A DNA stretch of 64,000 nucleotides from Bacteroidales bacterium. Lineage in GTDB: Bacteria > Bacteroidota > Bacteroidia > Bacteroidales > BM520. Positions within the stretch are counted from its first letter, which is position 1. Each line of letters starts with the position of its first letter. Positions 1-64,000 of the stretch are shown in pieces. Position numbers and translations under genes: made by a program. The DNA lies in the NCBI GenBank assembly GCA_050953245.1, contig JBMNMG010000003.1:111908-175907 (forward strand), written 5' to 3'. The notes under the pieces were generated by a model. It was not told the DNA's origin. It saw only the letters and a program-made list of their open reading frames with translations, and did no database searches.

Positions 1-162
1 TTTCTAACATTAAGTAGAAATAGAAAATTAGAAATAGAAGACCCCAAAGTAATTGAAACTTATCGCAAAAAACTAAGTGGATTTAATTACAATACCGAAC
101 TCGAACTCTTTCTTTCCACTGAACCTAAAGTTGAATATATTAGAGAAATCAAATTTGAATAA
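1..162 (+). CDS. 3' end of a CDS truncated by the window edge, product unknown
   Basis: Frame 1 is open from base 1 to TAA at 160-162 (FLTLSRNRKLEIEDPKVIETYRKK...IREIKFE*) and converges on the next gene. Not in the ORF track because it has no start. Confidence 0.5.
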   Translation, partial: FLTLSRNRKLEIEDPKVIETYRKKLSGFNYNTELELFLSTEPKVEYIREIKFE

Positions 163-169
163 AAAACAT

Positions 170-538
170 CTATAAACTCTCTAATACATTTATGAATATT
201 TTCTTACACTCATCTTTACCAACACTTACAGTGCCGTTTACCTCGTTATAGCAGCTGTCTGTATCCAGAGATTGCAATACACATTTGTAAGTATGTGTAC
301 CAACTTCAACTGACTGCATTACATTACCTTCTATACCACAATCAACTATAGAATCACAAGGATTGGTGAGTTCTCCAACATAAAGATCATCTATGTAAAC
401 AGATACTTTAACAGGGCAATTAACAATGTGATAATTTGAACCAAAAGACATTTGTCCAAATTCTTCTGAATTTTCTTTTTTGTCACATGATATAGTACAC
501 ACGACAATTACTAAACAACTTAAAATTACTTTTTTCAT
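170..538 (-). CDS. Small Cys-rich lipoprotein
   Basis: MKK + hydrophobic stretch + lipobox ISC followed by DKKE, a charged motif like Bacteroidetes surface-export signals. Confidence 0.8.
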   Translation of the reverse strand: MKKVILSCLVIVVCTISCDKKENSEEFGQMSFGSNYHIVNCPVKVSVYIDDLYVGELTNPCDSIVDCGIEGNVMQSVEVGTHTYKCVLQSLDTDSCYNEVNGTVSVGKDECKKIFINVLESL

Positions 539-887
539 AACTTTTTCTCCATATTTTATTTGTTTGTTATTATAATTGTTTTTTTCATTTTAAAATATTT
601 AAAAGTTATACATAAAAAATTATATATATCTTGTAATTAATAAAATGCGGTTTGTGCTTTTTCTTATCTTGTTTGTACCGTGAAGCAGAACGGAAACACA
701 GGGAGGTTATTTTACGGTTTACCAACTCAAGATCTATTCAAAGGTATAAAAAAAAACAATATAAAAAAACTTTTTTTTTAAGATTTTTCATTAAATATTT
801 TAGGCATTTTTTAAAATAATCAATTTATAAGGCTTATATATAGAGAAATAACTACCAACCTTTGATAAAAACGGTTTGCTGTATAAT

Positions 888-1155
888 TAGGGACATTCAT
901 TGATAAAAAAATAAAGCCAACTAAATCATTGTGAAATGGTTGGCTTTTTTTATATCTTTGGTCATTACCTTGTTTTAGTAGTAAACAACTCAAAAAGGGA
1001 GGGAACCAATAATAAAAGTGAGCTTTGTTGTCAAATTTTTGGTATAAAAAACAGAAATATACTAACAAAAAAGAAAAATACCTACAAAAATAAAAATGCA
1101 AGATTGAAATTGTTATCAATCTTGCTCTAAAATTTGAATTTAACGAATATCCCTA
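888..1155. mobile_element. MITE-like non-autonomous element, copy 1 (R1)
   Basis: Begins TAGGGACATTCATT and ends AACGAATATCCCTA (imperfect terminal inverted repeat). About 90% identical by eye to 7168-7434. Internal hairpins at 913-947 and 1098-1125. No transposase ORF. Confidence 0.75.
953..960 (+). promoter_or_regulatory. Bacteroidetes sigmaA-type -7 element inside R1
   Basis: TATCTTTG matches TAnnTTTG, with ATTG 21 nt upstream as a near -33 element. The same site in copy 2 is CATCTTTG. Confidence 0.45.
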
Positions 1156-1221
1156 TTTAGTCATTTATTTTTTTGGAATATCTTTGAAAAGATAGAGATT
1201 AAAGTAATATTTAACTTATGA
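1156..1221 (+). pseudogene. 3' remnant of a paralog of the 6664-7167 lipoprotein
   Basis: Translates FSHLFFWNIFEKIEIKVIFNL*, versus FSHLYFWDIFEKIENDITFNLTYN* at 7093-7167. 38 of the first 42 nt are identical. The 5' part is absent upstream of R1. Confidence 0.8.
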
Positions 1222-1240
1222 TTAATAAAAAAACAAATAA

Positions 1241-1428
1241 TTTTTAGTTGTAAAGATAATCTTTATGTGCTGCTTAATAAGTTTAATTTAAGGTAATTCT
1301 TTTTATTTATCAACCATTTAAAAAAACATTATTAAATAATGATAAAACTTAAAATTAAAAAAATGTTTATAAAAAAAAATAACTCTTAAGAATTTGATTA
1401 TTAATATTTTTATTGTAACTTAGCAAAA
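1241..1428 (+). repeat. Intergenic module B, copy 1 (decayed terminator + promoter)
   Basis: Shares TTTTTAGTTGTAAA.ATAATCTT, TAATGATAAAA and AATTTGATTATTAATAT.TTTA.TGTAA.TTAGCAAAA with 6483-6627. TTTG (1393-1396) lies 19 nt before TAACTTAG (1416-1423). Confidence 0.7.
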
Positions 1429-1547
1429 AATATATTAATATAATATTATTATTGCACAATACAATTATTTCTCAAGCTTTTAAGAAAGGAGGTTAAAAAA
1501 ATAGCTTGTGTAAAATTAACTTATTATTAATAATAAAAAAAATTACT

Positions 1548-2524
1548 ATGAAGAAAATTATTACATATAGAGCAATAATTTTGTTGTTTTTTATTGTCTC
1601 TATTTTCATAAGCAAACAACAATTACAAGCACAAAATACTGAATTTGCTCCTTAGGAGCCGAATGGTATTATAGTAGATCTTATATGACGACTCCTAATG
1701 AATTTATTTGGCTAAATTCTGTTATTGACACTATTATTAATGACAAGCATGCTAAAGGTGTTGATTTTTATAGTATGTATGGGACTCTGTTAATTAGTAG
1801 GGAATATATTTATAATAATGGTAAACAAGTATATTATTATAATGATAATTATGATGATTTTTTTCTTCTATATGATTTTGCTGCAAATATAGGTGATACT
1901 ATTATAGTTCACAATGATACATTTATTCCAACAAAAGGATTTTTTAATGATGATTTTCCTATTCCTAATGGTTTTAAATACATTATAGACGACATCGATA
2001 GTATAGAAATATTTGGTCAAAAACTTGTACGTCAAAAAGTAAGAGATGTTATTGATTGTGGTTGGGGAATGGTAAATGATGCTTACACTAATAATGGTAG
2101 ATCTTATATAATTGAGAACATTGGTTCATTATCATTTCTTATGGGAGTTGGTGATTATATAGTTTTAGAAGAAGAGCCTTTAATGTTGAGATGTTATATA
2201 GATGGTGAAAACACTTATACCAATCCATTATGGCAAAAACCTTGTGATTATGGACTTGCAATTGAAAATAACAAAACAGATAAATTAAACCTTGAAATAT
2301 ATCCCAATCCTTGTAACGAATATGTCTATATAAATTGCTTATCAGACAATATTAATATAATTAATATTGAAATAATGAGTTTGCATGGGAAAAAATTAAA
2401 TTCAGTTGTTTTTTCAAACAATATGCCAATACAAATTGATATGAGTTCATTAACTTCGGGTTGTTATTTTTTACATCTATTGACATCTCAAGGAAGTTAT
2501 TATAAAAAAATTGTTGTAAATTAA
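1548..2524 (+). pseudogene. T9SS-secreted protein, split by a 1-bp deletion near 1651
   Basis: The signal-peptide ORF 1548-1655 (MKKIITYRAIILLFFIVS...QAQNTEFAP*) joins frame 1685-2524 if one base is restored, giving FAPLGAEWYY. C-terminal T9SS type A domain (IYPNPCNEY...YYKKIVVN). Restored length 325 aa. Confidence 0.8.
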
Positions 2525-2536
2525 TATTAAAATACT

Positions 2537-5500
2537 ATGAAAACACGAAAATACTTTTTTATATTACTATTTTTAAGTTTAATCTTTTCACAGAAAATAT
2601 ATAGTCAATGTGATAGTTGTATATTTAAGAATGATGAACTTTGGTTATTAATAAAAAACGTTCAATTAAAAAATGATACAGGAGCAATGACAAATGATGA
2701 TGAATTAAATATAGTTTTAGAGCGTAACAATATTAATAATATATATAAAGTATTTCCATATTCTAAAGATACAATATTAAAAAAACTATATAAGATTTAT
2801 TTTAATAGTAACATTGATATTATTATTAGTGATTTAGAAAGTTGTAATAATATTGAAAAAATAATAAAACGTCCTAAAACTGAAATGATTGAATTATATG
2901 AGCCATCAGACTATATGTGGCATATATAAGATTCCATAAATCCAGATGGTTGGTTGTGGCACTTAAAAAAAATTCAAGCAGATAAAGCTTGGGATATTAC
3001 AAAAGGAGATAGTTCTGTCAAAATCGCAGTAATTGATACTTGGGTAGATATAGAACATCCTGATCTAATTAACAAAGTTTATCCCAAATTTGATCCATAT
3101 GATAGTACATTATATAGCTCTGATTGTGGTCATAGTCCACATGGAACAACTGTGGCAAGTTTTGTTGCAGCAGAAACAGATGGTGGTGGTGAATTATCAG
3201 CTATTGGGTTTAATTGTATGATGATTTTTTATCAAGCATTTAATGGTAATTATATTGAAAAAGCTCATCATGCTTCATTAGCAATGAATGCTGACGTATT
3301 AACTTCATCAGCAGGAGGCTGGACTTGTTCTTCTGATATTGATGAATATGAAAAAATTGCTGTGAAAGAAATATTAGATAATGGAACAGTTATCGTTATG
3401 CCTGCAGGAAATGGCGATAGTGGTGTCCATTGTAAATATAATGGTAGACATAGAGCTTTTAAGCCTCTAAGTTCAGAATATGATGATCGAATAATATTAG
3501 TATCAAGCACTAATAAAGATGATAATCATACTTTTATCCAAAATGGAATAGATAAAACTCATTCGCATTATGATGAGGTTGATATATGTGCTCCAGGATA
3601 TGAAACCATGGGTGCAATTCCAACTAAAAAATATGAAAGTTTACATAATTGCATCTCGGTATGGCCATATTTTGGAAATTGTATAGGAACGTCATTTTCA
3701 TCTCCAATAGTTGCAGGAGTATGTGGTTTAATAAAATCAATAAATAAAGATTATACACCTGGTGAAATTGAGTATTTTATTAAATCTACAGCAGATGTAA
3801 TAAATGATTGTGATAACTATCCAAATGGTGTCGGTTCTGGTAGAATAAATGCTTACAAAGCAATACAATTAGCAGATAATTGTCAACCAAGTGAAATTTA
3901 TAATACAACTGTTTGGGAAAATGACACTTCTATTGTTTGCGGTTTTATTGTTAAAAATAATGCAACTTTAACATTAAAAGGTAAAGTTAAAGTGTCTAAT
4001 AAATGTAATATTATTGTAGAGCCGGGAGGAAAATTAATTTTAGATGGTACTTTATTGACTAGTTTAGATAATACCATGTGGCAGGGCATTCAAGTTTTGG
4101 GGAGATAGCGATTCACCACAAACATTAGTAAATGGAGAATATAAGCAAGGTTACGTTGAGTTAAAAAATGGTGCTATAATTGAAAATGCTATTTGTGCAT
4201 TAGATTTATGGAATCCTAATGATATTAATTCTACAGGTGGTATAGTGCATGCAACAGATGCTATTTTCCGTAATAATACTCGTTCTGTTCATGCTTTACT
4301 TTATGATAATAAACCTGATAGTGCTAATGATGGAAGAATATTAAGTTATAATGGTTATTTTAACAATTGTACTTTTGAGCTAAATAATGATTATATAGGC
4401 ACTGAAATATTTCACAAGCACGTTGATTTATCTAATGTTAAAGGTATAAAATTTACAGGTTGCGATTTTATTAATACTTGTACCGATTATGATAAAATAT
4501 CATATTGGAATACAGCAATTGCAATGTATAATGCAAGTTCCATAATTAAAGGTAAAACTGTAGTTTATGATCCAACAAATTGTACAGATAGTACAAACTT
4601 TAGCGGTTTTTATAGTGGTATTAATTCCGTTAACGATTTATCTTTACCGGCTACTTTAACAGTAAAACATGCTAATTTTACAAATAATGCTTTTGGTATT
4701 AAAATGTCTAATAATAGCTATTCTTCTATTTTATTCTCCAATTTTTTAATAGGTAGATTATGGGATTGTGGAGGAGGTATTTATTCTCAATCAATCAATA
4801 ATTTTAAGATTGAAGAAAATCATTTTTCTAAATTTACTCCTATCCCAAATGTTAATTTTTATGGTATTATAATGGATGATTCGAAAGGTGTTAATAATAT
4901 CTACCGTAATACGTTTAACGGTTTAACATATGGCAATTTTGCAAAAAACAAAAACTGGGTTGGTAATAATACTTTTGAAGGTTTAGAATATACTTGTAAT
5001 ACTAACATTAATAATAGTTGTGATTTTTATGTTGTCGATAATGCGACAGGAGCTTCAGGTATCCAAGCATTTCAAGGTAATGAAAATAAACCAGCAGGTA
5101 ATACTTTTAGTGATAGTAGAATTAAATGGCATTTTTATAATGGAGGTGATCATTTGATAGAATATTTTTATAATAGAAATATTAACTCTCAAATTCCTAA
5201 TTCTAATTTAATAAATGAAAAGGTAATACTTACACCTACAGATACATGTAATGCATGTTTATCTCATTATGAATATGTAGGAAACGATGATGATATTTTA
5301 CGTGGTGAAGAACGTTTAGCTAAAGAACAAGAATATTATGATGCATATAACAATTATACTAATATAAAAACATTATATGATAGAAGTATAGATGGAGGTG
5401 ATACAGAAGGTGAAATTCGTGATATCGAGACTGCTCAACCGGAAGACATGTGGCAGTTACGTACACAATTATTAGGTCATTCTCCTCATTTATCACAAGA

Positions 5501-6458
5501 AGTGTTAATAGAAGCCTCTGATCGTTCTGATATATTTATTGAATCTGTATTATTTGAGATTTTATCAGCTAACCCTGATGAATTGAGAAAAGACAGTTTA
5601 ATCAATTATTTGGAAAATAAAGAAACTCCCTTACCAGATTACATGATAGAATTATTAAAACAAATAGCAACAGGTAGTACGGCAAAAACTGCTTTGCAAA
5701 AACAAATGAGTACTTATAAACTACAATATTCACAAGCTGCAATGGAGTTAATTAGAAGTATATTAAATGATACAGTCTTAAATTTAGTAGATTTAAGAAA
5801 CTGGCTTGATAATCTTGGAGGATTAAATTCAGATAGACAAATAATTGCAACATATATTTACGAGGATGATTATAGTAATGCTTTATCTTTAGCAAACATG
5901 CTACCTTCATTATATAATTTATCTGAACGTGAATTAATAGAGCATAATCAATATATGCAAATATTAACTTTATATCAAACATTGTATAATAGTAATAGAA
6001 CTATATATGAGTTAAATAATGAAGAAAAAGCAATAATAACAGACTTTGCAGATAATGGTATTGGTATAGCGCAATCTATGGCAAAAGCAATAATGATCGG
6101 GGTTTATAATTCTACTGATTATTATGATGATTGCCCTATAGTTACAGAAAAACGGGGTGAAAGCCACTTAAAACCAGTAAATCCAAATAATTTGTCAGGA
6201 GCTTTAGGACTATCTATAAGTGCTAACCCAAATCCAGCAGTGTTATGGACAGCTTTTGATTATAAATTACCAGAATCAAAAACAAATGCAATAATAACTA
6301 TTACCAATATGATGGGTAAAATAGTAGATAAGATTGAAATTTATGATCAACAAGGACAAGTAGTATGGGATACTCGTAATGTTCCATCGGGGATTTATTT
6401 ATATACTATACAATGTGATAATTTAGTATTATCAGATAAAATTATTATTAAAAAGTAG
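2537..6458 (+). pseudogene. Large T9SS-secreted S8 (subtilisin-like) serine peptidase, disrupted by an in-frame TAA (2927-2929) and a +1 frameshift (TTTT at 4095-4098)
   Basis: ORFs 2537-2929 and 2954-4108 are in the same frame. Catalytic motifs IAVID, HGTTVA, PAGN and GTSFSSP are present. Removing one T gives WQGIQVWGDSD...QGYVELKNGAIIENA, continuous into 4245-6458, which ends in a T9SS CTD (NPNPA...SGIYLYTI...KIIIKK). Restored length 1306 aa. Confidence 0.8.
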
Positions 6459-6482
6459 TGAGTTAACATCGAAAATTTAATT

Positions 6483-6627
6483 TTTTTAGTTGTAAATATA
6501 ATCTTAAGGAGCTGTCTAATAAATTTAAGACAGCTCTTTATATCTTAACACTTAAAAAACTATTAAAAAATAATGATAAAATTTTTAAAAAATTTGATTA
6601 TTAATATCTTTAATGTAATTTAGCAAA
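6483..6627 (+). repeat. Intergenic module B, copy 2 (terminator + promoter)
   Basis: Homologous to 1241-1428. TTTG (6593-6596) lies 19 nt before TAATTTAG (6616-6623). Confidence 0.7.
6509..6536 (+). terminator. Probable intrinsic terminator after the S8 gene
   Basis: Perfect 9-bp stem GAGCTGTCT/AGACAGCTC followed by a short T run. Confidence 0.65.
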
Positions 6628-6663
6628 ATAATTTAGAAATTGAATGATTTTAAAACAGATAAT

Positions 6664-7167
6664 ATGAAAAAGAAAAACAGTAAAAAGAGCTATTCAACAT
6701 TAATTAGCACAATGTTGATCTTATTATTTATTCCTTTTATCTCATGTAAGAAAACTAATAATGAAACTGTAATAGCAAATCAAAATAATCTTCTTGATAA
6801 AGCAATTACAGAACAATTAGACAGTTTGTTTTCTCCCGAAAATGATAAATTATTTGATAAATTAGGAGGCGATACTTTATTTTATGTAATTAACTCACAA
6901 GAAGAGTGGTTAGAATTAGATATTTGTGATGAAATAGATATAGATTTTAACAAATATACATTAATTTTTGGAAGAGTTCCTTCTACGAGTTCACCTTCAG
7001 AAATAACAAAGAAAGAATTGGTTTATGATGAAGAAACAGATTTATATACATACAACGTAGAAGTATTTGTTAATCCCGATGGATATACTGCATTTAGTCA
7101 TTTATATTTTTGGGATATCTTTGAAAAAATTGAGAATGATATAACATTTAATTTAACTTATAATTAA
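6664..7167 (+). CDS. Lipoprotein of unknown function
   Basis: The ATG at 6664 is preferred over the TTG at 6640. Basic N-terminus, hydrophobic stretch, lipobox ISC then KK. Confidence 0.8.
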   Translation: MKKKNSKKSYSTLISTMLILLFIPFISCKKTNNETVIANQNNLLDKAITEQLDSLFSPENDKLFDKLGGDTLFYVINSQEEWLELDICDEIDIDFNKYTLIFGRVPSTSSPSEITKKELVYDEETDLYTYNVEVFVNPDGYTAFSHLYFWDIFEKIENDITFNLTYN

Positions 7168-7434
7168 TTGGACATTCATTAATTAAAAAAATAAAGCCAA
7201 CTAAATCATTGTGAAATAGTTGGTTTTTTTTACATCTTTGGTCATTACCTCGTTTTAGTAGTAAACAACTCAAATAGGGGGTAACCAATAACATAAGTGG
7301 CATTGTTGTCAAATTTTTGGTATAAAAAACAGAAATATACTAACCAAAAAGAAAAAACACCCACAAAAATAAAAAAGCAAGACTGAAATAGTTATCAATC
7401 TTGCCCTAAAATTTGAATTTAACGAATGTCCCTA
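7168..7434. mobile_element. MITE-like non-autonomous element, copy 2 (R2), same orientation as R1
   Basis: Begins TTGGACATTCATT immediately after the lipoprotein stop codon and ends AACGAATGTCCCTA. About 20 differences from R1 by eye. Confidence 0.75.
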
Positions 7435-7435
7435 T

Positions 7436-7470
7436 TAAGTCCTCAATATATTTGAATATTGGAGGACTTA
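7436..7470. terminator. Hairpin terminator between the cargo region and convergent truA
   Basis: TAAGTCCTC...GAGGACTTA stem extended by AATAT/ATATT, followed by a T run on the + strand. Confidence 0.7.
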
Positions 7471-7540
7471 TTTTTTTATTAAAATGTACTTTACTACTTA
7501 ATCAAAGATTTTATTAAAAAGTAATATTTAAACTTGATTC

Positions 7541-8320
7541 TTATAATTCTCTAAATACATTTCCGTAATCAACATCTACTAAAGTCAGTCCTTGCGGAGG
7601 AACCGACATTCCGGCATTAGATCTATTTTTACTTTCAATAATTTGTTTGAACTCATCGAGAGTGATTTTTTCCCTTCCAACATTAATTATAGTTCCACAA
7701 ATAGCTCTAACCATACCTCTTAAAAACCTATCAGCAGTTATTGAAAAGGTAATAATATGGTTTTGTTTTTCCCAGTTGGCATGAGAAATTTTACAGAGAT
7801 TGGTGTTATTGTCGCTTCCTGTTTTTGCAAAAGAAGAAAAGTCCGAATAATCATAAAGTATTTTAGATGCTTTATTCATTAACTCCAAATCCAGATTTGC
7901 TTGAAGTTTATATGATGTAGTGTAAAGAAAAGGGTCTTTTTGGTTGATTATTCTGTAATTATATGTCCGTGATAGGGCTGAGAATCTGGCATGAATATCT
8001 TCATTTACAGGTTCTAAGATTTTTTCTATTTTAATATCTTCAGGAAGAATTCCATTTAGCTTGTAAAGAAAATTCTGTGTATTATTGTAAATATTCTCTT
8101 TTATAACATTATCTTTATCTTCATCTAAATCAAAATGTAAAAAATATTTAGATGCATGAACACCTGTATCGGTTCTACCACATCCAATAACACTTATTTT
8201 TTTTTGTAATAATAAAGATAACCCTTTTTCTATTTCTTGTTGAACAGAATTGCTATTAGGCTGTATTTGCCATCCATGATAGTTAGATCCGTTATATTGT
8301 AATTGTAAAAATAATCGCAT
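7541..8320 (-). CDS. truA: tRNA pseudouridine(38-40) synthase TruA
   Basis: YNGSNYHGWQIQPN and GCGRTDTGVHA motifs. ATG at 8320 sits just after the upstream stop. Confidence 0.95.
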   Translation of the reverse strand: MRLFLQLQYNGSNYHGWQIQPNSNSVQQEIEKGLSLLLQKKISVIGCGRTDTGVHASKYFLHFDLDEDKDNVIKENIYNNTQNFLYKLNGILPEDIKIEKILEPVNEDIHARFSALSRTYNYRIINQKDPFLYTTSYKLQANLDLELMNKASKILYDYSDFSSFAKTGSDNNTNLCKISHANWEKQNHIITFSITADRFLRGMVRAICGTIINVGREKITLDEFKQIIESKNRSNAGMSVPPQGLTLVDVDYGNVFREL

Positions 8321-8322
8321 CC

Positions 8323-10041
8323 TTAGCTGCAAGTGGAAATAGAGTTATTAACGTTTTGAATAATATCACCAATACGTTCACAAGTTGTAAATAATTCGCT
8401 ATATGTATTGCAAACGGCAAAATTTATATCATTATCATTTTGAATAGCTTCTGCTACATTATTTTGTAATTTATCGCGAGTATTATTTACTATTTCTTCT
8501 AATTCATTTCCCTTTTCTAAGTTAATTAAATGGTAATCAGAAGATAAGTTGTGTAGTAAGTTTTTATAAGCTTCATTAATTGTTGAGATCATTTCCAACA
8601 AATCTTCTATCATTTTAGCAGAAAACTCCATTTTTTTCTCCACTTTATACTTATAAGTTCTAGTAAATTGATAACATCTATCTCCTATGCGTTCTAAGTC
8701 ATCAATTATTTTGAGCATAGCAAAAATCCTTTTAGATACAGCTTTACTAACATCACCATAATGATTTGTTTTGACTAAATATTTTGCAATTTCCTCTTGC
8801 ATCCTATCGGAAATTTCTTCATATTTATCCATCTTTTCAAAGTAAACATTTAACTCCTTCTCATTAGGTGTAGTTATCATTTGAGGCATTATTTTAATCA
8901 TTTTATAGATTTGTTGAGCCATAAACTCAATTTCTTTTTTAGCTTGAATAGTAGCAAACTCAGTAGTTGAAATAATACCTTGAGATATAAATTTTAATCT
9001 AAACTCATCGTCTGTATCTTTATCCTTAATTATCTTAGTAACTATTTTAGCAATCCAATCAACGAACCAGATTAATATGAATGTGTTAATAACATTAAAG
9101 CTTGTATGGAAAATAGATAATGCTATTGGCAAATTAGCTCTGGTTACTGCAGAAGTTAAATCGGCACCTATAATGGAAGAACCGGTTATGGAAATCATAA
9201 CTTTATCTATTAAATTAAGGAATGGGAAAAAGACTATTAACATCCATATAGCCCCGAAGATATTAAAGAAAACATGCCCCAATGCTGCTCGTTTTGCTTG
9301 TTTATTTGCTATTAAAGCAGCTATATTTGCTGTAATGGTAGTACCGATATTTTCCCCAAGTACCATAGCTGCGGCACAGTGAAAAGGTATAACTCCATTA
9401 AAACATAAAACAAGAGTTAATGCCATAGTAGCACTCGAGGATTGTAATATTATTGTTAATATAGTACCTACTAATACAAAAAACAAAACGGACCAGTAAT
9501 TTGCATTAGCAAAATTTCCTAAAAATGCAAACATTTCAGGGTTTTGTTCTATATTTGGGATAGTATCTGTCAAAAATTGTAGTCCGATAAAAATTAATCC
9601 AAACCCAATTAATGTTTCTGCAATAAATGTGTTTTTTTCTTTTTTCGAAAATAGTAATGGTAATGCAAGTCCAATAATAGGTAGAGAAACTACAGACATA
9701 GATACTTTAAAACCTAAAATAGAAACTATCCATGCAGTTACTGTAGTTCCAATATTTGCCCCCATAATAATACTAATAGCACCTGTTAATGATAACAATC
9801 CTGCGTTCACAAAACTGACAATCATAACGGTGGTCGCCGATGACGACTGGACAACTGTAGTAATTAAAAAACCTGTTAAAACTCCTTTAAATTTATTGGA
9901 AGTCATTTTGTATAAAATTGCTCGCATTTTATTACTTGCAATCTTTTGTAGGGAGTCGCTTAGAAGTTTTATTCCGAATATAAAGATACATAGAGAACCT
10001 AATAGTACTAATATAAATTGGACTACTTCGAAAAAAGACAT
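8323..10041 (-). CDS. Na+/Pi cotransporter (NptA family) with PhoU-like C-terminal domain
   Basis: Duplicated QSSSAT...GANIGTT / GENIGTT motifs and a helical C-terminal domain with DLERIGD. Confidence 0.9.
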   Translation of the reverse strand: MSFFEVVQFILVLLGSLCIFIFGIKLLSDSLQKIASNKMRAILYKMTSNKFKGVLTGFLITTVVQSSSATTVMIVSFVNAGLLSLTGAISIIMGANIGTTVTAWIVSILGFKVSMSVVSLPIIGLALPLLFSKKEKNTFIAETLIGFGLIFIGLQFLTDTIPNIEQNPEMFAFLGNFANANYWSVLFFVLVGTILTIILQSSSATMALTLVLCFNGVIPFHCAAAMVLGENIGTTITANIAALIANKQAKRAALGHVFFNIFGAIWMLIVFFPFLNLIDKVMISITGSSIIGADLTSAVTRANLPIALSIFHTSFNVINTFILIWFVDWIAKIVTKIIKDKDTDDEFRLKFISQGIISTTEFATIQAKKEIEFMAQQIYKMIKIMPQMITTPNEKELNVYFEKMDKYEEISDRMQEEIAKYLVKTNHYGDVSKAVSKRIFAMLKIIDDLERIGDRCYQFTRTYKYKVEKKMEFSAKMIEDLLEMISTINEAYKNLLHNLSSDYHLINLEKGNELEEIVNNTRDKLQNNVAEAIQNDNDINFAVCNTYSELFTTCERIGDIIQNVNNSISTCS

Positions 10042-10072
10042 AATTTAATTATTTAGTTAAATTTAGTAATTG

Positions 10073-10080
10073 CAAATATA
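10073..10080 (-). promoter_or_regulatory. -7 promoter element for the Na/Pi-truA unit
   Basis: TATATTTG on the minus strand, ~30 nt before the ATG. Confidence 0.55.
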
Positions 10081-10240
10081 AAAAAAATAACATATTATAA
10101 TAATATTCTGAAGTAAAGTTCCAAATAAATAACTAACAATTTGTAAAAATGAAGATTACTTATAGTAATATTTTTTTTTAAATGAATTTGAGTAAATTTA
10201 GAATTGCATTAAAATTTCTTTAAATAGATAAAAATATTAT

Positions 10241-10248
10241 TATTTTTG
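10241..10248 (+). promoter_or_regulatory. -7 promoter element for the DUF4954-GT4 unit
   Basis: TATTTTTG ~36 nt before the ATG. Confidence 0.5.
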
Positions 10249-10284
10249 CATGTAAAGTTAGGAAATGTTTAATTAATTTTTCAA

Positions 10285-12267
10285 ATGGCAAAATACAGAG
10301 ATATTTCTTCAGCAGAAATAGAAGTTTTAGAGAAACAGCATTGTAGATGTGATGATTGGAGTTTAATAAAAGTAGTAGATGGTTTTAATCCTCATACTAT
10401 CAGAAATGTGAATTTTTCGGGAGATGTTAAGTTGGGATGTTTTGAAAAGGAGTTTGAATTAAAAAGTAAAATTATAAAGAAATCCGGTATATATAATGCT
10501 ACTATACATAATTGTACTATAGAAGATAATGTATATATTAATCAAATAAGAAGTTATATTGCTAATTATCATATAGAAAAAGAAGTTTACTTAGATAATG
10601 TAGATATTTTAGCTGTAGAAGATAATCCTGCTTTTGGGAATGGCACAGAAGTTAGTTCTATTTGTGAAACAGGAGGTAGAGAAGTTTATATTTATGACTA
10701 TTTATCGAGTCAAACCGCATATGTATTAGCAATGTATAGAGATAATAAAAAATTAGTTAATTCTCTTAATAAGTTGATTTTAGATTATGCTGAGTCCAAA
10801 AAGTCTTATGTGGGAAGGATAGGAACTAAAACTATTATTAATAACTGTAGAACTATCAAAAATGTTTTATTTGGAGAATATGCCACTGTAGAAAATGTTT
10901 TCCTTTTAGAAAACGGATCAGTGAACAGTACTATAGAAGACAAAACTTATGTAGGTTTTGGAGTTATAGCCAAAGATTTTATAATTTCACCCGGTGCTTA
11001 CGTTTCCGATAGTACTTATATTGACCATTGTTTCATTGGACAAGGTTGTGTTTTAGCGAAACAATATTCTGCCGAACATTCTTTATTTTTTGCGAATTGC
11101 GCAGGATATCACGGAGAAGCTTGTGCAGTTTTTGCCGGACCTTTTACAGTTACTCATCATAAGAGTTCTTTATTAATAGCAGGTTATTTTTCCTTTATGA
11201 ATACCGGATCAGGATCTAACCAAAGTAACCATATGTATAAATTAGGACCTATTCACCAAGGGATATTGGAAAGAGGTACAAAAACCACTTCAAATTCATA
11301 TGTTTTATGGCCTGCTAAAGTTGGGGCCTTTTCTGTAATTGTCGGAAGACACTTATCTCACCCGGATACTGATAAATTGCCATTTTCTTATTTAATAGAG
11401 GAAGCAAACGAAACTATTTTAGTTCCGGGAGTCAATTTACAAAGTATCGGAACAGTTAGAGACATGTATAAATGGCCAAAGAGAGATAAACGTAATCCAA
11501 AGAAAAAGATTGATTGTATTAACTTTAATTTGCTTTCTCCATACGTAGGAGAGAAAATTTTAAAAGGATTAAAGATTTTAAAAGATTTTGAATCGTTTGA
11601 GACAACATCTACATGGTTTAAATATAATAATGTGAAAATTAAGAGTGAGAGTTTAAGAAAGGGGATATCTTTATATGAAATTGCTCTTTATAAACATATT
11701 GGAGAGTTATTAGCAGATAGATTAAAAAATAACAAATTTGAAAGTTTAGATGAAATTAAAACAATATTAAAGCCAACAGGAGATATTGGAGTAGGTGATT
11801 GGGTAGATGTTGGGGGTATGTTTGCCCCAAAATCGGAAATTCTTAAAATAATAAGTAAAATAATTTCTAATAACTTGCCATTAAAAGATATTAATAAAGA
11901 ATTTAGAAGGGTATATTTTAATTACAATGAATATGAGTGGAATTGGGCATATTTTACCTTAGAAAAAATTAGAGATAAAAAAATAGATGAATTTTCTATA
12001 GAAAATTTTGTAGATGTTTTAACTAAGTGGATAGAATCAGAAAATAGATTAGGTGAATTAATTTGTAAGAATGCCGATAAAGAATTTTCAAAAATCTCTA
12101 AAATTAGTTTTGGTATAGATGGTGGAGAAGAAGAAATAAGAAAAGATTTTAATAATATAAGAGGAAATATTAATTCTAATCCGGATATTATACAGTTTAA
12201 AGCAAATTTAAAGGAATTAAATAAATTATATGCAGATTTAATAGTTAAGTTAAATAAAGCTAAATAA
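10285..12267 (+). CDS. DUF4954 family protein
   Basis: Recognised family pattern (N-terminal C.CDDWS, beta-helix-like repeats, GSGSNQSNHMYKLGPIHQG). Confidence 0.8.
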   Translation: MAKYRDISSAEIEVLEKQHCRCDDWSLIKVVDGFNPHTIRNVNFSGDVKLGCFEKEFELKSKIIKKSGIYNATIHNCTIEDNVYINQIRSYIANYHIEKEVYLDNVDILAVEDNPAFGNGTEVSSICETGGREVYIYDYLSSQTAYVLAMYRDNKKLVNSLNKLILDYAESKKSYVGRIGTKTIINNCRTIKNVLFGEYATVENVFLLENGSVNSTIEDKTYVGFGVIAKDFIISPGAYVSDSTYIDHCFIGQGCVLAKQYSAEHSLFFANCAGYHGEACAVFAGPFTVTHHKSSLLIAGYFSFMNTGSGSNQSNHMYKLGPIHQGILERGTKTTSNSYVLWPAKVGAFSVIVGRHLSHPDTDKLPFSYLIEEANETILVPGVNLQSIGTVRDMYKWPKRDKRNPKKKIDCINFNLLSPYVGEKILKGLKILKDFESFETTSTWFKYNNVKIKSESLRKGISLYEIALYKHIGELLADRLKNNKFESLDEIKTILKPTGDIGVGDWVDVGGMFAPKSEILKIISKIISNNLPLKDINKEFRRVYFNYNEYEWNWAYFTLEKIRDKKIDEFSIENFVDVLTKWIESENRLGELICKNADKEFSKISKISFGIDGGEEEIRKDFNNIRGNINSNPDIIQFKANLKELNKLYADLIVKLNKAK

Positions 12268-12279
12268 TGTTCTTCTAAG

Positions 12280-13431
12280 ATGACTAACAAATTTGTTTTA
12301 GGTTTAGATGCTAAAAGAGCATTTTGTAATAGAAGCGGATTAGGAAATTATGCCAGAAATATTATTTGGGCATTAAACAAGTATTATGAGAATATATTTC
12401 AAGTTCTTTTTACGCCTCAAGTATCATATGACATCTTTAATTTAAAAGATAAGAACTTATCTTTTAAGTTAGATACTATTACATTAGTAAATCCATTAAA
12501 CATTCCATTCTATAAGTCGCTTTGGCGTTCATATTTCTTGGGAAATCAATTGGATAAGTATAATGTTAGCGTGTATCATGGTTTAAGTAATGAATTGCCA
12601 TATAATATTAAAAAAGCCAATGTAAAAAAAATAGTTACAATTCATGATGTGATTTTTATGTCGCATCCACATCTTTATACTAAAATAGATGCTAATACTT
12701 ATTTCAAAAAAACTACATTTGCCTTACAAAATGCTGATGTTGTTATATCGGTGAGTGAAGAAACTAAAAATCAAATATTAAAATATTTTAAAGTTGATCC
12801 TGAGAAAATAGTTGTTGTTTATCAACCATGTAATAGAGTGTTTAATTTAGATTATTTATCTGAAAAAGAGAATTCCGATTTACTATATTCTACAAAAAAC
12901 AAATTTAATTTACCAAACAACTTTATGCTTAGTGTTGGAAATATAGAAAAACGGAAAAACTTAATAAACGTTGTAAAAGCAATTGATGAATACAATATAG
13001 ATTACCCTTACGTTATTGTAGGTAAACACACTAAATATGCAGATGAGTTAAAATCATTTATCAATCAAAGGCAAATCAAAAATGTTTGTTTTTTGCATAA
13101 TGTAGATACTTTAGATTTAAAAGGCTTATATCAGTTGGCAGATTTTACAATTTATCCATCTGTAGCAGAAGGGTTTGGTATCCCAATAATTGAATCATTA
13201 AGTAGTAAAACACCGCCAATCTTAAATGATATTAATTGTTTTAAAGAAGCTGCCGGTGATGGAGCGCTATTTACAAACACACAAGAAATAAGAAGTTTGG
13301 CAAAATCTATTAAAAAATTTATTGATGATAAAGAATTGAGATCGGAAATAACGGAAAAAGGATATAATCATATTCAAAAATTTTCACATAAACAAATAGC
13401 ATCTAAATTGGTTGATATTTATCTATCTTAA
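12280..13431 (+). CDS. Glycosyltransferase family 4
   Basis: HGLSNELP, VTIHD and PSVAEGFGIPIIE (EX7E-type) motifs. Confidence 0.9.
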   Translation: MTNKFVLGLDAKRAFCNRSGLGNYARNIIWALNKYYENIFQVLFTPQVSYDIFNLKDKNLSFKLDTITLVNPLNIPFYKSLWRSYFLGNQLDKYNVSVYHGLSNELPYNIKKANVKKIVTIHDVIFMSHPHLYTKIDANTYFKKTTFALQNADVVISVSEETKNQILKYFKVDPEKIVVVYQPCNRVFNLDYLSEKENSDLLYSTKNKFNLPNNFMLSVGNIEKRKNLINVVKAIDEYNIDYPYVIVGKHTKYADELKSFINQRQIKNVCFLHNVDTLDLKGLYQLADFTIYPSVAEGFGIPIIESLSSKTPPILNDINCFKEAAGDGALFTNTQEIRSLAKSIKKFIDDKELRSEITEKGYNHIQKFSHKQIASKLVDIYLS

Positions 13432-14201
13432 ATTTGTTGTTTATTTATGAACAACAAATCTTTTGTTAATTCCAAATATTCGTTAGTATAGACATTATCT
13501 TTTAAGTATATGTAAAAGTTATTTTCTTTTACAACTGTATTATCTTTACAAAATGCTAACATGGCTCTTTTAGGGTTAATGTCATTAACTTTGCTATAAA
13601 TTTTAGTGAAATTATAACAATATAAACTATTTATTGTTGCAAATTGTAAAAATGATTTAGTTGCTTCAAAAGGTAAAATGCAAAAAAACTTTCCATTTTT
13701 ATTTAACAACTTAGAAACGCACATAGCTAAAACATTGAAAGGCAACATGTCTGTGTGACGTGCTTTATTGCGTTTATTGTTTTTTGATTTTAAAGAATTT
13801 ACAAAATAGGGTGGATTTGAGATAATAATATCATATAAATTAGTTGATATTGTTTTGTTTATTGTGTTGTTTAAATGGTCTTTAGTAAAGCTATCTAAAT
13901 CTTTGTTATAGCAGGCTAATCTTTCTTTCCAAGGTGAGTTTTTAAAATTTATTAGAGATTCATTTACTGAATCGGAATCTATATCTATTGCAGTAATATT
14001 TGAGTTTTGTAAATTTTGTGCTAAGATTAAAGCTATTACTCCACATCCAGTTCCAATATCTAATACTTCATATTTTTTATCTTTATTGTTTATTAAGTTT
14101 AATGATAACATACTAACAAGTATTGCGTCAGTACCAACTTTCATTGCGCTTTTATCGTGCAATATGCTAAATTTTTTAAAGAAAAATGGAGAAGTTGTCA
14201 T
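13428..14201 (-). CDS. yfiC: tRNA1(Val) adenine(37)-N6 methyltransferase family
   Basis: AMKVGTDAIL, LDIGTGCG and NPPY motifs. Confidence 0.85.
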   Translation of the reverse strand: MTTSPFFFKKFSILHDKSAMKVGTDAILVSMLSLNLINNKDKKYEVLDIGTGCGVIALILAQNLQNSNITAIDIDSDSVNESLINFKNSPWKERLACYNKDLDSFTKDHLNNTINKTISTNLYDIIISNPPYFVNSLKSKNNKRNKARHTDMLPFNVLAMCVSKLLNKNGKFFCILPFEATKSFLQFATINSLYCYNFTKIYSKVNDINPKRAMLAFCKDNTVVKENNFYIYLKDNVYTNEYLELTKDLLFINKQQI

Positions 14202-14220
14202 CCTCAGTAATTTTAAATAA

Positions 14221-15528
14221 TTAATTTATTTCAGTGCTTTCTACTAGAATTTTCTTAGGATACATAATCCACATTAGTCCGCCCCTAAAGGCTAAAAAAA
14301 TTAAAAATGCAATCCAAATAGCATCATTTCCTAAAAAATTAATCAAGGAATAATATGATATAAAAAAGCTTGCAGTAGCAACAAACATTACATTTCTCAT
14401 AGTTTTAGATGCAATAGCTCCAATATAAATTCCATCAAAAATAAATGCAGCCATACCACAAATAGGAACTAGTACAATCCATTTTAAAAAGTCCTCTGAA
14501 GATTTAATAATTTCTATATCCTTAGTAAATAAAAATAAAATATTTTTACCCCAAAACAGATAAGCTATCGTAAACACAAATGTTAAAATAAATCCATAGA
14601 TTAGTAAATATTTAGTACTCAATTTTAATAATTTAGAATCTTTAGCACCAATATATCTACCTGTTAAAGCTTCTCCTGCATAAGCAAAACCGTCTAAAAT
14701 ATAAGAAAAAATTGTAAAAAGTTGCATTAATAAAGTGTTTACAGCTAATATTCTATCTCCTAAAGATGCTGAGATAAAAGGGATAAATGCAAAAACAATA
14801 GATAAACATAAAGTTCTTAAAAAAATATCAATATTAACTTTAAAGAAAAGTTTTAATTTACTCCAATGTAAACTTTCTTTTAAATTAATATGAACTTTTA
14901 AATTGCTAAATTTAATAAACCAAAAAATTATTCCTATAATTAAACCACTATATTGAGCTATTACAGTTCCCCATGCAACACCTGCAATTCCCATTTTCAA
15001 ATACACGGCTAAGAAAATACTAAAAAATATATTTATTATATTTAACAATATAGATACAATCATAGGTATGTGAGAATTTTGCATACCAATAAACCATCCT
15101 TTTATTATGTATAACCCTAAAGTTGCCGGAGCTGCCCAAATTCTTATAAAAAAATATACTAATGCGGATTGCATGATTTCCGGACTGGTATTAATAAATT
15201 TTTCAGATAGATATGCAATAGGGGACTGAAATAAAATTATCAGTAACGACAATGATAAGGCTATTACTAAACCTCTTGTTAAAATAGCCATTGATTCTTT
15301 CATATCGTTGGCACCGTAGGCTTGGGCTGTAAAACCACTTGTGCCCATTCGTAAAAAACCGAAGTTCCAATAAATTAAATTGAATATAGTTGTGCTTATA
15401 GCAATAGCACCAATTAATTGTTCACCTCCTGTTCTGCCAACAATGGCTAAATCTACCATTCCAAGTAGGGGAACAGTAATATTTGCAATAATATTGGGAA
15501 TTGCTAATTTTAAAATCCTCTTATTCAA
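14221..15528 (-). CDS. MATE family efflux transporter (DinF-like)
   Basis: LAIPNIIANITVPLLGMVD, GFLRMGTSGFTAQ and about 12 TM segments. Confidence 0.9.
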   Translation of the reverse strand: MNKRILKLAIPNIIANITVPLLGMVDLAIVGRTGGEQLIGAIAISTTIFNLIYWNFGFLRMGTSGFTAQAYGANDMKESMAILTRGLVIALSLSLLIILFQSPIAYLSEKFINTSPEIMQSALVYFFIRIWAAPATLGLYIIKGWFIGMQNSHIPMIVSILLNIINIFFSIFLAVYLKMGIAGVAWGTVIAQYSGLIIGIIFWFIKFSNLKVHINLKESLHWSKLKLFFKVNIDIFLRTLCLSIVFAFIPFISASLGDRILAVNTLLMQLFTIFSYILDGFAYAGEALTGRYIGAKDSKLLKLSTKYLLIYGFILTFVFTIAYLFWGKNILFLFTKDIEIIKSSEDFLKWIVLVPICGMAAFIFDGIYIGAIASKTMRNVMFVATASFFISYYSLINFLGNDAIWIAFLIFLAFRGGLMWIMYPKKILVESTEIN

Positions 15529-15547
15529 TTTATTTTATAATTTTTTG

Positions 15548-15574
15548 CAAATTTAAGAATTTTATGTAAATTTG
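15548..15574. promoter_or_regulatory. Back-to-back -7 elements for MATE (-) and the cytidylate kinase-like gene (+)
   Basis: TAAATTTG on the minus strand at 15548-15555 and on the plus strand at 15567-15574. Confidence 0.55.
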
Positions 15575-15593
15575 TAGAACTAATAATGCTCAT

Positions 15594-16205
15594 ATGAAAA
15601 ATATTGCTATTAATATTGGTAGACAATTAGCTACAGGTGGTCTTGATATAGGTAAATATTTAGCTAAACAGTTAAATTATAATTTTTATGATAAAGCTAT
15701 AATCAGACTTATTGCTGTAAAAAGTGGGATGTCACCGGAATTTTTAGATGATCATGATGAAAGAAATCAAATTCATTCAGGTTTTTTATCAGCTTTATCT
15801 ATGAATACGTATTTTTACGATAACATTTTTTTGTTAGATAAGTCAATTTCTAATTTTTTTACAGACACAATAGTTAAATTATCTAAAGAAAGCAATAGTG
15901 TTTTTGTTGGCAGGTGTGCAGACTATATATTGAAGGATAGAGCAAGATGTTTTAATGTGTTTTTATATGCTCCTTTAGATTTTAGAATAGAAATATTAAA
16001 GGGTAGATTAAAAGGTAAATCTGAAAATGAAATAAAAAAAATAATTAAAAATACAGATAAATCGAGAGCTGCTTATTATAATAGATATACTGATAAAACA
16101 TGGGGCGATCCCAATTCTTATAATTTAATGATAGATACCTCTGTTTTTGGTATTAAAAAAACAGCAGAAATTTTATATGATTACGTTAAAAATTTTACCC
16201 TTTAA
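15594..16205 (+). CDS. Cytidylate kinase-like family protein
   Basis: IGRQLATGG, VFVGRCADYIL and DKSRAAYYNRYT...WGD...Y motifs. Confidence 0.85.
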   Translation: MKNIAINIGRQLATGGLDIGKYLAKQLNYNFYDKAIIRLIAVKSGMSPEFLDDHDERNQIHSGFLSALSMNTYFYDNIFLLDKSISNFFTDTIVKLSKESNSVFVGRCADYILKDRARCFNVFLYAPLDFRIEILKGRLKGKSENEIKKIIKNTDKSRAAYYNRYTDKTWGDPNSYNLMIDTSVFGIKKTAEILYDYVKNFTL

Positions 16206-16319
16206 GTTTTTTTTCAAAATTAATCTAAGATTTTTTAATAAACAATAAATTTCTACGTAACTATGTTGTAATTAGTTAAAGTTAAGTATCCTTATTGTAA
16301 GAATTTCTTAATATTATAT

Positions 16320-16327
16320 TATATTTG
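16320..16327 (+). promoter_or_regulatory. -7 promoter element for nadB
   Basis: TATATTTG 23 nt before the GTG start. Confidence 0.55.
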
Positions 16328-16350
16328 CAATTTATAATAATATAACACTT

Positions 16351-17937
16351 GTGAAAACTTATGATTATATAGTTATTGGAAGTGGATTAGCCGGCCTTTA
16401 TTCAGCCTATAAAGCGTCTGATCACAACAGAACAGTTGCCCTTATTACCAAGGCAGACTTAAAGTTAAGTAATTCTTACTATGCTCAAGGAGGTATTGCT
16501 GCCGTTACAACAGAAGACGATACTCCAAAATTTCACTTTAAAGATACTATTATTGCAGGTAGAAATTTATGTGATTATCCTGCAGTTGATATATTAGTTA
16601 ACGAAGGTCCAGATAGAATTCAAGAAATTATTGAAGATGGGATGCACTTTGATATGGATCGTGGAAATTTAGCTTTAGGTTTGGAAGGAGGACACAATAA
16701 ACATAGAATTCTACATGCTGGAGGAGATTCTACCGGTAGATTGATAACAGAATTTATGATTAGTAAAATCCTTTCTGTTAAAAATATAGAAATTTTTGAA
16801 TACCATGAAGCTATACAATTGTTAATAGATGATCACGGGTGTTATGGTGTTTGCTGTAGAGATTTCAAATCTGATAAAAATAATATTTTTATAGGTAAAA
16901 ATGTATTTTTAGCGTCTGGAGGAGCTTCAGGTATTTACAAACGTAACACTAATCCTAAAACAACTATAGGAGAGGGGTTAGCAATGTGTTACGATGCCGG
17001 ATGCAAAATTATTGATATAGAATTCGAACAATTTCATCCAACTGCAATTTATACACCTGATAATTCAAGTCCCTTTTTAGTTAGCGAAGCAGTTCGAGGA
17101 GAAGGTGCTTTATTAATAAACCAAAAAGGTGAACGATTTATGGATGGTATTCATCCTCAAAAAGAGTTAGCTCCCAGAGATGTAGTCGCAAGAAGTATAT
17201 TTATGCAAATGCAAAAGTCAGGAGATGATTTTGTTTATTTATCTTTAAAAGATATTGATCCTAATTTAATAAAAAAACGGTTTCCAACTATTTTTAATAA
17301 GTGTCAAGAATTAGGTATTGATATGACAGATAAAATACCGGTAGCTCCTGCGGCACATTATATGGTTGGTGGAGTTGAGGTGGATTTACATGGTCAAACA
17401 AATATTCCAAATCTATATGTAATCGGAGAATTGGCGTCAACAGGGATTATGGGAGCAAACAGGCTTGCATCTAATTCTCTGTTAGAGTGTTTAGTTTTTG
17501 GTCATAGGGCAGTTCAACATAGTTTAAATTCTGCAAGATCGGCTCCAATTACATTTAAAATATCAGAATATTGTTTATACACCAAAAAAGAATTGTTTGA
17601 TACATACAAACGAACTAAAGATAAAATAGCATCATTGATGACTCAATATGCTGGAATTATTAGAAACGAATCCGGCTTAATAATTGGAATGCGAAAGTTA
17701 GATAAATTAGAAGAGAAATTATCTTTGATCAGTACGGAATATTATAGTAGAGTATCGCAACAATTGCTGACAGTTGCGAGGTTAATGATAGAAGGTGCAT
17801 TATTTAGAAAAGAAAGTAGGGGATGTCACTATAGAGAAGATTTTCCAAATGAAAATGATAAGTTTATATGCCATACAGTACAACAAAAATATAAACCAAT
17901 AACAGCAAGAGAAGTTAATTTTAACATTAAAGATTAA
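16351..17937 (+). CDS. nadB: L-aspartate oxidase
   Basis: GSGLAG FAD motif, AQGGIAA, EFEQFHPT, EAVRGEG, GANRLASNSLLE; adjacent to nadC and nadA. Confidence 0.95.
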   Translation: MKTYDYIVIGSGLAGLYSAYKASDHNRTVALITKADLKLSNSYYAQGGIAAVTTEDDTPKFHFKDTIIAGRNLCDYPAVDILVNEGPDRIQEIIEDGMHFDMDRGNLALGLEGGHNKHRILHAGGDSTGRLITEFMISKILSVKNIEIFEYHEAIQLLIDDHGCYGVCCRDFKSDKNNIFIGKNVFLASGGASGIYKRNTNPKTTIGEGLAMCYDAGCKIIDIEFEQFHPTAIYTPDNSSPFLVSEAVRGEGALLINQKGERFMDGIHPQKELAPRDVVARSIFMQMQKSGDDFVYLSLKDIDPNLIKKRFPTIFNKCQELGIDMTDKIPVAPAAHYMVGGVEVDLHGQTNIPNLYVIGELASTGIMGANRLASNSLLECLVFGHRAVQHSLNSARSAPITFKISEYCLYTKKELFDTYKRTKDKIASLMTQYAGIIRNESGLIIGMRKLDKLEEKLSLISTEYYSRVSQQLLTVARLMIEGALFRKESRGCHYREDFPNENDKFICHTVQQKYKPITAREVNFNIKD

Positions 17938-18034
17938 ATAAAACATTAATAGTTAAAGTTTTATAGTTGACTATCAATGTTTTAATTATTTACAAAAAAA
18001 TAAAATAAATATAGCAATTAATAATATCAAGAAA

Positions 18035-18874
18035 ATGGATAGATTTAATTTTTTATTCGATTCAATCGTCAATTTAGCATTAGAAGAAGATATTGCAGAA
18101 GGTGATATATCTACTAACTATATAGTTCCCACTAATACAGAGGCAACAGCGACAATAAAGGTCAAAGCTGTCGAAGGGATTATTTCGGGATTAGATGTTG
18201 CTTACAATGTTTTTAAACGATTAGATGAAAATATTGATTGGACTCCATTTTTTAAAGATGGTGATAAGGTTAAGAAAGATGATATTTTAGTTGAAATCAA
18301 AGGAAATTACGCAGCATTACTAACAGGTGAAAGAACTGCTTTAAACTTCATGCAACGTATGTCAGGAATTGCCACTAAAACTAATGCATTTGTAAAGAAA
18401 CTAGAAGATACTAACGTTAAAATATTAGATACCAGAAAAACAGTTCCTGGTTTAAGAGTATTGGATAAAATTGCTGTTAAGCATGGTGGAGGTGAAAATC
18501 ATAGAATTGGATTATATGATATGGTTATGTTAAAAGATAATCATATAAAAATTGCAGGTAGTATTACTAAAGCAGTAAATACTGTTAAAAAGAATGTTCC
18601 ATTAAGCATTAAGATAGAAGTGGAAACTTCTACTTTAGAAGAGGTTTTTGAAGCCTTACATGCCGGTGCAGACATTATCATGTTAGATAATATGTCTAAT
18701 GATATGATGAGTAAAGCAGTAACTATTGTTAATGGCAAAGCAAAAACTGAAGCATCAGGAAATATGACAATTGATAGATTAGAGGAGGTTGCAAAAACAG
18801 GTGTCGATTATATAAGTGTAGGAGAGTTAACTCACTCTGTAGCAGCATTAGATTTAAGTATGAATTTTAATTAA
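18035..18874 (+). CDS. nadC: Nicotinate-nucleotide pyrophosphorylase (carboxylating)
   Basis: GERTALNFMQRMSGIAT, DTRKTVPGLR, LKDNH, IMLDN. Confidence 0.97.
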   Translation: MDRFNFLFDSIVNLALEEDIAEGDISTNYIVPTNTEATATIKVKAVEGIISGLDVAYNVFKRLDENIDWTPFFKDGDKVKKDDILVEIKGNYAALLTGERTALNFMQRMSGIATKTNAFVKKLEDTNVKILDTRKTVPGLRVLDKIAVKHGGGENHRIGLYDMVMLKDNHIKIAGSITKAVNTVKKNVPLSIKIEVETSTLEEVFEALHAGADIIMLDNMSNDMMSKAVTIVNGKAKTEASGNMTIDRLEEVAKTGVDYISVGELTHSVAALDLSMNFN

Positions 18875-18890
18875 TTAAATTACAACTATT

Positions 18891-19817
18891 ATGCAAAAAA
18901 ACGATATAATTAAGGAAATTGAGAAACTTAAAAAAGAAAAAAATGCTATTATTTTAGCACATTATTATACATTACCGGAAATTCAAGATATTTCAGATTA
19001 TTTAGGAGATTCATTAGGCCTATCACGTAAAGCAGGTGAGAGCGATGCTGATATTATTGTATTTTGTGGGGTAAACTTTATGGCAGAAACAGCATCTATA
19101 ATTTCTCCAGACAAAAAAGTACTAATACCTGTAACTAATGCTGGTTGTTCGTTAGCTGAAGGGATAACGGGAGAAGATCTTAAAATCTGGAAAGATAATA
19201 ATCCGGATGGGGTAGTAGTTACATATGTAAATACAACAGCTGATGTTAAAGCTTATTCCGATTATTGTTGTACTTCCTCTAATGCTTTAAAAGTTGTTGA
19301 ATCAATTCCAAGAGATAAAAAGATCCTATTTGCACCTGATGCTAATTTAGGTAGTTATATTAGTGCAGTAACAAATAGATCAATGGAAATTTGGGATGGT
19401 GCTTGTCATGTTCATAACAAGATTGACACACAAATGGTTTTAGATAAAATAAATGAATATCCCGATGCTGATATTTTAATTCATCCTGAAAGTTTATGTT
19501 CTTCGGATGAATTAGTGTTAAATTCACCCAACTGTTATCTTTATTCAACATCAGGCATCTTAAATCATGTAAAAACATCTATAAAGAATACTTTTATAAT
19601 TGCTACTGAAGAGGGATTGATGTATCAACTAAAAAAAGTTGCACCTGATAAAAAAATAATCCAAATATCAGACTCAATAGTTTGTGAGTATATGAAAGAA
19701 ACAAAGTTGGAGGATGTGTTAGCTGCTTTACAAAAAGAACAATATGAGGTTAAAGTAAATAAGGAAATTAGAGATAAAGCCATAATACCTATAAACAGAA
19801 TGTTAAGTATTGGTTAA
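18891..19817 (+). CDS. nadA: Quinolinate synthase
   Basis: AHYY, FCGVNFMAE, GCSLA, YVNT, CCTSSNA, CHVH, HPE and terminal CEYMK with Fe-S cysteines. Confidence 0.95.
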   Translation: MQKNDIIKEIEKLKKEKNAIILAHYYTLPEIQDISDYLGDSLGLSRKAGESDADIIVFCGVNFMAETASIISPDKKVLIPVTNAGCSLAEGITGEDLKIWKDNNPDGVVVTYVNTTADVKAYSDYCCTSSNALKVVESIPRDKKILFAPDANLGSYISAVTNRSMEIWDGACHVHNKIDTQMVLDKINEYPDADILIHPESLCSSDELVLNSPNCYLYSTSGILNHVKTSIKNTFIIATEEGLMYQLKKVAPDKKIIQISDSIVCEYMKETKLEDVLAALQKEQYEVKVNKEIRDKAIIPINRMLSIG

Positions 19818-19835
19818 AGAAAAATAGTTCCTTAT

Positions 19836-20429
19836 TTATTGTTGTTTTACATCATCACTTTCAAAGAAAATAAATTTCTTATCAATATTATTGATAACTT
19901 CAATGTTGTTTTTAGTTAATGGTTTTGCATTATTAATAGAAATATAAATATTATGTTTAATTAATTGTTTTGCAGTTATAACGTTCCCCATATAACCATG
20001 TAAGATCCAAAGATTATTAGCCTTAAATTCCTTTTTAAGCTCAATAATTTCATTATTAGTTTTTACCGAGTGGATAATCAATGGTTTATCATATTTTATG
20101 CTCAATTTTATTTGTTTTACAAATATAATTTTTTGATATTCTAAACTAATGTCAATAAGCTTATCTAAGCCACACTCGCCAATTCCAAAAATCTTCTCGT
20201 TTTTGATTACACTTTCTATAATACTAAGTGCTTGATTAATTTCAGTCTCAGTAACATTATTAGATAAATCCCAAGGATGAATTCCTAAACTTAAAAATTT
20301 ATTTTTTTTATTTGAAGAATCATCTAATTCGCACTCAAGATTATCTAAGATTTGGTTTAATCGCAAACTTTTCACATACGTTTTATCAGTGTAATCATGA
20401 TGAGTATGAATATCTTGAATGTAAAGCAT
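19836..20429 (-). CDS. TatD family hydrolase (short form)
   Basis: DIHTHH, GIHPW, IGECGLD, IIHSVK, HG and terminal ESD motifs. Confidence 0.8.
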   Translation of the reverse strand: MLYIQDIHTHHDYTDKTYVKSLRLNQILDNLECELDDSSNKKNKFLSLGIHPWDLSNNVTETEINQALSIIESVIKNEKIFGIGECGLDKLIDISLEYQKIIFVKQIKLSIKYDKPLIIHSVKTNNEIIELKKEFKANNLWILHGYMGNVITAKQLIKHNIYISINNAKPLTKNNIEVINNIDKKFIFFESDDVKQQ

Positions 20430-20468
20430 AACTATAAAAATATTTAGTTATACAACAAAGTTATACAA

Positions 20469-20503
20469 AAAAAGACTTTCTGTAAAAACAAGAAAGTCTT
20501 TTT
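20469..20503 (-). terminator. Terminator of the V-ATPase operon
   Basis: Perfect 13-bp stem AAAAAGACTTTCT/AGAAAGTCTTTTT with a 9-nt loop, just downstream of subunit K. Confidence 0.8.
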
Positions 20504-20525
20504 ATATTAAATTAATAAAATGTTT

Positions 20526-20987
<462 letters not shown>

Positions 20988-21000
20988 TTAATTAATAATT

Positions 21001-22845
21001 TTATTTTTTGATTTCAGTTTCCATTAATTTATTTCTATCTCCAAAAGGTTGGTATTTTTTACCACCTCCTGTAAAGCCTGCATTTTTATAAAACTCTACG
21101 AATGTTAAACGCATAGGGTGAACAAATGCACTTAAACCAGACATAAATATATTCATACCATGTCCGATAATTAAGATTACTAACATAACTATTTGCCTTA
21201 ATACAGGTATATTGGGGCTTAAACTTAATGCTAAATCATTAAAAACAAAGCCCATCACAGACCCGGATATTCCTAAGGCAAACAATCTAATATATGAAAG
21301 AACATCTCCTAATAAACCAGTAGCCATATTATAGCTATCCCATAAACCGGCACCGATATTAACAAATACATTTCGTTTTAAGTTGTTTAATATAAAAATA
21401 AACACAAATGCAACGCAACAAACAACAATATATGATATTTTGCTAATATCTGAAGTGAGAATTTCTTTTTGGTTTAAAATATAAGTTATTCCACAACCTA
21501 AAATTAAAGTTAACCAACCTATTGTGGATAGAGCTTCACCAGGTTCTTGTGTTTTAAATTTATTAAATACCTTAATAAACATACCAAAAATAATTTGCAC
21601 GCACCCGATTATCAACGATGTAGTAAATAATTGATCTGAGTCTAGCATAATCACTTTCAGCTTTTCTACCCAAGGGATTTTAACTTTTAATAGCTCAATT
21701 CCAAAGAAAGTCCCACTAATAGTACCAAAAATCATGGTGGCAACACCTAAAACCATAACTAAATTCATAGTTTTTTTTAGTTTTGGTTTTTTTCGTTTTA
21801 AAAGCCATCCTATTATTAATAGAAATATTCCATATCCCGCATCACCAAGACATAATCCAAAGAACATCATATAAAATGGTGCAAAAAACGGAGTTAAGTC
21901 TATTTCACCGTATGTAGGAAGATCATATAAGTCACCAATAGGTTCAAATAAACTGGCTAATTTGTTGTTTTTTAATAAAATAGGGACATGATCTTCTTTA
22001 TTAGCTTCACGACTTGTATAAAGTACTTGATTTTGATTAAGCATAGATATCAAGTCGTCTTCTTTAATTTTTGGTACCCATCCTTCTAATAGCTTAACCT
22101 TTTGATCGGCAATATCTTGTGTGTCAACCCTAACTTTATTAAAATCAAAATTAGTTTGCACCTCATATAATTCATATTCTAGTGTATTGAAGTTTTCTTT
22201 TACTAACGTGATTTTTTCTTCTTCTAATAACCTTAATTTCTCTACTATTTTTGCCTTTAAATTCTCATAATGATTTAAGTTATGAGCCGGAAGTTTTACT
22301 AAATCAGCATTAATTTCTAATTTTTCTTCAGGTGTTAATGTAATAAAGTAAATTAACGAACCAACTTCAGATACTATAATTGCATTATAATCGTCGTGCC
22401 ACTTTTCATCGAAATTTCGTCTTTGAACACTATAGTAATTAATATGAAAACCAAAATCTGAGAGTTTATTTAATTTTTCAGCATCAAAATCTCCCCATGC
22501 ATTTAATGCATTAATTTCTTTTTGAATACTTAATAATTCTTGATTTAACTCATCTTCTTTAGATTTTAAGTTTTCGTATAATTCTATGACTTTAGTGTTA
22601 TTAGATTTGTTGATAGTATTAGAAAATTCTTTAATTTCATTTTCTTTTGCAATACGATCAAATTCTCTTTTTATACTATTATATTTTTTTATTAATGAAA
22701 AATTGCGTTCTAAATCTTCATCTTCTAGTTTTATACTTTCTTTCTCAACAACTTGCACTACGCCAATCTCATACAATTTTTGTATAAAGGCTTCGTAATC
22801 TTTATGATACAAAAGAAATGTATATTTTTTCATAGGTTGTATCAT
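21001..22845 (-). CDS. ntpI: V-type ATP synthase subunit I
   Basis: GDAGYG, DVLSYIRLFALG, VHPMRLTFVEF. Confidence 0.95.
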   Translation of the reverse strand: MIQPMKKYTFLLYHKDYEAFIQKLYEIGVVQVVEKESIKLEDEDLERNFSLIKKYNSIKREFDRIAKENEIKEFSNTINKSNNTKVIELYENLKSKEDELNQELLSIQKEINALNAWGDFDAEKLNKLSDFGFHINYYSVQRRNFDEKWHDDYNAIIVSEVGSLIYFITLTPEEKLEINADLVKLPAHNLNHYENLKAKIVEKLRLLEEEKITLVKENFNTLEYELYEVQTNFDFNKVRVDTQDIADQKVKLLEGWVPKIKEDDLISMLNQNQVLYTSREANKEDHVPILLKNNKLASLFEPIGDLYDLPTYGEIDLTPFFAPFYMMFFGLCLGDAGYGIFLLIIGWLLKRKKPKLKKTMNLVMVLGVATMIFGTISGTFFGIELLKVKIPWVEKLKVIMLDSDQLFTTSLIIGCVQIIFGMFIKVFNKFKTQEPGEALSTIGWLTLILGCGITYILNQKEILTSDISKISYIVVCCVAFVFIFILNNLKRNVFVNIGAGLWDSYNMATGLLGDVLSYIRLFALGISGSVMGFVFNDLALSLSPNIPVLRQIVMLVILIIGHGMNIFMSGLSAFVHPMRLTFVEFYKNAGFTGGGKKYQPFGDRNKLMETEIKK

Positions 22846-23453
22846 TTTTGATTCTCCTTTCTTTTTAAGCTTTCTTGTCTATTTTTAACTATTTTTTGAG
22901 AAGATTTTGCTAAGTTTTCTTCGTCTTCTAAAAATCTTTTAATTTTTAATATAGCTTCTTCGAAACCCGGTATTTGTACTTTCTCGTATAAGTTTACTTT
23001 TTGTGTAGTTTTTTTACGAGCCGTATCTAACATATCCATTTTTTTTATTGCAACTTCACGTTCTATTGCAATAGTGGCAATGTCTTGTAATATACTAATA
23101 CCATCTAAATACCATGCTGGTTTTGAAAATAGTACAAATTCGTTTATTTTGAATTTAATTCCTTCTAAAACAGGAGTTTTAACACCAGCTATTTTTTTTA
23201 CTGATAAATCTACATCTTCAATAGATAGTAAAGATTGATCGAACTCTACCCATAAGCCTGCAATTTTAGAATATGATTCAATTTTTCTTTGATATTCTTT
23301 TTCTAATTCATTTGTCCTGTTCTTGGCTTTTTTTACTTCAGTTCTTAAAGCAGACTCCTTGCTTTTAATAGTAGGTAAAGCACGCTCTCTTACCTTAAGC
23401 TGCTTATCGAGCTCCTGCATCGAAGTTTTATTGTATTGAAACTTAATAGCCAT
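22842..23453 (-). CDS. ntpD: V-type ATP synthase subunit D
   Basis: KTTQKVNLYEKVQIP motif and operon position. Confidence 0.93.
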   Translation of the reverse strand: MAIKFQYNKTSMQELDKQLKVRERALPTIKSKESALRTEVKKAKNRTNELEKEYQRKIESYSKIAGLWVEFDQSLLSIEDVDLSVKKIAGVKTPVLEGIKFKINEFVLFSKPAWYLDGISILQDIATIAIEREVAIKKMDMLDTARKKTTQKVNLYEKVQIPGFEEAILKIKRFLEDEENLAKSSQKIVKNRQESLKRKENQK

Positions 23454-23469
23454 AGTAATAATTTAGTTT

Positions 23470-24789
23470 TTATTCTTTCCAGTATTTCTCAACTAAATCT
23501 TGTTTAATACTAACTTCTGCTTTGGAAAAGTATTTAGAAAATAATATCCAAGCAGTGTCAAGCATTTCATTGGTATCTATATTAACGTCAATTGCTAATA
23601 ATTTTTCTGAATACTCTAATGCAAATTTAATTGCTCTTTCATCGTAATCTGTCAAATCGAACCCGTTCTCCAATTTAGTTTTTGCATTTGCAGCATCAGC
23701 ATATAATCTAACCGCAGTATTCATTACTTGTGGGTGATCTTCCCTAGTTTGTTTTCCAATTACTAATTGTTTTAATCGTGATAAGCTACGGAAAGGGTCT
23801 ACAATTACTTTACTAATATCAGTATCTTGACGTAAGAATAGTTGACCTTCTGTAATATATCCGGTGTTATCCGGAATAGCGTGAGTAATATCGCCACCAC
23901 TTAATGTAGTTACAGCAATAATAGTTATAGATCCTCCATTAGGGAATTGAACAGCTTTTTCATAAATTTTTGCTAAATCCGAATATAATGACCCAGGCAT
24001 ACTATCTTTAGAAGGGATTTGATCCATCCTGTTCGAAACAATACTTAATGCGTCGGCATATAAAGTCATGTCAGTTAATAACACTAAAACCTTTTCCTTT
24101 TTATCGTATGCAAAATATTCAGCAGCAGTTAATGCCATATCAGGAATTAACAATCTTTCGATAGATGGGTTTTCTGTTGTATTAACAAAACTTACAATTC
24201 TGTTTAAAGCACCTGCATTATCAAATGTGTTTTTATAATATAGATAATCGTCATGAGTTAGTCCCATTCCACCTAAAATAATTTTGTCAGCTTTTGCACG
24301 TAGTGCAACAGTAGCCATAACTTCATTATAAGGTTGATTTGGATCAGCAAAGAAAGGTATCTTTTGACCAGTTACTATAGTGTTGTTTAAATCTATTCCG
24401 GCAATTCCTGTAGCAATAAGCTCAGACGGTTGTTTACGTTTAACAGGGTTAACTGAAGGACCACCAATCTCTCTTTCTTCACCAAATACTTTAGGCCCAT
24501 TATCTATTGGATCTCCATAAGCATTAAAAAATCTACCTGCTAACTCATCACTTACATGTAGTGTAGGAGGTTTTTTTAAGAAAATAACTTCTGCATTTGT
24601 TGGAATACCTTCTGTACCTTCAAAAACTTGTAAAGTTACGTTATCACCATCAAGTTTTACAACTTGAGCTTTTCGACCATTTATTATTGCCATTTCGTCA
24701 TTACTAACATCTGTAGCTTTTAAGGTGCAAGTAGCTTTTGTAATTTGAGTAATTTTAGTATATACTTTCTGAAATGCTTTATTTGTCAT
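23470..24789 (-). CDS. ntpB: V-type ATP synthase subunit B
   Basis: ATGIAGIDLNNTIVTGQKIPFF, PGSLYSDLAKIYE, PDNTGYITEGQ. ATG at 24789 chosen over TTG at 24798. Confidence 0.95.
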   Translation of the reverse strand: MTNKAFQKVYTKITQITKATCTLKATDVSNDEMAIINGRKAQVVKLDGDNVTLQVFEGTEGIPTNAEVIFLKKPPTLHVSDELAGRFFNAYGDPIDNGPKVFGEEREIGGPSVNPVKRKQPSELIATGIAGIDLNNTIVTGQKIPFFADPNQPYNEVMATVALRAKADKIILGGMGLTHDDYLYYKNTFDNAGALNRIVSFVNTTENPSIERLLIPDMALTAAEYFAYDKKEKVLVLLTDMTLYADALSIVSNRMDQIPSKDSMPGSLYSDLAKIYEKAVQFPNGGSITIIAVTTLSGGDITHAIPDNTGYITEGQLFLRQDTDISKVIVDPFRSLSRLKQLVIGKQTREDHPQVMNTAVRLYADAANAKTKLENGFDLTDYDERAIKFALEYSEKLLAIDVNIDTNEMLDTAWILFSKYFSKAEVSIKQDLVEKYWKE

Positions 24790-26557
24790 TTTCAACACTC
24801 CTTTCTGCTATTATATTATTAACTTCTGTTAAATATTTGTAGAAATCAGATGATTCGTATTCAGAATAATTCATTTGTTTTAATTCGTTTATTAATCGTT
24901 TGTAATATAAGTTTATTTCTTCAAAACCCTCAAACTTTAATTCTTTTTGACAGATGCTTAATATTAATTCGACCATAAATTTCTGACGTTCCATTGGAGT
25001 TAAAGCATCTATATCATCGAATGCATCTTGTTGAAGAATAACAAAGTCTATTAATTCAGCATTCCAAAATCTAACATGATAGTCTAATGGGACACTGTCA
25101 TCCCCTAAAATATTAATTTGTTCTTTGGCTTCTTTACCTCTTAAAATAATATTTTTTAGATTTAATATGTTTTCAACCCAATTTTCAGAGACTTTTTCTT
25201 TTAAATATTTTTGTACTTGTTCATATTCAATATATTTAGAATACGATTCTATAGGATCTACTGCCGGATAACGCTTTCCATCAGCACGATCTTGTGATAA
25301 TGCATAAAAACATCTGGCAGCCTTTTTTGTACCTTCTGTCACAGGCTCTTTTAAATTACCTCCTGCAGGTGATACTGTACCAATAAAAGTTATAGATCCT
25401 GATTTTCCATTATTTAAATAAACAAAACCGGCTCTTGCATAGAATGAAGCAATAATTGCAGATAAATCTATAGGGAAAGCATCTTGACCCGGTAATTCTT
25501 CCATTCTGTTGGACATTTCCCTTAATGCTTGTGCCCATCGTGAAGTTGAGTCTGCTAATAATAATACTTTTAATCCCATATTTCTGTAGTACTCTGCTAT
25601 TGTCATTCCTGTATAAACAGATGCTTCACGAGCTGCAACAGGCATGTTTGAAGTATTACAAACAATAGTTGTACGTTCATTTAACTTCCTTCCTGTATGA
25701 GGATCTATCAATGCGGGGAACTCTGTAAAAATTTCAACTACTTCGTTAGCACGTTCACCGCAAGCAGTTACAATAATAATGTCAGCCTCTGCTTGCTTTG
25801 CTATTGCGTGTTGTAAAACAGTTTTACCACATCCGAAAGGCCCAGGAATAAAACCGGTACCACCTTCTGTAATTGGATTTAGTGTATCTATAGTTCTTAC
25901 ACCTGTTTCTATTATTTTAGATGGCATTGGCTTTTCAACATATGCCCTAATAGGAACTTTAATAGGCCATTTTTGAACCATAGTAACATTAAATTCTTTA
26001 TTGTTTTTATCAATTAATACAGCAATAGTATCGTTTATTTTATATTCACCGGCTTCTACTATACTTTTAACGGTATATTCACCTTCAAATGAAAAAGGAA
26101 CCATTATTTTATGATCTATATAATTTTCTTTTACATTTGCAAGCCAATCACCGGCTATTACTTTATCATTAACTTTGCTAATAGGGGTTAGTTTCCATAA
26201 AACATCATCATCTAAAGGGTTTGTATATTGACCTCTTTGCAAGAATGTTTCATCCATTTTGTCTAAATCGTTTTGTAGACCGTCGTAATTTTTTGACAAT
26301 ATGCCAGGACCTAACGAAACCTCAAGCATATGTTGCATAAATTCAACATCTGCACCAATTTTTAATCCTCTAGTACTTTCAAATACTTGTATTGAAGCAA
26401 AATCTCCGTTAATTTTAATAACTTCGGCAAGTAATTTTGTATCGTCTAGATTTACATAACAAATTTCATTCTGTGCTACAGGTCCATCAACCTTAACTGT
26501 AACTAAGTTTGAAATAATACCTATAACTTTTCCTCTTGTTTTATTATTTTGATACAT
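24779..26557 (-). CDS. ntpA: V-type ATP synthase subunit A
   Basis: Walker A GPFGCGKT, CGERANE, ADSTSRWAQALRE. Confidence 0.97.
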   Translation of the reverse strand: MYQNNKTRGKVIGIISNLVTVKVDGPVAQNEICYVNLDDTKLLAEVIKINGDFASIQVFESTRGLKIGADVEFMQHMLEVSLGPGILSKNYDGLQNDLDKMDETFLQRGQYTNPLDDDVLWKLTPISKVNDKVIAGDWLANVKENYIDHKIMVPFSFEGEYTVKSIVEAGEYKINDTIAVLIDKNNKEFNVTMVQKWPIKVPIRAYVEKPMPSKIIETGVRTIDTLNPITEGGTGFIPGPFGCGKTVLQHAIAKQAEADIIIVTACGERANEVVEIFTEFPALIDPHTGRKLNERTTIVCNTSNMPVAAREASVYTGMTIAEYYRNMGLKVLLLADSTSRWAQALREMSNRMEELPGQDAFPIDLSAIIASFYARAGFVYLNNGKSGSITFIGTVSPAGGNLKEPVTEGTKKAARCFYALSQDRADGKRYPAVDPIESYSKYIEYEQVQKYLKEKVSENWVENILNLKNIILRGKEAKEQINILGDDSVPLDYHVRFWNAELIDFVILQQDAFDDIDALTPMERQKFMVELILSICQKELKFEGFEEINLYYKRLINELKQMNYSEYESSDFYKYLTEVNNIIAERSVENDK

Positions 26558-26575
26558 ATTGTTATTTTTATCTTA

Positions 26576-27397
26576 TTACTCTATATTATATCCAGATTTA
26601 ATTTCATCTAAAATTTTAACAAATAACTCTTTACCTATTTTATTATCAGCAATTATCCATCTTTCAACTATTCTCAGTTTTAATAAAATACTGATTACTT
26701 TTTCTAATGAAAAATATTCAAAAATAGTATGTTCATCTAACCATTGCCATCTAAAACGATCTAACAGTTGCTCACGTCTTAATAAATCTTCCTCTTCATA
26801 AATTTTAATTATTTCCTCAACAAACGGATATTCTAAAGCAATTCCAAAATCTTTAGAATTGCTCTTAGCAATAGTTTCTGTTAAATCATTAATAATTACT
26901 AAATTATCTTTTACTTCTAAATTATAACGGCGAGCTGTTATAGCAGTAGTAATCGATTGAACTATAAAATTAAACTCAAACCAATTTTTCAAGAATTTAT
27001 TAGGAACATTTCTTAAATATTTGTAGTATTTCTCTAATAATATTTTTTCCCAATATGCAACTGAACGTTTATCTTCTGAATCTATGTATTCATTAATAAA
27101 GTCTAATAAGTATTGTTTGATGTTAAAATCCGTTTCGGGTTCCTTTATAATATCTTGTAATTCTTGTTTAGAGTAAACAGCAAGTTCATTATAATTATCT
27201 TGATTGTTTTTAACTAATAAATTGATGATATTTTGATTGTCGTATTCTAAATATAAATTTTGTATGATTTCGAAATCAGCAGGGTGTAATGTCTCTTCTA
27301 AAGCATTTTTTAACTCTAAAGGTTTAAAAATACTTTTAGATTGCTCAAAGAATATCTCTGGCAGTCCTGCTATAAAGCAATAATAGTTTCTACTCAT
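26576..27397 (-). CDS. DUF2764 family protein (V-ATPase subunit C-like position)
   Basis: N-terminal YYCFIAGLPEI motif; lies between subunits E and A. Confidence 0.8.
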   Translation of the reverse strand: MSRNYYCFIAGLPEIFFEQSKSIFKPLELKNALEETLHPADFEIIQNLYLEYDNQNIINLLVKNNQDNYNELAVYSKQELQDIIKEPETDFNIKQYLLDFINEYIDSEDKRSVAYWEKILLEKYYKYLRNVPNKFLKNWFEFNFIVQSITTAITARRYNLEVKDNLVIINDLTETIAKSNSKDFGIALEYPFVEEIIKIYEEEDLLRREQLLDRFRWQWLDEHTIFEYFSLEKVISILLKLRIVERWIIADNKIGKELFVKILDEIKSGYNIE

Positions 27398-27409
27398 TAT
27401 TAATCCTTT

Positions 27410-28021
27410 TTACTTTTCTTTTTTAAAGAGTAACTCAAAAGTTCTTGGACGTATATAATCTTTTATAAAAGAAGTAAAACTTTCTTCAGTGAAATCAATT
27501 TTATATCCATCAGTATTAGAATTAAATACAAAACCATTATCTAAATCATCAGAGGGGTAAAATTTAATGTTTTCTTGAGCTAAATCAGAAAAAGATTTTT
27601 TAATATAATTGTCAAGTTGCTCGTTGTTTGGATATAAAATGTCTAAATCTATATTTGGAGAGTTTAAGTCCCATTTTGATAAAATTGTATTAATCATATC
27701 TTTAATAAAATCTTTATCTTTAAAGGCTTCATTTACAGGGACGTCTACTAATTTAGATAGAAGCTCTTCAGATAAAGTTTGTTTAATTGCAGCAATGGAT
27801 TGATTTGTAGTGATTTCCAACTCCGCAGTTATTTTGTTTTTATATTCAATAGCTTCATTTTCTGCTTTAGAAATTATTTTGTTAGCCTGTTTTTGAGCAT
27901 TTTCTATAATTTCATTAGCTTTATTATTTGCATTTGAAATTATTTTATTTGCTTCTTCATTTGCTTTATCTACACCTTCTTGGTATATTTTTTCGGTTAA
28001 TTTTTTTAGTGTATCTTCCAT
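27410..28021 (-). CDS. ntpE: V-type ATP synthase subunit E
   Basis: LTEKIYQEGVDKAN coiled coil; first gene of the operon. Confidence 0.88.
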   Translation of the reverse strand: MEDTLKKLTEKIYQEGVDKANEEANKIISNANNKANEIIENAQKQANKIISKAENEAIEYKNKITAELEITTNQSIAAIKQTLSEELLSKLVDVPVNEAFKDKDFIKDMINTILSKWDLNSPNIDLDILYPNNEQLDNYIKKSFSDLAQENIKFYPSDDLDNGFVFNSNTDGYKIDFTEESFTSFIKDYIRPRTFELLFKKEK

Positions 28022-28101
28022 AGAAAGATTTTTTATTATTAAACGTTTATAGATTTATATAATTATTTAATTTTTCTTCAAATATTAAAATTATATTCCT
28101 G

Positions 28102-28109
28102 CAAATATA
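28102..28109 (-). promoter_or_regulatory. -7 promoter element for the V-ATPase operon
   Basis: TATATTTG on the minus strand ~80 nt upstream of subunit E. Confidence 0.55.
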
Positions 28110-28280
28110 ATAAAATACTTTTAAAAATTATTATTTTAATAGATATTTTTTTACTGATTTAAATTGAAGTTTTATAATCAATTATATATTTTATAGTTAG
28201 GTGCTGATTAAACAATAAATAAAATTCTATTAAAACTTAACGGATTATTTTTTCTAAAAAATTAATAATCGTGAAGTTTT

Positions 28281-31200
28281 CTATAAATATATAATCTTCC
28301 CTTCAACATTATGAAACCCAACTTGTTTTAAGATATCACAATATTTATTAATTTGTTTTTGGTATTCCTTATGTTGTCTAGCATTTTCTTTCCCGGTTTT
28401 AAAATCTATCACTAAAGTTTTACCATCTTTAACAAGAATTCTATCAGCTCTATATAAATTGCCATCTGCGTCACTCATATCTTTTTCTATATAAAGTTTA
28501 TTATATTCAAAAAGTGTAGTGCATAAAATCTCATCATTCAATATACTATATAAGGTGTCTTTTATTATTTGATTATTTTCAACTATGCGATATGGCTCTT
28601 CCTCAAGATTGTCAATGTAATATTGTAAATCATCTTTAGTTTTAATTTTAGATAAAATATTGTGTAACTGATTTCCGTAGATAGTTTCATCAGTAGGGGG
28701 AGTGTGTTTTTTGTTTTTAGAAATATCGCCAAAATATTTTTCATAATTCTCTCCCAAAAAATGCTTAATATCATTAATTAACATTAAATGTTCTATTGAT
28801 ATTGCAACAAGTAATTTGTTATTCCAATTATTTGCGTAATTTTTTAGAATGTTGTTTTTATTGTTTTTATTTATAGAGATGCTATCATTTTTATCTAAAT
28901 TCTTTTCCAAGAAATTGTCTGGACCTTTAGAGTTTTTAAGATTATCGGAAGCTAATAAAGTATTTTTCCCTATTTCGAACTCACAGAATAAATCGTCTAT
29001 ATCTTTTTCTGATTCGTCAAGGTTAGTGGCATTGTTCAGTTTATTTATTTCTTTAATTTCGATAGATTCCGTATTAACTCCATATTTGCAAAACGTAAAT
29101 AAATTATCATTTAATGAAAATTTCATATCGCCAAATTGAATACTATTTTCTTGGTGCTTACTGATATATTTAATTTTATTATCAGAAAGTTCTTTTCCTA
29201 AAATAAATAGGGCATTAGTTGCTCTTGTACAAGCAACATAAAATAAATTAATATTATCTAATTTATCTTTTTCTATTTCGTCATTATAATCATCTTTAAA
29301 TATAGTATCCTGCAAATCATCTTTCTTATTTATTAATACATATGGAAGTTTTTCTTTTATGTCTAAGACTTTATTTTCTAAAAACAATTTCCCTTTTTTC
29401 CCTTTTGTTGAATCTATATTATCGGTAAATGGAAATATTACAATGGGAAATTCTAACCCTTTAGCCTTATGTATAGTCATAATTTGCAATGCGTTTTCAG
29501 ATTTACTTAAAGTAATACTGGAGTTTTTTAATTCGTCGTCTAAGAGACTAATTAAATCAGTTAAGGATAAATTGTTGTTTTTTTGGATAACGTTTAATAA
29601 AGAATTAACATAAATATCCATATCCATATCAAAATTTTTTAATGCATTATTACAAATTTCTAATGGAGATAATTTGTTTAAGTTATTAATATCAAAATTA
29701 AGATCGTTTTCTTTTAAAAATTTAATAAGAATATTTTTATGTGAATCAATCTTATTATTGTGTGAATCATTTTTATTATTATGTGAATCATTTTTTGGTA
29801 TATTCTTATATATAAAATTATTAAAAGAGATATTTTTATTGTTACCTATAAAAGATATTACGTTATATATATCCTTTTTATCCGACAAATTGCCAATTAT
29901 TTTAAAAAACGATACTAAGGTAGTAATTTGCTCTGAAGATTTTAATAATAAGGAATCTGCGGAAATTATTTTAATGTTATTATTCTGTTCGATAATGTAA
30001 TTTGCGATATCACGTCCATTTTTTGCAGTTCTTACAATAATTGTAATATCAGAGTATTTGTATCCTTTATTCTCGACTAAATCAACAATTGTGTTATATA
30101 CAGTTCTACAAGTAGAAGTGTTATAATCATCTTTCTTAAGAAATTTGATATTTACATATCCTTTAGGTTTATTATTTGGTATATTTTGATAAACTAAGTT
30201 TTTAGAATATACTTTTTCTTTATAGTCATCGCATAAACTATTCCCCAAAAATGTGAAAAGTTGATTATTAAATTCAATAATATTATAACAAGACCTATAA
30301 TTTGTAGAATTTTCATCTAAATTAGATGGAAATTCTTTTTGTAAATCAATAAATTGTTTTACATCTCCGTCGCGCCATCTATAAATAGCTTGTTTAGCAT
30401 CTCCAACTATTAGGTTTTCCTGACCTTGAGCTCTAGAATTATCTACTAAAGGTGATAAGTTCCCCCACTGAAGTTTAGATGTATCCTGAAATTCATCAAT
30501 CATAATATTTTCAAATCTATTTCCAATCCTTTCATATATAAAAGGTGCGTGTGATTTGGAAACTACTTCACTTATCTTTCTGTTAAATTCTCCAACAGGC
30601 AATATGTTTTCATTTTCCTTAATAATTTCAATTTCCTCATCTATTTGTTTTAATAAAGTTAGGGGATATAGGTTAGAATAAATCATATTATATTCCATTA
30701 ACTCCGATTTAATTCTAAAAATATTGTTAACTAATTCGTATAATTCTTTAGAAAAGCTTTCTACATCAATTATTTCCGAAGATGGCTTATTAAGCCATCC
30801 ACTATATTTCTCCTCATCATCATTAGAATAATTATTGTAATCTAATAGACTTTCAGTTCTTTTGCTATGCTCTAATTTATTAATATCATAATTGTTTTTT
30901 TTGAATTTTTCTAACTTACCTAAAATACCGGACCCTTTACCTTTGAAGTCGTCAACTTCCAATCCTTTATTTTTAATAATTTTAATTGCTTTATTTGTTT
31001 GTTTTTTAATTGCATTTTCTAATTCAAGAATTTTATTCTTAATAAATGTTATAGCTTCTTGGAGATCTGTATTTAAATTGTTTTGAATATAGCCTTTTCT
31101 TAAATTTTCTGAAATACTATCATTTCCCAATAAATAACCGATATCTAATAAAGAGGTTTTAATACTATTAAAGTTTTTTTCATTATCATTAATAAAATAG

Positions 31201-31748
31201 ATATACTTTTCAAGTAAAAAATCAGTTAATAATTTATTTTCACCCAATTTTAAAAATAAATTATTAACCGCTTTTTCTATTAATCCATTAAAATCCAAAT
31301 ATGGTTCAACACTATCATTTACACCCAAGTAATAAGCAAAACTTTTAATAATCCTAAAAGAAAAACTATCAATAGTTGAAATGGAAAAATTAGAATAATC
31401 ATGTAAAATATTAGATAAACATCTTTGAGCTCTTATTTCGATTTCATTCTCATTTAATTGAGTCAAATTTTTTATTTCCATTAAATGATATTTTACAATG
31501 TCTTTATCTTGATTGTTGTTTATATCACTTAAATGGATTAAGCTGTTTATTATTCTATTTTTCATTTCCGCAGCTGCTTTATTGGTAAAAGTAACTGCTA
31601 AAATAGACTTATATTTATCTTTATCTTGTATTTTAGGATGATTCTTGTTTTTTAACAAAAGAGTTAAAAATTTGTTTACAAGTAGAGTAGTTTTTCCTGA
31701 TCCTGCAGAGGCATTTTTGACTTCTAAATAGGTGGGTGTTCTGTCCAT
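28281..31748 (-). CDS. UvrD/AddA-like ATP-dependent helicase with C-terminal PD-(D/E)xK nuclease
   Basis: ASAGSGKT, VTFTNKAAAEMK, IDEFQDT, VGDAKQAIYRWR, TIHKAKGLEF, YVACTRA; C-terminal G..LH...RADRI...IDFKTG. Confidence 0.9.
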   Translation of the reverse strand: MDRTPTYLEVKNASAGSGKTTLLVNKFLTLLLKNKNHPKIQDKDKYKSILAVTFTNKAAAEMKNRIINSLIHLSDINNNQDKDIVKYHLMEIKNLTQLNENEIEIRAQRCLSNILHDYSNFSISTIDSFSFRIIKSFAYYLGVNDSVEPYLDFNGLIEKAVNNLFLKLGENKLLTDFLLEKYIYFINDNEKNFNSIKTSLLDIGYLLGNDSISENLRKGYIQNNLNTDLQEAITFIKNKILELENAIKKQTNKAIKIIKNKGLEVDDFKGKGSGILGKLEKFKKNNYDINKLEHSKRTESLLDYNNYSNDDEEKYSGWLNKPSSEIIDVESFSKELYELVNNIFRIKSELMEYNMIYSNLYPLTLLKQIDEEIEIIKENENILPVGEFNRKISEVVSKSHAPFIYERIGNRFENIMIDEFQDTSKLQWGNLSPLVDNSRAQGQENLIVGDAKQAIYRWRDGDVKQFIDLQKEFPSNLDENSTNYRSCYNIIEFNNQLFTFLGNSLCDDYKEKVYSKNLVYQNIPNNKPKGYVNIKFLKKDDYNTSTCRTVYNTIVDLVENKGYKYSDITIIVRTAKNGRDIANYIIEQNNNIKIISADSLLLKSSEQITTLVSFFKIIGNLSDKKDIYNVISFIGNNKNISFNNFIYKNIPKNDSHNNKNDSHNNKIDSHKNILIKFLKENDLNFDINNLNKLSPLEICNNALKNFDMDMDIYVNSLLNVIQKNNNLSLTDLISLLDDELKNSSITLSKSENALQIMTIHKAKGLEFPIVIFPFTDNIDSTKGKKGKLFLENKVLDIKEKLPYVLINKKDDLQDTIFKDDYNDEIEKDKLDNINLFYVACTRATNALFILGKELSDNKIKYISKHQENSIQFGDMKFSLNDNLFTFCKYGVNTESIEIKEINKLNNATNLDESEKDIDDLFCEFEIGKNTLLASDNLKNSKGPDNFLEKNLDKNDSISINKNNKNNILKNYANNWNNKLLVAISIEHLMLINDIKHFLGENYEKYFGDISKNKKHTPPTDETIYGNQLHNILSKIKTKDDLQYYIDNLEEEPYRIVENNQIIKDTLYSILNDEILCTTLFEYNKLYIEKDMSDADGNLYRADRILVKDGKTLVIDFKTGKENARQHKEYQKQINKYCDILKQVGFHNVEGKIIYL
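29740..29795. repeat. 21-bp tandem repeat (~2.7 copies) inside the helicase CDS
   Basis: TGTGAATCAATCTTATTATTG / TGTGAATCATTTTTATTATTA / TGTGAATCATTTTT, encoding KNDSHNN-KNDSHNN-KIDSHKN. Confidence 0.85.
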
Positions 31749-31767
31749 TTATATTAATTTTTTATTG

Positions 31768-31884
31768 CAAATATAATTAATAATTATGTTTTATTTTATA
31801 GCAATATCTTGATTGTTTATTAATATTATGTTGAAAACATTTATTTAAATAATTGGAATAATTATTTTATTAAATGTAAATTTG
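31768..31884. promoter_or_regulatory. Divergent -7 elements for the helicase (-) and the bifunctional nuclease unit (+)
   Basis: TATATTTG on the minus strand at 31768-31775; TAAATTTG on the plus strand at 31877-31884. Confidence 0.5.
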
Positions 31885-31907
31885 CATAAAAACATTAGTT
31901 AGCTATT

Positions 31908-32531
31908 ATGGTAGAAGTCTATGTTGATAAATTACATAGTAATAGTAATTCAGAAGTATTTACATTAGTTTTAAAAGAACTAAACGGCGTTAATGAAATC
32001 CCAGTCAATATTGGCAAATATGAAGCTTTTAATTTGCTAACTATATTAAAAAACAGTAATCAAATTAAACCTACTACACATCAATTGTTTACAGAGTTTA
32101 TTGTAAATTCTAATGTTAAAATGGTAAAAGTAGTTATTGTTTTTTATTCTATTAATTTAGATCTATTTACTTCTGTAATATATTTTGAAAAAGAGAATGG
32201 AGATCAATTTACTTTAAATTCAAGATTGTCTGATGCTGTAGCCCTTGCTGTTAATAATAATTCTAAAATTTATTGTGAAGAGTCTGTTATAGAAAAAGTT
32301 TCAATTAATAATACAAAATTTTTTAGTAAGAACTCAAATTCGATAAATAATACTTATTATAAGGCTTTTTACAATAATCCTATTTCGAACACTAATAACG
32401 GACTAATTAGTTTATCTACGGAAGAGTTGAATGATAAAATTAACCTGGCTGTAAAAGAAGAAAATTATGATTTAGCTGCAAAATACCGAGACGAACGAAA
32501 TAAAAGAATTAATTATGAAGATAAAAAATAA
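31908..32531 (+). CDS. Bifunctional nuclease family protein (DUF151) with C-terminal UVR motif
   Basis: IPVNIGKYEA, PTTHQLF, SRLSDAVALA; C-terminal AVKEENYDLAAKYRDE. Confidence 0.8.
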   Translation: MVEVYVDKLHSNSNSEVFTLVLKELNGVNEIPVNIGKYEAFNLLTILKNSNQIKPTTHQLFTEFIVNSNVKMVKVVIVFYSINLDLFTSVIYFEKENGDQFTLNSRLSDAVALAVNNNSKIYCEESVIEKVSINNTKFFSKNSNSINNTYYKAFYNNPISNTNNGLISLSTEELNDKINLAVKEENYDLAAKYRDERNKRINYEDKK

Positions 32532-34086
32532 AAAACTCAAAAATATTGCAATAATACTTCTTGTTTTTAGTGGTATTTTAGTTATAACGGGAGCTATATC
32601 ATTAACTTTTAACCCATTATATTCTCAAAATGAAGACAACTCAGTTCTTTCACAAGGTTCAGATATTAGTATCCCTAATGACACATTAAAAGCATCTGAT
32701 ACACTGTATATTAGTGCAGATACTACAAGTAACACTTTAGTTGAAGATAAAACTAATGAGCTAGCGGATGTTGTATCCAATCTCAATAATTCTATGGGAA
32801 AAATTAGTTTATCCAATATTTTAAGAGCTGTTTTAGGGATTATTGTAATACTTTTTATTTGCTGGTTATTGAGTACCAATAGAAGAGCTATTAAGTGGAA
32901 ATACGTTATTTTAGCCTTATTACTCCAAATTATCTTAGCATTATGTATTATTTATATTCCATTTGTTGCTAAAATATTTGAGTTTTTTGGGAAAATATTT
33001 ATTTACATAAGTTTATCTGCAGAACAAGGGACTGTTTTTTTATTTGGAAAATTAGTAAATTTTGAACAAATTGGATACATGTTTGCTTTTAAAATTCTTC
33101 CTACTATTATTTTCTTCTCTGCTCTTACAAGTTTGTTGTTTTATTGGGGAGTTATTCAGGTAATTGTGAGGTTTTTAGGATTTATATTTACAAAATTTTT
33201 AGGTCTTTCAGGTGTAGAAAGTTTGTCCTTAGCAGGTAACATATTTTTAGGTCAAACTGAAGCTCCACTTGTAGTAAAAGCTTACTTAGATAAAATAACA
33301 GATTCGGAATTGTTTTTAGTTATGGTAGGCGGGATGGCTACTATGGCAGGAGGAGTTTTAGCTGCATATATTACTATGTTAGGAGGTAACGATTTTAATG
33401 CTCAAGTTTTGTTCGCAAAACACTTATTGGCAGCTTCAGTAATGGCAGCACCAGCTGCAGTTGTAACGGCAAGAATATTAGTACCGCAAACTGAAACAAT
33501 AAATTACAATATTAAAGTATCGAGAAATAAAAAAGACACTAATACATTAAATGTAATTTCGGAAGGAGCAATAGAAGGAATGAAATTAGCAGCTAATATT
33601 GCTGCTATGCTTTTAGTGTTTATTGCCTTAATTGCTTTAACTAATTATATTTTAGGTTTTATTGGCAGATGGACAAATTTAAATACATGGATAGTAAATC
33701 ACACATCATATAATTCTTTTTCATTAGAATTTTTATTAGGATATGCTTTATCTCCATTAATGTGGTTATTAGGTGTTCCATCTTCAGATATAATGTACTT
33801 AGGACAATTATTAGGCGAAAAGACCATATTAAATGAATTTGTTGGATATAGTAGTTTAAAAACTATGATTATCAACAATATGTTACAACCAAAATCTATA
33901 ATTATGGGGGTATATTTATTATGTGGCTTTGCAAATTTTGGTTCAATAGGAATCCAAATTGGAGGAATTGGACAATTAGCACCTAACAAACGTAAATTAC
34001 TAGCTAAATTTGGTGTTAGAGCTCTGATGGCTGCTGCAATAACAGCATTGTTATCTGCAACTATAATGGGAGCTTTATTAGGTTAA
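32515..34086 (+). CDS. NupC/NupG (CNT) family Na+-dependent nucleoside transporter with N-terminal extension
   Basis: FAFKILPTIIFFS, NIFLGQTEAPL, GMATMAGG, KTILNEFVGY, CGFANFGSIGIQIGG. Confidence 0.92.
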   Translation: MKIKNKKLKNIAIILLVFSGILVITGAISLTFNPLYSQNEDNSVLSQGSDISIPNDTLKASDTLYISADTTSNTLVEDKTNELADVVSNLNNSMGKISLSNILRAVLGIIVILFICWLLSTNRRAIKWKYVILALLLQIILALCIIYIPFVAKIFEFFGKIFIYISLSAEQGTVFLFGKLVNFEQIGYMFAFKILPTIIFFSALTSLLFYWGVIQVIVRFLGFIFTKFLGLSGVESLSLAGNIFLGQTEAPLVVKAYLDKITDSELFLVMVGGMATMAGGVLAAYITMLGGNDFNAQVLFAKHLLAASVMAAPAAVVTARILVPQTETINYNIKVSRNKKDTNTLNVISEGAIEGMKLAANIAAMLLVFIALIALTNYILGFIGRWTNLNTWIVNHTSYNSFSLEFLLGYALSPLMWLLGVPSSDIMYLGQLLGEKTILNEFVGYSSLKTMIINNMLQPKSIIMGVYLLCGFANFGSIGIQIGGIGQLAPNKRKLLAKFGVRALMAAAITALLSATIMGALLG

Positions 34087-34149
34087 TTAGTAAATTTAAT
34101 AATTTATTATTTCATATCAAAAAAATAAAACATATTATATTCTTTAAAA

Positions 34150-34944
34150 ATGAAGCAATATTTAGATTTATTAGATAGAATTTTAAAAACAGGAAACGAA
34201 AGAAAAGATAGAACAGGAGTAGGTACAATTGGGGTATTTGGACATCAAATGCGTTTTGATTTAAGTGATGGATTTCCATTATTAACTACGAAAAAACTTC
34301 ATCTTAAATCTATAATTTACGAATTATTATGGTTTCTAAGAGGCGATAGCAATATTGAGTTTTTAAATGATAATAAAGTTTCTATTTGGAACGAGTGGGC
34401 AGATGAAAATGGAGATTTAGGACCTATCTATGGCGTTCAGTGGCGTAAATGGAAAGCAAACGATGGAAGGGTAATAGATCAAATTGCAGAAGTTGTAGAA
34501 TCATTACAAAAAGACCCTTTTTCGAGACGTCATATAGTGTCGGCATGGAATGTCGGAGATTTAAAATATATGGCATTACCACCATGTCATTTATTATTCC
34601 AATTTTATGTTGCAAATAATAAATTATCATGTATGCTTTACCAACGAAGTTGTGATGTGTTTTTAGGTGTCCCTTTCAATATTGCATCATATTCACTCTT
34701 AACATTAATGATGGCGCAAGTAACCGGTTATGAACCCGGTGAGTTTATTCATACTTTAGCTGATGCTCACATATATTCAAATCATATAGAACAATGTAAA
34801 CTTCAATTAACAAGAAAACCGTATGGTTTGCCAAATATGGTTTTAAATAAAGATGTAAAATCAATATTTGATTTTAAATATTCGGATTTTACATTGGAAA
34901 ATTACATTGCACATCCTCATATAAAAGGTGAAATAGCAGTTTAA
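34150..34944 (+). CDS. thyA: Thymidylate synthase
   Basis: [42 protein letters not shown]. Confidence 0.98.
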
Positions 34945-35038
34945 ATTCAATGATGTTTTTTTAGAATAATATTTATTATTATTTAAGATTTAATCTAATT
35001 TAATTGAAATTCAATAATCTGAATTAAAAAATTTAGAT

Positions 35039-35046
35039 TATATTTG
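35039..35046 (+). promoter_or_regulatory. -7 promoter element for ffh
   Basis: TATATTTG 20 nt before the ATG. Confidence 0.55.
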
Positions 35047-35066
35047 CAGTTAAAATAAAAATCTTT

Positions 35067-36404
35067 ATGTTTGAAAATTTAAGTGATAGGCTAGAGAGGT
35101 CCTTCAAGAATTTAAAAGGACAGGGATATATTACAGAAGTAAATGTTGCAGAAACAATTAAAGATGTACGTAAAGCTTTATTAGAAGCAGACGTTAGTTA
35201 TAAAGTTGCAAAAAGTTTTACTGATACTGTTAAAGAAAAAGCTTTAGGTCAGAAAATTTTAACTTCAGTTTCACCAAGTCAGTTATTAGTTAAAATAGTT
35301 CATGAGGAGCTAACACAACTAATGGGCTCCGAAGCTGAACAAATCAATATTAAAGGTAATCCTGCAATAGTTTTAGTTGCTGGGTTACAAGGTTCCGGTA
35401 AAACAACTTTTTCTGCTAAATTAGCTCATTATTTAAAAACTAAAAAGACAAGGAAACCTTTATTGGTAGCTTGTGATATTTATCGTCCGGCAGCTATAGA
35501 TCAATTAAAGGTTTTAGGTGAGTCTATAGGAGTAGAAGTGTATTCCGAGCCGGAAAACAAAGACGCTGTTAAAATAGCAAAAAATGCCATTAAATACGCA
35601 CGTGAAAATTCTTTTGCTGTTGTAATAATAGATACTGCAGGTAGATTGGCAATAGACGAAATAATGATGAATGAAATTGCTTCTATTAAAAAGGAAGTAA
35701 ACCCCACTGAAACATTATTCGTAGTAGACTCTATGACAGGTCAGGATGCTGTTAATACTGCAAAGGCATTTAATGAAAAAATTGATTACGATGGCGTAGT
35801 CCTAACAAAATTAGATGGTGATACTCGTGGTGGTGCAGCTTTAACAATAAAAGCAGTTGTAGATAAACCAATTAAGTTTGTTGGAGTAGGAGAAAAAATA
35901 GATGCATTAGACGTGTTCTATCCCAAACGTATGGCAGATAGAATCTTGGGTATGGGTGATATTGTTTCGTTAGTGGAAAAAGCTCAAGAACAATACGATG
36001 AAGAGGAAGCCCGAAAATTGCAAAAGAAAATTGCCAGGAATACTTTTGACTTTAATGACTTTTTAGATCAAATAAAGCAAATTAAAAAAATGGGCAATAT
36101 TAAGGATTTAATGGGCATGATACCTGGAATGAGTAAAATGGTAAGAGACTTGGATGTAGATGATGATGCATTTAAAGAAGTAGAAGCTATTATTTATTCG
36201 ATGACACCTGAAGAAAGAGAAAATCCTGTAATAATAAATGGAAGTCGCAGAAAAAGAATAGCAGATGGTAGTGGAACTACTGTTCAATCTGTAAATCAAT
36301 TACTAAAACAGTTTTCCGAAACAAAAAAAATGATGCAGATGATAACCAATAACAAAGGAAAAGTTAGTATGATGAAAGCTATGAGAAATATGCGTCAGTT
36401 TTAA
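35067..36404 (+). CDS. ffh: Signal recognition particle protein Ffh
   Basis: [23 protein letters not shown] and a Met-rich M domain. Confidence 0.98.
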
Positions 36405-36470
36405 CTTAAATCCTACAAATTAAATTAATTATTATACAAAAGTCATATTAAACACTTTAAATTAGAATAT

Positions 36471-37349
36471 ATGAAATTAATAGATGGTAAAGTAGTTGCT
36501 GATTCAATAAAACATGATTTAAAACAAGAAGTATCCAACTTAATTGAAAAAGGCTTGCGCACACCACATTTAGTAGTTATTAATGTTGGCGATGATCCTG
36601 CAAGCTTATCTTATGTTAAAAGTAAAGATAAAGCATCTAAATCCGTAGGTTTTACATCAACATTGTATCAATTAGAAAACAATACTTCTCAAGAACAACT
36701 CTTGGAAATTATTGACTATCTAAATAAAGATGACGAAGTAGACGGATTAATTGTACAACTTCCATTGCCAAAACATATTAATGAAGATGTTATAGTTAAT
36801 GCAATAGATCCATGTAAAGATGTTGATGGATTCCATCCTGAGAACATTGGGAAAATGGTTCTTGGTCTAGATACATTTGTACCTGCAACACCTTTAGGAA
36901 TAACAAAATTGATAAAATATTACAATATTGAAACTTCCGGAAAGCATTGTGTTGTTTTAGGTAGAAGTCATATTGTGGGAACTCCTATGGCCATTTTATT
37001 GTCTCGTAATACAGAATTTGCTAATTGTACAGTTACTTTATGTCATAGTAAAACTAAAAACATTAAAGAAATTTGTTTACAAGCGGATATCATTGTGGCC
37101 GCGGTAGGTAAGCCTCATTATTTAACTGAAGATATGGTTAAAGAAGGTGCAGTTGTAATTGATGTTGGTATTTCTAGTGTGAAATCTGATAAAACAAAGT
37201 CCGGTTATGCGATTACAGGAGATGTTGATTTCGAAAATGTTGCAAAAAAATGTTCATATATTACACCTGTTCCAGGCGGGGTAGGACCTGTGACAATTGC
37301 AGGTTTACTATATAATACTTTGAAAGCTTATCGTTGTAGGACTAAATAA
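36471..37349 (+). CDS. folD: Bifunctional methylenetetrahydrofolate dehydrogenase/cyclohydrolase
   Basis: VQLPLP, KDVDGFHP, PATP, GRSHIVG, TPVPGGVGP. Confidence 0.97.
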   Translation: MKLIDGKVVADSIKHDLKQEVSNLIEKGLRTPHLVVINVGDDPASLSYVKSKDKASKSVGFTSTLYQLENNTSQEQLLEIIDYLNKDDEVDGLIVQLPLPKHINEDVIVNAIDPCKDVDGFHPENIGKMVLGLDTFVPATPLGITKLIKYYNIETSGKHCVVLGRSHIVGTPMAILLSRNTEFANCTVTLCHSKTKNIKEICLQADIIVAAVGKPHYLTEDMVKEGAVVIDVGISSVKSDKTKSGYAITGDVDFENVAKKCSYITPVPGGVGPVTIAGLLYNTLKAYRCRTK

Positions 37350-37355
37350 TAAACC

Positions 37356-39320
37356 ATGCGTTTAAGAAAATGCATAATTTTTATTTTTATCACTCTAAAT
37401 AGTTTTTTTGTCTTTAGCCAGAATTATGATTATTCTCCAAATAAAAAGGCAAAAAAACTTTACTCTCAAGCTCAAAAAAAATATACTACCTTTAATTTAA
37501 AAGATGCTCTAGGCAATTTAGAGCAAGCTGTCCAAATAGATCCTCAATATAGAGATGCTTATATTTTTTTAGCTGATCTGCAGATAGAACTTGCTGATTA
37601 TTGTAATGCTGCATTAAATCTGTCTAAAGCCTTAAATTTATATAATAATCCTAAAGAAAAACTTCTAATGAGAGTAGGGTTATTATATAATGCTTGTGGA
37701 AATTATTTAGAATCCTCTGATTATATAAACCAATATTTACAAAATAATCTATCTGTAGGATCAGAAAAATTATTTTTAGATTCTATTTTAGAAGTAAATA
37801 AAAATGCATTGAGGCTACAAAATCGAACGTATATAATTTCATTAGTTAATTTAGGTGATTTGGTCAATTCTATTCAGAATGAGTATGTTACAACAATTTC
37901 TTCAGATGAAACAGAAATTTATTTTACCCGTAGGTTTGTTGATACTGTTAGCATTGGAGGAATATTATATCCAAAAACAATCAAGGAAATTCCATATATA
38001 GCATTTAAAGATCCTGATACAAATTTATGGAATAAGGTTATGCCTATAGCAGACACCTTTCCTAATTTAGCAGGTATTAGTTCTGTGTCTGTATCCCCAG
38101 ATGGTAATTTTATGTTTTATTCCGGATGTAATTTCCAAAACAGCTTAGGAAGTTGCGATATCTATTATTCAATAAGAACAGAAGAAGGGTGGTCCGATCC
38201 CATAAACTTAGGAAAAAATGTAAATACTCAATACTGGGAATCTCAACCTTATATGTCTTCTGATGGGGTAACTTTATTCTTTGTTAGTAATAGACCTGAT
38301 GGATACGGTGGCTCGGATATTTGGTATACTAAATTGTTAAAAGATGGTACCTTTTCTAAAGCTAAAAATTTAGGAAATAGGATAAATACACCTAAAGATG
38401 AGTTTTCTCCATTTATTCACTTTAATGCCAACACGTTATATTTTGCATCTGATGGGTACAACGGAGTTGGTGGATTCGACATTTATAAAGTAAACCTATT
38501 AGATAAAAACAGTAAACCACAAAATTTAGGCGTGCCAATAAATAATGAATCTGACCAACAATGCTTTGTAGTTAATCCAAATGGTAATTTAGGCTATATA
38601 TCCTCCAAATCACCAAATGGAGAAGATTTAGATATATACTCTTTTGAACTCCCTGAAGAAGTAATGCCGGAACCTGTAGACTGCTACGAAGGTATAGTAT
38701 TAGATGCTAAAACAAATCTGCCAATCGAGAATGCATCAGTCCAACTGTTCGGTTTAACCAAGACATCAACTTCTACGACTTTAAGTGATACTTCAAATTA
38801 TGCAGTAAAGTATTCTATTAACACCCCTGTAGACGGCAAGTTTTATATGTGTTTTGAAAAAGGTTTAGACATAGGTATATCTGTACTCAAAAAGAATTAT
38901 TTTTTATACTCAAATATTATAAATTCTAATGAAATTAAAAGAACGCAAGTAATTTATTTAACTCCTATTGAAGATGGAGGCTCTTTTGTAGCCAAAAATA
39001 TTAACTTTGAAATAGATAGCTACGTTCTCAGTAATGCTTCATATTTAGAAATTGATAGAATCTATGATATGTTAATAAACAATCCTGAAGTATCGTTAGA
39101 AATTAGAGGACATACGGATAATACAGGGACTGAAAAATATAACATAACTCTCTCCCAAAACCGAGCCAACACGGTGATGGAATCCCTTATCAATAAAGGA
39201 ATAAACCCAAACAGATTAACTGCAAAAGGATATGGTGCAAGCAAACCTATTGCAACAAATGAAACAGAAGATGGAAGAAGAGAGAATCGTCGCACGGAAT
39301 TCTTCATTAAAACCCATTAA
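37356..39320 (+). CDS. TPR + PD40 repeat + OmpA-like peptidoglycan-binding protein (PorE-like architecture)
   Basis: N-terminal TPR-like helices, repeated NLG..INT..E.P motifs, C-terminal GHTDNTG...LSQNRA...NRRTEF. Confidence 0.88.
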   Translation: MRLRKCIIFIFITLNSFFVFSQNYDYSPNKKAKKLYSQAQKKYTTFNLKDALGNLEQAVQIDPQYRDAYIFLADLQIELADYCNAALNLSKALNLYNNPKEKLLMRVGLLYNACGNYLESSDYINQYLQNNLSVGSEKLFLDSILEVNKNALRLQNRTYIISLVNLGDLVNSIQNEYVTTISSDETEIYFTRRFVDTVSIGGILYPKTIKEIPYIAFKDPDTNLWNKVMPIADTFPNLAGISSVSVSPDGNFMFYSGCNFQNSLGSCDIYYSIRTEEGWSDPINLGKNVNTQYWESQPYMSSDGVTLFFVSNRPDGYGGSDIWYTKLLKDGTFSKAKNLGNRINTPKDEFSPFIHFNANTLYFASDGYNGVGGFDIYKVNLLDKNSKPQNLGVPINNESDQQCFVVNPNGNLGYISSKSPNGEDLDIYSFELPEEVMPEPVDCYEGIVLDAKTNLPIENASVQLFGLTKTSTSTTLSDTSNYAVKYSINTPVDGKFYMCFEKGLDIGISVLKKNYFLYSNIINSNEIKRTQVIYLTPIEDGGSFVAKNINFEIDSYVLSNASYLEIDRIYDMLINNPEVSLEIRGHTDNTGTEKYNITLSQNRANTVMESLINKGINPNRLTAKGYGASKPIATNETEDGRRENRRTEFFIKTH

Positions 39321-39347
39321 AATCTCTTAATAACAGAACAGTTTGTA

Positions 39348-39365
39348 GGATTCCTAAAGGGATGC
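39348..39365. repeat. Degenerate short palindrome, candidate REP remnant
   Basis: GGATTCCTAAAGGGATGC is two changes from the perfect hairpin GCATCCC-TAAA-GGGATGC; GGGATGCAATC recurs at 41701. Confidence 0.35.
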
Positions 39366-39556
39366 AATCGATTTCAGATTTGCAAATAACTTCTACAATA
39401 ACCAAACATTTTCATGTTTTTTTCAAGTAAAAAACAAAAAACTGGTTCAAATAATTGTATTTTTCATTTTAGATGAAAGAAATCAGTTACATTCTTCTAC
39501 AATAAATCATTTTCAATGAAAATTAAAATATGTTTTTTGGGATTTTTTTAGTCATT

Positions 39557-39585
39557 GGACATACGAATGGCTGTTCGTCTCTAAA
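39557..39585 (-). repeat. Degenerate REP-like hairpin downstream of the RAYT-like gene
   Basis: The minus strand reads TTTAGAGACGAACAGCCATTCGTATGTCC with an ACGAA/TTCGT stem. It resembles GTAG-type REP hairpins (recalled, not searched). Confidence 0.35.
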
Positions 39586-39772
39586 CCGAATTTTTGATGT
39601 GAGTAGTGTAAGTGCTTAATGACTATTGTATCGTTATTATTACCGCAATATTACTATAATTAATAATAATTTTACCAATAGTTTTGATAATTATATTATT
39701 TGTAATTAGTTGATTGTAAGCCTACTCTGTACTTATTAAATATGGTTGTGTCAACATATTTTTTCAATCAAA

Positions 39773-40477
39773 CTAATCAATTTGATAAGCATTATGGTCT
39801 ATATCCTTACGCTCATGTAAATAAATAAAGTTCTTAATGTCACCGAATAAACCATAAAAATCAAAATAGCGCTTATTTAAATTCTTAATATAATTTGGAT
39901 TTAAAAAATCGTTATAAGAGCACCATTCATAATCCTTATAGCTTATTCGGGGGTTGTGGTGGGTGACATTAGTGTTTACATAGATTATACAATTACGTAA
40001 GTACACTGGAGATGAAATCCTCTTACGCTTAAAATTTTTTCTAAACAAACTGCCAGATCTATCATATTTTTTATTAAAGTAACTTGCATATTGGGAAAAG
40101 AATATTCTAAGTTTTTCACTTATGATACGCGAGGCGATATATGCTTGAGACTTGCCTTCATCAATGAACTTCTGAGCAAACTTAGCTATATCTTCATCCA
40201 CTTCTGTTAGTTTAAGAATTTTACCCGTGCTTTTAAGCTTTATAACAATATGAAAGTGATTAAATAATAAGGCGTGGCAATAGACGTAAGCCACAGGCTC
40301 CAAATAATGTTTGATTTCATTTATAAACTTCTCACGATCTCGTCGGTCATGAAAAATAATTTCACCGTTGTTCCCTTGATTGTAGATATGGAAATCTTCT
40401 AAGGGAAACATAAGTTCTACCTTACTATTACCTTGATCCTTATGGATGCGTTTACGAGGCTTTTTGCGTGGTTTCAT
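39773..40477 (-). mobile_element. REP-associated tyrosine transposase-like (RAYT / IS200-type Y1 HUH) gene
   Basis: FHIYNQGNN.E.IF, HUH motif NHFH, YASYFNKKYDRSGSLF and candidate catalytic Tyr in CIIYVNTN. ATG at 40477 is preferred over 40531. Confidence 0.8.
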
Positions 40478-40923
40478 GCCTTCGTTAACAAGATTTTTTA
40501 ATTTTTGTAATTTCAAAAATTTCAACTGCATAATGATAAATTTTAAATGTTAATACTTAAGAGCAAATTGCTCCTCTCTTTATCATTAATCCTTAAAAGA
40601 TTAAAATGTCAGCATTTTTAACATTTAAATTTTAAATTATTTTTCCTACGGAATATTTTAATGGCAGCTGAATAATCAATTAAAAATTGATTGAAATTTT
40701 AAGTAAGAGAATAAGAGATAAATTTAATTTAAAATTAAAATAAACTAGAATTGAACATGTTATGCACAGTTAAATTTTCATGCAAATTAGAATAATTCTA
40801 AATAAGGTGCCGATAGAATCCCATTATCTAATTAGAATTGTTCTAAATAACAAGTCGATAGAATCCCTTTTAAAGAATCCCCTTAAAATCTCTCTTAAAA
40901 AAGATTTTGATAGTATCTTACAA

Positions 40924-41535
40924 TTAACCGTTAAATGGAATTCTATTAATAATAGATCTTCCTAAGGTAATTTGATCTGTATATTCTAAATCATCGCCAA
41001 ATGCAACCCCTCTTGCAATTGTTGTGATTTTTACATTTAATTCTGATAGTTTTTTGTATAAATATAATGATGTTGTATCACCTTCTATAGTTGTGGGTAG
41101 AGCAAGTATAACTTCTTCTATATTATTTTTTTCTATTCTGTTTAATAAGGAGTTAATGTTTAAATCACTTATTCCTACACCATTAATAGGTGAAATGACT
41201 CCACCTAAGATATGATATAAACCATTATGTTGGTTAGTATTTTCCAATGCAATAAAGTCCCTTATGTTTTCAATTACTAAAACAACAGAATGATCTCTTT
41301 TATCGTTATTGCATATATTACAGATATCTGTATCGGAAATATTATGACAGATTTTGCAATACTTAATGTTTTCCCTTAAATTATTTAGTGCATCGGTTAA
41401 CTTATAAGTGTAAGATTTATCTTGTTGCAAAATATACAATGCTAATCTTAAAGCTGATCTTTCTCCAATAGAAGGAAGTTTAGATAGCTCTTCGACAGCC
41501 TGTTTTAGGAGTTTCGATGATATATAATTTTTCAT
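40924..41535 (-). CDS. recR: Recombination mediator RecR
   Basis: LPSIGERSALR, C4 zinc finger CKICHNISDTDICNIC, YHILGG, TOPRIM region. Confidence 0.97.
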   Translation of the reverse strand: MKNYISSKLLKQAVEELSKLPSIGERSALRLALYILQQDKSYTYKLTDALNNLRENIKYCKICHNISDTDICNICNNDKRDHSVVLVIENIRDFIALENTNQHNGLYHILGGVISPINGVGISDLNINSLLNRIEKNNIEEVILALPTTIEGDTTSLYLYKKLSELNVKITTIARGVAFGDDLEYTDQITLGRSIINRIPFNG

Positions 41536-41607
41536 AATAGTAAATTCAAATAATATTAAAAAAATTAGTTATAGTAAAATTAGTATACTAAAGCTAATTA
41601 GTAGTTG

Positions 41608-41615
41608 CAAAGTTA
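41608..41615 (-). promoter_or_regulatory. -7 promoter element for recR
   Basis: TAACTTTG on the minus strand ~72 nt upstream of the ATG. Confidence 0.5.
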
Positions 41616-41679
41616 AATAAAAATAATCATTTATATTGATAATTTTCAAGTGTTGATAAATTTTTGTATGCCCTGTGAT

Positions 41680-41807
41680 ATTGCATCCTTAACTCTTATA
41701 GGGATGCAATCCCAGCTTTTTTTTGCTTGAAATTACAGTTTAACTGCTTGAAATTAAGCTATTTGTAAGTTGGATACCATCCCGTTTTCATCCCATTTTT
41801 GCATCCC
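41680..41807. repeat. Cluster of CATCCC/GGGATG motifs with a 9-bp-stem hairpin
   Basis: ATTGCATCC...GGATGCAAT (41680-41710), overlapping GGGAT-GCA-ATCCC, and direct CATCCC at 41778, 41789 and 41802. Confidence 0.6.
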
Positions 41808-41920
41808 CCTTTTGTGTTATTTTTTTATATTTGTCATATTTTTAATTTTATAAAATAAAAGAAATCTTTTAACGTTTTATTGTTTAATTTAATATTGTGT
41901 ATGTATTTCAACATGATAAT

Positions 41921-41928
41921 TATCTTTG
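41921..41928 (+). promoter_or_regulatory. -7 promoter element for the MORN-repeat gene (and probably dus)
   Basis: TATCTTTG 31 nt before the ATG. Confidence 0.55.
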
Positions 41929-41959
41929 CAAATAAAATTAAAACGTTATAAATTACATT

Positions 41960-42592
41960 ATGAAAACAAAATCATTCTTTACTTGTATAAGTATTTATTT
42001 ACTATTTATCCTTTTTTGTAGTAATCATTTGCAATCACAAGATGTAGTTAGCTATGTCGATAATGATTTAATAACGGATACTTTATTTTTTGAAAACGGC
42101 ATGATTAAAAATATTAGAATTTACAATAATGATATGTCCTTAATGTATGTTAAGTTGTTTGACAAAAATAGAAGGACAATATTAGCAGAAGGAAAATACT
42201 TAAACCAACAAAAAGATAGTGTTTGGAATATTTATAGTGTAGGCGATTTTATATTAAATAGAATTGAATATAAAAACGATAAAAAAAATGGTTTGGAATA
42301 TACTTTTTATCCAAATGGAGAAGTTGCTGAGATTAAGGAGTGGAAAGATGATGTTCAACATGGCGTTTGGAAGCAATATTTTATGGGTGGTGTTTTAAAA
42401 ACTGATGCAACTTATTTTAACGGGTCGTTGGAGGGTAAAATTACTTATTATCATCATAATTCAAAACCACTCTTAGGAGGTGTTTACCAAAATGGACTTA
42501 GAGAGGGAAAATGGATCTATTTTGATGAAGAAGGGAATATTGTAAAAGAAGAAAATTATAAAGATGGTTTTTTAATCGAAGACATCCAATAA
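41960..42592 (+). CDS. Exported MORN-variant repeat protein (YwqK-like)
   Basis: Signal peptide followed by repeated G.W..Y..NG.....G.Y.NG units. Confidence 0.8.
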   Translation: MKTKSFFTCISIYLLFILFCSNHLQSQDVVSYVDNDLITDTLFFENGMIKNIRIYNNDMSLMYVKLFDKNRRTILAEGKYLNQQKDSVWNIYSVGDFILNRIEYKNDKKNGLEYTFYPNGEVAEIKEWKDDVQHGVWKQYFMGGVLKTDATYFNGSLEGKITYYHHNSKPLLGGVYQNGLREGKWIYFDEEGNIVKEENYKDGFLIEDIQ

Positions 42593-42779
42593 TTATACTT
42601 AATAATAATTATTAAACACTAACCACAAACCACAAATTACAAAAAACATAACAAAATAACACAATATCACAATATCACAATATCACAATAACATATTAAC
42701 ACAAAAACATATTAACACAAAAACATATTAACACAATAACATATTAACATATTAACACAATAACATAACAACAAAACAT
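42582..42779 (+). repeat. G-free tract with nested tandem repeats
   Basis: No G on the + strand for 198 nt. (CACAATAT)x3 at 42660-42683, then 16-mer CACAA(T/A)AACATATTAA x4 at 42684-42747, plus partial copies. Confidence 0.9.
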
Positions 42780-43737
42780 GGAAGATAACATTACTAAAAT
42801 TTATTTAGCACCAATGCGTGGGTTAACTGTTAAAGCATTTAGAAGTTCACTATTTAAGTATTATTTTGGAATAGATGCATGTGTTCTCCCATTTGTTTCG
42901 GTTACTGAAAGTAGTAAAGACAATTTTGAGAATTTCTCAAAGATATTCACTCAAGATGAGTTAACTCATAATGCTAAATATACTGTTATTCCGCAAATTA
43001 TCGGTAAAGATCCTGAGGGTATTGTTAGAATAACAAAAATGTTTGTTGAGAATGGATTTGTCAAAGTGAATTTAAATTTAGGTTGTCCTATGCCTCAAGT
43101 AATAAAAAGAGATAGGGGAAGTGGGTTAATTCCTCATATTGATGTTATTGATAAGATTTTAGATGGTGTTTGTGATATAGACGGAGTGGAGTTTTCAGTT
43201 AAAATTAGATTAGGTAAAACTAATTATGATGAAGTTTATCCATTAATCGATGTGTTAAATAGATATCCGTTAGATTTTGTTGCTTTACATCCCAGACTTG
43301 CAACTGATAGATATGAAGGTAAAATAAACTTAGAAGTTGCTGATAAGGTAATTGAAAAATGTAATCATCAAATTATTTACAATGGAGATATTGTAGATAT
43401 TGAATCCTTTAAGAAAATAAATAATAGATATCCTAATGTAAAATCTTATATGATAGGAAGGGGACTTCTTTCTAATCCGGGTTTAGCTGAGGATATAAAA
43501 GGGGTAGGTACGTGTAGTTGTAATATTAACAGTTTAGTGTTTTCAGATTTGCCTGGATGGTTTTTTAGGTTTAATTCATTTTATAATGATTTAATAAAAA
43601 AAGTAGATTCTGTTGATATGATGAAGGCTTATTGGAAGTTTTTTATTAATTTATTTGACAATGATAATGAGTTGTACAATAAAATGATACATGCAAATTC
43701 ATTAAATGAAATGACCTTGGATTATTTAATAAAATAA
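42778..43737 (+). CDS. tRNA-dihydrouridine synthase family protein
   Basis: LAPMRG, PQIIG, NLNLGCP, RGSGL, SVKIRLG, HPR, YNGDI, MIGRG. Confidence 0.9.
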   Translation: MEDNITKIYLAPMRGLTVKAFRSSLFKYYFGIDACVLPFVSVTESSKDNFENFSKIFTQDELTHNAKYTVIPQIIGKDPEGIVRITKMFVENGFVKVNLNLGCPMPQVIKRDRGSGLIPHIDVIDKILDGVCDIDGVEFSVKIRLGKTNYDEVYPLIDVLNRYPLDFVALHPRLATDRYEGKINLEVADKVIEKCNHQIIYNGDIVDIESFKKINNRYPNVKSYMIGRGLLSNPGLAEDIKGVGTCSCNINSLVFSDLPGWFFRFNSFYNDLIKKVDSVDMMKAYWKFFINLFDNDNELYNKMIHANSLNEMTLDYLIK

Positions 43738-43745
43738 TATAAAAT

Positions 43746-43821
43746 AAAATCGAATCAAATCAAATCAAATTAAATCAAATCAAATCAAATCAAATCAAAT
43801 AGTATCTTATCTTATCTTATC
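43746..43821. repeat. Pentanucleotide microsatellites
   Basis: Eleven CAAAT-like units at 43746-43800 (8 exact), then (TATCT)x~3.8 at 43803-43821. Confidence 0.9.
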
Positions 43822-43953
43822 ATAATATTAATAATATTATTTTATGTGTGCATAAAATATGCACTTATAACTTTATTTACCAAGAGTATAATTCTTTTAA
43901 TAATTATAAGTTAGTGAGATTAAAAACACTGAATGTATTCGAATAATAGATGG

Positions 43954-44886
43954 CTAGGAGCCTGGTATTAAGCGTTTAAATATTAGATATTTATGTTCAA
44001 TTGCATTAAAACTTTTATAAAAGCGAGCAACTCCTTTGTTTTCGGAGCCTTCAAAATCTAAAAATTCAAAGTTTCCGTTATTTCCCTTAAGAAAATAGTC
44101 TACGATAGAATGCATTGCACCTGTTTGCATTCCAATTTCAGTGTTTCCTGAATACAAGAATGTATAGTAATTATTACATTTAACAAAAAACGCCCCTGCA
44201 GTTAATACATCATTATGATATGCAGCAATAGATTCAAGCAAATTCCTATTTTGACATTCAAATATTATTTTTTTAAGAAGTTTTGTTTGATTATCAGAAA
44301 ATTGATGTTCTTCAATAGTATTTTTGTTAAGTTCAATAATTTTTTCAATGTCGGTTTTAGATGTTGCTATTTTTATTTTATTTGAGTCGTTTTTATGAAA
44401 TTTTTTAATATTTCGTTTAGTGTTTTTAGAATAAGCATCATATAATTCCTTGTAAGTTTTTTTGGTATCTAAGATTAAATTAGACTTTAATTTTTTATGT
44501 TTTATAGTTTTATTTAGTTTAGAACTTTGTGAGCTTATATGCAAAGTATCAATTTCGTTAAGATTAATAAAATAAAATGGATATTTTCGTTTTATGTACT
44601 TTAAACATGTGTGCAAGAAAATAGCATTATGATTTTCGCCAATACTTCCTAATTGTTGAATCAGAAAAGGTTGTATTAAATAATTTACTCCCAATTTGTT
44701 TTTTAACGGTAAAATAAAAGCATTGGAATAATTATCATCAGTTGTTAATATTTCCCATTTAGGACAAACTATATCTAAATACCAAGAGTACAAACACGTT
44801 CTTTTGAAGTAAGATTTTTCTAAATTTCTATCCCACTTTTCTTTGTCTATTAAATCATTTTTTAAGTGAATTAATTTTTTTGACAT
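43954..44886 (-). CDS. GNAT/FemAB-like fold protein
   Basis: PFLIQQLG, YSKNTKRNIKK and C-terminal LDFEGS...VARFYKSF pattern; co-oriented with the deacetylase-like gene. Confidence 0.7.
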   Translation of the reverse strand: MSKKLIHLKNDLIDKEKWDRNLEKSYFKRTCLYSWYLDIVCPKWEILTTDDNYSNAFILPLKNKLGVNYLIQPFLIQQLGSIGENHNAIFLHTCLKYIKRKYPFYFINLNEIDTLHISSQSSKLNKTIKHKKLKSNLILDTKKTYKELYDAYSKNTKRNIKKFHKNDSNKIKIATSKTDIEKIIELNKNTIEEHQFSDNQTKLLKKIIFECQNRNLLESIAAYHNDVLTAGAFFVKCNNYYTFLYSGNTEIGMQTGAMHSIVDYFLKGNNGNFEFLDFEGSENKGVARFYKSFNAIEHKYLIFKRLIPGS

Positions 44887-44934
44887 TTTAACTTATTATT
44901 TATTTTATAATAATTAATAGTTATAAAAACTTTA

Positions 44935-46239
44935 TTATAATCCTATTTTAATAATATCTTCCAATAAATTGGATTTCCCTTTCCAAATACCTTCATCAGA
45001 TAGCGAACTATTATGAAGTAATGGAATAAATAAACCGTTATGTTTTCTGATAACTTCAACAATTCTTTTAATTTCTTCGATTGCTTCAGGATAGCTTAGA
45101 TGCATATATTGAAACAAAGTTCCATCCATAACAGAAATAGGGTATAGTACTAAGTTAGTTTGGGCATTTGCCTCTAAATCAAAAAACTTAAAAGGTATAC
45201 AAACACCGGCTCTAAAACCTGTAATAGAAGCATATCCCATAGAAAAATCATTTCTTATATCGTTATCATATAAGTTTTGATAAGTTAAAGGTAAATTAAA
45301 ACGTAAAAAGTGTTGTCTGCTAAAAATCACGTTGGAGTGAATTATTTCTTGTAATAACAATTTTTCACTTTCCATTAAATTAATATTTTCAACTGAATTG
45401 TAGGAGAAATGTATCCCAATTTCGGCATAATCATAAATTTTCCGAATTAACTGTTGAAAAAAATTGTTATTAGGATCGTTACTTTTATCAAACTTTCCTT
45501 CATTAGCTAATAAAAAGAAAAAAATCATATTAATATTATATTCTTTTTTTAACTCTAAAATATTATCGAAAGTATCGTAAGGATCTTTTTTTAACTTAAA
45601 AATACACAAGATTTTTTCGTGAGCTTGTTTAAAATCCTGCTTAAAAAGAGATTTAAAAATCCCTCCAGTTGTACGTAAAAAACCTTTATAAATATGTTTA
45701 TATGCTAAGTCTACATCTATTGTAGGTAAAAATTGATATTTTCTTTCTTCAAATTCTATATCCGGATACATTTTTAGTAATTTATCTTTTAATAAATTTG
45801 CCCAAATATGTACTATAGGAACATCTAATACTCCTAATTTATATGCTATAGAATTAGAATAATCATATCTGCCGTGGATATCTTTTGTATGAATTAAATA
45901 CTCTTCGTATCTGGAAATCATATAAAAGACTGCAGAAAAAACATCAAAGTTTAAAAATGAATCTTCTCTATTATAAGAAAAAATTACGGGAATATCATTT
46001 ATTTTATCTTCTTCAAAATGAACTTCATCAATATCATTGCTTATCATTATATCATGTCGATAAATAAATGGCATTTCAGAAAAAGAAGTTTGAGAGTAAA
46101 TTATTTTATACCCTTCAGATTGTAGAAAATCTTCTTTATTATCCATTAATTGGTGGGGGATAAGTAATATCTCTGTAAAAATAAAATCAAAAGTATATTT
46201 TATCCTATTTGTAATTTGATCTGTATAGAAAATTAGCAT
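44935..46239 (-). CDS. Polysaccharide deacetylase-like protein
   Basis: FYMISRYEEY, PTIDVD, EIGIHFSY, RQHFLR, SMGYA..GFRAGVC.PF, LLHN. Confidence 0.75.
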   Translation of the reverse strand: MLIFYTDQITNRIKYTFDFIFTEILLIPHQLMDNKEDFLQSEGYKIIYSQTSFSEMPFIYRHDIMISNDIDEVHFEEDKINDIPVIFSYNREDSFLNFDVFSAVFYMISRYEEYLIHTKDIHGRYDYSNSIAYKLGVLDVPIVHIWANLLKDKLLKMYPDIEFEERKYQFLPTIDVDLAYKHIYKGFLRTTGGIFKSLFKQDFKQAHEKILCIFKLKKDPYDTFDNILELKKEYNINMIFFFLLANEGKFDKSNDPNNNFFQQLIRKIYDYAEIGIHFSYNSVENINLMESEKLLLQEIIHSNVIFSRQHFLRFNLPLTYQNLYDNDIRNDFSMGYASITGFRAGVCIPFKFFDLEANAQTNLVLYPISVMDGTLFQYMHLSYPEAIEEIKRIVEVIRKHNGLFIPLLHNSSLSDEGIWKGKSNLLEDIIKIGL

Positions 46240-46267
46240 ACTTGGTGTTTATATGATATTTTTTATG

Positions 46268-46307
46268 CAAATGTAATATTTTTGTTTGTAAAAAATAACT
46301 ATCTTTG
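46268..46307. promoter_or_regulatory. Divergent -7 elements for the deacetylase unit (-) and dnaX (+)
   Basis: TACATTTG on the minus strand at 46268-46275; TATCTTTG on the plus strand at 46300-46307. Confidence 0.55.
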
Positions 46308-46325
46308 AAGTCAAATTAATTTAAA

Positions 46326-48167
46326 ATGGAAAATTATATTGTTTCTGCTAGAAAATATAGACCGGATACTTTTGATTCAGTTGTTGGACAGGAGGCTATT
46401 ACTACAACATTAAAAAACGCTATTAAAACAGGGCAATTAGCTCAAGCTTTTTTATTTTGTGGTCCGCGGGGTGTTGGAAAAACTACTTGTGCCAGAATCT
46501 TATCTAAAACAATTAATTGCTTAGATCTTACAGAAAACATGGAAGCATGTAATAAATGTGCGTCTTGTGAGTCGTTTAACAAAAATGCATCGTTTAATAT
46601 TTTTGAATTAGATGCCGCATCTAATAATTCTGTTCAAGATATCCGAAATTTAGTAGAGCAAGTAAGAATTCCTCCTCAAGTAGGTAAATATAAAATCTAT
46701 ATTATAGATGAAGTTCATATGTTGTCACAAGCTGCTTTTAATGCTTTTTTAAAAACATTAGAAGAACCGCCTGCATATGCAAAATTTATCTTAGCAACTA
46801 CTGAAAAAAATAAAATTATTCCAACCATATTATCTCGATGTCAAATTTTTGAATTCAAAAGAATAACAGTAAATGATATTATTAAACATTTAATGTTTGT
46901 AAGTGAGAAAGAGGGAATAACTGCAGAAGAAGAAGCTTTAAGAGTAATTGCTTTAAAATCTGACGGTGGAATGAGAGATGCATTAAGTTTGTTCGATCAA
47001 ATGGTTGCATTTTGTGGTTCACATTTAACTTATAAAGATGTAATTAAAAGTTTAAATGTCTTAGATTTAGATTATTTTTTCAAGATTACTGATTACTTAA
47101 TTAATGTAGATATTAAAAATGTTTTATTAACAATAAACGAAATTTTCGAAAATGGATTTGATGGTCAATCCTTTATTATAGGATTTAATGAACATCTTAG
47201 AAATTTATTAATTAGTAAAGACCCACAGACTTTAAAATTATTACAAGAAAGTAAGTCTAACATAGGTAGGTATGTGGAGCAATCAGAAAAATGTAGTACG
47301 GATTTTCTTATGTATGCACTTAATATGATGAATAAGTGTGATATAGATTACCGACAAAGTAATAATAAACATTTGTTGATAGAAGTTTGTTTAATTAATA
47401 TCTGCTATTTTTTATCAGAGAACGAAAAAAAAAACAATATTCTTAAATTAGATTATGAAATAGACGTTCCAAAAAACTCAAGTTTTAGGAATAATACATC
47501 TTCGCAACAATCGGATAATACTTTATTATCAGAAAAAAAACAATCAAATTCGACAACTTTATCAAATAATAATCTTTCTTCTGAATTATCAGATCAGAAC
47601 AAGCAAAAACAAGAAACTTCAGATAAAATAGGTGAAATTAAAAAAGAAAAATTCACTCCAAATTCACCAAGCGAAGTATCAAAAACACAAACTTTACCCA
47701 AAACAGTAAATAGTTTTAATAAAAAAACAAAATCGTTTAAAGTTTCTAACATTACTGTAAAAGATGATCCCAATGAAAAGAGGGAAATTTTAAAATCAAA
47801 ATATTCCGTTGAAGATGTTAAAAAAGAAATATCAAATTTTGCGGATTCTATAGATGAAGACAAAATCTTGATTAAAAGTATATTAAAAGACAGTATAGAT
47901 ATTGTTTTAAATGAAGACAACATAATCGAAATTTGTTGTTTAAATGTACTAAACCAACAAGAAATTTTATCTTTTGTATTAGAATTAACAGCTTTTTTAA
48001 AGAAAAATTTAAAAAATGATTTAATTTCTATTAAAACATCTGTAAAAGATGATGTTGTTGTTGAGCAAAAACCCTATACTAACAGAGATAAGTTTAAGGA
48101 AATGGTTGAAAAAAATAAAGATGTTTTATATTTACAAGAAAAACTTAAAATGAAAGTATCGTATTAA
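46326..48167 (+). CDS. dnaX: DNA polymerase III subunit gamma/tau
   Basis: ARKYRP, GPRGVGKT, ELDAASNN, IIDEVHML, SRCQ, GGMRDALS; A10 run at 47425-47434. Confidence 0.97.
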   Translation: MENYIVSARKYRPDTFDSVVGQEAITTTLKNAIKTGQLAQAFLFCGPRGVGKTTCARILSKTINCLDLTENMEACNKCASCESFNKNASFNIFELDAASNNSVQDIRNLVEQVRIPPQVGKYKIYIIDEVHMLSQAAFNAFLKTLEEPPAYAKFILATTEKNKIIPTILSRCQIFEFKRITVNDIIKHLMFVSEKEGITAEEEALRVIALKSDGGMRDALSLFDQMVAFCGSHLTYKDVIKSLNVLDLDYFFKITDYLINVDIKNVLLTINEIFENGFDGQSFIIGFNEHLRNLLISKDPQTLKLLQESKSNIGRYVEQSEKCSTDFLMYALNMMNKCDIDYRQSNNKHLLIEVCLINICYFLSENEKKNNILKLDYEIDVPKNSSFRNNTSSQQSDNTLLSEKKQSNSTTLSNNNLSSELSDQNKQKQETSDKIGEIKKEKFTPNSPSEVSKTQTLPKTVNSFNKKTKSFKVSNITVKDDPNEKREILKSKYSVEDVKKEISNFADSIDEDKILIKSILKDSIDIVLNEDNIIEICCLNVLNQQEILSFVLELTAFLKKNLKNDLISIKTSVKDDVVVEQKPYTNRDKFKEMVEKNKDVLYLQEKLKMKVSY

Positions 48168-48257
48168 TATTTTTCAATTAATCTAAGTTAAATGTTTTCT
48201 TAACCATATAATTACTTAAATTGTTTTATCTTTGTTGTTTATTTAAATAAAAAGATT

Positions 48258-49328
48258 ATGCTAAGAGTGAAAGAAGGAATTCCTCAACCAGAATCTGTTA
48301 ATCCTAATGCTTTAAAGAATATAAAGAAGATAAAACGTAAAGATTATACTGTTGATGAGTACGTAGAGGGAATTATTTCAGGCAATAGAGTGGTGTTAAG
48401 CAAAGCTATTACCTTAGTGGAAAGTTTATTGCCTAAGCATAATAAGATTGCACAAGACATAATAGAAAAGTGTATGCCTTATTCCGGTAATAGTTTTAGA
48501 ATAGGCGTCACCGGAGTGCCAGGTGCCGGTAAAAGTACTTTTATAGAAAGTTTTGGTTATTACTTAACGAGTCTGGGACATAAAGTTGCTGTTTTAGCTA
48601 TAGATCCTAGTAGTACAAGAACTAAAGGAAGTATTTTAGGAGATAAAACTAGAATGGAACGATTATCGGTTCAAAAAGATGCGTTTATTCGTCCTTCTCC
48701 ATCTGCAGGAACTTTAGGAGGGGTTGCCAAAAAAACTCACGAAATTATTTTTTTATGTGAAGCTGCAGGTTTCGATATTGTTTTAGTAGAAACTGTAGGT
48801 GTAGGTCAATCAGAAATAGCCGCACACTCTATGGTTGATTTCTTTTTGTTAGTTTTAATTGCTGGTGCGGGAGATGAGCTCCAAGGAATTAAACGTGGAA
48901 TTATGGAAATGGCTGATTCTATTATTATTAATAAGGCAGATGGAGATAATGTAAATAAAGCAAAATTAGCAGCGCAATCTTATACTAATGCATTACATTT
49001 ATTTCCTCCAACTGATTCAACTTGGGTGCCAAAAGTATTGACTTGCTCTGCAATGTACGATAATGGAATTAAGGAAATATGGAACATGTTACAAGAATAT
49101 GAAGCCTTAACTAAGAAAAATGGTTATTTTGAGCAAAAAAGAGCATTACAAGCTTTAACAGTTATGTTTAGCACTATTGAAGGCAATTTAAAGAATAGTT
49201 TTTATAATAACGAACATGTTAATAATGCTTTAGCTGATATTAAAAAAAGTGTATTATCCGGTAAAATGACCTCTTATGCTGCTGCAGCTAAATTAATTAG
49301 TATTGCAGATAAGACAAATAATAAATAA
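48258..49328 (+). CDS. meaB: Methylmalonyl-CoA mutase-associated GTPase MeaB (ArgK/MMAA family)
   Basis: GVTGVPGAGKST, AIDPSS, LGDKTRM, ETVGVGQSE, NKAD. Confidence 0.93.
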   Translation: MLRVKEGIPQPESVNPNALKNIKKIKRKDYTVDEYVEGIISGNRVVLSKAITLVESLLPKHNKIAQDIIEKCMPYSGNSFRIGVTGVPGAGKSTFIESFGYYLTSLGHKVAVLAIDPSSTRTKGSILGDKTRMERLSVQKDAFIRPSPSAGTLGGVAKKTHEIIFLCEAAGFDIVLVETVGVGQSEIAAHSMVDFFLLVLIAGAGDELQGIKRGIMEMADSIIINKADGDNVNKAKLAAQSYTNALHLFPPTDSTWVPKVLTCSAMYDNGIKEIWNMLQEYEALTKKNGYFEQKRALQALTVMFSTIEGNLKNSFYNNEHVNNALADIKKSVLSGKMTSYAAAAKLISIADKTNNK

Positions 49329-49364
49329 CATAAACTTTGTAATTTTTTTTATTTTCAAAATAAC

Positions 49365-49404
49365 TGCCAATATGGCTTGAGTTAAGGGATGGCAAATTAT
49401 TTGT
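49365..49404 (+). promoter_or_regulatory. Candidate sigma54 -24/-12 promoter with an upstream TGCCA-N3-TGGC box before grpE
   Basis: TGGCAA-ATTAT-TTGT (49390-49404) has exact TGGCAC-N5-TTGC spacing; TGCCAATATGGCT at 49365-49377. Confidence 0.45.
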
Positions 49405-49436
49405 AAGAAGAAGATTATTCATTAACAGTTAATTTT

Positions 49437-50057
49437 ATGAAAAACGAAGATTTAAAAGATAAAAATATTGATAAGCCTATTGTGGAAGCAGAAAGCAACA
49501 CAAAAGAATCAGACAAAAAAACAAAGCAAAAAGAGAATAAAGAAAAAGAAAAGGAAAGTAGTAAAAGTAAAAAAAGCTCGACAAAGTCTAAAGCTGAGAA
49601 AATGGCAGATGAAAACCATGAGCTTCGCTTAAAATTGGCAGAAATTCAAGATAAGCATTTACGCTTATTCTCTGAGTTTGATAATTATAGGAAAAGAACT
49701 GCAAAAGAAAGAATTGAACTGATAAGTAGTGCAAATGAGAAATTAATTGAAAAACTTTTACCTATCTTAGATGATATAGATAGATCAATTATTGCTTTTG
49801 AGACTACTGATGATTTAGAGGCAGTAAAAATAGGTAGTATTTTAATTTTTGATAAGTTAAATAAAGTGTTACAATCTTGCGGCTTATCAGAAATAATTTC
49901 TACAGGTGAAGAGTTTGATGCCGAAGTGTTTGAAGCAGTTGCAAACTTTCCGATAGAAGATAAAGATATGAAAAATAAAGTGATTGATACTACTGTTAAA
50001 GGATATAAATTAAACGAAAAAATTATCAGACATCCTAAAGTTGTTGTTGGATGTTAA
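49437..50057 (+). CDS. grpE: Nucleotide exchange factor GrpE
   Basis: EFDNYRKR, LLPILDD, FDAEVFEAV, KGYKLNEKIIRHPKVVV. Confidence 0.95.
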   Translation: MKNEDLKDKNIDKPIVEAESNTKESDKKTKQKENKEKEKESSKSKKSSTKSKAEKMADENHELRLKLAEIQDKHLRLFSEFDNYRKRTAKERIELISSANEKLIEKLLPILDDIDRSIIAFETTDDLEAVKIGSILIFDKLNKVLQSCGLSEIISTGEEFDAEVFEAVANFPIEDKDMKNKVIDTTVKGYKLNEKIIRHPKVVVGC

Positions 50058-50090
50058 TAGTAATTAAGATTTGTAAAAGGAGTTTGGTAA

Positions 50091-51251
50091 ATGAGCAGTA
50101 AAAGAGATTATTACGAAGTCTTAGGCGTATCTAAAGGTGCTTCGGAACAAGAGATAAAGTCGGCATATAGGAAAAAAGCTATTCAATATCACCCTGATAA
50201 AAACCCTGGAGATAAAGAAGCAGAAGAAAAGTTCAAAGAAGCAGCAGAAGCTTACGAAGTTTTAAGTGATCCTAACAAACGTAGCGGATACGATCAATTT
50301 GGTCATGAAGGGTTAAGAGGAGGCGGATTTGGTGGAAGTAGTATGAATATGGAAGATATATTCAGTCGTTTTGGCGATATATTTAGCGGATTTGGAGGTT
50401 TTGGAGGCTTTAGCGATTTTGGCTTCGGAAGTAGTGGAGGAAGAACACAAAGAGTTCATAGAGGAAATGATATTAGAGTTAGATTAGCTTTAACCTTAGA
50501 AGAAATTTCTACAGGTGTAGAAAAGAAGATAAAGGTTAAAAAATACGTTAAATGTAACGAATGTAATGGAAGTGGTGCCGAAAAAGGTTCCGGATACGAA
50601 ACATGTTCTACTTGTAATGGGTCAGGGCAAGTTTCAAAGATATCTAATACTATTTTTGGCCAAATGCAGACTGTAGGAACATGTCCGGCATGTGGCGGTG
50701 TGGGAAAAATTATTCGAAAAAAATGTAATAATTGTGGTGGTGACGGAATAGTAAAAAGTGATGATATAATAAGTGTTAAAATTCCAGCAGGAGTGCAAGA
50801 AGGAATGCAACTAAATATTAATGGAAAAGGCAATGCTGGTCCTATGAATGGGATAAATGGCGATTTACTGGTAATTATAGAAGAAAAACCTCATAATATT
50901 TTTACTAGGGATGGAGACAATATTTTATTAGATAAATTTATCTCTTTTTCGGATGCTGCTTTAGGAACATCTTTAGAAATACCTACATTATCCAATCCGG
51001 TTAGAATTAAAATACCTGCTGGTACTCAATCCGGTAAAGTATTTAGAATTAAAGGGAAGGGACTACCGAGGGTTAATTCATATTCTAAAGGAGACTTGTT
51101 GGTAAGCGTAAATATATGGGTTCCAAAAAGTTTATCTAAAAGTGAAACTAAAACATTAGAAGACTTAAATAAATCTTCTAACTTTCAACCTTCTCCTACT
51201 AAACGTGATAAAGGTTTTTTTGATAAAGTTAAGGATATATACGAAAATTAA
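50091..51251 (+). CDS. dnaJ: Chaperone DnaJ
   Basis: J domain with HPD, G/F-rich region, four CxxCxGxG repeats. Confidence 0.98.
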
Positions 51252-51256
51252 TATTT

Positions 51257-51290
51257 TACCGATAAATAATATTTATATTATTTATCGGTA
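51257..51290. terminator. Perfect 16-bp inverted repeat after dnaJ, probable terminator
   Basis: TACCGATAAATAATAT-TT-ATATTATTTATCGGTA. Confidence 0.6.
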
Positions 51291-51331
51291 TTTATTAATT
51301 GTAAAAAATAGAACTAATTACAATTACTAAA

Positions 51332-52285
51332 ATGAGTTTAATTAAAGTTGTTGATGTAAGAAAACAATTTCAAAACCATCTTGCTTTGGATGATGTTTCA
51401 TTTGAAATTGAAAAAGGCCAAGTTTTTGGGTTATTAGGACCTAACGGTGCCGGAAAAACAACATTTATTAGAATTTTAAATCAAATAACTGCTCCTGATA
51501 GTGGTTATATTTTATTCAATGATCAAAAATTAACATCAGAACACATTAAAGACATAGGTTATTTGCCGGAAGAAAGAGGGTTATATAAAAAAATGAAGGT
51601 TGGAGAACAAGCTCTTTATTTAGCAAGGCTTAAAGGTATGTCAAAAAGTGGCACTATTGATGAATTAAAAAAATGGTTTGAACATTTTGAAATATTATCT
51701 TGGTGGAATAAAAAAATAGAAGAATTATCAAAAGGGATGGCTCAAAAAGTTCAATTTATTACTACAGTTATTCATAAACCTAATTTGTTAATTTTTGATG
51801 AACCTTTTAGCGGGTTCGATCCGGTAAATGTTCAAATATTAAAGAACGAAATCTTAAGATTAAGAGATGAAGGTGCTACTGTAATCTTTTCTACTCATAA
51901 TATGTCTTCCGTAGAGGAATTATGTGACAGTATAGTTTTATTAAATAACTCAAAAGTTGTATTAACAGGTAAGGTAGATGATGTTAAAGAAAAATTTAAA
52001 GAAAATAAATTTTCGTTTAAAATAAATGTAAAAGATGATTCTATTAATACAGACTCACTAAGTAATGATCTTAAAATTGAAAATTTAAAAAGAGAAGATA
52101 ATTTAATCTCAGGAATAGTTACCATAGATTCTACTAACCAAGTTTTAAATGACTTCAAAGGTCATTCTAATTATATGTTAAATAAATTGATGGAAATAGG
52201 TGATGTGATTTCATTTAATGAAATTCTTCCTTCGATGAATGATATTTTTATTAATACTGTAACAAAACTAAACAAAGATGAGTAA
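51332..52285 (+). CDS. ABC transporter ATP-binding protein (NatA/YhaQ-like)
   Basis: GPNGAGKT, LSKGMAQK, DEPFSGFD, STH. Confidence 0.92.
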   Translation: MSLIKVVDVRKQFQNHLALDDVSFEIEKGQVFGLLGPNGAGKTTFIRILNQITAPDSGYILFNDQKLTSEHIKDIGYLPEERGLYKKMKVGEQALYLARLKGMSKSGTIDELKKWFEHFEILSWWNKKIEELSKGMAQKVQFITTVIHKPNLLIFDEPFSGFDPVNVQILKNEILRLRDEGATVIFSTHNMSSVEELCDSIVLLNNSKVVLTGKVDDVKEKFKENKFSFKINVKDDSINTDSLSNDLKIENLKREDNLISGIVTIDSTNQVLNDFKGHSNYMLNKLMEIGDVISFNEILPSMNDIFINTVTKLNKDE

Positions 52286-53681
52286 GATAAAATTAATTAT
52301 AGGAAGAGAATACCTTACCAGAGTTAAGAAGAAATCATTTATAATAATGACAATATTAGCTCCTATCCTTTTGCTGTTAGTATATGCTATACCCTTTGTT
52401 GTTGCATATCAGTCAGCAAAAAAATCTGAAAATAAAGAATATAAGATAGGGTTAATAAATGAATCAGGTTTTTATGACGAAGTTTTTACATCTGATAATA
52501 AATATACATACTTAAACTTAGTTGGCAGTTTGGAGGAAAATAAAACATCGCTCGACTCACAAGGCTTGGATTATTTGCTTTATATCCCTAAAACTACTCA
52601 AGCATTACCTGAAAAAGCATTAATCTATAGTAATACTAAAGACAATAGTGTGTTTCAAAATTTTGTTCAGTCTAACATGAAAAAAGAGTTGGATAGAATA
52701 AAATTACAAGCCTCGGGTATTGATCCTGATGTGATTTCTTCTATTAAATCTAATGTTACAGTAGAAACATTTGTTATTAGTAGTGATGGAACAGAAAAAA
52801 AATCTAGCGCAGGTTTTACTACTGCTGTTGGAGCAATATCAGGTCTTCTTATTTATATGTTTATTTTCATGTATGGCTCTCAAGTTATGAGAGGCGTAAT
52901 GGAAGAAAAATCCAATAGAATTGTAGAAATTATCATGTCATCAGTAAAACCATTTCAACTTATGATGGGGAAAATAGTGGGTATTGGCTTGGTAGGATTA
53001 ACACAATTTGTATTGTGGATAGTTCTTTCTTTTGGTTTAATAAGTACATTTTCACTAATTTTTATTGGAAAAGATGCTACGGAAGGAGCTCTTAAAAAAC
53101 AAATAGAATTGAGCTCTACATCTACAAGGTTAAATTCCTTAGATGATTATACTGCAAGTTTAGATTCAATAAATTTAGAAAGTGATGAAGTTGCTTCTGT
53201 GGAAGAAGATGCTGTAAGAGCCGAGTTCGAAAATGCATTAAGTTTAATACATACAATAAACTTTCCTGTATTAATACTATCTTTCTTATTTTACTTTATT
53301 TTTGGGTATTTATTATATGCTGCATTATTTGCTGCGATTGGCGGTGCAGTTGACAACGAGACAGATAACCAACAATTCATGTTGCCAATAACAATACCCC
53401 TTATTTTGCCACTACTATTGTTTGGAAATATTTTAAATGATCCTAATGGTCCGGTATCCACATGGTTATCTATAATTCCATTTACATCTCCGATATCTAT
53501 GATGGCTAGGATTCCATTTGGAGTTCCTATTTGGCAAGCAATATTGTCTATGGGATTACTTGTGTTGTTTTTCATTTTAATAACATGGTTTGCCGGTAGA
53601 ATATATAGGGTAGGTATATTAATGTATGGAAAAAAGGTGACTTGGAAAGAATTATGGAAATGGTTTAGATATAGTAATTAG
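52278..53681 (+). CDS. ABC-2 type permease (NatB/YhaP-like)
   Basis: VMEEKSNRIVE, GKIVGIGLVG, IPFTSP, RIYRVGILMYG. Confidence 0.9.
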   Translation: MSKIKLIIGREYLTRVKKKSFIIMTILAPILLLLVYAIPFVVAYQSAKKSENKEYKIGLINESGFYDEVFTSDNKYTYLNLVGSLEENKTSLDSQGLDYLLYIPKTTQALPEKALIYSNTKDNSVFQNFVQSNMKKELDRIKLQASGIDPDVISSIKSNVTVETFVISSDGTEKKSSAGFTTAVGAISGLLIYMFIFMYGSQVMRGVMEEKSNRIVEIIMSSVKPFQLMMGKIVGIGLVGLTQFVLWIVLSFGLISTFSLIFIGKDATEGALKKQIELSSTSTRLNSLDDYTASLDSINLESDEVASVEEDAVRAEFENALSLIHTINFPVLILSFLFYFIFGYLLYAALFAAIGGAVDNETDNQQFMLPITIPLILPLLLFGNILNDPNGPVSTWLSIIPFTSPISMMARIPFGVPIWQAILSMGLLVLFFILITWFAGRIYRVGILMYGKKVTWKELWKWFRYSN

Positions 53682-53753
53682 AATTTTTTATATACATTAA
53701 TAATATGTATATTTATAAGAAAATATTAAATATTAAAACAAATTAAGTATAGT

Positions 53754-54989
53754 ATGAATTACATTATTAAAAACATCAAGCAATTATTAGGAATAGACAC
53801 TAAGAATATTTCATTTAAAGCAGGTGCTGAAATGGAGCAAATGGAAATTATTAATAATGCCTTTTTAGTTATAGAAAAAGGAAAGATTTCCGATTTTGGA
53901 GAAATGAAATTATTTGATAGAAGTAAATATTCAGATAATTGCGAAGAAATTGATGCTACTAACAGATACGTATTACCTGCATGGTGCGATTCTCATACCC
54001 ATATAGTTTATGCTAATTCCAGAGAAATAGAATATGTAGATAAAATAAAAGGTTTAAGTTATGAGGAGATTGCAAAACGAGGTGGCGGAATATTAAATTC
54101 TGTGGAAAAACTTCATAAAGCATCTGAAGATGAATTGTTTGAAAGTGCTATGGAAAGATTGGAGTTAATGAAATCTTTTGGTACAGGTGCAGCTGAAGTG
54201 AAAAGTGGGTATGGCTTAACTACGGAATCTGAACTTAAGATGTTAAGAGTTATTAAACGTTTAAAGGAAGAAAGCGATTTAACTATTAAATCTAATTTTT
54301 TAGGTGCCCATTCAATTCCGATGGAGTATAGAGGTAAACAAGAAGAGTACGTAGATTTAATAATTGATGAAATGTTACCTGCAGTTGCAGAAGAAAATTT
54401 AGCTGATTTTGTTGATGTTTTTTGTGATAAAGGTTTCTTTACAGTAGAAGATACTGATAGAATATTATCTGCAGCTTCAAAATATGGTATAAGGGCAAAA
54501 ATTCATGCTAATGAATTAGATTATTCGGGTGGTATTCAAGTAGGAGTTAAACATAATGCATTATCTGTAGATCATATAGAATATACCGGTGATGAGGAAA
54601 TAGAAGTATTAAAAGGTTCCAAGACGATGCCAACCATATTACCGGGTGCAGCATTCTTTTTAAATATGGTTTATGCACCTGCCAGAAAGATGATACAAGC
54701 CGGTTTACCTATTGCAATGGCTTCTGATTTTAACCCTGGTTCTTCTCCATCGGGAAATATGCAATTAATTATCTCTATGGCAAGTGTAAATTACAAATTA
54801 ACTCCTATAGAAGCATTGAATGCTATTACTATAAATTCTGCATATGCTATGGGAGTTGAAAAGGAATTAGGTACAATTACAAAAGGTAAAATAGGAAATG
54901 TATTAATTACTAAACCAATTCCTTCTGTAGAGTATATTCCATATGCATATGGTGAAAATAAAATAGAAAGAGTAATATTAAATAAATAA
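53754..54989 (+). CDS. hutI: Imidazolonepropionase
   Basis: DSHTH, EVKSGYGL, FLGAH, KIHANE, ASDFNPGS. Confidence 0.95.
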   Translation: MNYIIKNIKQLLGIDTKNISFKAGAEMEQMEIINNAFLVIEKGKISDFGEMKLFDRSKYSDNCEEIDATNRYVLPAWCDSHTHIVYANSREIEYVDKIKGLSYEEIAKRGGGILNSVEKLHKASEDELFESAMERLELMKSFGTGAAEVKSGYGLTTESELKMLRVIKRLKEESDLTIKSNFLGAHSIPMEYRGKQEEYVDLIIDEMLPAVAEENLADFVDVFCDKGFFTVEDTDRILSAASKYGIRAKIHANELDYSGGIQVGVKHNALSVDHIEYTGDEEIEVLKGSKTMPTILPGAAFFLNMVYAPARKMIQAGLPIAMASDFNPGSSPSGNMQLIISMASVNYKLTPIEALNAITINSAYAMGVEKELGTITKGKIGNVLITKPIPSVEYIPYAYGENKIERVILNK

Positions 54990-55028
54990 TTAATAAAACA
55001 ATAAGAAAAATAAAAATATTATATAAAA

Positions 55029-56729
55029 ATGAGAAAAATAATCGAATGTGTTCCTAATTTCAGTGAAGGGAACGATATGACTATTATCGGTAAAATAACT
55101 GATGAAATAAAATCTGTAGAAGGTGTTAAACTTTTAGATGTTGATCCTGGAAAAGCAACTAATAGAACTGTTGTTACTTTTGTTGGAGAACCTGAATCTG
55201 TTATAGAAGCAGCTTATAGGGCTATAAAAAAAGCCGGTGAATTAATAGATATGAGTAAACATCATGGCGAGCACCCAAGATTTGGTGCAACAGATGTATG
55301 TCCTTTAGTTCCTATATCTAATATTACATTAGAAGAAACAGCAGAATATGCTCATAAATTAGCAAAGAGGGTGGGTGAAGAATTAGAGATACCTGTTTAT
55401 TGTTATGAGGCAGCTGCTTTTGAACCTAAAAGAAAAAACTTAGCAAATTGTAGAGCCGGTGAATATGAGGGGTTAAGAGAAAAATTAGTAAATCCCGAAT
55501 GGAAACCGGATTTTGGACCTGCAGAATTTAATTCTAAAGTTGCAAAAATAGGTGTAACTGCTGTAGGTGCACGTAACTTTTTAGTAGCATATAACATCAA
55601 CTTAAACACTACTTCGGTACGTAGAGCTAATGCGATTGCTTTTGATGTTCGTGAAAAAGGTAGAGTTAAAAGAGAAGGAGATAAATTGACAGGTAAACCT
55701 ATTTTAGATGAAAAAGGTAAGAAAGTTTATACTCCAGGAACATTGAAATCTGTAAAAGCAATCGGTTGGTATATTGAGGAATACGGAATTGCTCAAATTT
55801 CTATGAACTTAACGGATATTACTATTACTTCTGTCCATGAAGCTTTCGAAGAAGTTTGTAAAAAAGCTAATGATAGAGGTATTAGAGTTACCGGATCGGA
55901 ATTAGTTGGTTTAGTTCCATTACAAGCAATTTTAGATGCTGGTAAATACTTCTTAAGAAAACAACAACGTTCTGTTGGAATTTCCGATGAAGAAATAATT
56001 AAAATTGCCGTTAAATCGCTTGGTTTAGATGATTTAGCCCCATTTGATCCTAAAAAGAAAATTATCGAATACGTTATGGAAGACGATGACGTGGAAAAGC
56101 TAATAGATATGAACTTAAAAGAGTTCGCAAACGAAACTGCAAGTGAATCTCCTGCTCCTGGTGGTGGATCTATTTCTGCTTATATGGGAGCATTAGGAGC
56201 TGCATTAGATAATATGGTTGCTAACTTATCCTCTCATAAACGTGGTTGGGATGACAGATGGGAAGAATTCTCCGATTGGGCTGAAAAAGCTAAATATTAT
56301 ATGGTTGAATTAATAAAAATGGTAGACGAGGATACTAATTCATTTAATAAAATTATTGAAGCATTTGGATTACCTAAAAAAACAGAGGAAGAAAAATTAA
56401 TCCGTACACAAGCAATACAAGATGCTACAAAACATGCTATTGAAGTTCCATTCAAAATAATGAACTTATGTTATGAATCTATGGAAGTTTCTAAAGCTAT
56501 GGCAGAATTAGGAAATCCAAATTCCGTAACAGATGCCGGTGTTGGAGCATTAGCTGCAAGAGCTGGCGTAAGAGGTGCTTTTTACAATGTTAAAATAAAT
56601 GCTCAAAGTTACGATGATAAGGACTTTGTTAATGAAATTATCTCTAAAGGGAACGAAATTTGCAGAAAAGCTGAAGAGTTGGAGAATGAAATATTAAAAA
56701 TTGTAGATTCTAAATTAGAAAATTTATAA
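55029..56729 (+). CDS. ftcD: Fused glutamate formimidoyltransferase / formimidoyltetrahydrofolate cyclodeaminase
   Basis: N-terminal IECVPNFSEG and HPRFGATDVCP; C-terminal ASESPAPGGGS and GNPNSVTDAGVG. Confidence 0.93.
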   Translation: MRKIIECVPNFSEGNDMTIIGKITDEIKSVEGVKLLDVDPGKATNRTVVTFVGEPESVIEAAYRAIKKAGELIDMSKHHGEHPRFGATDVCPLVPISNITLEETAEYAHKLAKRVGEELEIPVYCYEAAAFEPKRKNLANCRAGEYEGLREKLVNPEWKPDFGPAEFNSKVAKIGVTAVGARNFLVAYNINLNTTSVRRANAIAFDVREKGRVKREGDKLTGKPILDEKGKKVYTPGTLKSVKAIGWYIEEYGIAQISMNLTDITITSVHEAFEEVCKKANDRGIRVTGSELVGLVPLQAILDAGKYFLRKQQRSVGISDEEIIKIAVKSLGLDDLAPFDPKKKIIEYVMEDDDVEKLIDMNLKEFANETASESPAPGGGSISAYMGALGAALDNMVANLSSHKRGWDDRWEEFSDWAEKAKYYMVELIKMVDEDTNSFNKIIEAFGLPKKTEEEKLIRTQAIQDATKHAIEVPFKIMNLCYESMEVSKAMAELGNPNSVTDAGVGALAARAGVRGAFYNVKINAQSYDDKDFVNEIISKGNEICRKAEELENEILKIVDSKLENL

Positions 56730-56807
56730 TATTTTAGGAAAAAAGTTAAAATTATCCTTCGTTTGATAAAAAAAATATTAAATATAAAGTTTTTATAAAA
56801 AAAATAT

Positions 56808-56815
56808 TATATTTG
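56808..56815 (+). promoter_or_regulatory. -7 promoter element for the OmpA-family gene
   Basis: TATATTTG ~85 nt before the ATG. Confidence 0.5.
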
Positions 56816-56900
56816 CATAGTAATAGTATTTTTTTACAAAAACAAAGTAAGGAAAAATTAAGATTAGATATAGAGAAATAACTAACATTATTAAAAGGAT

Positions 56901-58067
56901 ATGAAAAAAATCAGTATTAAAAAAATTAATTTATTAGTAATTTTCACAATTTTAAGTTGTGGTCTGTTTGCACAAGTGGCTACAGAGGATGTTTCTTATG
57001 GTCCTGTGTATTTGAAAAATAAGGCTTCTCATAATTGGTTTTTACAATTAGGTGGTGGAGTTAATACTTATTTAGAGTCATTAAATCAATTTAATTCAGA
57101 ATTATTAGGATGGCAAGCAGAATTAGGTTTCGGTAGATGGATATCTCCTGCATGGGGAGGTAGACTTGTACTTGAAGGTGGTCAATTTGCATTAAGCGAA
57201 GATAATGATAATACAGGAAAATGGTTAGGTGGACATTTTGATGTAATGTTTAACATTATTGATGCTATTAATTACAATCCCAAAAGAGTATATAGCTTAA
57301 TTCCATATGCTGGAGTAGGTTATATGTATGGTATGGATGAATGGTTCAAACTTCCTAATCCAGATAATCCTGTATTTAAAGGTCAAAATCAAACATTGAT
57401 GTTTAATGTGGGATTACATAATAATTTCCGTTTTGGAAGAACAGTTAATATGTATTTAGATGTAGCATATAAAATGTTTGATAGTGATTTCAATAATTAT
57501 TATGATGGTGATTATGACTATGATGGTATGTTAACTGCCACATTAGGTTTTAAATTCGATATGGGAGGTAGAAAAGAATTTATTCCTGCAGAAATAAAAG
57601 ATCAAAATGAAATCGATAGGTTAACTAATCAAATCAATAAGTTAACTGAAGAAAATGAGGAATTAAGATTACGTCCTGAATATTGTCCAGAATGTCCTGA
57701 AGTTCCGGAATGTCCAGAAGTTGAAACTACAACAACTAACAATATTTATGTTCCTGGTATAGTATTCTTTAGAATAGATTCCTATAACATTGATAGAAAT
57801 CAACATGGAGATGTTTATAACATAGCTAAATATTTACAAGATAATCCGGAAACTAAAGTAACAGTAGTTGGATATGCCGATAGAAACACAGGTACATCAT
57901 CTTACAACATGGAGTTATCTAAGAAACGTGCTAATGCTGTAGCAAACTTACTAACTAAAGAATATGGAATTGACGAAAACAGAATTACTGTAGAATGGAA
58001 AGGTTCAGATGAACAACCATATAGTGAAAATTCTTGGAACAGAGTAGTAATATTCTATATTGAGTAG
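56901..58067 (+). CDS. OmpA-family outer membrane protein (Pgm6/7-like)
   Basis: Signal peptide, beta-barrel N domain, CPECPE linker, C-terminal VVGYAD...LSKKRA...WNRVV. Confidence 0.9.
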   Translation: MKKISIKKINLLVIFTILSCGLFAQVATEDVSYGPVYLKNKASHNWFLQLGGGVNTYLESLNQFNSELLGWQAELGFGRWISPAWGGRLVLEGGQFALSEDNDNTGKWLGGHFDVMFNIIDAINYNPKRVYSLIPYAGVGYMYGMDEWFKLPNPDNPVFKGQNQTLMFNVGLHNNFRFGRTVNMYLDVAYKMFDSDFNNYYDGDYDYDGMLTATLGFKFDMGGRKEFIPAEIKDQNEIDRLTNQINKLTEENEELRLRPEYCPECPEVPECPEVETTTTNNIYVPGIVFFRIDSYNIDRNQHGDVYNIAKYLQDNPETKVTVVGYADRNTGTSSYNMELSKKRANAVANLLTKEYGIDENRITVEWKGSDEQPYSENSWNRVVIFYIE

Positions 58068-58094
58068 TAAATAATCAAATAGACTATATTATTG

Positions 58095-58120
58095 AAAAGG
58101 GTACAAGTTTGTACCCTTTT
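58095..58120 (+). terminator. Intrinsic terminator after the OmpA gene
   Basis: AAAAGGGTAC-AAGTTT-GTACCCTTTT. Confidence 0.85.
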
Positions 58121-58215
58121 TCAATTTAATAATTAATGTTTTACTCTATTATTTTTGAATAATTAAAAAAAATAAAAAATTTTTAAGAAAATGTTGTTTT
58201 ATTAAAAAAATGTAT

Positions 58216-58223
58216 TATCTTTG
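58216..58223 (+). promoter_or_regulatory. -7 promoter element for tRNA-Asp
   Basis: TATCTTTG with GTTG 19 nt upstream. Confidence 0.6.
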
Positions 58224-58277
58224 CATCGTCATTTTTGAAAAACAGAAATGATTATTCAAGTTCTTAAGTGAAAAAAC

Positions 58278-58352
58278 GGTTCGGTAGTTCAGTTTGGTTA
58301 GAATACCTGCCTGTCACGCAGGGGGTCGCGAGTTCGAGCCTCGTCCGGACCG
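58278..58352 (+). tRNA. tRNA-Asp(GTC), CCA not encoded
   Basis: Acceptor stem GGTTCGG/CCGGACC, anticodon arm CCTGC-CTGTCAC-GCAGG, T arm GCGAG-TTCGAGC-CTCGT, discriminator G. Confidence 0.97.
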
Positions 58353-58373
58353 CAAAACTACTTCAAAAAATTT

Positions 58374-58408
58374 AAAAACGTGTTCATTAATTTGTTCACG
58401 TTTTTTTT
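58374..58408 (+). terminator. Probable terminator after tRNA-Asp
   Basis: AAAAACGTG/CACGTTTTT stem followed by a T8 run. Confidence 0.6.
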
Positions 58409-58540
58409 ATGTCTTTATTTAAACATATATTTCACCATTTATTGTTTATAATATGTTTAACAACTAAAAACAAAATTCATTCTTTTATAACATAATATTC
58501 ATATCTTTGTATCATGTGTTAAGTAAGTAACTTGTTTTTT

Positions 58541-59758
58541 ATGAGAATTTTTCATACTTCAGATTGGCATTTGGGACAGTCTTTTTTTGGGTACGATAGA
58601 ACTAAAGAACATATATTATATTTACAGTGGTTAATAAGATTTGTTAAAGAACAAAAAGTAGATATCTTATTAGTGACAGGAGATGTTTTTGATTCGTCTA
58701 ATCCATCAGCAGAGTCTCAAAGTATTTACTATTCTTTTTTACATAAAATTACTCAACAAAATAAAGATTTACAAATAATAATTATTGCTGGCAATCATGA
58801 TTCAGCAGCTCGATTAGAGGCTCCAAACGCCTTATTGAGAGAAATGAATGTATTTGTTAGAGGATCTGTCAAAAAGGATGAAAATAATGACATTAAATTA
58901 GACGATTTAATAATACCTATTAAAATAAATGATAATATTGAAGCTGTTTGCTTAGCCGTTCCTTATATTCGTCTGGGAGATTATCCACCATCTAACAGTT
59001 ATTCTGAAGGTGTTGAAAAGTTGTTCGATTTATTATACAATAAAGCATTAAGTTATAATAAGCCTATTATAGCAATGGGACATTTATATGCAAATCAAGC
59101 AAGTTTATCAGATGATGACAGAAGTGAAAGAATATTAATAGGTGGAGTTGATAGTGTTGGTTTTAATACATTTAATAAAGGAATTGCATACACAGCATTG
59201 GGCCATTTACATCGTCCTCAAAAGGTTTTCAATAGAGATAATATCAGGTATGCCGGAAGTCCCATTCATATGTCTTTTGCTGAAAAAACATATGATCATG
59301 GGGGGGTATTGGTTGAAATTCTAAACTCTAACAAAGTTAATATTAATCCAATAAAATATACTCCTACGGTAGATATGATATCTATAGTAGCTAAAACAGT
59401 TGATGAAGCTATTGAAAAAATAAAAGCTATTCCCAATTTTAGAGAAATAAATAAAGATTTCTTACCATTTTTAGAAGTCAAAATACATATTTCGGAGCCT
59501 GAACCGTTATTGGCTAAAAAAATCAAAGATGAATTAGAAAAAAAAGATGTTCGATTAACTAAAATTGAATCTATTTTACCAAAGAAAAAAAACGACATAA
59601 ATAATAATAAAATTTTAACTTTAGATAGTTTTAATAGTATAAGTCCAATGAAAATAGCATTAGACGTTTATAATAAACAATATAATACTGTTATGCCTTC
59701 TGAAATGAAAAAGTTACTAGAATCAGTAATAAACGAAATTACTTTAGATAATATTTAG
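58541..59758 (+). CDS. sbcD: Exonuclease SbcCD subunit D
   Basis: HTSDWHLG, GDVFD, AGNHDS, LGHLH, RYAGSP. ATG at 58541; TATCTTTG promoter element at 58502-58509. Confidence 0.96.
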   Translation: MRIFHTSDWHLGQSFFGYDRTKEHILYLQWLIRFVKEQKVDILLVTGDVFDSSNPSAESQSIYYSFLHKITQQNKDLQIIIIAGNHDSAARLEAPNALLREMNVFVRGSVKKDENNDIKLDDLIIPIKINDNIEAVCLAVPYIRLGDYPPSNSYSEGVEKLFDLLYNKALSYNKPIIAMGHLYANQASLSDDDRSERILIGGVDSVGFNTFNKGIAYTALGHLHRPQKVFNRDNIRYAGSPIHMSFAEKTYDHGGVLVEILNSNKVNINPIKYTPTVDMISIVAKTVDEAIEKIKAIPNFREINKDFLPFLEVKIHISEPEPLLAKKIKDELEKKDVRLTKIESILPKKKNDINNNKILTLDSFNSISPMKIALDVYNKQYNTVMPSEMKKLLESVINEITLDNI

Positions 59759-59817
59759 ATTGTTATATTATTTACATTTTATAAAAATAGTAAAACAAAA
59801 CTATAAAAAAATAATTA

Positions 59818-62800
59818 ATGAAAATTTTAGCTATTAGAGGTAAAAATCTCGCTTCTTTAGAAAGAGAGTTTTCTATAGATTTTAAGAAACCGCCATTATC
59901 AGAATCGCGGATTTTTGTTATAACAGGGAAAACCGGTGCGGGAAAATCTACAATATTAGATGCATTATGTTTAGCCTTATACGATAAAACTCCAAGAACT
60001 TCCAATGTGTCAGAAAAGATTTCGATTAAAGATGTTAACGAACAAACAATATTTCAAGATGATAGCAGAACAACTTTACGAAAAGGCGCAGGAGAAGGGT
60101 TTGCTCAGGTAGATTTTCAAGGAATAGATAAAAAAGAATATAGATCTACTTGGAAAGTTCGTAGGGCTCATGGAAAGCCTGATGGTGCTTTACAAAGTAC
60201 AGAAATGACCTTGGAAAATCTTACAGATGGAGTTTATGAAAAAGGAACTAAATCTGAAATTCAAAAGAAAATAGTATTATTAGTAGGGCTAACTTTTGAA
60301 CAATTTACTAGGTCTGTTTTGTTATCTCAAGGTGATTTTGCAAGTTTTTTAAGAGCAAGACAACCAGAAAAAGCAGAGTTGTTGGAAAAAATAACGGGTA
60401 CTCATATATATACTCAAATATCTCAATTAATTTACAGTAAACACAAAGAAATTAAAACTGAATTTGAATATAAATCTGAGAGTGCTAATGAAAATAAAAA
60501 CAAGTTATTAAAAAAGGAAGAATTAGAACAATTATTAAGAGAACATCAATATCTAAATTTAGATATAGAAAACATTCAAAATTCTATTAACTTACTAAAG
60601 TTTAAGTTAGATTGGTATAATAACTATCAAATCTTTTATAAAAGATATTTAGAAGCAAATGAAAAGTTTGAAAAATCAAAACAAGCGAAAAAACAAATAA
60701 ATCAAAGAGAAAAACACATCAAAGTTATAGAAGACGTAAGAGTTAATATAAAAGATCAATATCAAAGATTTGAGAAAAATAAAGGTTTAATAAACGATAA
60801 AGAACTCAACTTAGAAGAACAAAATGAAGATTTAAGAAAAAATGAAAATAAACTTTTATTAATTGAACAAACATTAGAAAAGTTAAAAAATGAAAAACAA
60901 AAACTTATAACATCATACGAAAAAATAAAAATAGATATTGATGAAGCAAAAAAACTAGACTATGATATAGAAAACAAATCTAAATTATTTCAAGAAGAAA
61001 ATGCAGACTTTATTGAAATGCATGATAAGTTTTTATATGCTAATAACGAACTTCAACAAACCAATATAGAAATAGATAGGGTAAAAATATTAATATCTAA
61101 TTTTGAAAATTGGTTCAATAAAAATAACAGATTTGAAATTCTTTTAGAAGATATTAATTTATTAAAGGAATATATTAACTCATTCAATAATATATCTGAA
61201 AACCTTTTTGAAATTAATGTTGATTACAAGAAATCTAAAGTTAAATTGGATGAAATAAAAAATCAATTAAATGAATCTGAAGAAAAACTAAAACATTTAG
61301 AAAAATACATTCCTTCAGAGGTTAAAGTTATCCAAGAAAAACTTTCGGATGGAGATCTTTGCCCGGTATGTGGAAATGTTTACCATAAAAAGAGCACTGA
61401 AATTTCTGATAACATTTTATTAAGACATGAAGAAATTAACAATGAGAAAAAAATGTTGTCAGAAAAAATATCTTTACTAAAAAATAATCAAAATGAATTA
61501 ATTAGAAAAACGACTGTCCTAGAATCAAAATTAGATGATTTAACAAATTCCCAAAAAAACGTATTATCTAAATTAGAGGCTTATAAAGAGTTACCTTCTA
61601 ATTGGATGGATCTTTTAAACAGGAAAAAATTAATAGATACATTATCTGATTTCAATAATACTTGGAAGAATAAAAAAGATTCATTATCAAAATTACAAAA
61701 TCAATTAAATGATTTAAATCTAAAAGCCACCTTACTTGAAAATAAACTTAAAGATAAAGATGAAATTGAAAAAAAACGATTAAAAGTTGAATTCTTGAAT
61801 AATGAATTAAAAGAATGTAAAACAAAAAGATTGTTGATATTGGAAGGTAAAAGTGTTATTGAAGTAGAAAATTCTTATCAAAACCAAAAAAATGAATGTG
61901 AAACAAATTTAAATAACAAAATTGACGAAAAATTAGATATTGCTAAAAATGTTGAAAGAATTAGAATGACGATAAAACAATCTGATAATGAATTAGATAA
62001 ATTAAGAATAGAACAAAATGCTTTAATAGAACAAATATCTAATTGGTTAAATAAAAACTCTATTACAACCTATGAACTAAAAAAAATAGTTGAAGTTGAT
62101 GATGAGTGGTTAGATAGTGAAAAAGCAGATATTGAGTTAATTAAAAATGAATTTACATTTAATGAAGCTACTTTAAAAGAACGATTAGATAATTTAAACA
62201 ATCATATTAATAATAAGCCTGAAGGTTTTGTTCAAGAAGATATAGATAAAAATCGTCAAAAAAATGAAATTTTAAGTAATGATCTAAAAGAAAAAAGCAA
62301 CAAAAGGTCAATCATAGAAGCCAGATTAATTAAAAACAATGAATTAAAAAAAGAATATGATGAGAAAATTAATGAATTAAAACTAATTGAATCAGACTTA
62401 GAAAATTGGAGTAAACTTAATGATTTATTAGGTTCTGCTTCCGGTAATACATTTAAGTTAATAGCTCAACAATATACATTAGATATATTACTGAATTATA
62501 CTAATCACCATTTAAATAACTTAGCGAAAAGATATGTATTAGAAAGAGTAGATAACACTTTAGCTCTTAATATAATTGATAGAGATATGTTTAACGAAGT
62601 AAGAACCGTTTTTTCACTTTCAGGAGGTGAAACTTTTTTAATTTCTTTATCGCTTGCATTAGGATTATCTTCAATTTCATCTAATATGATGAAAGTAGAA
62701 ACTTTGTTTATTGATGAAGGATTTGGATCGTTAGATAAAGACACATTAAATGTTGCAATCGATGCTTTAGAGATGCTCCAAAATCAAGGTAGAAGAATAG

Positions 62801-62904
62801 GGATTATTTCTCATGTGGGAGAAATATCTGAAAGGGTACAAGCTCGAATAAATGTTGTTAAAGAAAATAATGGTAAGAGTGTAATAGAAATTTGCTCAAC
62901 TTAA
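59818..62904 (+). CDS. sbcC: Exonuclease SbcCD subunit C (Rad50-like ATPase)
   Basis: GKTGAGKST, LSQGDF, CPVC zinc hook in the coiled coil, LSGGE, FIDEGFGSLD. Confidence 0.96.
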   Translation: MKILAIRGKNLASLEREFSIDFKKPPLSESRIFVITGKTGAGKSTILDALCLALYDKTPRTSNVSEKISIKDVNEQTIFQDDSRTTLRKGAGEGFAQVDFQGIDKKEYRSTWKVRRAHGKPDGALQSTEMTLENLTDGVYEKGTKSEIQKKIVLLVGLTFEQFTRSVLLSQGDFASFLRARQPEKAELLEKITGTHIYTQISQLIYSKHKEIKTEFEYKSESANENKNKLLKKEELEQLLREHQYLNLDIENIQNSINLLKFKLDWYNNYQIFYKRYLEANEKFEKSKQAKKQINQREKHIKVIEDVRVNIKDQYQRFEKNKGLINDKELNLEEQNEDLRKNENKLLLIEQTLEKLKNEKQKLITSYEKIKIDIDEAKKLDYDIENKSKLFQEENADFIEMHDKFLYANNELQQTNIEIDRVKILISNFENWFNKNNRFEILLEDINLLKEYINSFNNISENLFEINVDYKKSKVKLDEIKNQLNESEEKLKHLEKYIPSEVKVIQEKLSDGDLCPVCGNVYHKKSTEISDNILLRHEEINNEKKMLSEKISLLKNNQNELIRKTTVLESKLDDLTNSQKNVLSKLEAYKELPSNWMDLLNRKKLIDTLSDFNNTWKNKKDSLSKLQNQLNDLNLKATLLENKLKDKDEIEKKRLKVEFLNNELKECKTKRLLILEGKSVIEVENSYQNQKNECETNLNNKIDEKLDIAKNVERIRMTIKQSDNELDKLRIEQNALIEQISNWLNKNSITTYELKKIVEVDDEWLDSEKADIELIKNEFTFNEATLKERLDNLNNHINNKPEGFVQEDIDKNRQKNEILSNDLKEKSNKRSIIEARLIKNNELKKEYDEKINELKLIESDLENWSKLNDLLGSASGNTFKLIAQQYTLDILLNYTNHHLNNLAKRYVLERVDNTLALNIIDRDMFNEVRTVFSLSGGETFLISLSLALGLSSISSNMMKVETLFIDEGFGSLDKDTLNVAIDALEMLQNQGRRIGIISHVGEISERVQARINVVKENNGKSVIEICST

Positions 62905-63107
62905 ATAATGTTTTCCATAATAATAAAATAACTATATATAGTAACAATTATATATAAGATAATTGTTAAGATTATAATAGAGAAATTAATAACATTTCCA
63001 AAATCCCTTTCAAGATTTTTCATTTCCAGCTTTAATTTATATCTAATGAATTTATCCTTAAAATAGCTATAACTTAAAACATTATAATCTTTTTTTAGTG
63101 TATTCAT
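62901..63107 (-). CDS. Possible small membrane protein
   Basis: 68-aa ORF with one hydrophobic stretch, converging on sbcC with a 4-nt overlap. Could be spurious in AT-rich DNA. Confidence 0.3.
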   Translation of the reverse strand: MNTLKKDYNVLSYSYFKDKFIRYKLKLEMKNLERDFGNVINFSIIILTIILYIIVTIYSYFIIMENII

Positions 63108-63415
63108 AATGGTTTGGTAATTTTATTAAATGCTATAATAATTATAACAATTACAACAAAGATATTAAAAAAAATTTAATAGGAAAAACAAACATTATGT
63201 TTTTAAACTATTTAACACATAATGCTGTTTTTTTAACTAAATTTAAAACTTGCATTAATGTTATTATTTAATTTGTTTTTTTGAACAATTTTTATGGATA
63301 TATTGTATATATATCATTAATAACCATAGTTTTGTTAATAACATAATTGCAAATACTCTATTTATATGAAATATTATTATGATATTTGCGTTAAATTAAA
63401 AGAAATTAGATTATT

Positions 63416-64000
63416 ATGAAAGTTTTAATAACAACTAAAATTTTTGAAAATAGTTTTGATTTATTAAAAAATGAAGGGTTGGAAATTATTGTTCCAGAAG
63501 AAGATTTTTCAAAAGCTGAATTAATAGACAAAATCTCTGATTGTGATTTTTTATTATCAACTTTTAAAATACCAATAGACAAAGAAATTATAGAAGCTGG
63601 AAAGAAATTACAAATGATTTCTAATTACGGTGTTGGTTTTAATAATGTAGATATTGAATATGCAAAATCTAAAGAAATTGTGGTGACCAATACACCTTAT
63701 ACAGTAACAGAACCAACTGCAGAACTTGCTTTTGGATTACTTCATGTTTTAGGACGTAAGATAAAAGAATTAGATAATGATATTAGAGTTCCTAATAAAT
63801 TACAATGGGGTTTACTAGATAATTTAAGTTCATCTTTATTTAATAAAACCTTAGGTATAATAGGATTTGGGAGGATAGGGCAGGCTGTTGCTCGTAGGGC
63901 TGTTGCTTCAAATATGAAAGTAATATACTATTCAAGACATCAAGTTAATGAATATATTGAAAATTTATATTCTGTTCGTTATGTCCCTTTTGATCAGTTA
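63416..64000 (+). CDS. D-isomer-specific 2-hydroxyacid dehydrogenase (5' part, runs off the window)
   Basis: Read by hand from the ATG at 63416: MKVLITTK...ISNYGVGFNNVD...VTNTP...EPTAELAFGL...LGIIGFGRIG. Open to base 64000. Confidence 0.92.
   Translation, partial: MKVLITTKIFENSFDLLKNEGLEIIVPEEDFSKAELIDKISDCDFLLSTFKIPIDKEIIEAGKKLQMISNYGVGFNNVDIEYAKSKEIVVTNTPYTVTEPTAELAFGLLHVLGRKIKELDNDIRVPNKLQWGLLDNLSSSLFNKTLGIIGFGRIGQAVARRAVASNMKVIYYSRHQVNEYIENLYSVRYVPFDQL

Follow-up and report, generated by a model that had tools for sequence, protein, structure and literature searches.

Two fossil MITE copies around decaying secreted-protein genes in a Bacteroidales genome: one transposed unit or separate insertions?

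A stretch of 64,000 nt from a Bacteroidales genome (the window, whose positions are used here unless a contig is named) contains two similar sequences, R1 (888-1155) and R2 (7167/7168-7434), on both sides of a group of genes for secreted proteins. Does this arrangement correspond to a mobile unit? The initial annotation considered it a candidate non-autonomous composite transposon, which would have brought R1, R2 and the genes between them to this place. R1 and R2 are direct repeats, with 245 of 270 aligned columns identical (90.7%). Both elements have the size of a MITE (264-268 bp) and contain no ORF with a Pfam match; Pfam does not find any transposase between them either. An Rfam scan of positions 1-12000 of the window, with E <= 1, did not detect any RNA family. 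The outer termini, TAGGGACATTC (888-898) and GAATGTCCCTA (7424-7434), form a perfect inverted pair over 11 bp, with 13 matches of 14 when extended. All these features had been correctly described.

Both inner ends had been considered damaged, which is true for R2 but not for R1. The inner terminus of R1, GAATATCCC (1145-1153), is the family consensus: It is the terminus of every copy in MAG G031 and of the intact G182 copy, and a terminus of this type is present at one end of the G314 copy. Damage is therefore confined to the left tip of R2, TTGGACATTC (7168-7177), which has three mismatches, with TTGG instead of GGG. The R1 core (890-1153, plus strand) extends from GGGACATTC to the inner terminus, both ends agreeing with the consensus. 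It includes a terminator-like hairpin in the left module (913-947), and a second hairpin in the right module (1098-1125), with the form of a terminator when the minus strand is read. The R2 core (7170-7432, plus strand) has the same architecture, with the damaged left tip and a perfect right end, GAATGTCCC.

R1 and R2 are not isolated in the genome. BLAST searches found about 20 full or partial copies of the family, dispersed over five contigs of this 2.1-Mb genome (G000), far above chance expectation. The flanks of these copies are unrelated and diverge exactly at the termini: The boundaries of the repeat are at the inverted ends. The full 267-bp architecture is only found in R1 and R2, which are a two-member deletion subfamily. 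The repeat is absent from the genus and family relatives of G000 (13 family genomes).

A full-length insertion sequence with the same ends, which the initial annotation suggested looking for, is found in other genomes. Intact elements of 1.68-1.70 kb are present in G314 (L129:2672-4354) and G182 (L130:2005-3704), coding for a transposase of 452/453 aa. These elements have the termini AGGGAYATTC/GAATRTCCCT and the subterminal modules in common with the R1/R2 family. Hairpins in the left module are shared as well, and so is the C-terminus of the transposase, which survives in MITE_A, a third family copy described below that retains the last 18 codons of the gene. Pfam and NCBIfam place the transposase as IS5-like. 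Two Pfam domains are found in it, DUF772 (34.3 bits, cut-off 23.1) and DDE_Tnp_1_2 (33.5 bits, cut-off 29.2), both above their cut-offs. It has more than 6400 homologues, with Phocaeicola and Parabacteroides among the hosts. These sequences identify the parent of the family, an IS5-like element of 1.7 kb with a 452-aa transposase and termini GGGAYATTC...GAATRTCCC, which occurs in other Bacteroidales. The R1/R2 subfamily probably arose by internal deletion of this element, which is common in the order, is insulated by a terminator hairpin at each end and makes 6-bp AT-rich target duplications. Bacteroidales elements of the IS5 superfamily have the same terminal inverted repeats, subterminal modules and 6-bp AT-rich duplications, and these shared ends, together with the dispersed copies, agree with the description of R1 and R2 as non-autonomous, MITE-like repeats. 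On the other hand, G000 lacks an intact copy, and the nearest NCBIfam model, transpos_IS5_1, gives only 167 bits, below its cut-off of 275 bits; ISNCY_1 gives 105 bits.

Only two remnants of the transposase are found in G000, an N-terminal one (C5:187444-187704) and a C-terminal one (C3:103907-103960). A genome-wide search of this 97%-complete assembly found no pair of terminal inverted repeats enclosing a transposase, and no intact cognate transposase. The outer ends are intact, and a transposase acting in trans may have been available in the past; no cognate enzyme is left in the assembly. MAG G031 does not contain the interior of the element, and a metagenome pattern scan gave a single contig, which ends inside it. 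An abundant 1.06-kb IS (15 copies) was rejected as the parent: Its terminal inverted repeat, TATAGCTTTCYAAGCT, is unrelated to the MITE ends. This IS merely adjoins three MITE fragments.

Target duplications in this family have a size of exactly 6 bp in all seven scorable insertions. Six of them come from G031, where the flank of a left-end contig could be paired exactly with that of a right-end contig; the G314 copy has TAAAAA on both sides. The suggestion of a TA-targeting family such as IS630/Tc1-mariner must then be abandoned. The AT-rich target and the TA found beside the ends of many copies resemble those elements, but they have DDE_3 or HTH_Tnp_Tc3 domains instead of DUF772 and DDE_Tnp_1_2, and they duplicate TA instead of 6 bp. 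The TA beside the termini belongs to a 6-bp flank rich in AT, it is not a 2-bp target duplication. The left hexamer of R1, TAATTA (884-889), is a possible copy of such a 6-bp duplication and matches the right one, TATTTA (1154-1159), in five of six positions. A similar match (TAATTA/TACTTA, 5/6) is found in the C5:184018 copy; unrelated flank pairs match equally well. The left hexamer of R1 and the right hexamer of R2, TATTAA, agree in only four of six positions, a level which unrelated copies also reach. Because TAATTA-like flanks predominate, duplications of a hexamer or of TA have little power to separate the models. An identical 8-mer, TATAATTA, is found immediately outside the left ends of both R1 and R2. 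Independent insertion can account for it only through a TAATTA-like target preference.

The genes around and between the repeats are the following. The left flank contains a small lipoprotein gene of 122 aa (170-538, minus strand), with a paralog 82.5% identical at C5:296218-296618. Directly after R1 we find the fossil 3' end of a lipoprotein paralog (1156-1225, plus strand), 21 codons and a stop, which encodes FSHLFFWNIFEKIEIKVIFNL. It is homologous to positions 7093-7167, where the lipoprotein gene preceding R2 ends (BLAST: 80.5% in 77 aligned bp; 84% in its first 64 nt). The 5' part of the gene is not found to the left of R1, where there is no detectable homology (p = 0.17-0.44): The decapitated gene of the initial annotation is real. 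It is followed by an intergenic module (1241-1428, plus strand) similar to positions 6483-6628, with 74-92% identity in blocks. The next gene (1548-2524, plus strand) codes for a protein with a T9SS C-terminal sorting domain and is frameshifted: An ORF with the signal peptide (1548-1655) is out of frame with a 279-aa ORF (1685-2524). A gene for an S8 subtilase, also with a T9SS sorting domain (2537-6458, plus strand), is split into three ORFs of 130, 384 and 737 aa. A stop codon interrupts the frame at 2927-2929, and the frame shifts near 4105-4245; its homologues in relatives are single ORFs of 1097-1454 aa. The last gene is an intact lipoprotein gene of 175 aa (6640-7167, plus strand), whose stop codon is at the R2 junction. 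The presumed cargo of secreted proteases does contain T9SS and S8 genes, but it consists mostly of pseudogenes; the lipoprotein gene is intact. The right flank contains truA (7541-8332, minus strand), a conserved gene found about 1.5 kb from the S9-peptidase gene in relatives.

R1 and R2 are part of a lineage-specific block of 15.5 kb located between the S9-peptidase gene and truA, which contains four family copies in the same orientation. The other two are MITE_A (C3:103850-104156), 15.5 kb upstream of R2, and a right-half copy (C3:108441-108562). Apart from the decaying T9SS/S8 genes, the block contains a methyltransferase gene, a gene for a 984-aa T9SS protein and a DpnII-type restriction-modification system. 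A terminator-like hairpin of 49 bp (7433-7481, plus strand, dG -14.8 kcal/mol) is found at the right end of R2. It has only one other copy in the genome, at C3:103804-103851, directly before MITE_A. The limits of this duplication are the first nucleotide past the CCC of R2 and the last nucleotide ahead of the GGG of MITE_A, so the outer end of R2 is paired with MITE_A, not with R1. The sequences which flank the two hairpins on the outside (CAGTTT... and ...AAATG) are unrelated. This duplication is the sole unusual feature of an otherwise ordinary variable block punctuated by MITEs.

Other genomes and strains have been compared at this locus. In 12 metagenomes there is no empty site with position 887 joined to 7435, and neither an empty site nor a second copy of R1, R2 and their interior is present in G000, the 13 family genomes or these metagenomes. 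Orthologous empty sites for the four copies in the block have not been found either, the nearest genomes being about 62% identical in TruA; the order and polarity of the insertions can thus only be inferred. A look-up of the exact TruA protein gave no recorded match. In the relatives G007 and G005 the interval contains S9 peptidase-DUF3078-DUF456-truA: Two other genes take the place of the block. The landfill run X4 provides a variant. In its major strain (contig L139) position 816 is joined to 1205, with a 4-nt TAAT overlap, and the left flank and the cargo are contiguous. The missing segment has 388 bp (817-1204) and is formed by 71 bp, R1 and 49 bp. A secondary deletion is the probable explanation, given that the strain still has 21 nt of the fossil. 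This variant shows that R1 is dispensable, which is not the same as a later arrival of R1. The cargo without repeats, a possibility raised by the initial annotation, is seen for R1 only; the R2 junction is retained. X1, X4, X5 and X8 have identical junctions at R2 and at MITE_A. Another variant, to the right of R1, is found in X8, X10 and X11, which have no coverage at about 1184-1490 of the window. Apparent dips of depth to the right of truA were an artefact, depth is normal there on focused examination.

Taking these results together, R1 and R2 are probably separate insertions of one fossil MITE subfamily, not a single unit from the left end of R1 to the right end of R2. Local rearrangements would have left scars around both copies, in a block which appears to be prone to indels, and the event which created the outer junction of R2 is linked to the outer end of MITE_A through the duplication of the hairpin. 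We infer that the contact between R1 and the fossil arose by insertion and deletion in situ, not by import from elsewhere. Since the fossil starts exactly at the end of R1, this requires an extra deletion or a coincidence. According to the initial annotation, R1 was inserted into a lipoprotein gene elsewhere, and R1, the cargo and R2 then transposed here as a composite, with a transposase in trans. The perfect inverted outer ends, the damaged inner end of R2, the fossil lacking a detectable 5' part and a slightly AT-richer interior (26.7% GC vs about 30%) are in favour of this explanation, as well as the direct orientation of the copies, which makes the outer ends a valid left-end/right-end pair. 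Nevertheless, we consider it very improbable. The family duplicates 6 bp, yet the outer hexamers only agree in four positions; the inner end of R1 is intact, empty sites or second units are absent from the genome and the 12 metagenomes, and one strain has the cargo without R1. In addition, the outer junction of R2 is paired with MITE_A, so it is not the product of an R1-R2 insertion. Composites bounded by MITEs are known: integron mobilisation units, MITE-flanked integrons in Enterobacter and Acinetobacter, and TIME composites derived from Tn3. In those cases a target duplication flanks the complete unit, or mobilisation has been demonstrated. R1 and R2 resemble them in belonging to the same family, in their direct orientation around passenger genes and in their inverted outer ends, but neither kind of support exists for this unit: The sole flanking duplication, that of 49 bp, corresponds to a different, larger pair of ends.

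This larger pair suggests another explanation, possible although doubtful. An IS5-like transposase in trans might have placed the whole 15.5-kb block, from the left end of MITE_A to the right end of R2, between the S9-peptidase gene and truA, with an abnormally staggered strand transfer which duplicated the hairpin instead of 6 bp. The limits of the duplication, unique in the genome, coincide exactly with the ends of R2 and MITE_A, the outer flanks are unrelated, as a target duplication predicts, and the block is missing from the interval in relatives. There is also a precedent: IS1634/IS1549 are DDE elements which usually duplicate an AT-rich tract of 5-6 bp, but sometimes give repeats of 8-514 bp (PMC2266710). 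Such long repeats are a possible analogue of the hairpin duplication, but no IS1634 model appears among the NCBIfam matches and no other family copy has a long duplication. The IS1202 family, with a TnsB-like transposase and TGT...ACA ends (PMC10132070), was also compared and rejected as an analogue for long target duplications, the ends here being GGG...CCC and the transposase IS5-like. Against an insertion of the whole block we find that every scorable insertion of the family has exactly 6 bp, that the right end of MITE_A is degenerate, that MITE_A and R2 are different deletion derivatives, and that the relatives, with two other genes in the interval, are too distant to provide a true empty site. 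The geometry of the hairpin does not bring 49 bp down to 6 bp either: A cruciform origin was rejected, as the stem of about 35 nt leaves about 14 nt. Alternatively, a circular DNA with one hairpin between R2 and MITE_A might have integrated at a chromosomal hairpin in a Campbell-type event, homologous or site-specific. Direct repeats of about 50 bp with 90% identity are typical of att-like sites, the restriction-modification system and the methyltransferase are island-type cargo, and the limits of the repeat would be exactly those observed if one MITE had inserted on either side of a single hairpin, both with a duplication of 6 bp. This is unlikely: The block has no integrase, recombinase or replication gene, the presence of MITE termini at both ends would be a coincidence, and 49 bp is short for RecA-dependent integration. 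Finally, R1 and R2 might come from a local segmental duplication or gene conversion in an array of lipoprotein cassettes, without any transposition. The shared 8-mer, the lipoprotein 3' end adjoining both copies (after R1, before R2), the similar intergenic modules and the restriction of the 267-bp architecture to R1 and R2 point in this direction. However, the gene fragment is to the right of R1 but to the left of R2, there is no significant homology to the left of R1, and TAATTA-like hexamers are also found beside many unrelated copies, which makes such an origin quite improbable.

In summary, the significance first proposed for this locus, pairs of MITEs ferrying secreted enzymes between loci, is not supported by the evidence. 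The picture is that of a small, IS-ridden genome of a Bacteroidales from anaerobic digesters, where accessory and decaying genes form an indel-prone block, marked by dead MITEs of a very common Bacteroidales IS. Its annotation is improved in several ways: The termini of the family and its 6-bp target duplication are defined, the parent IS is identified, and the S8/T9SS genes are recognized as pseudogenes. Of wider interest is the exact duplication of a 49-bp hairpin which brackets a 15.5-kb block bounded by MITEs. If the block did insert as a larger composite, its integration, with a long stagger and associated with a hairpin, would be of a kind not described for this type of IS5-like transposase, and the block would be a MITE-bounded carrier of a DpnII-type restriction-modification system and T9SS genes.

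The genome of this Bacteroidales bacterium has 2.14 Mb in nine contigs, with a GC content of about 30%; the titles of related MAGs and run metadata place the organism in anaerobic digesters and landfills. Two direct repeats of about 267 bp, R1 (888-1155) and R2 (7167/7168-7434), are identical in 245 of 270 aligned columns (90.7%), and their ends read as spelled in the initial annotation. Its basic observation, two direct repeats with a gene fossil at R1, also stands when the repeats are aligned and 1156-1225 is translated. This stretch, directly 3' of R1, gives FSHLFFWNIFEKIEIKVIFNL*, a fossil 3' end whose intact counterpart is the lipoprotein gene at 6640-7167; that gene abuts R2. Local and anchored alignments found no significant continuation of lipoprotein gene homology to the left of R1. 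An AT-rich intergenic module downstream of the fossil (1241-1428) resembles 6483-6628, upstream of the intact gene, a similarity that fits lipoprotein cassettes having once formed a tandem array here. Both inner ends had been described as damaged. This is correct for the left tip of R2; the inner end of R1, GAATATCCC, is the consensus of three other genomes, G031, G314 and G182.

BLAST against the whole genome detects about 20 further copies, complete or partial, spread over five contigs; in a multiple alignment their flanks diverge at TAGGGAYATTC... and ...GAATRTCCCTA. Among the copies of this genome, the full 267-bp architecture is confined to R1 and R2. Versions of 97-101 bp retain both ends (C5:184018-184118 and C8:238299-238395), others have lost the middle (C2:479411-479596 and C2:481582-481768), and many are one-module fragments. 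Just upstream of the window (C3:111908-175907), on the same contig, we find in the same orientation as R1 and R2 the copy MITE_A (C3:103850-104156) and a right-half copy (C3:108441-108562). Four copies within 15.5 kb, compared with about 20 in 2.1 Mb, represent strong clustering. None of the 12 other genomes in this taxonomic family contains a copy.

Another IS of 1.06 kb, with TIR TATAGCTTTCYAAGCT, has 15 copies of 92-97% identity in this genome, for example C1:45801-46852, C5:32919-33971, C5:132367-133418 and C1:104495-105547. Three copies directly adjoin MITE-family fragments and so seem to have inserted within MITEs or next to them. The very large region C2:425000-457000 is internally repetitive, matching itself over 4-8 kb with 70-84% identity, and probably represents either one giant gene for a repeat protein or an array of genes.

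A pattern scan finds the family in another MAG of the Bacteroidales, DUQG01 (G031), at no fewer than eight of its contig ends. One of its contigs opens with the 3'-terminal part of an ORF, ...ANAVKMIEKIEKKSLKQTA*, that is homologous to 18 codons kept within MITE_A. Intact elements turned up when 400 genomes from the order were searched at the DNA level: one of 1683 bp (G314, L129:2672-4354; transposase of 452 aa) and one of 1700 bp (G182, L130:2005-3704; 453 aa), both with the termini and left-module hairpins common to the MITE family. The transposase passes the Pfam cut-offs for DUF772 (34.3 bits, cut-off 23.1) and DDE_Tnp_1_2 (33.5 bits, cut-off 29.2); its best NCBIfam hit, transpos_IS5_1, scores 167 bits, below the cut-off of 275. 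It has more than 6400 homologues, with 87% identity in Phocaeicola vulgatus and Parabacteroides distasonis. Shared termini, model matches and homologues argue that the repeats are MITEs of a common IS5-like Bacteroidales insertion sequence. Only two transposase remnants are found in our genome, an N-terminal one (C5:187444-187704) and a C-terminal one inside MITE_A, and the family is presumably immobile here now.

Element interiors are unassembled in G031, where the target-site duplication was read by pairing the flanks of left-end and right-end contigs. Of eight left-end flanks, six share exactly six bases with a right-end flank (TTTGTA, AAAATA, TAAAAA twice, TAGCAA and CAAGAA), and the G314 copy has TAAAAA at both sides. 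The element proper thus runs from GGG to CCC, with a 6-bp AT-rich duplication. The flanking TA, read initially as a possible target site, is just a part of this hexamer, and the IS630/Tc1-mariner parentage suggested with it is ruled out by the IS5-like transposase of the intact relatives, as well as by the 6-bp duplication. Most flanking hexamers in our genome resemble TAATTA, so the test has little power there: the flanks of R1 (TAATTA/TATTTA) match in five of six positions, R1-left and R2-right (TAATTA/TATTAA) in four.

R2 is followed directly by a stable hairpin of 49 bp (7433-7481) that resembles a terminator. Its only other copy in the genome, 90% identical, lies directly before MITE_A (C3:103804-103851, 8.1 kb before the window begins). 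The two hairpins abut outward-facing ends of MITE copies 15.5 kb apart: the duplication extends from the first base past the CCC of R2 to the last base ahead of the GGG of MITE_A, and the outer flanks are mutually unrelated. The pair has the look of a target duplication (49 bp) or of an att-like repeat. Because both outer ends share this hairpin, the outer junction of R2 is paired with that of MITE_A, not with that of R1.

An S9-peptidase gene precedes the first hairpin and truA follows the second. In two genus relatives (G007 and G005) these genes are about 1.5 kb apart, with only DUF3078-like and DUF456-like genes between them, both missing from this interval in our genome. The inter-hairpin block contains, in this order, a Methyltransf_24 gene, a T9SS protein gene (984 aa), a DpnII-type restriction-modification system, a small lipoprotein gene, and R1, cargo and R2. 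The Methyltransf_24 gene (C3:104160-105055), beside MITE_A, has a second copy, 92% identical, at C8:65264-66158; homology begins 5 nt past the degenerate right end of MITE_A. The restriction-modification cassette is complete (C3:108889-112069, ending at window position 162), with genes for a D12 Dam-like methylase, the DpnII endonuclease, an unknown 178-aa protein and an N4/N6 methylase. In a landfill strain (L139), a 1-bp insertion splits the DpnII gene into ORFs of 104 and 184 aa.

The cargo, about 6 kb between R1 and R2, has only one intact-looking gene, which codes for the 175-aa lipoprotein. In its first gene (1548-2524), the signal peptide (1548-1655) is out of frame with a 279-aa T9SS-domain ORF. 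The S8 subtilase gene (an S8/T9SS protease, 2537-6458) has an in-frame stop at 2927-2929 and a frameshift around 4105-4245, leaving ORFs of 130, 384 and 737 aa; the homologues found in relatives are each one uninterrupted ORF (1097-1454 aa). The same split ORFs are seen in four independent assemblies, and the lesions of both genes recur in several metagenome assemblies made independently.

At least 20 public metagenomes, drawn from 15 or more studies, contain the region in near-identical form, and contigs of 12 runs were mapped on C3:101500-121499. Four runs (X1, X4, X5 and X8) contain R2 and the junction of the hairpin with MITE_A. The empty site proposed initially, joining window positions 887 and 7435, was not found in the contigs of the 12 runs. 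In the landfill run X4, a 7831-bp contig (depth 12.8) joins positions 816 and 1205, with a TAAT overlap at the join: it lacks 388 bp, comprising 71 bp, R1 and 49 bp. The same run holds an R1-specific unitig (depth 5.4). The R1-less form, which shows the cargo at the same locus without R1, is explained most simply as a secondary deletion at a microhomology, since 21 nt of the gene fossil remain. Runs X8, X10 and X11 contain R1, with no contigs of at least 95% identity for about 300 bp to its right (window about 1184-1490, L138:11592-11897); with the identity set to 97%, position 1163 is where a loose end, AAATTTTATTAAAAATTAAAAGTCAAAATT, attaches in this strain variant.

We consider it likely that R1 and R2 are separate dead IS5-like MITE insertions. 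They would have entered an accessory, decaying block independently; insertion in situ, plus deletion, would have produced the junction of R1 with the fossil, and the outer junction of R2 would have been made in the event that duplicated the hairpin. That R1, cargo and R2 moved as one composite transposon, as first suggested, we find the least probable reading. The pairing of R2 with MITE_A through the hairpin is the strongest single argument against it, the 887-7435 join is missing from the contigs of the 12 runs, and the X4 strain has the cargo in place without R1. It is also very doubtful that the two repeats are products of a segmental duplication.

The 49-bp duplication itself might come from composite insertion of the whole block from MITE_A to R2 with a long stagger. 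This is a possibility, an unlikely one, and has a precedent in IS1634/IS1549, which produce repeats of 8-514 bp (PMC2266710). A circle that integrated at the hairpin by a Campbell-type event is a distinctly improbable origin. Both IS5-like MITEs and composites bounded by MITEs are already known kinds, and the present case has little general interest except for the duplication of hairpin length, which would be worth a look given closer relatives.
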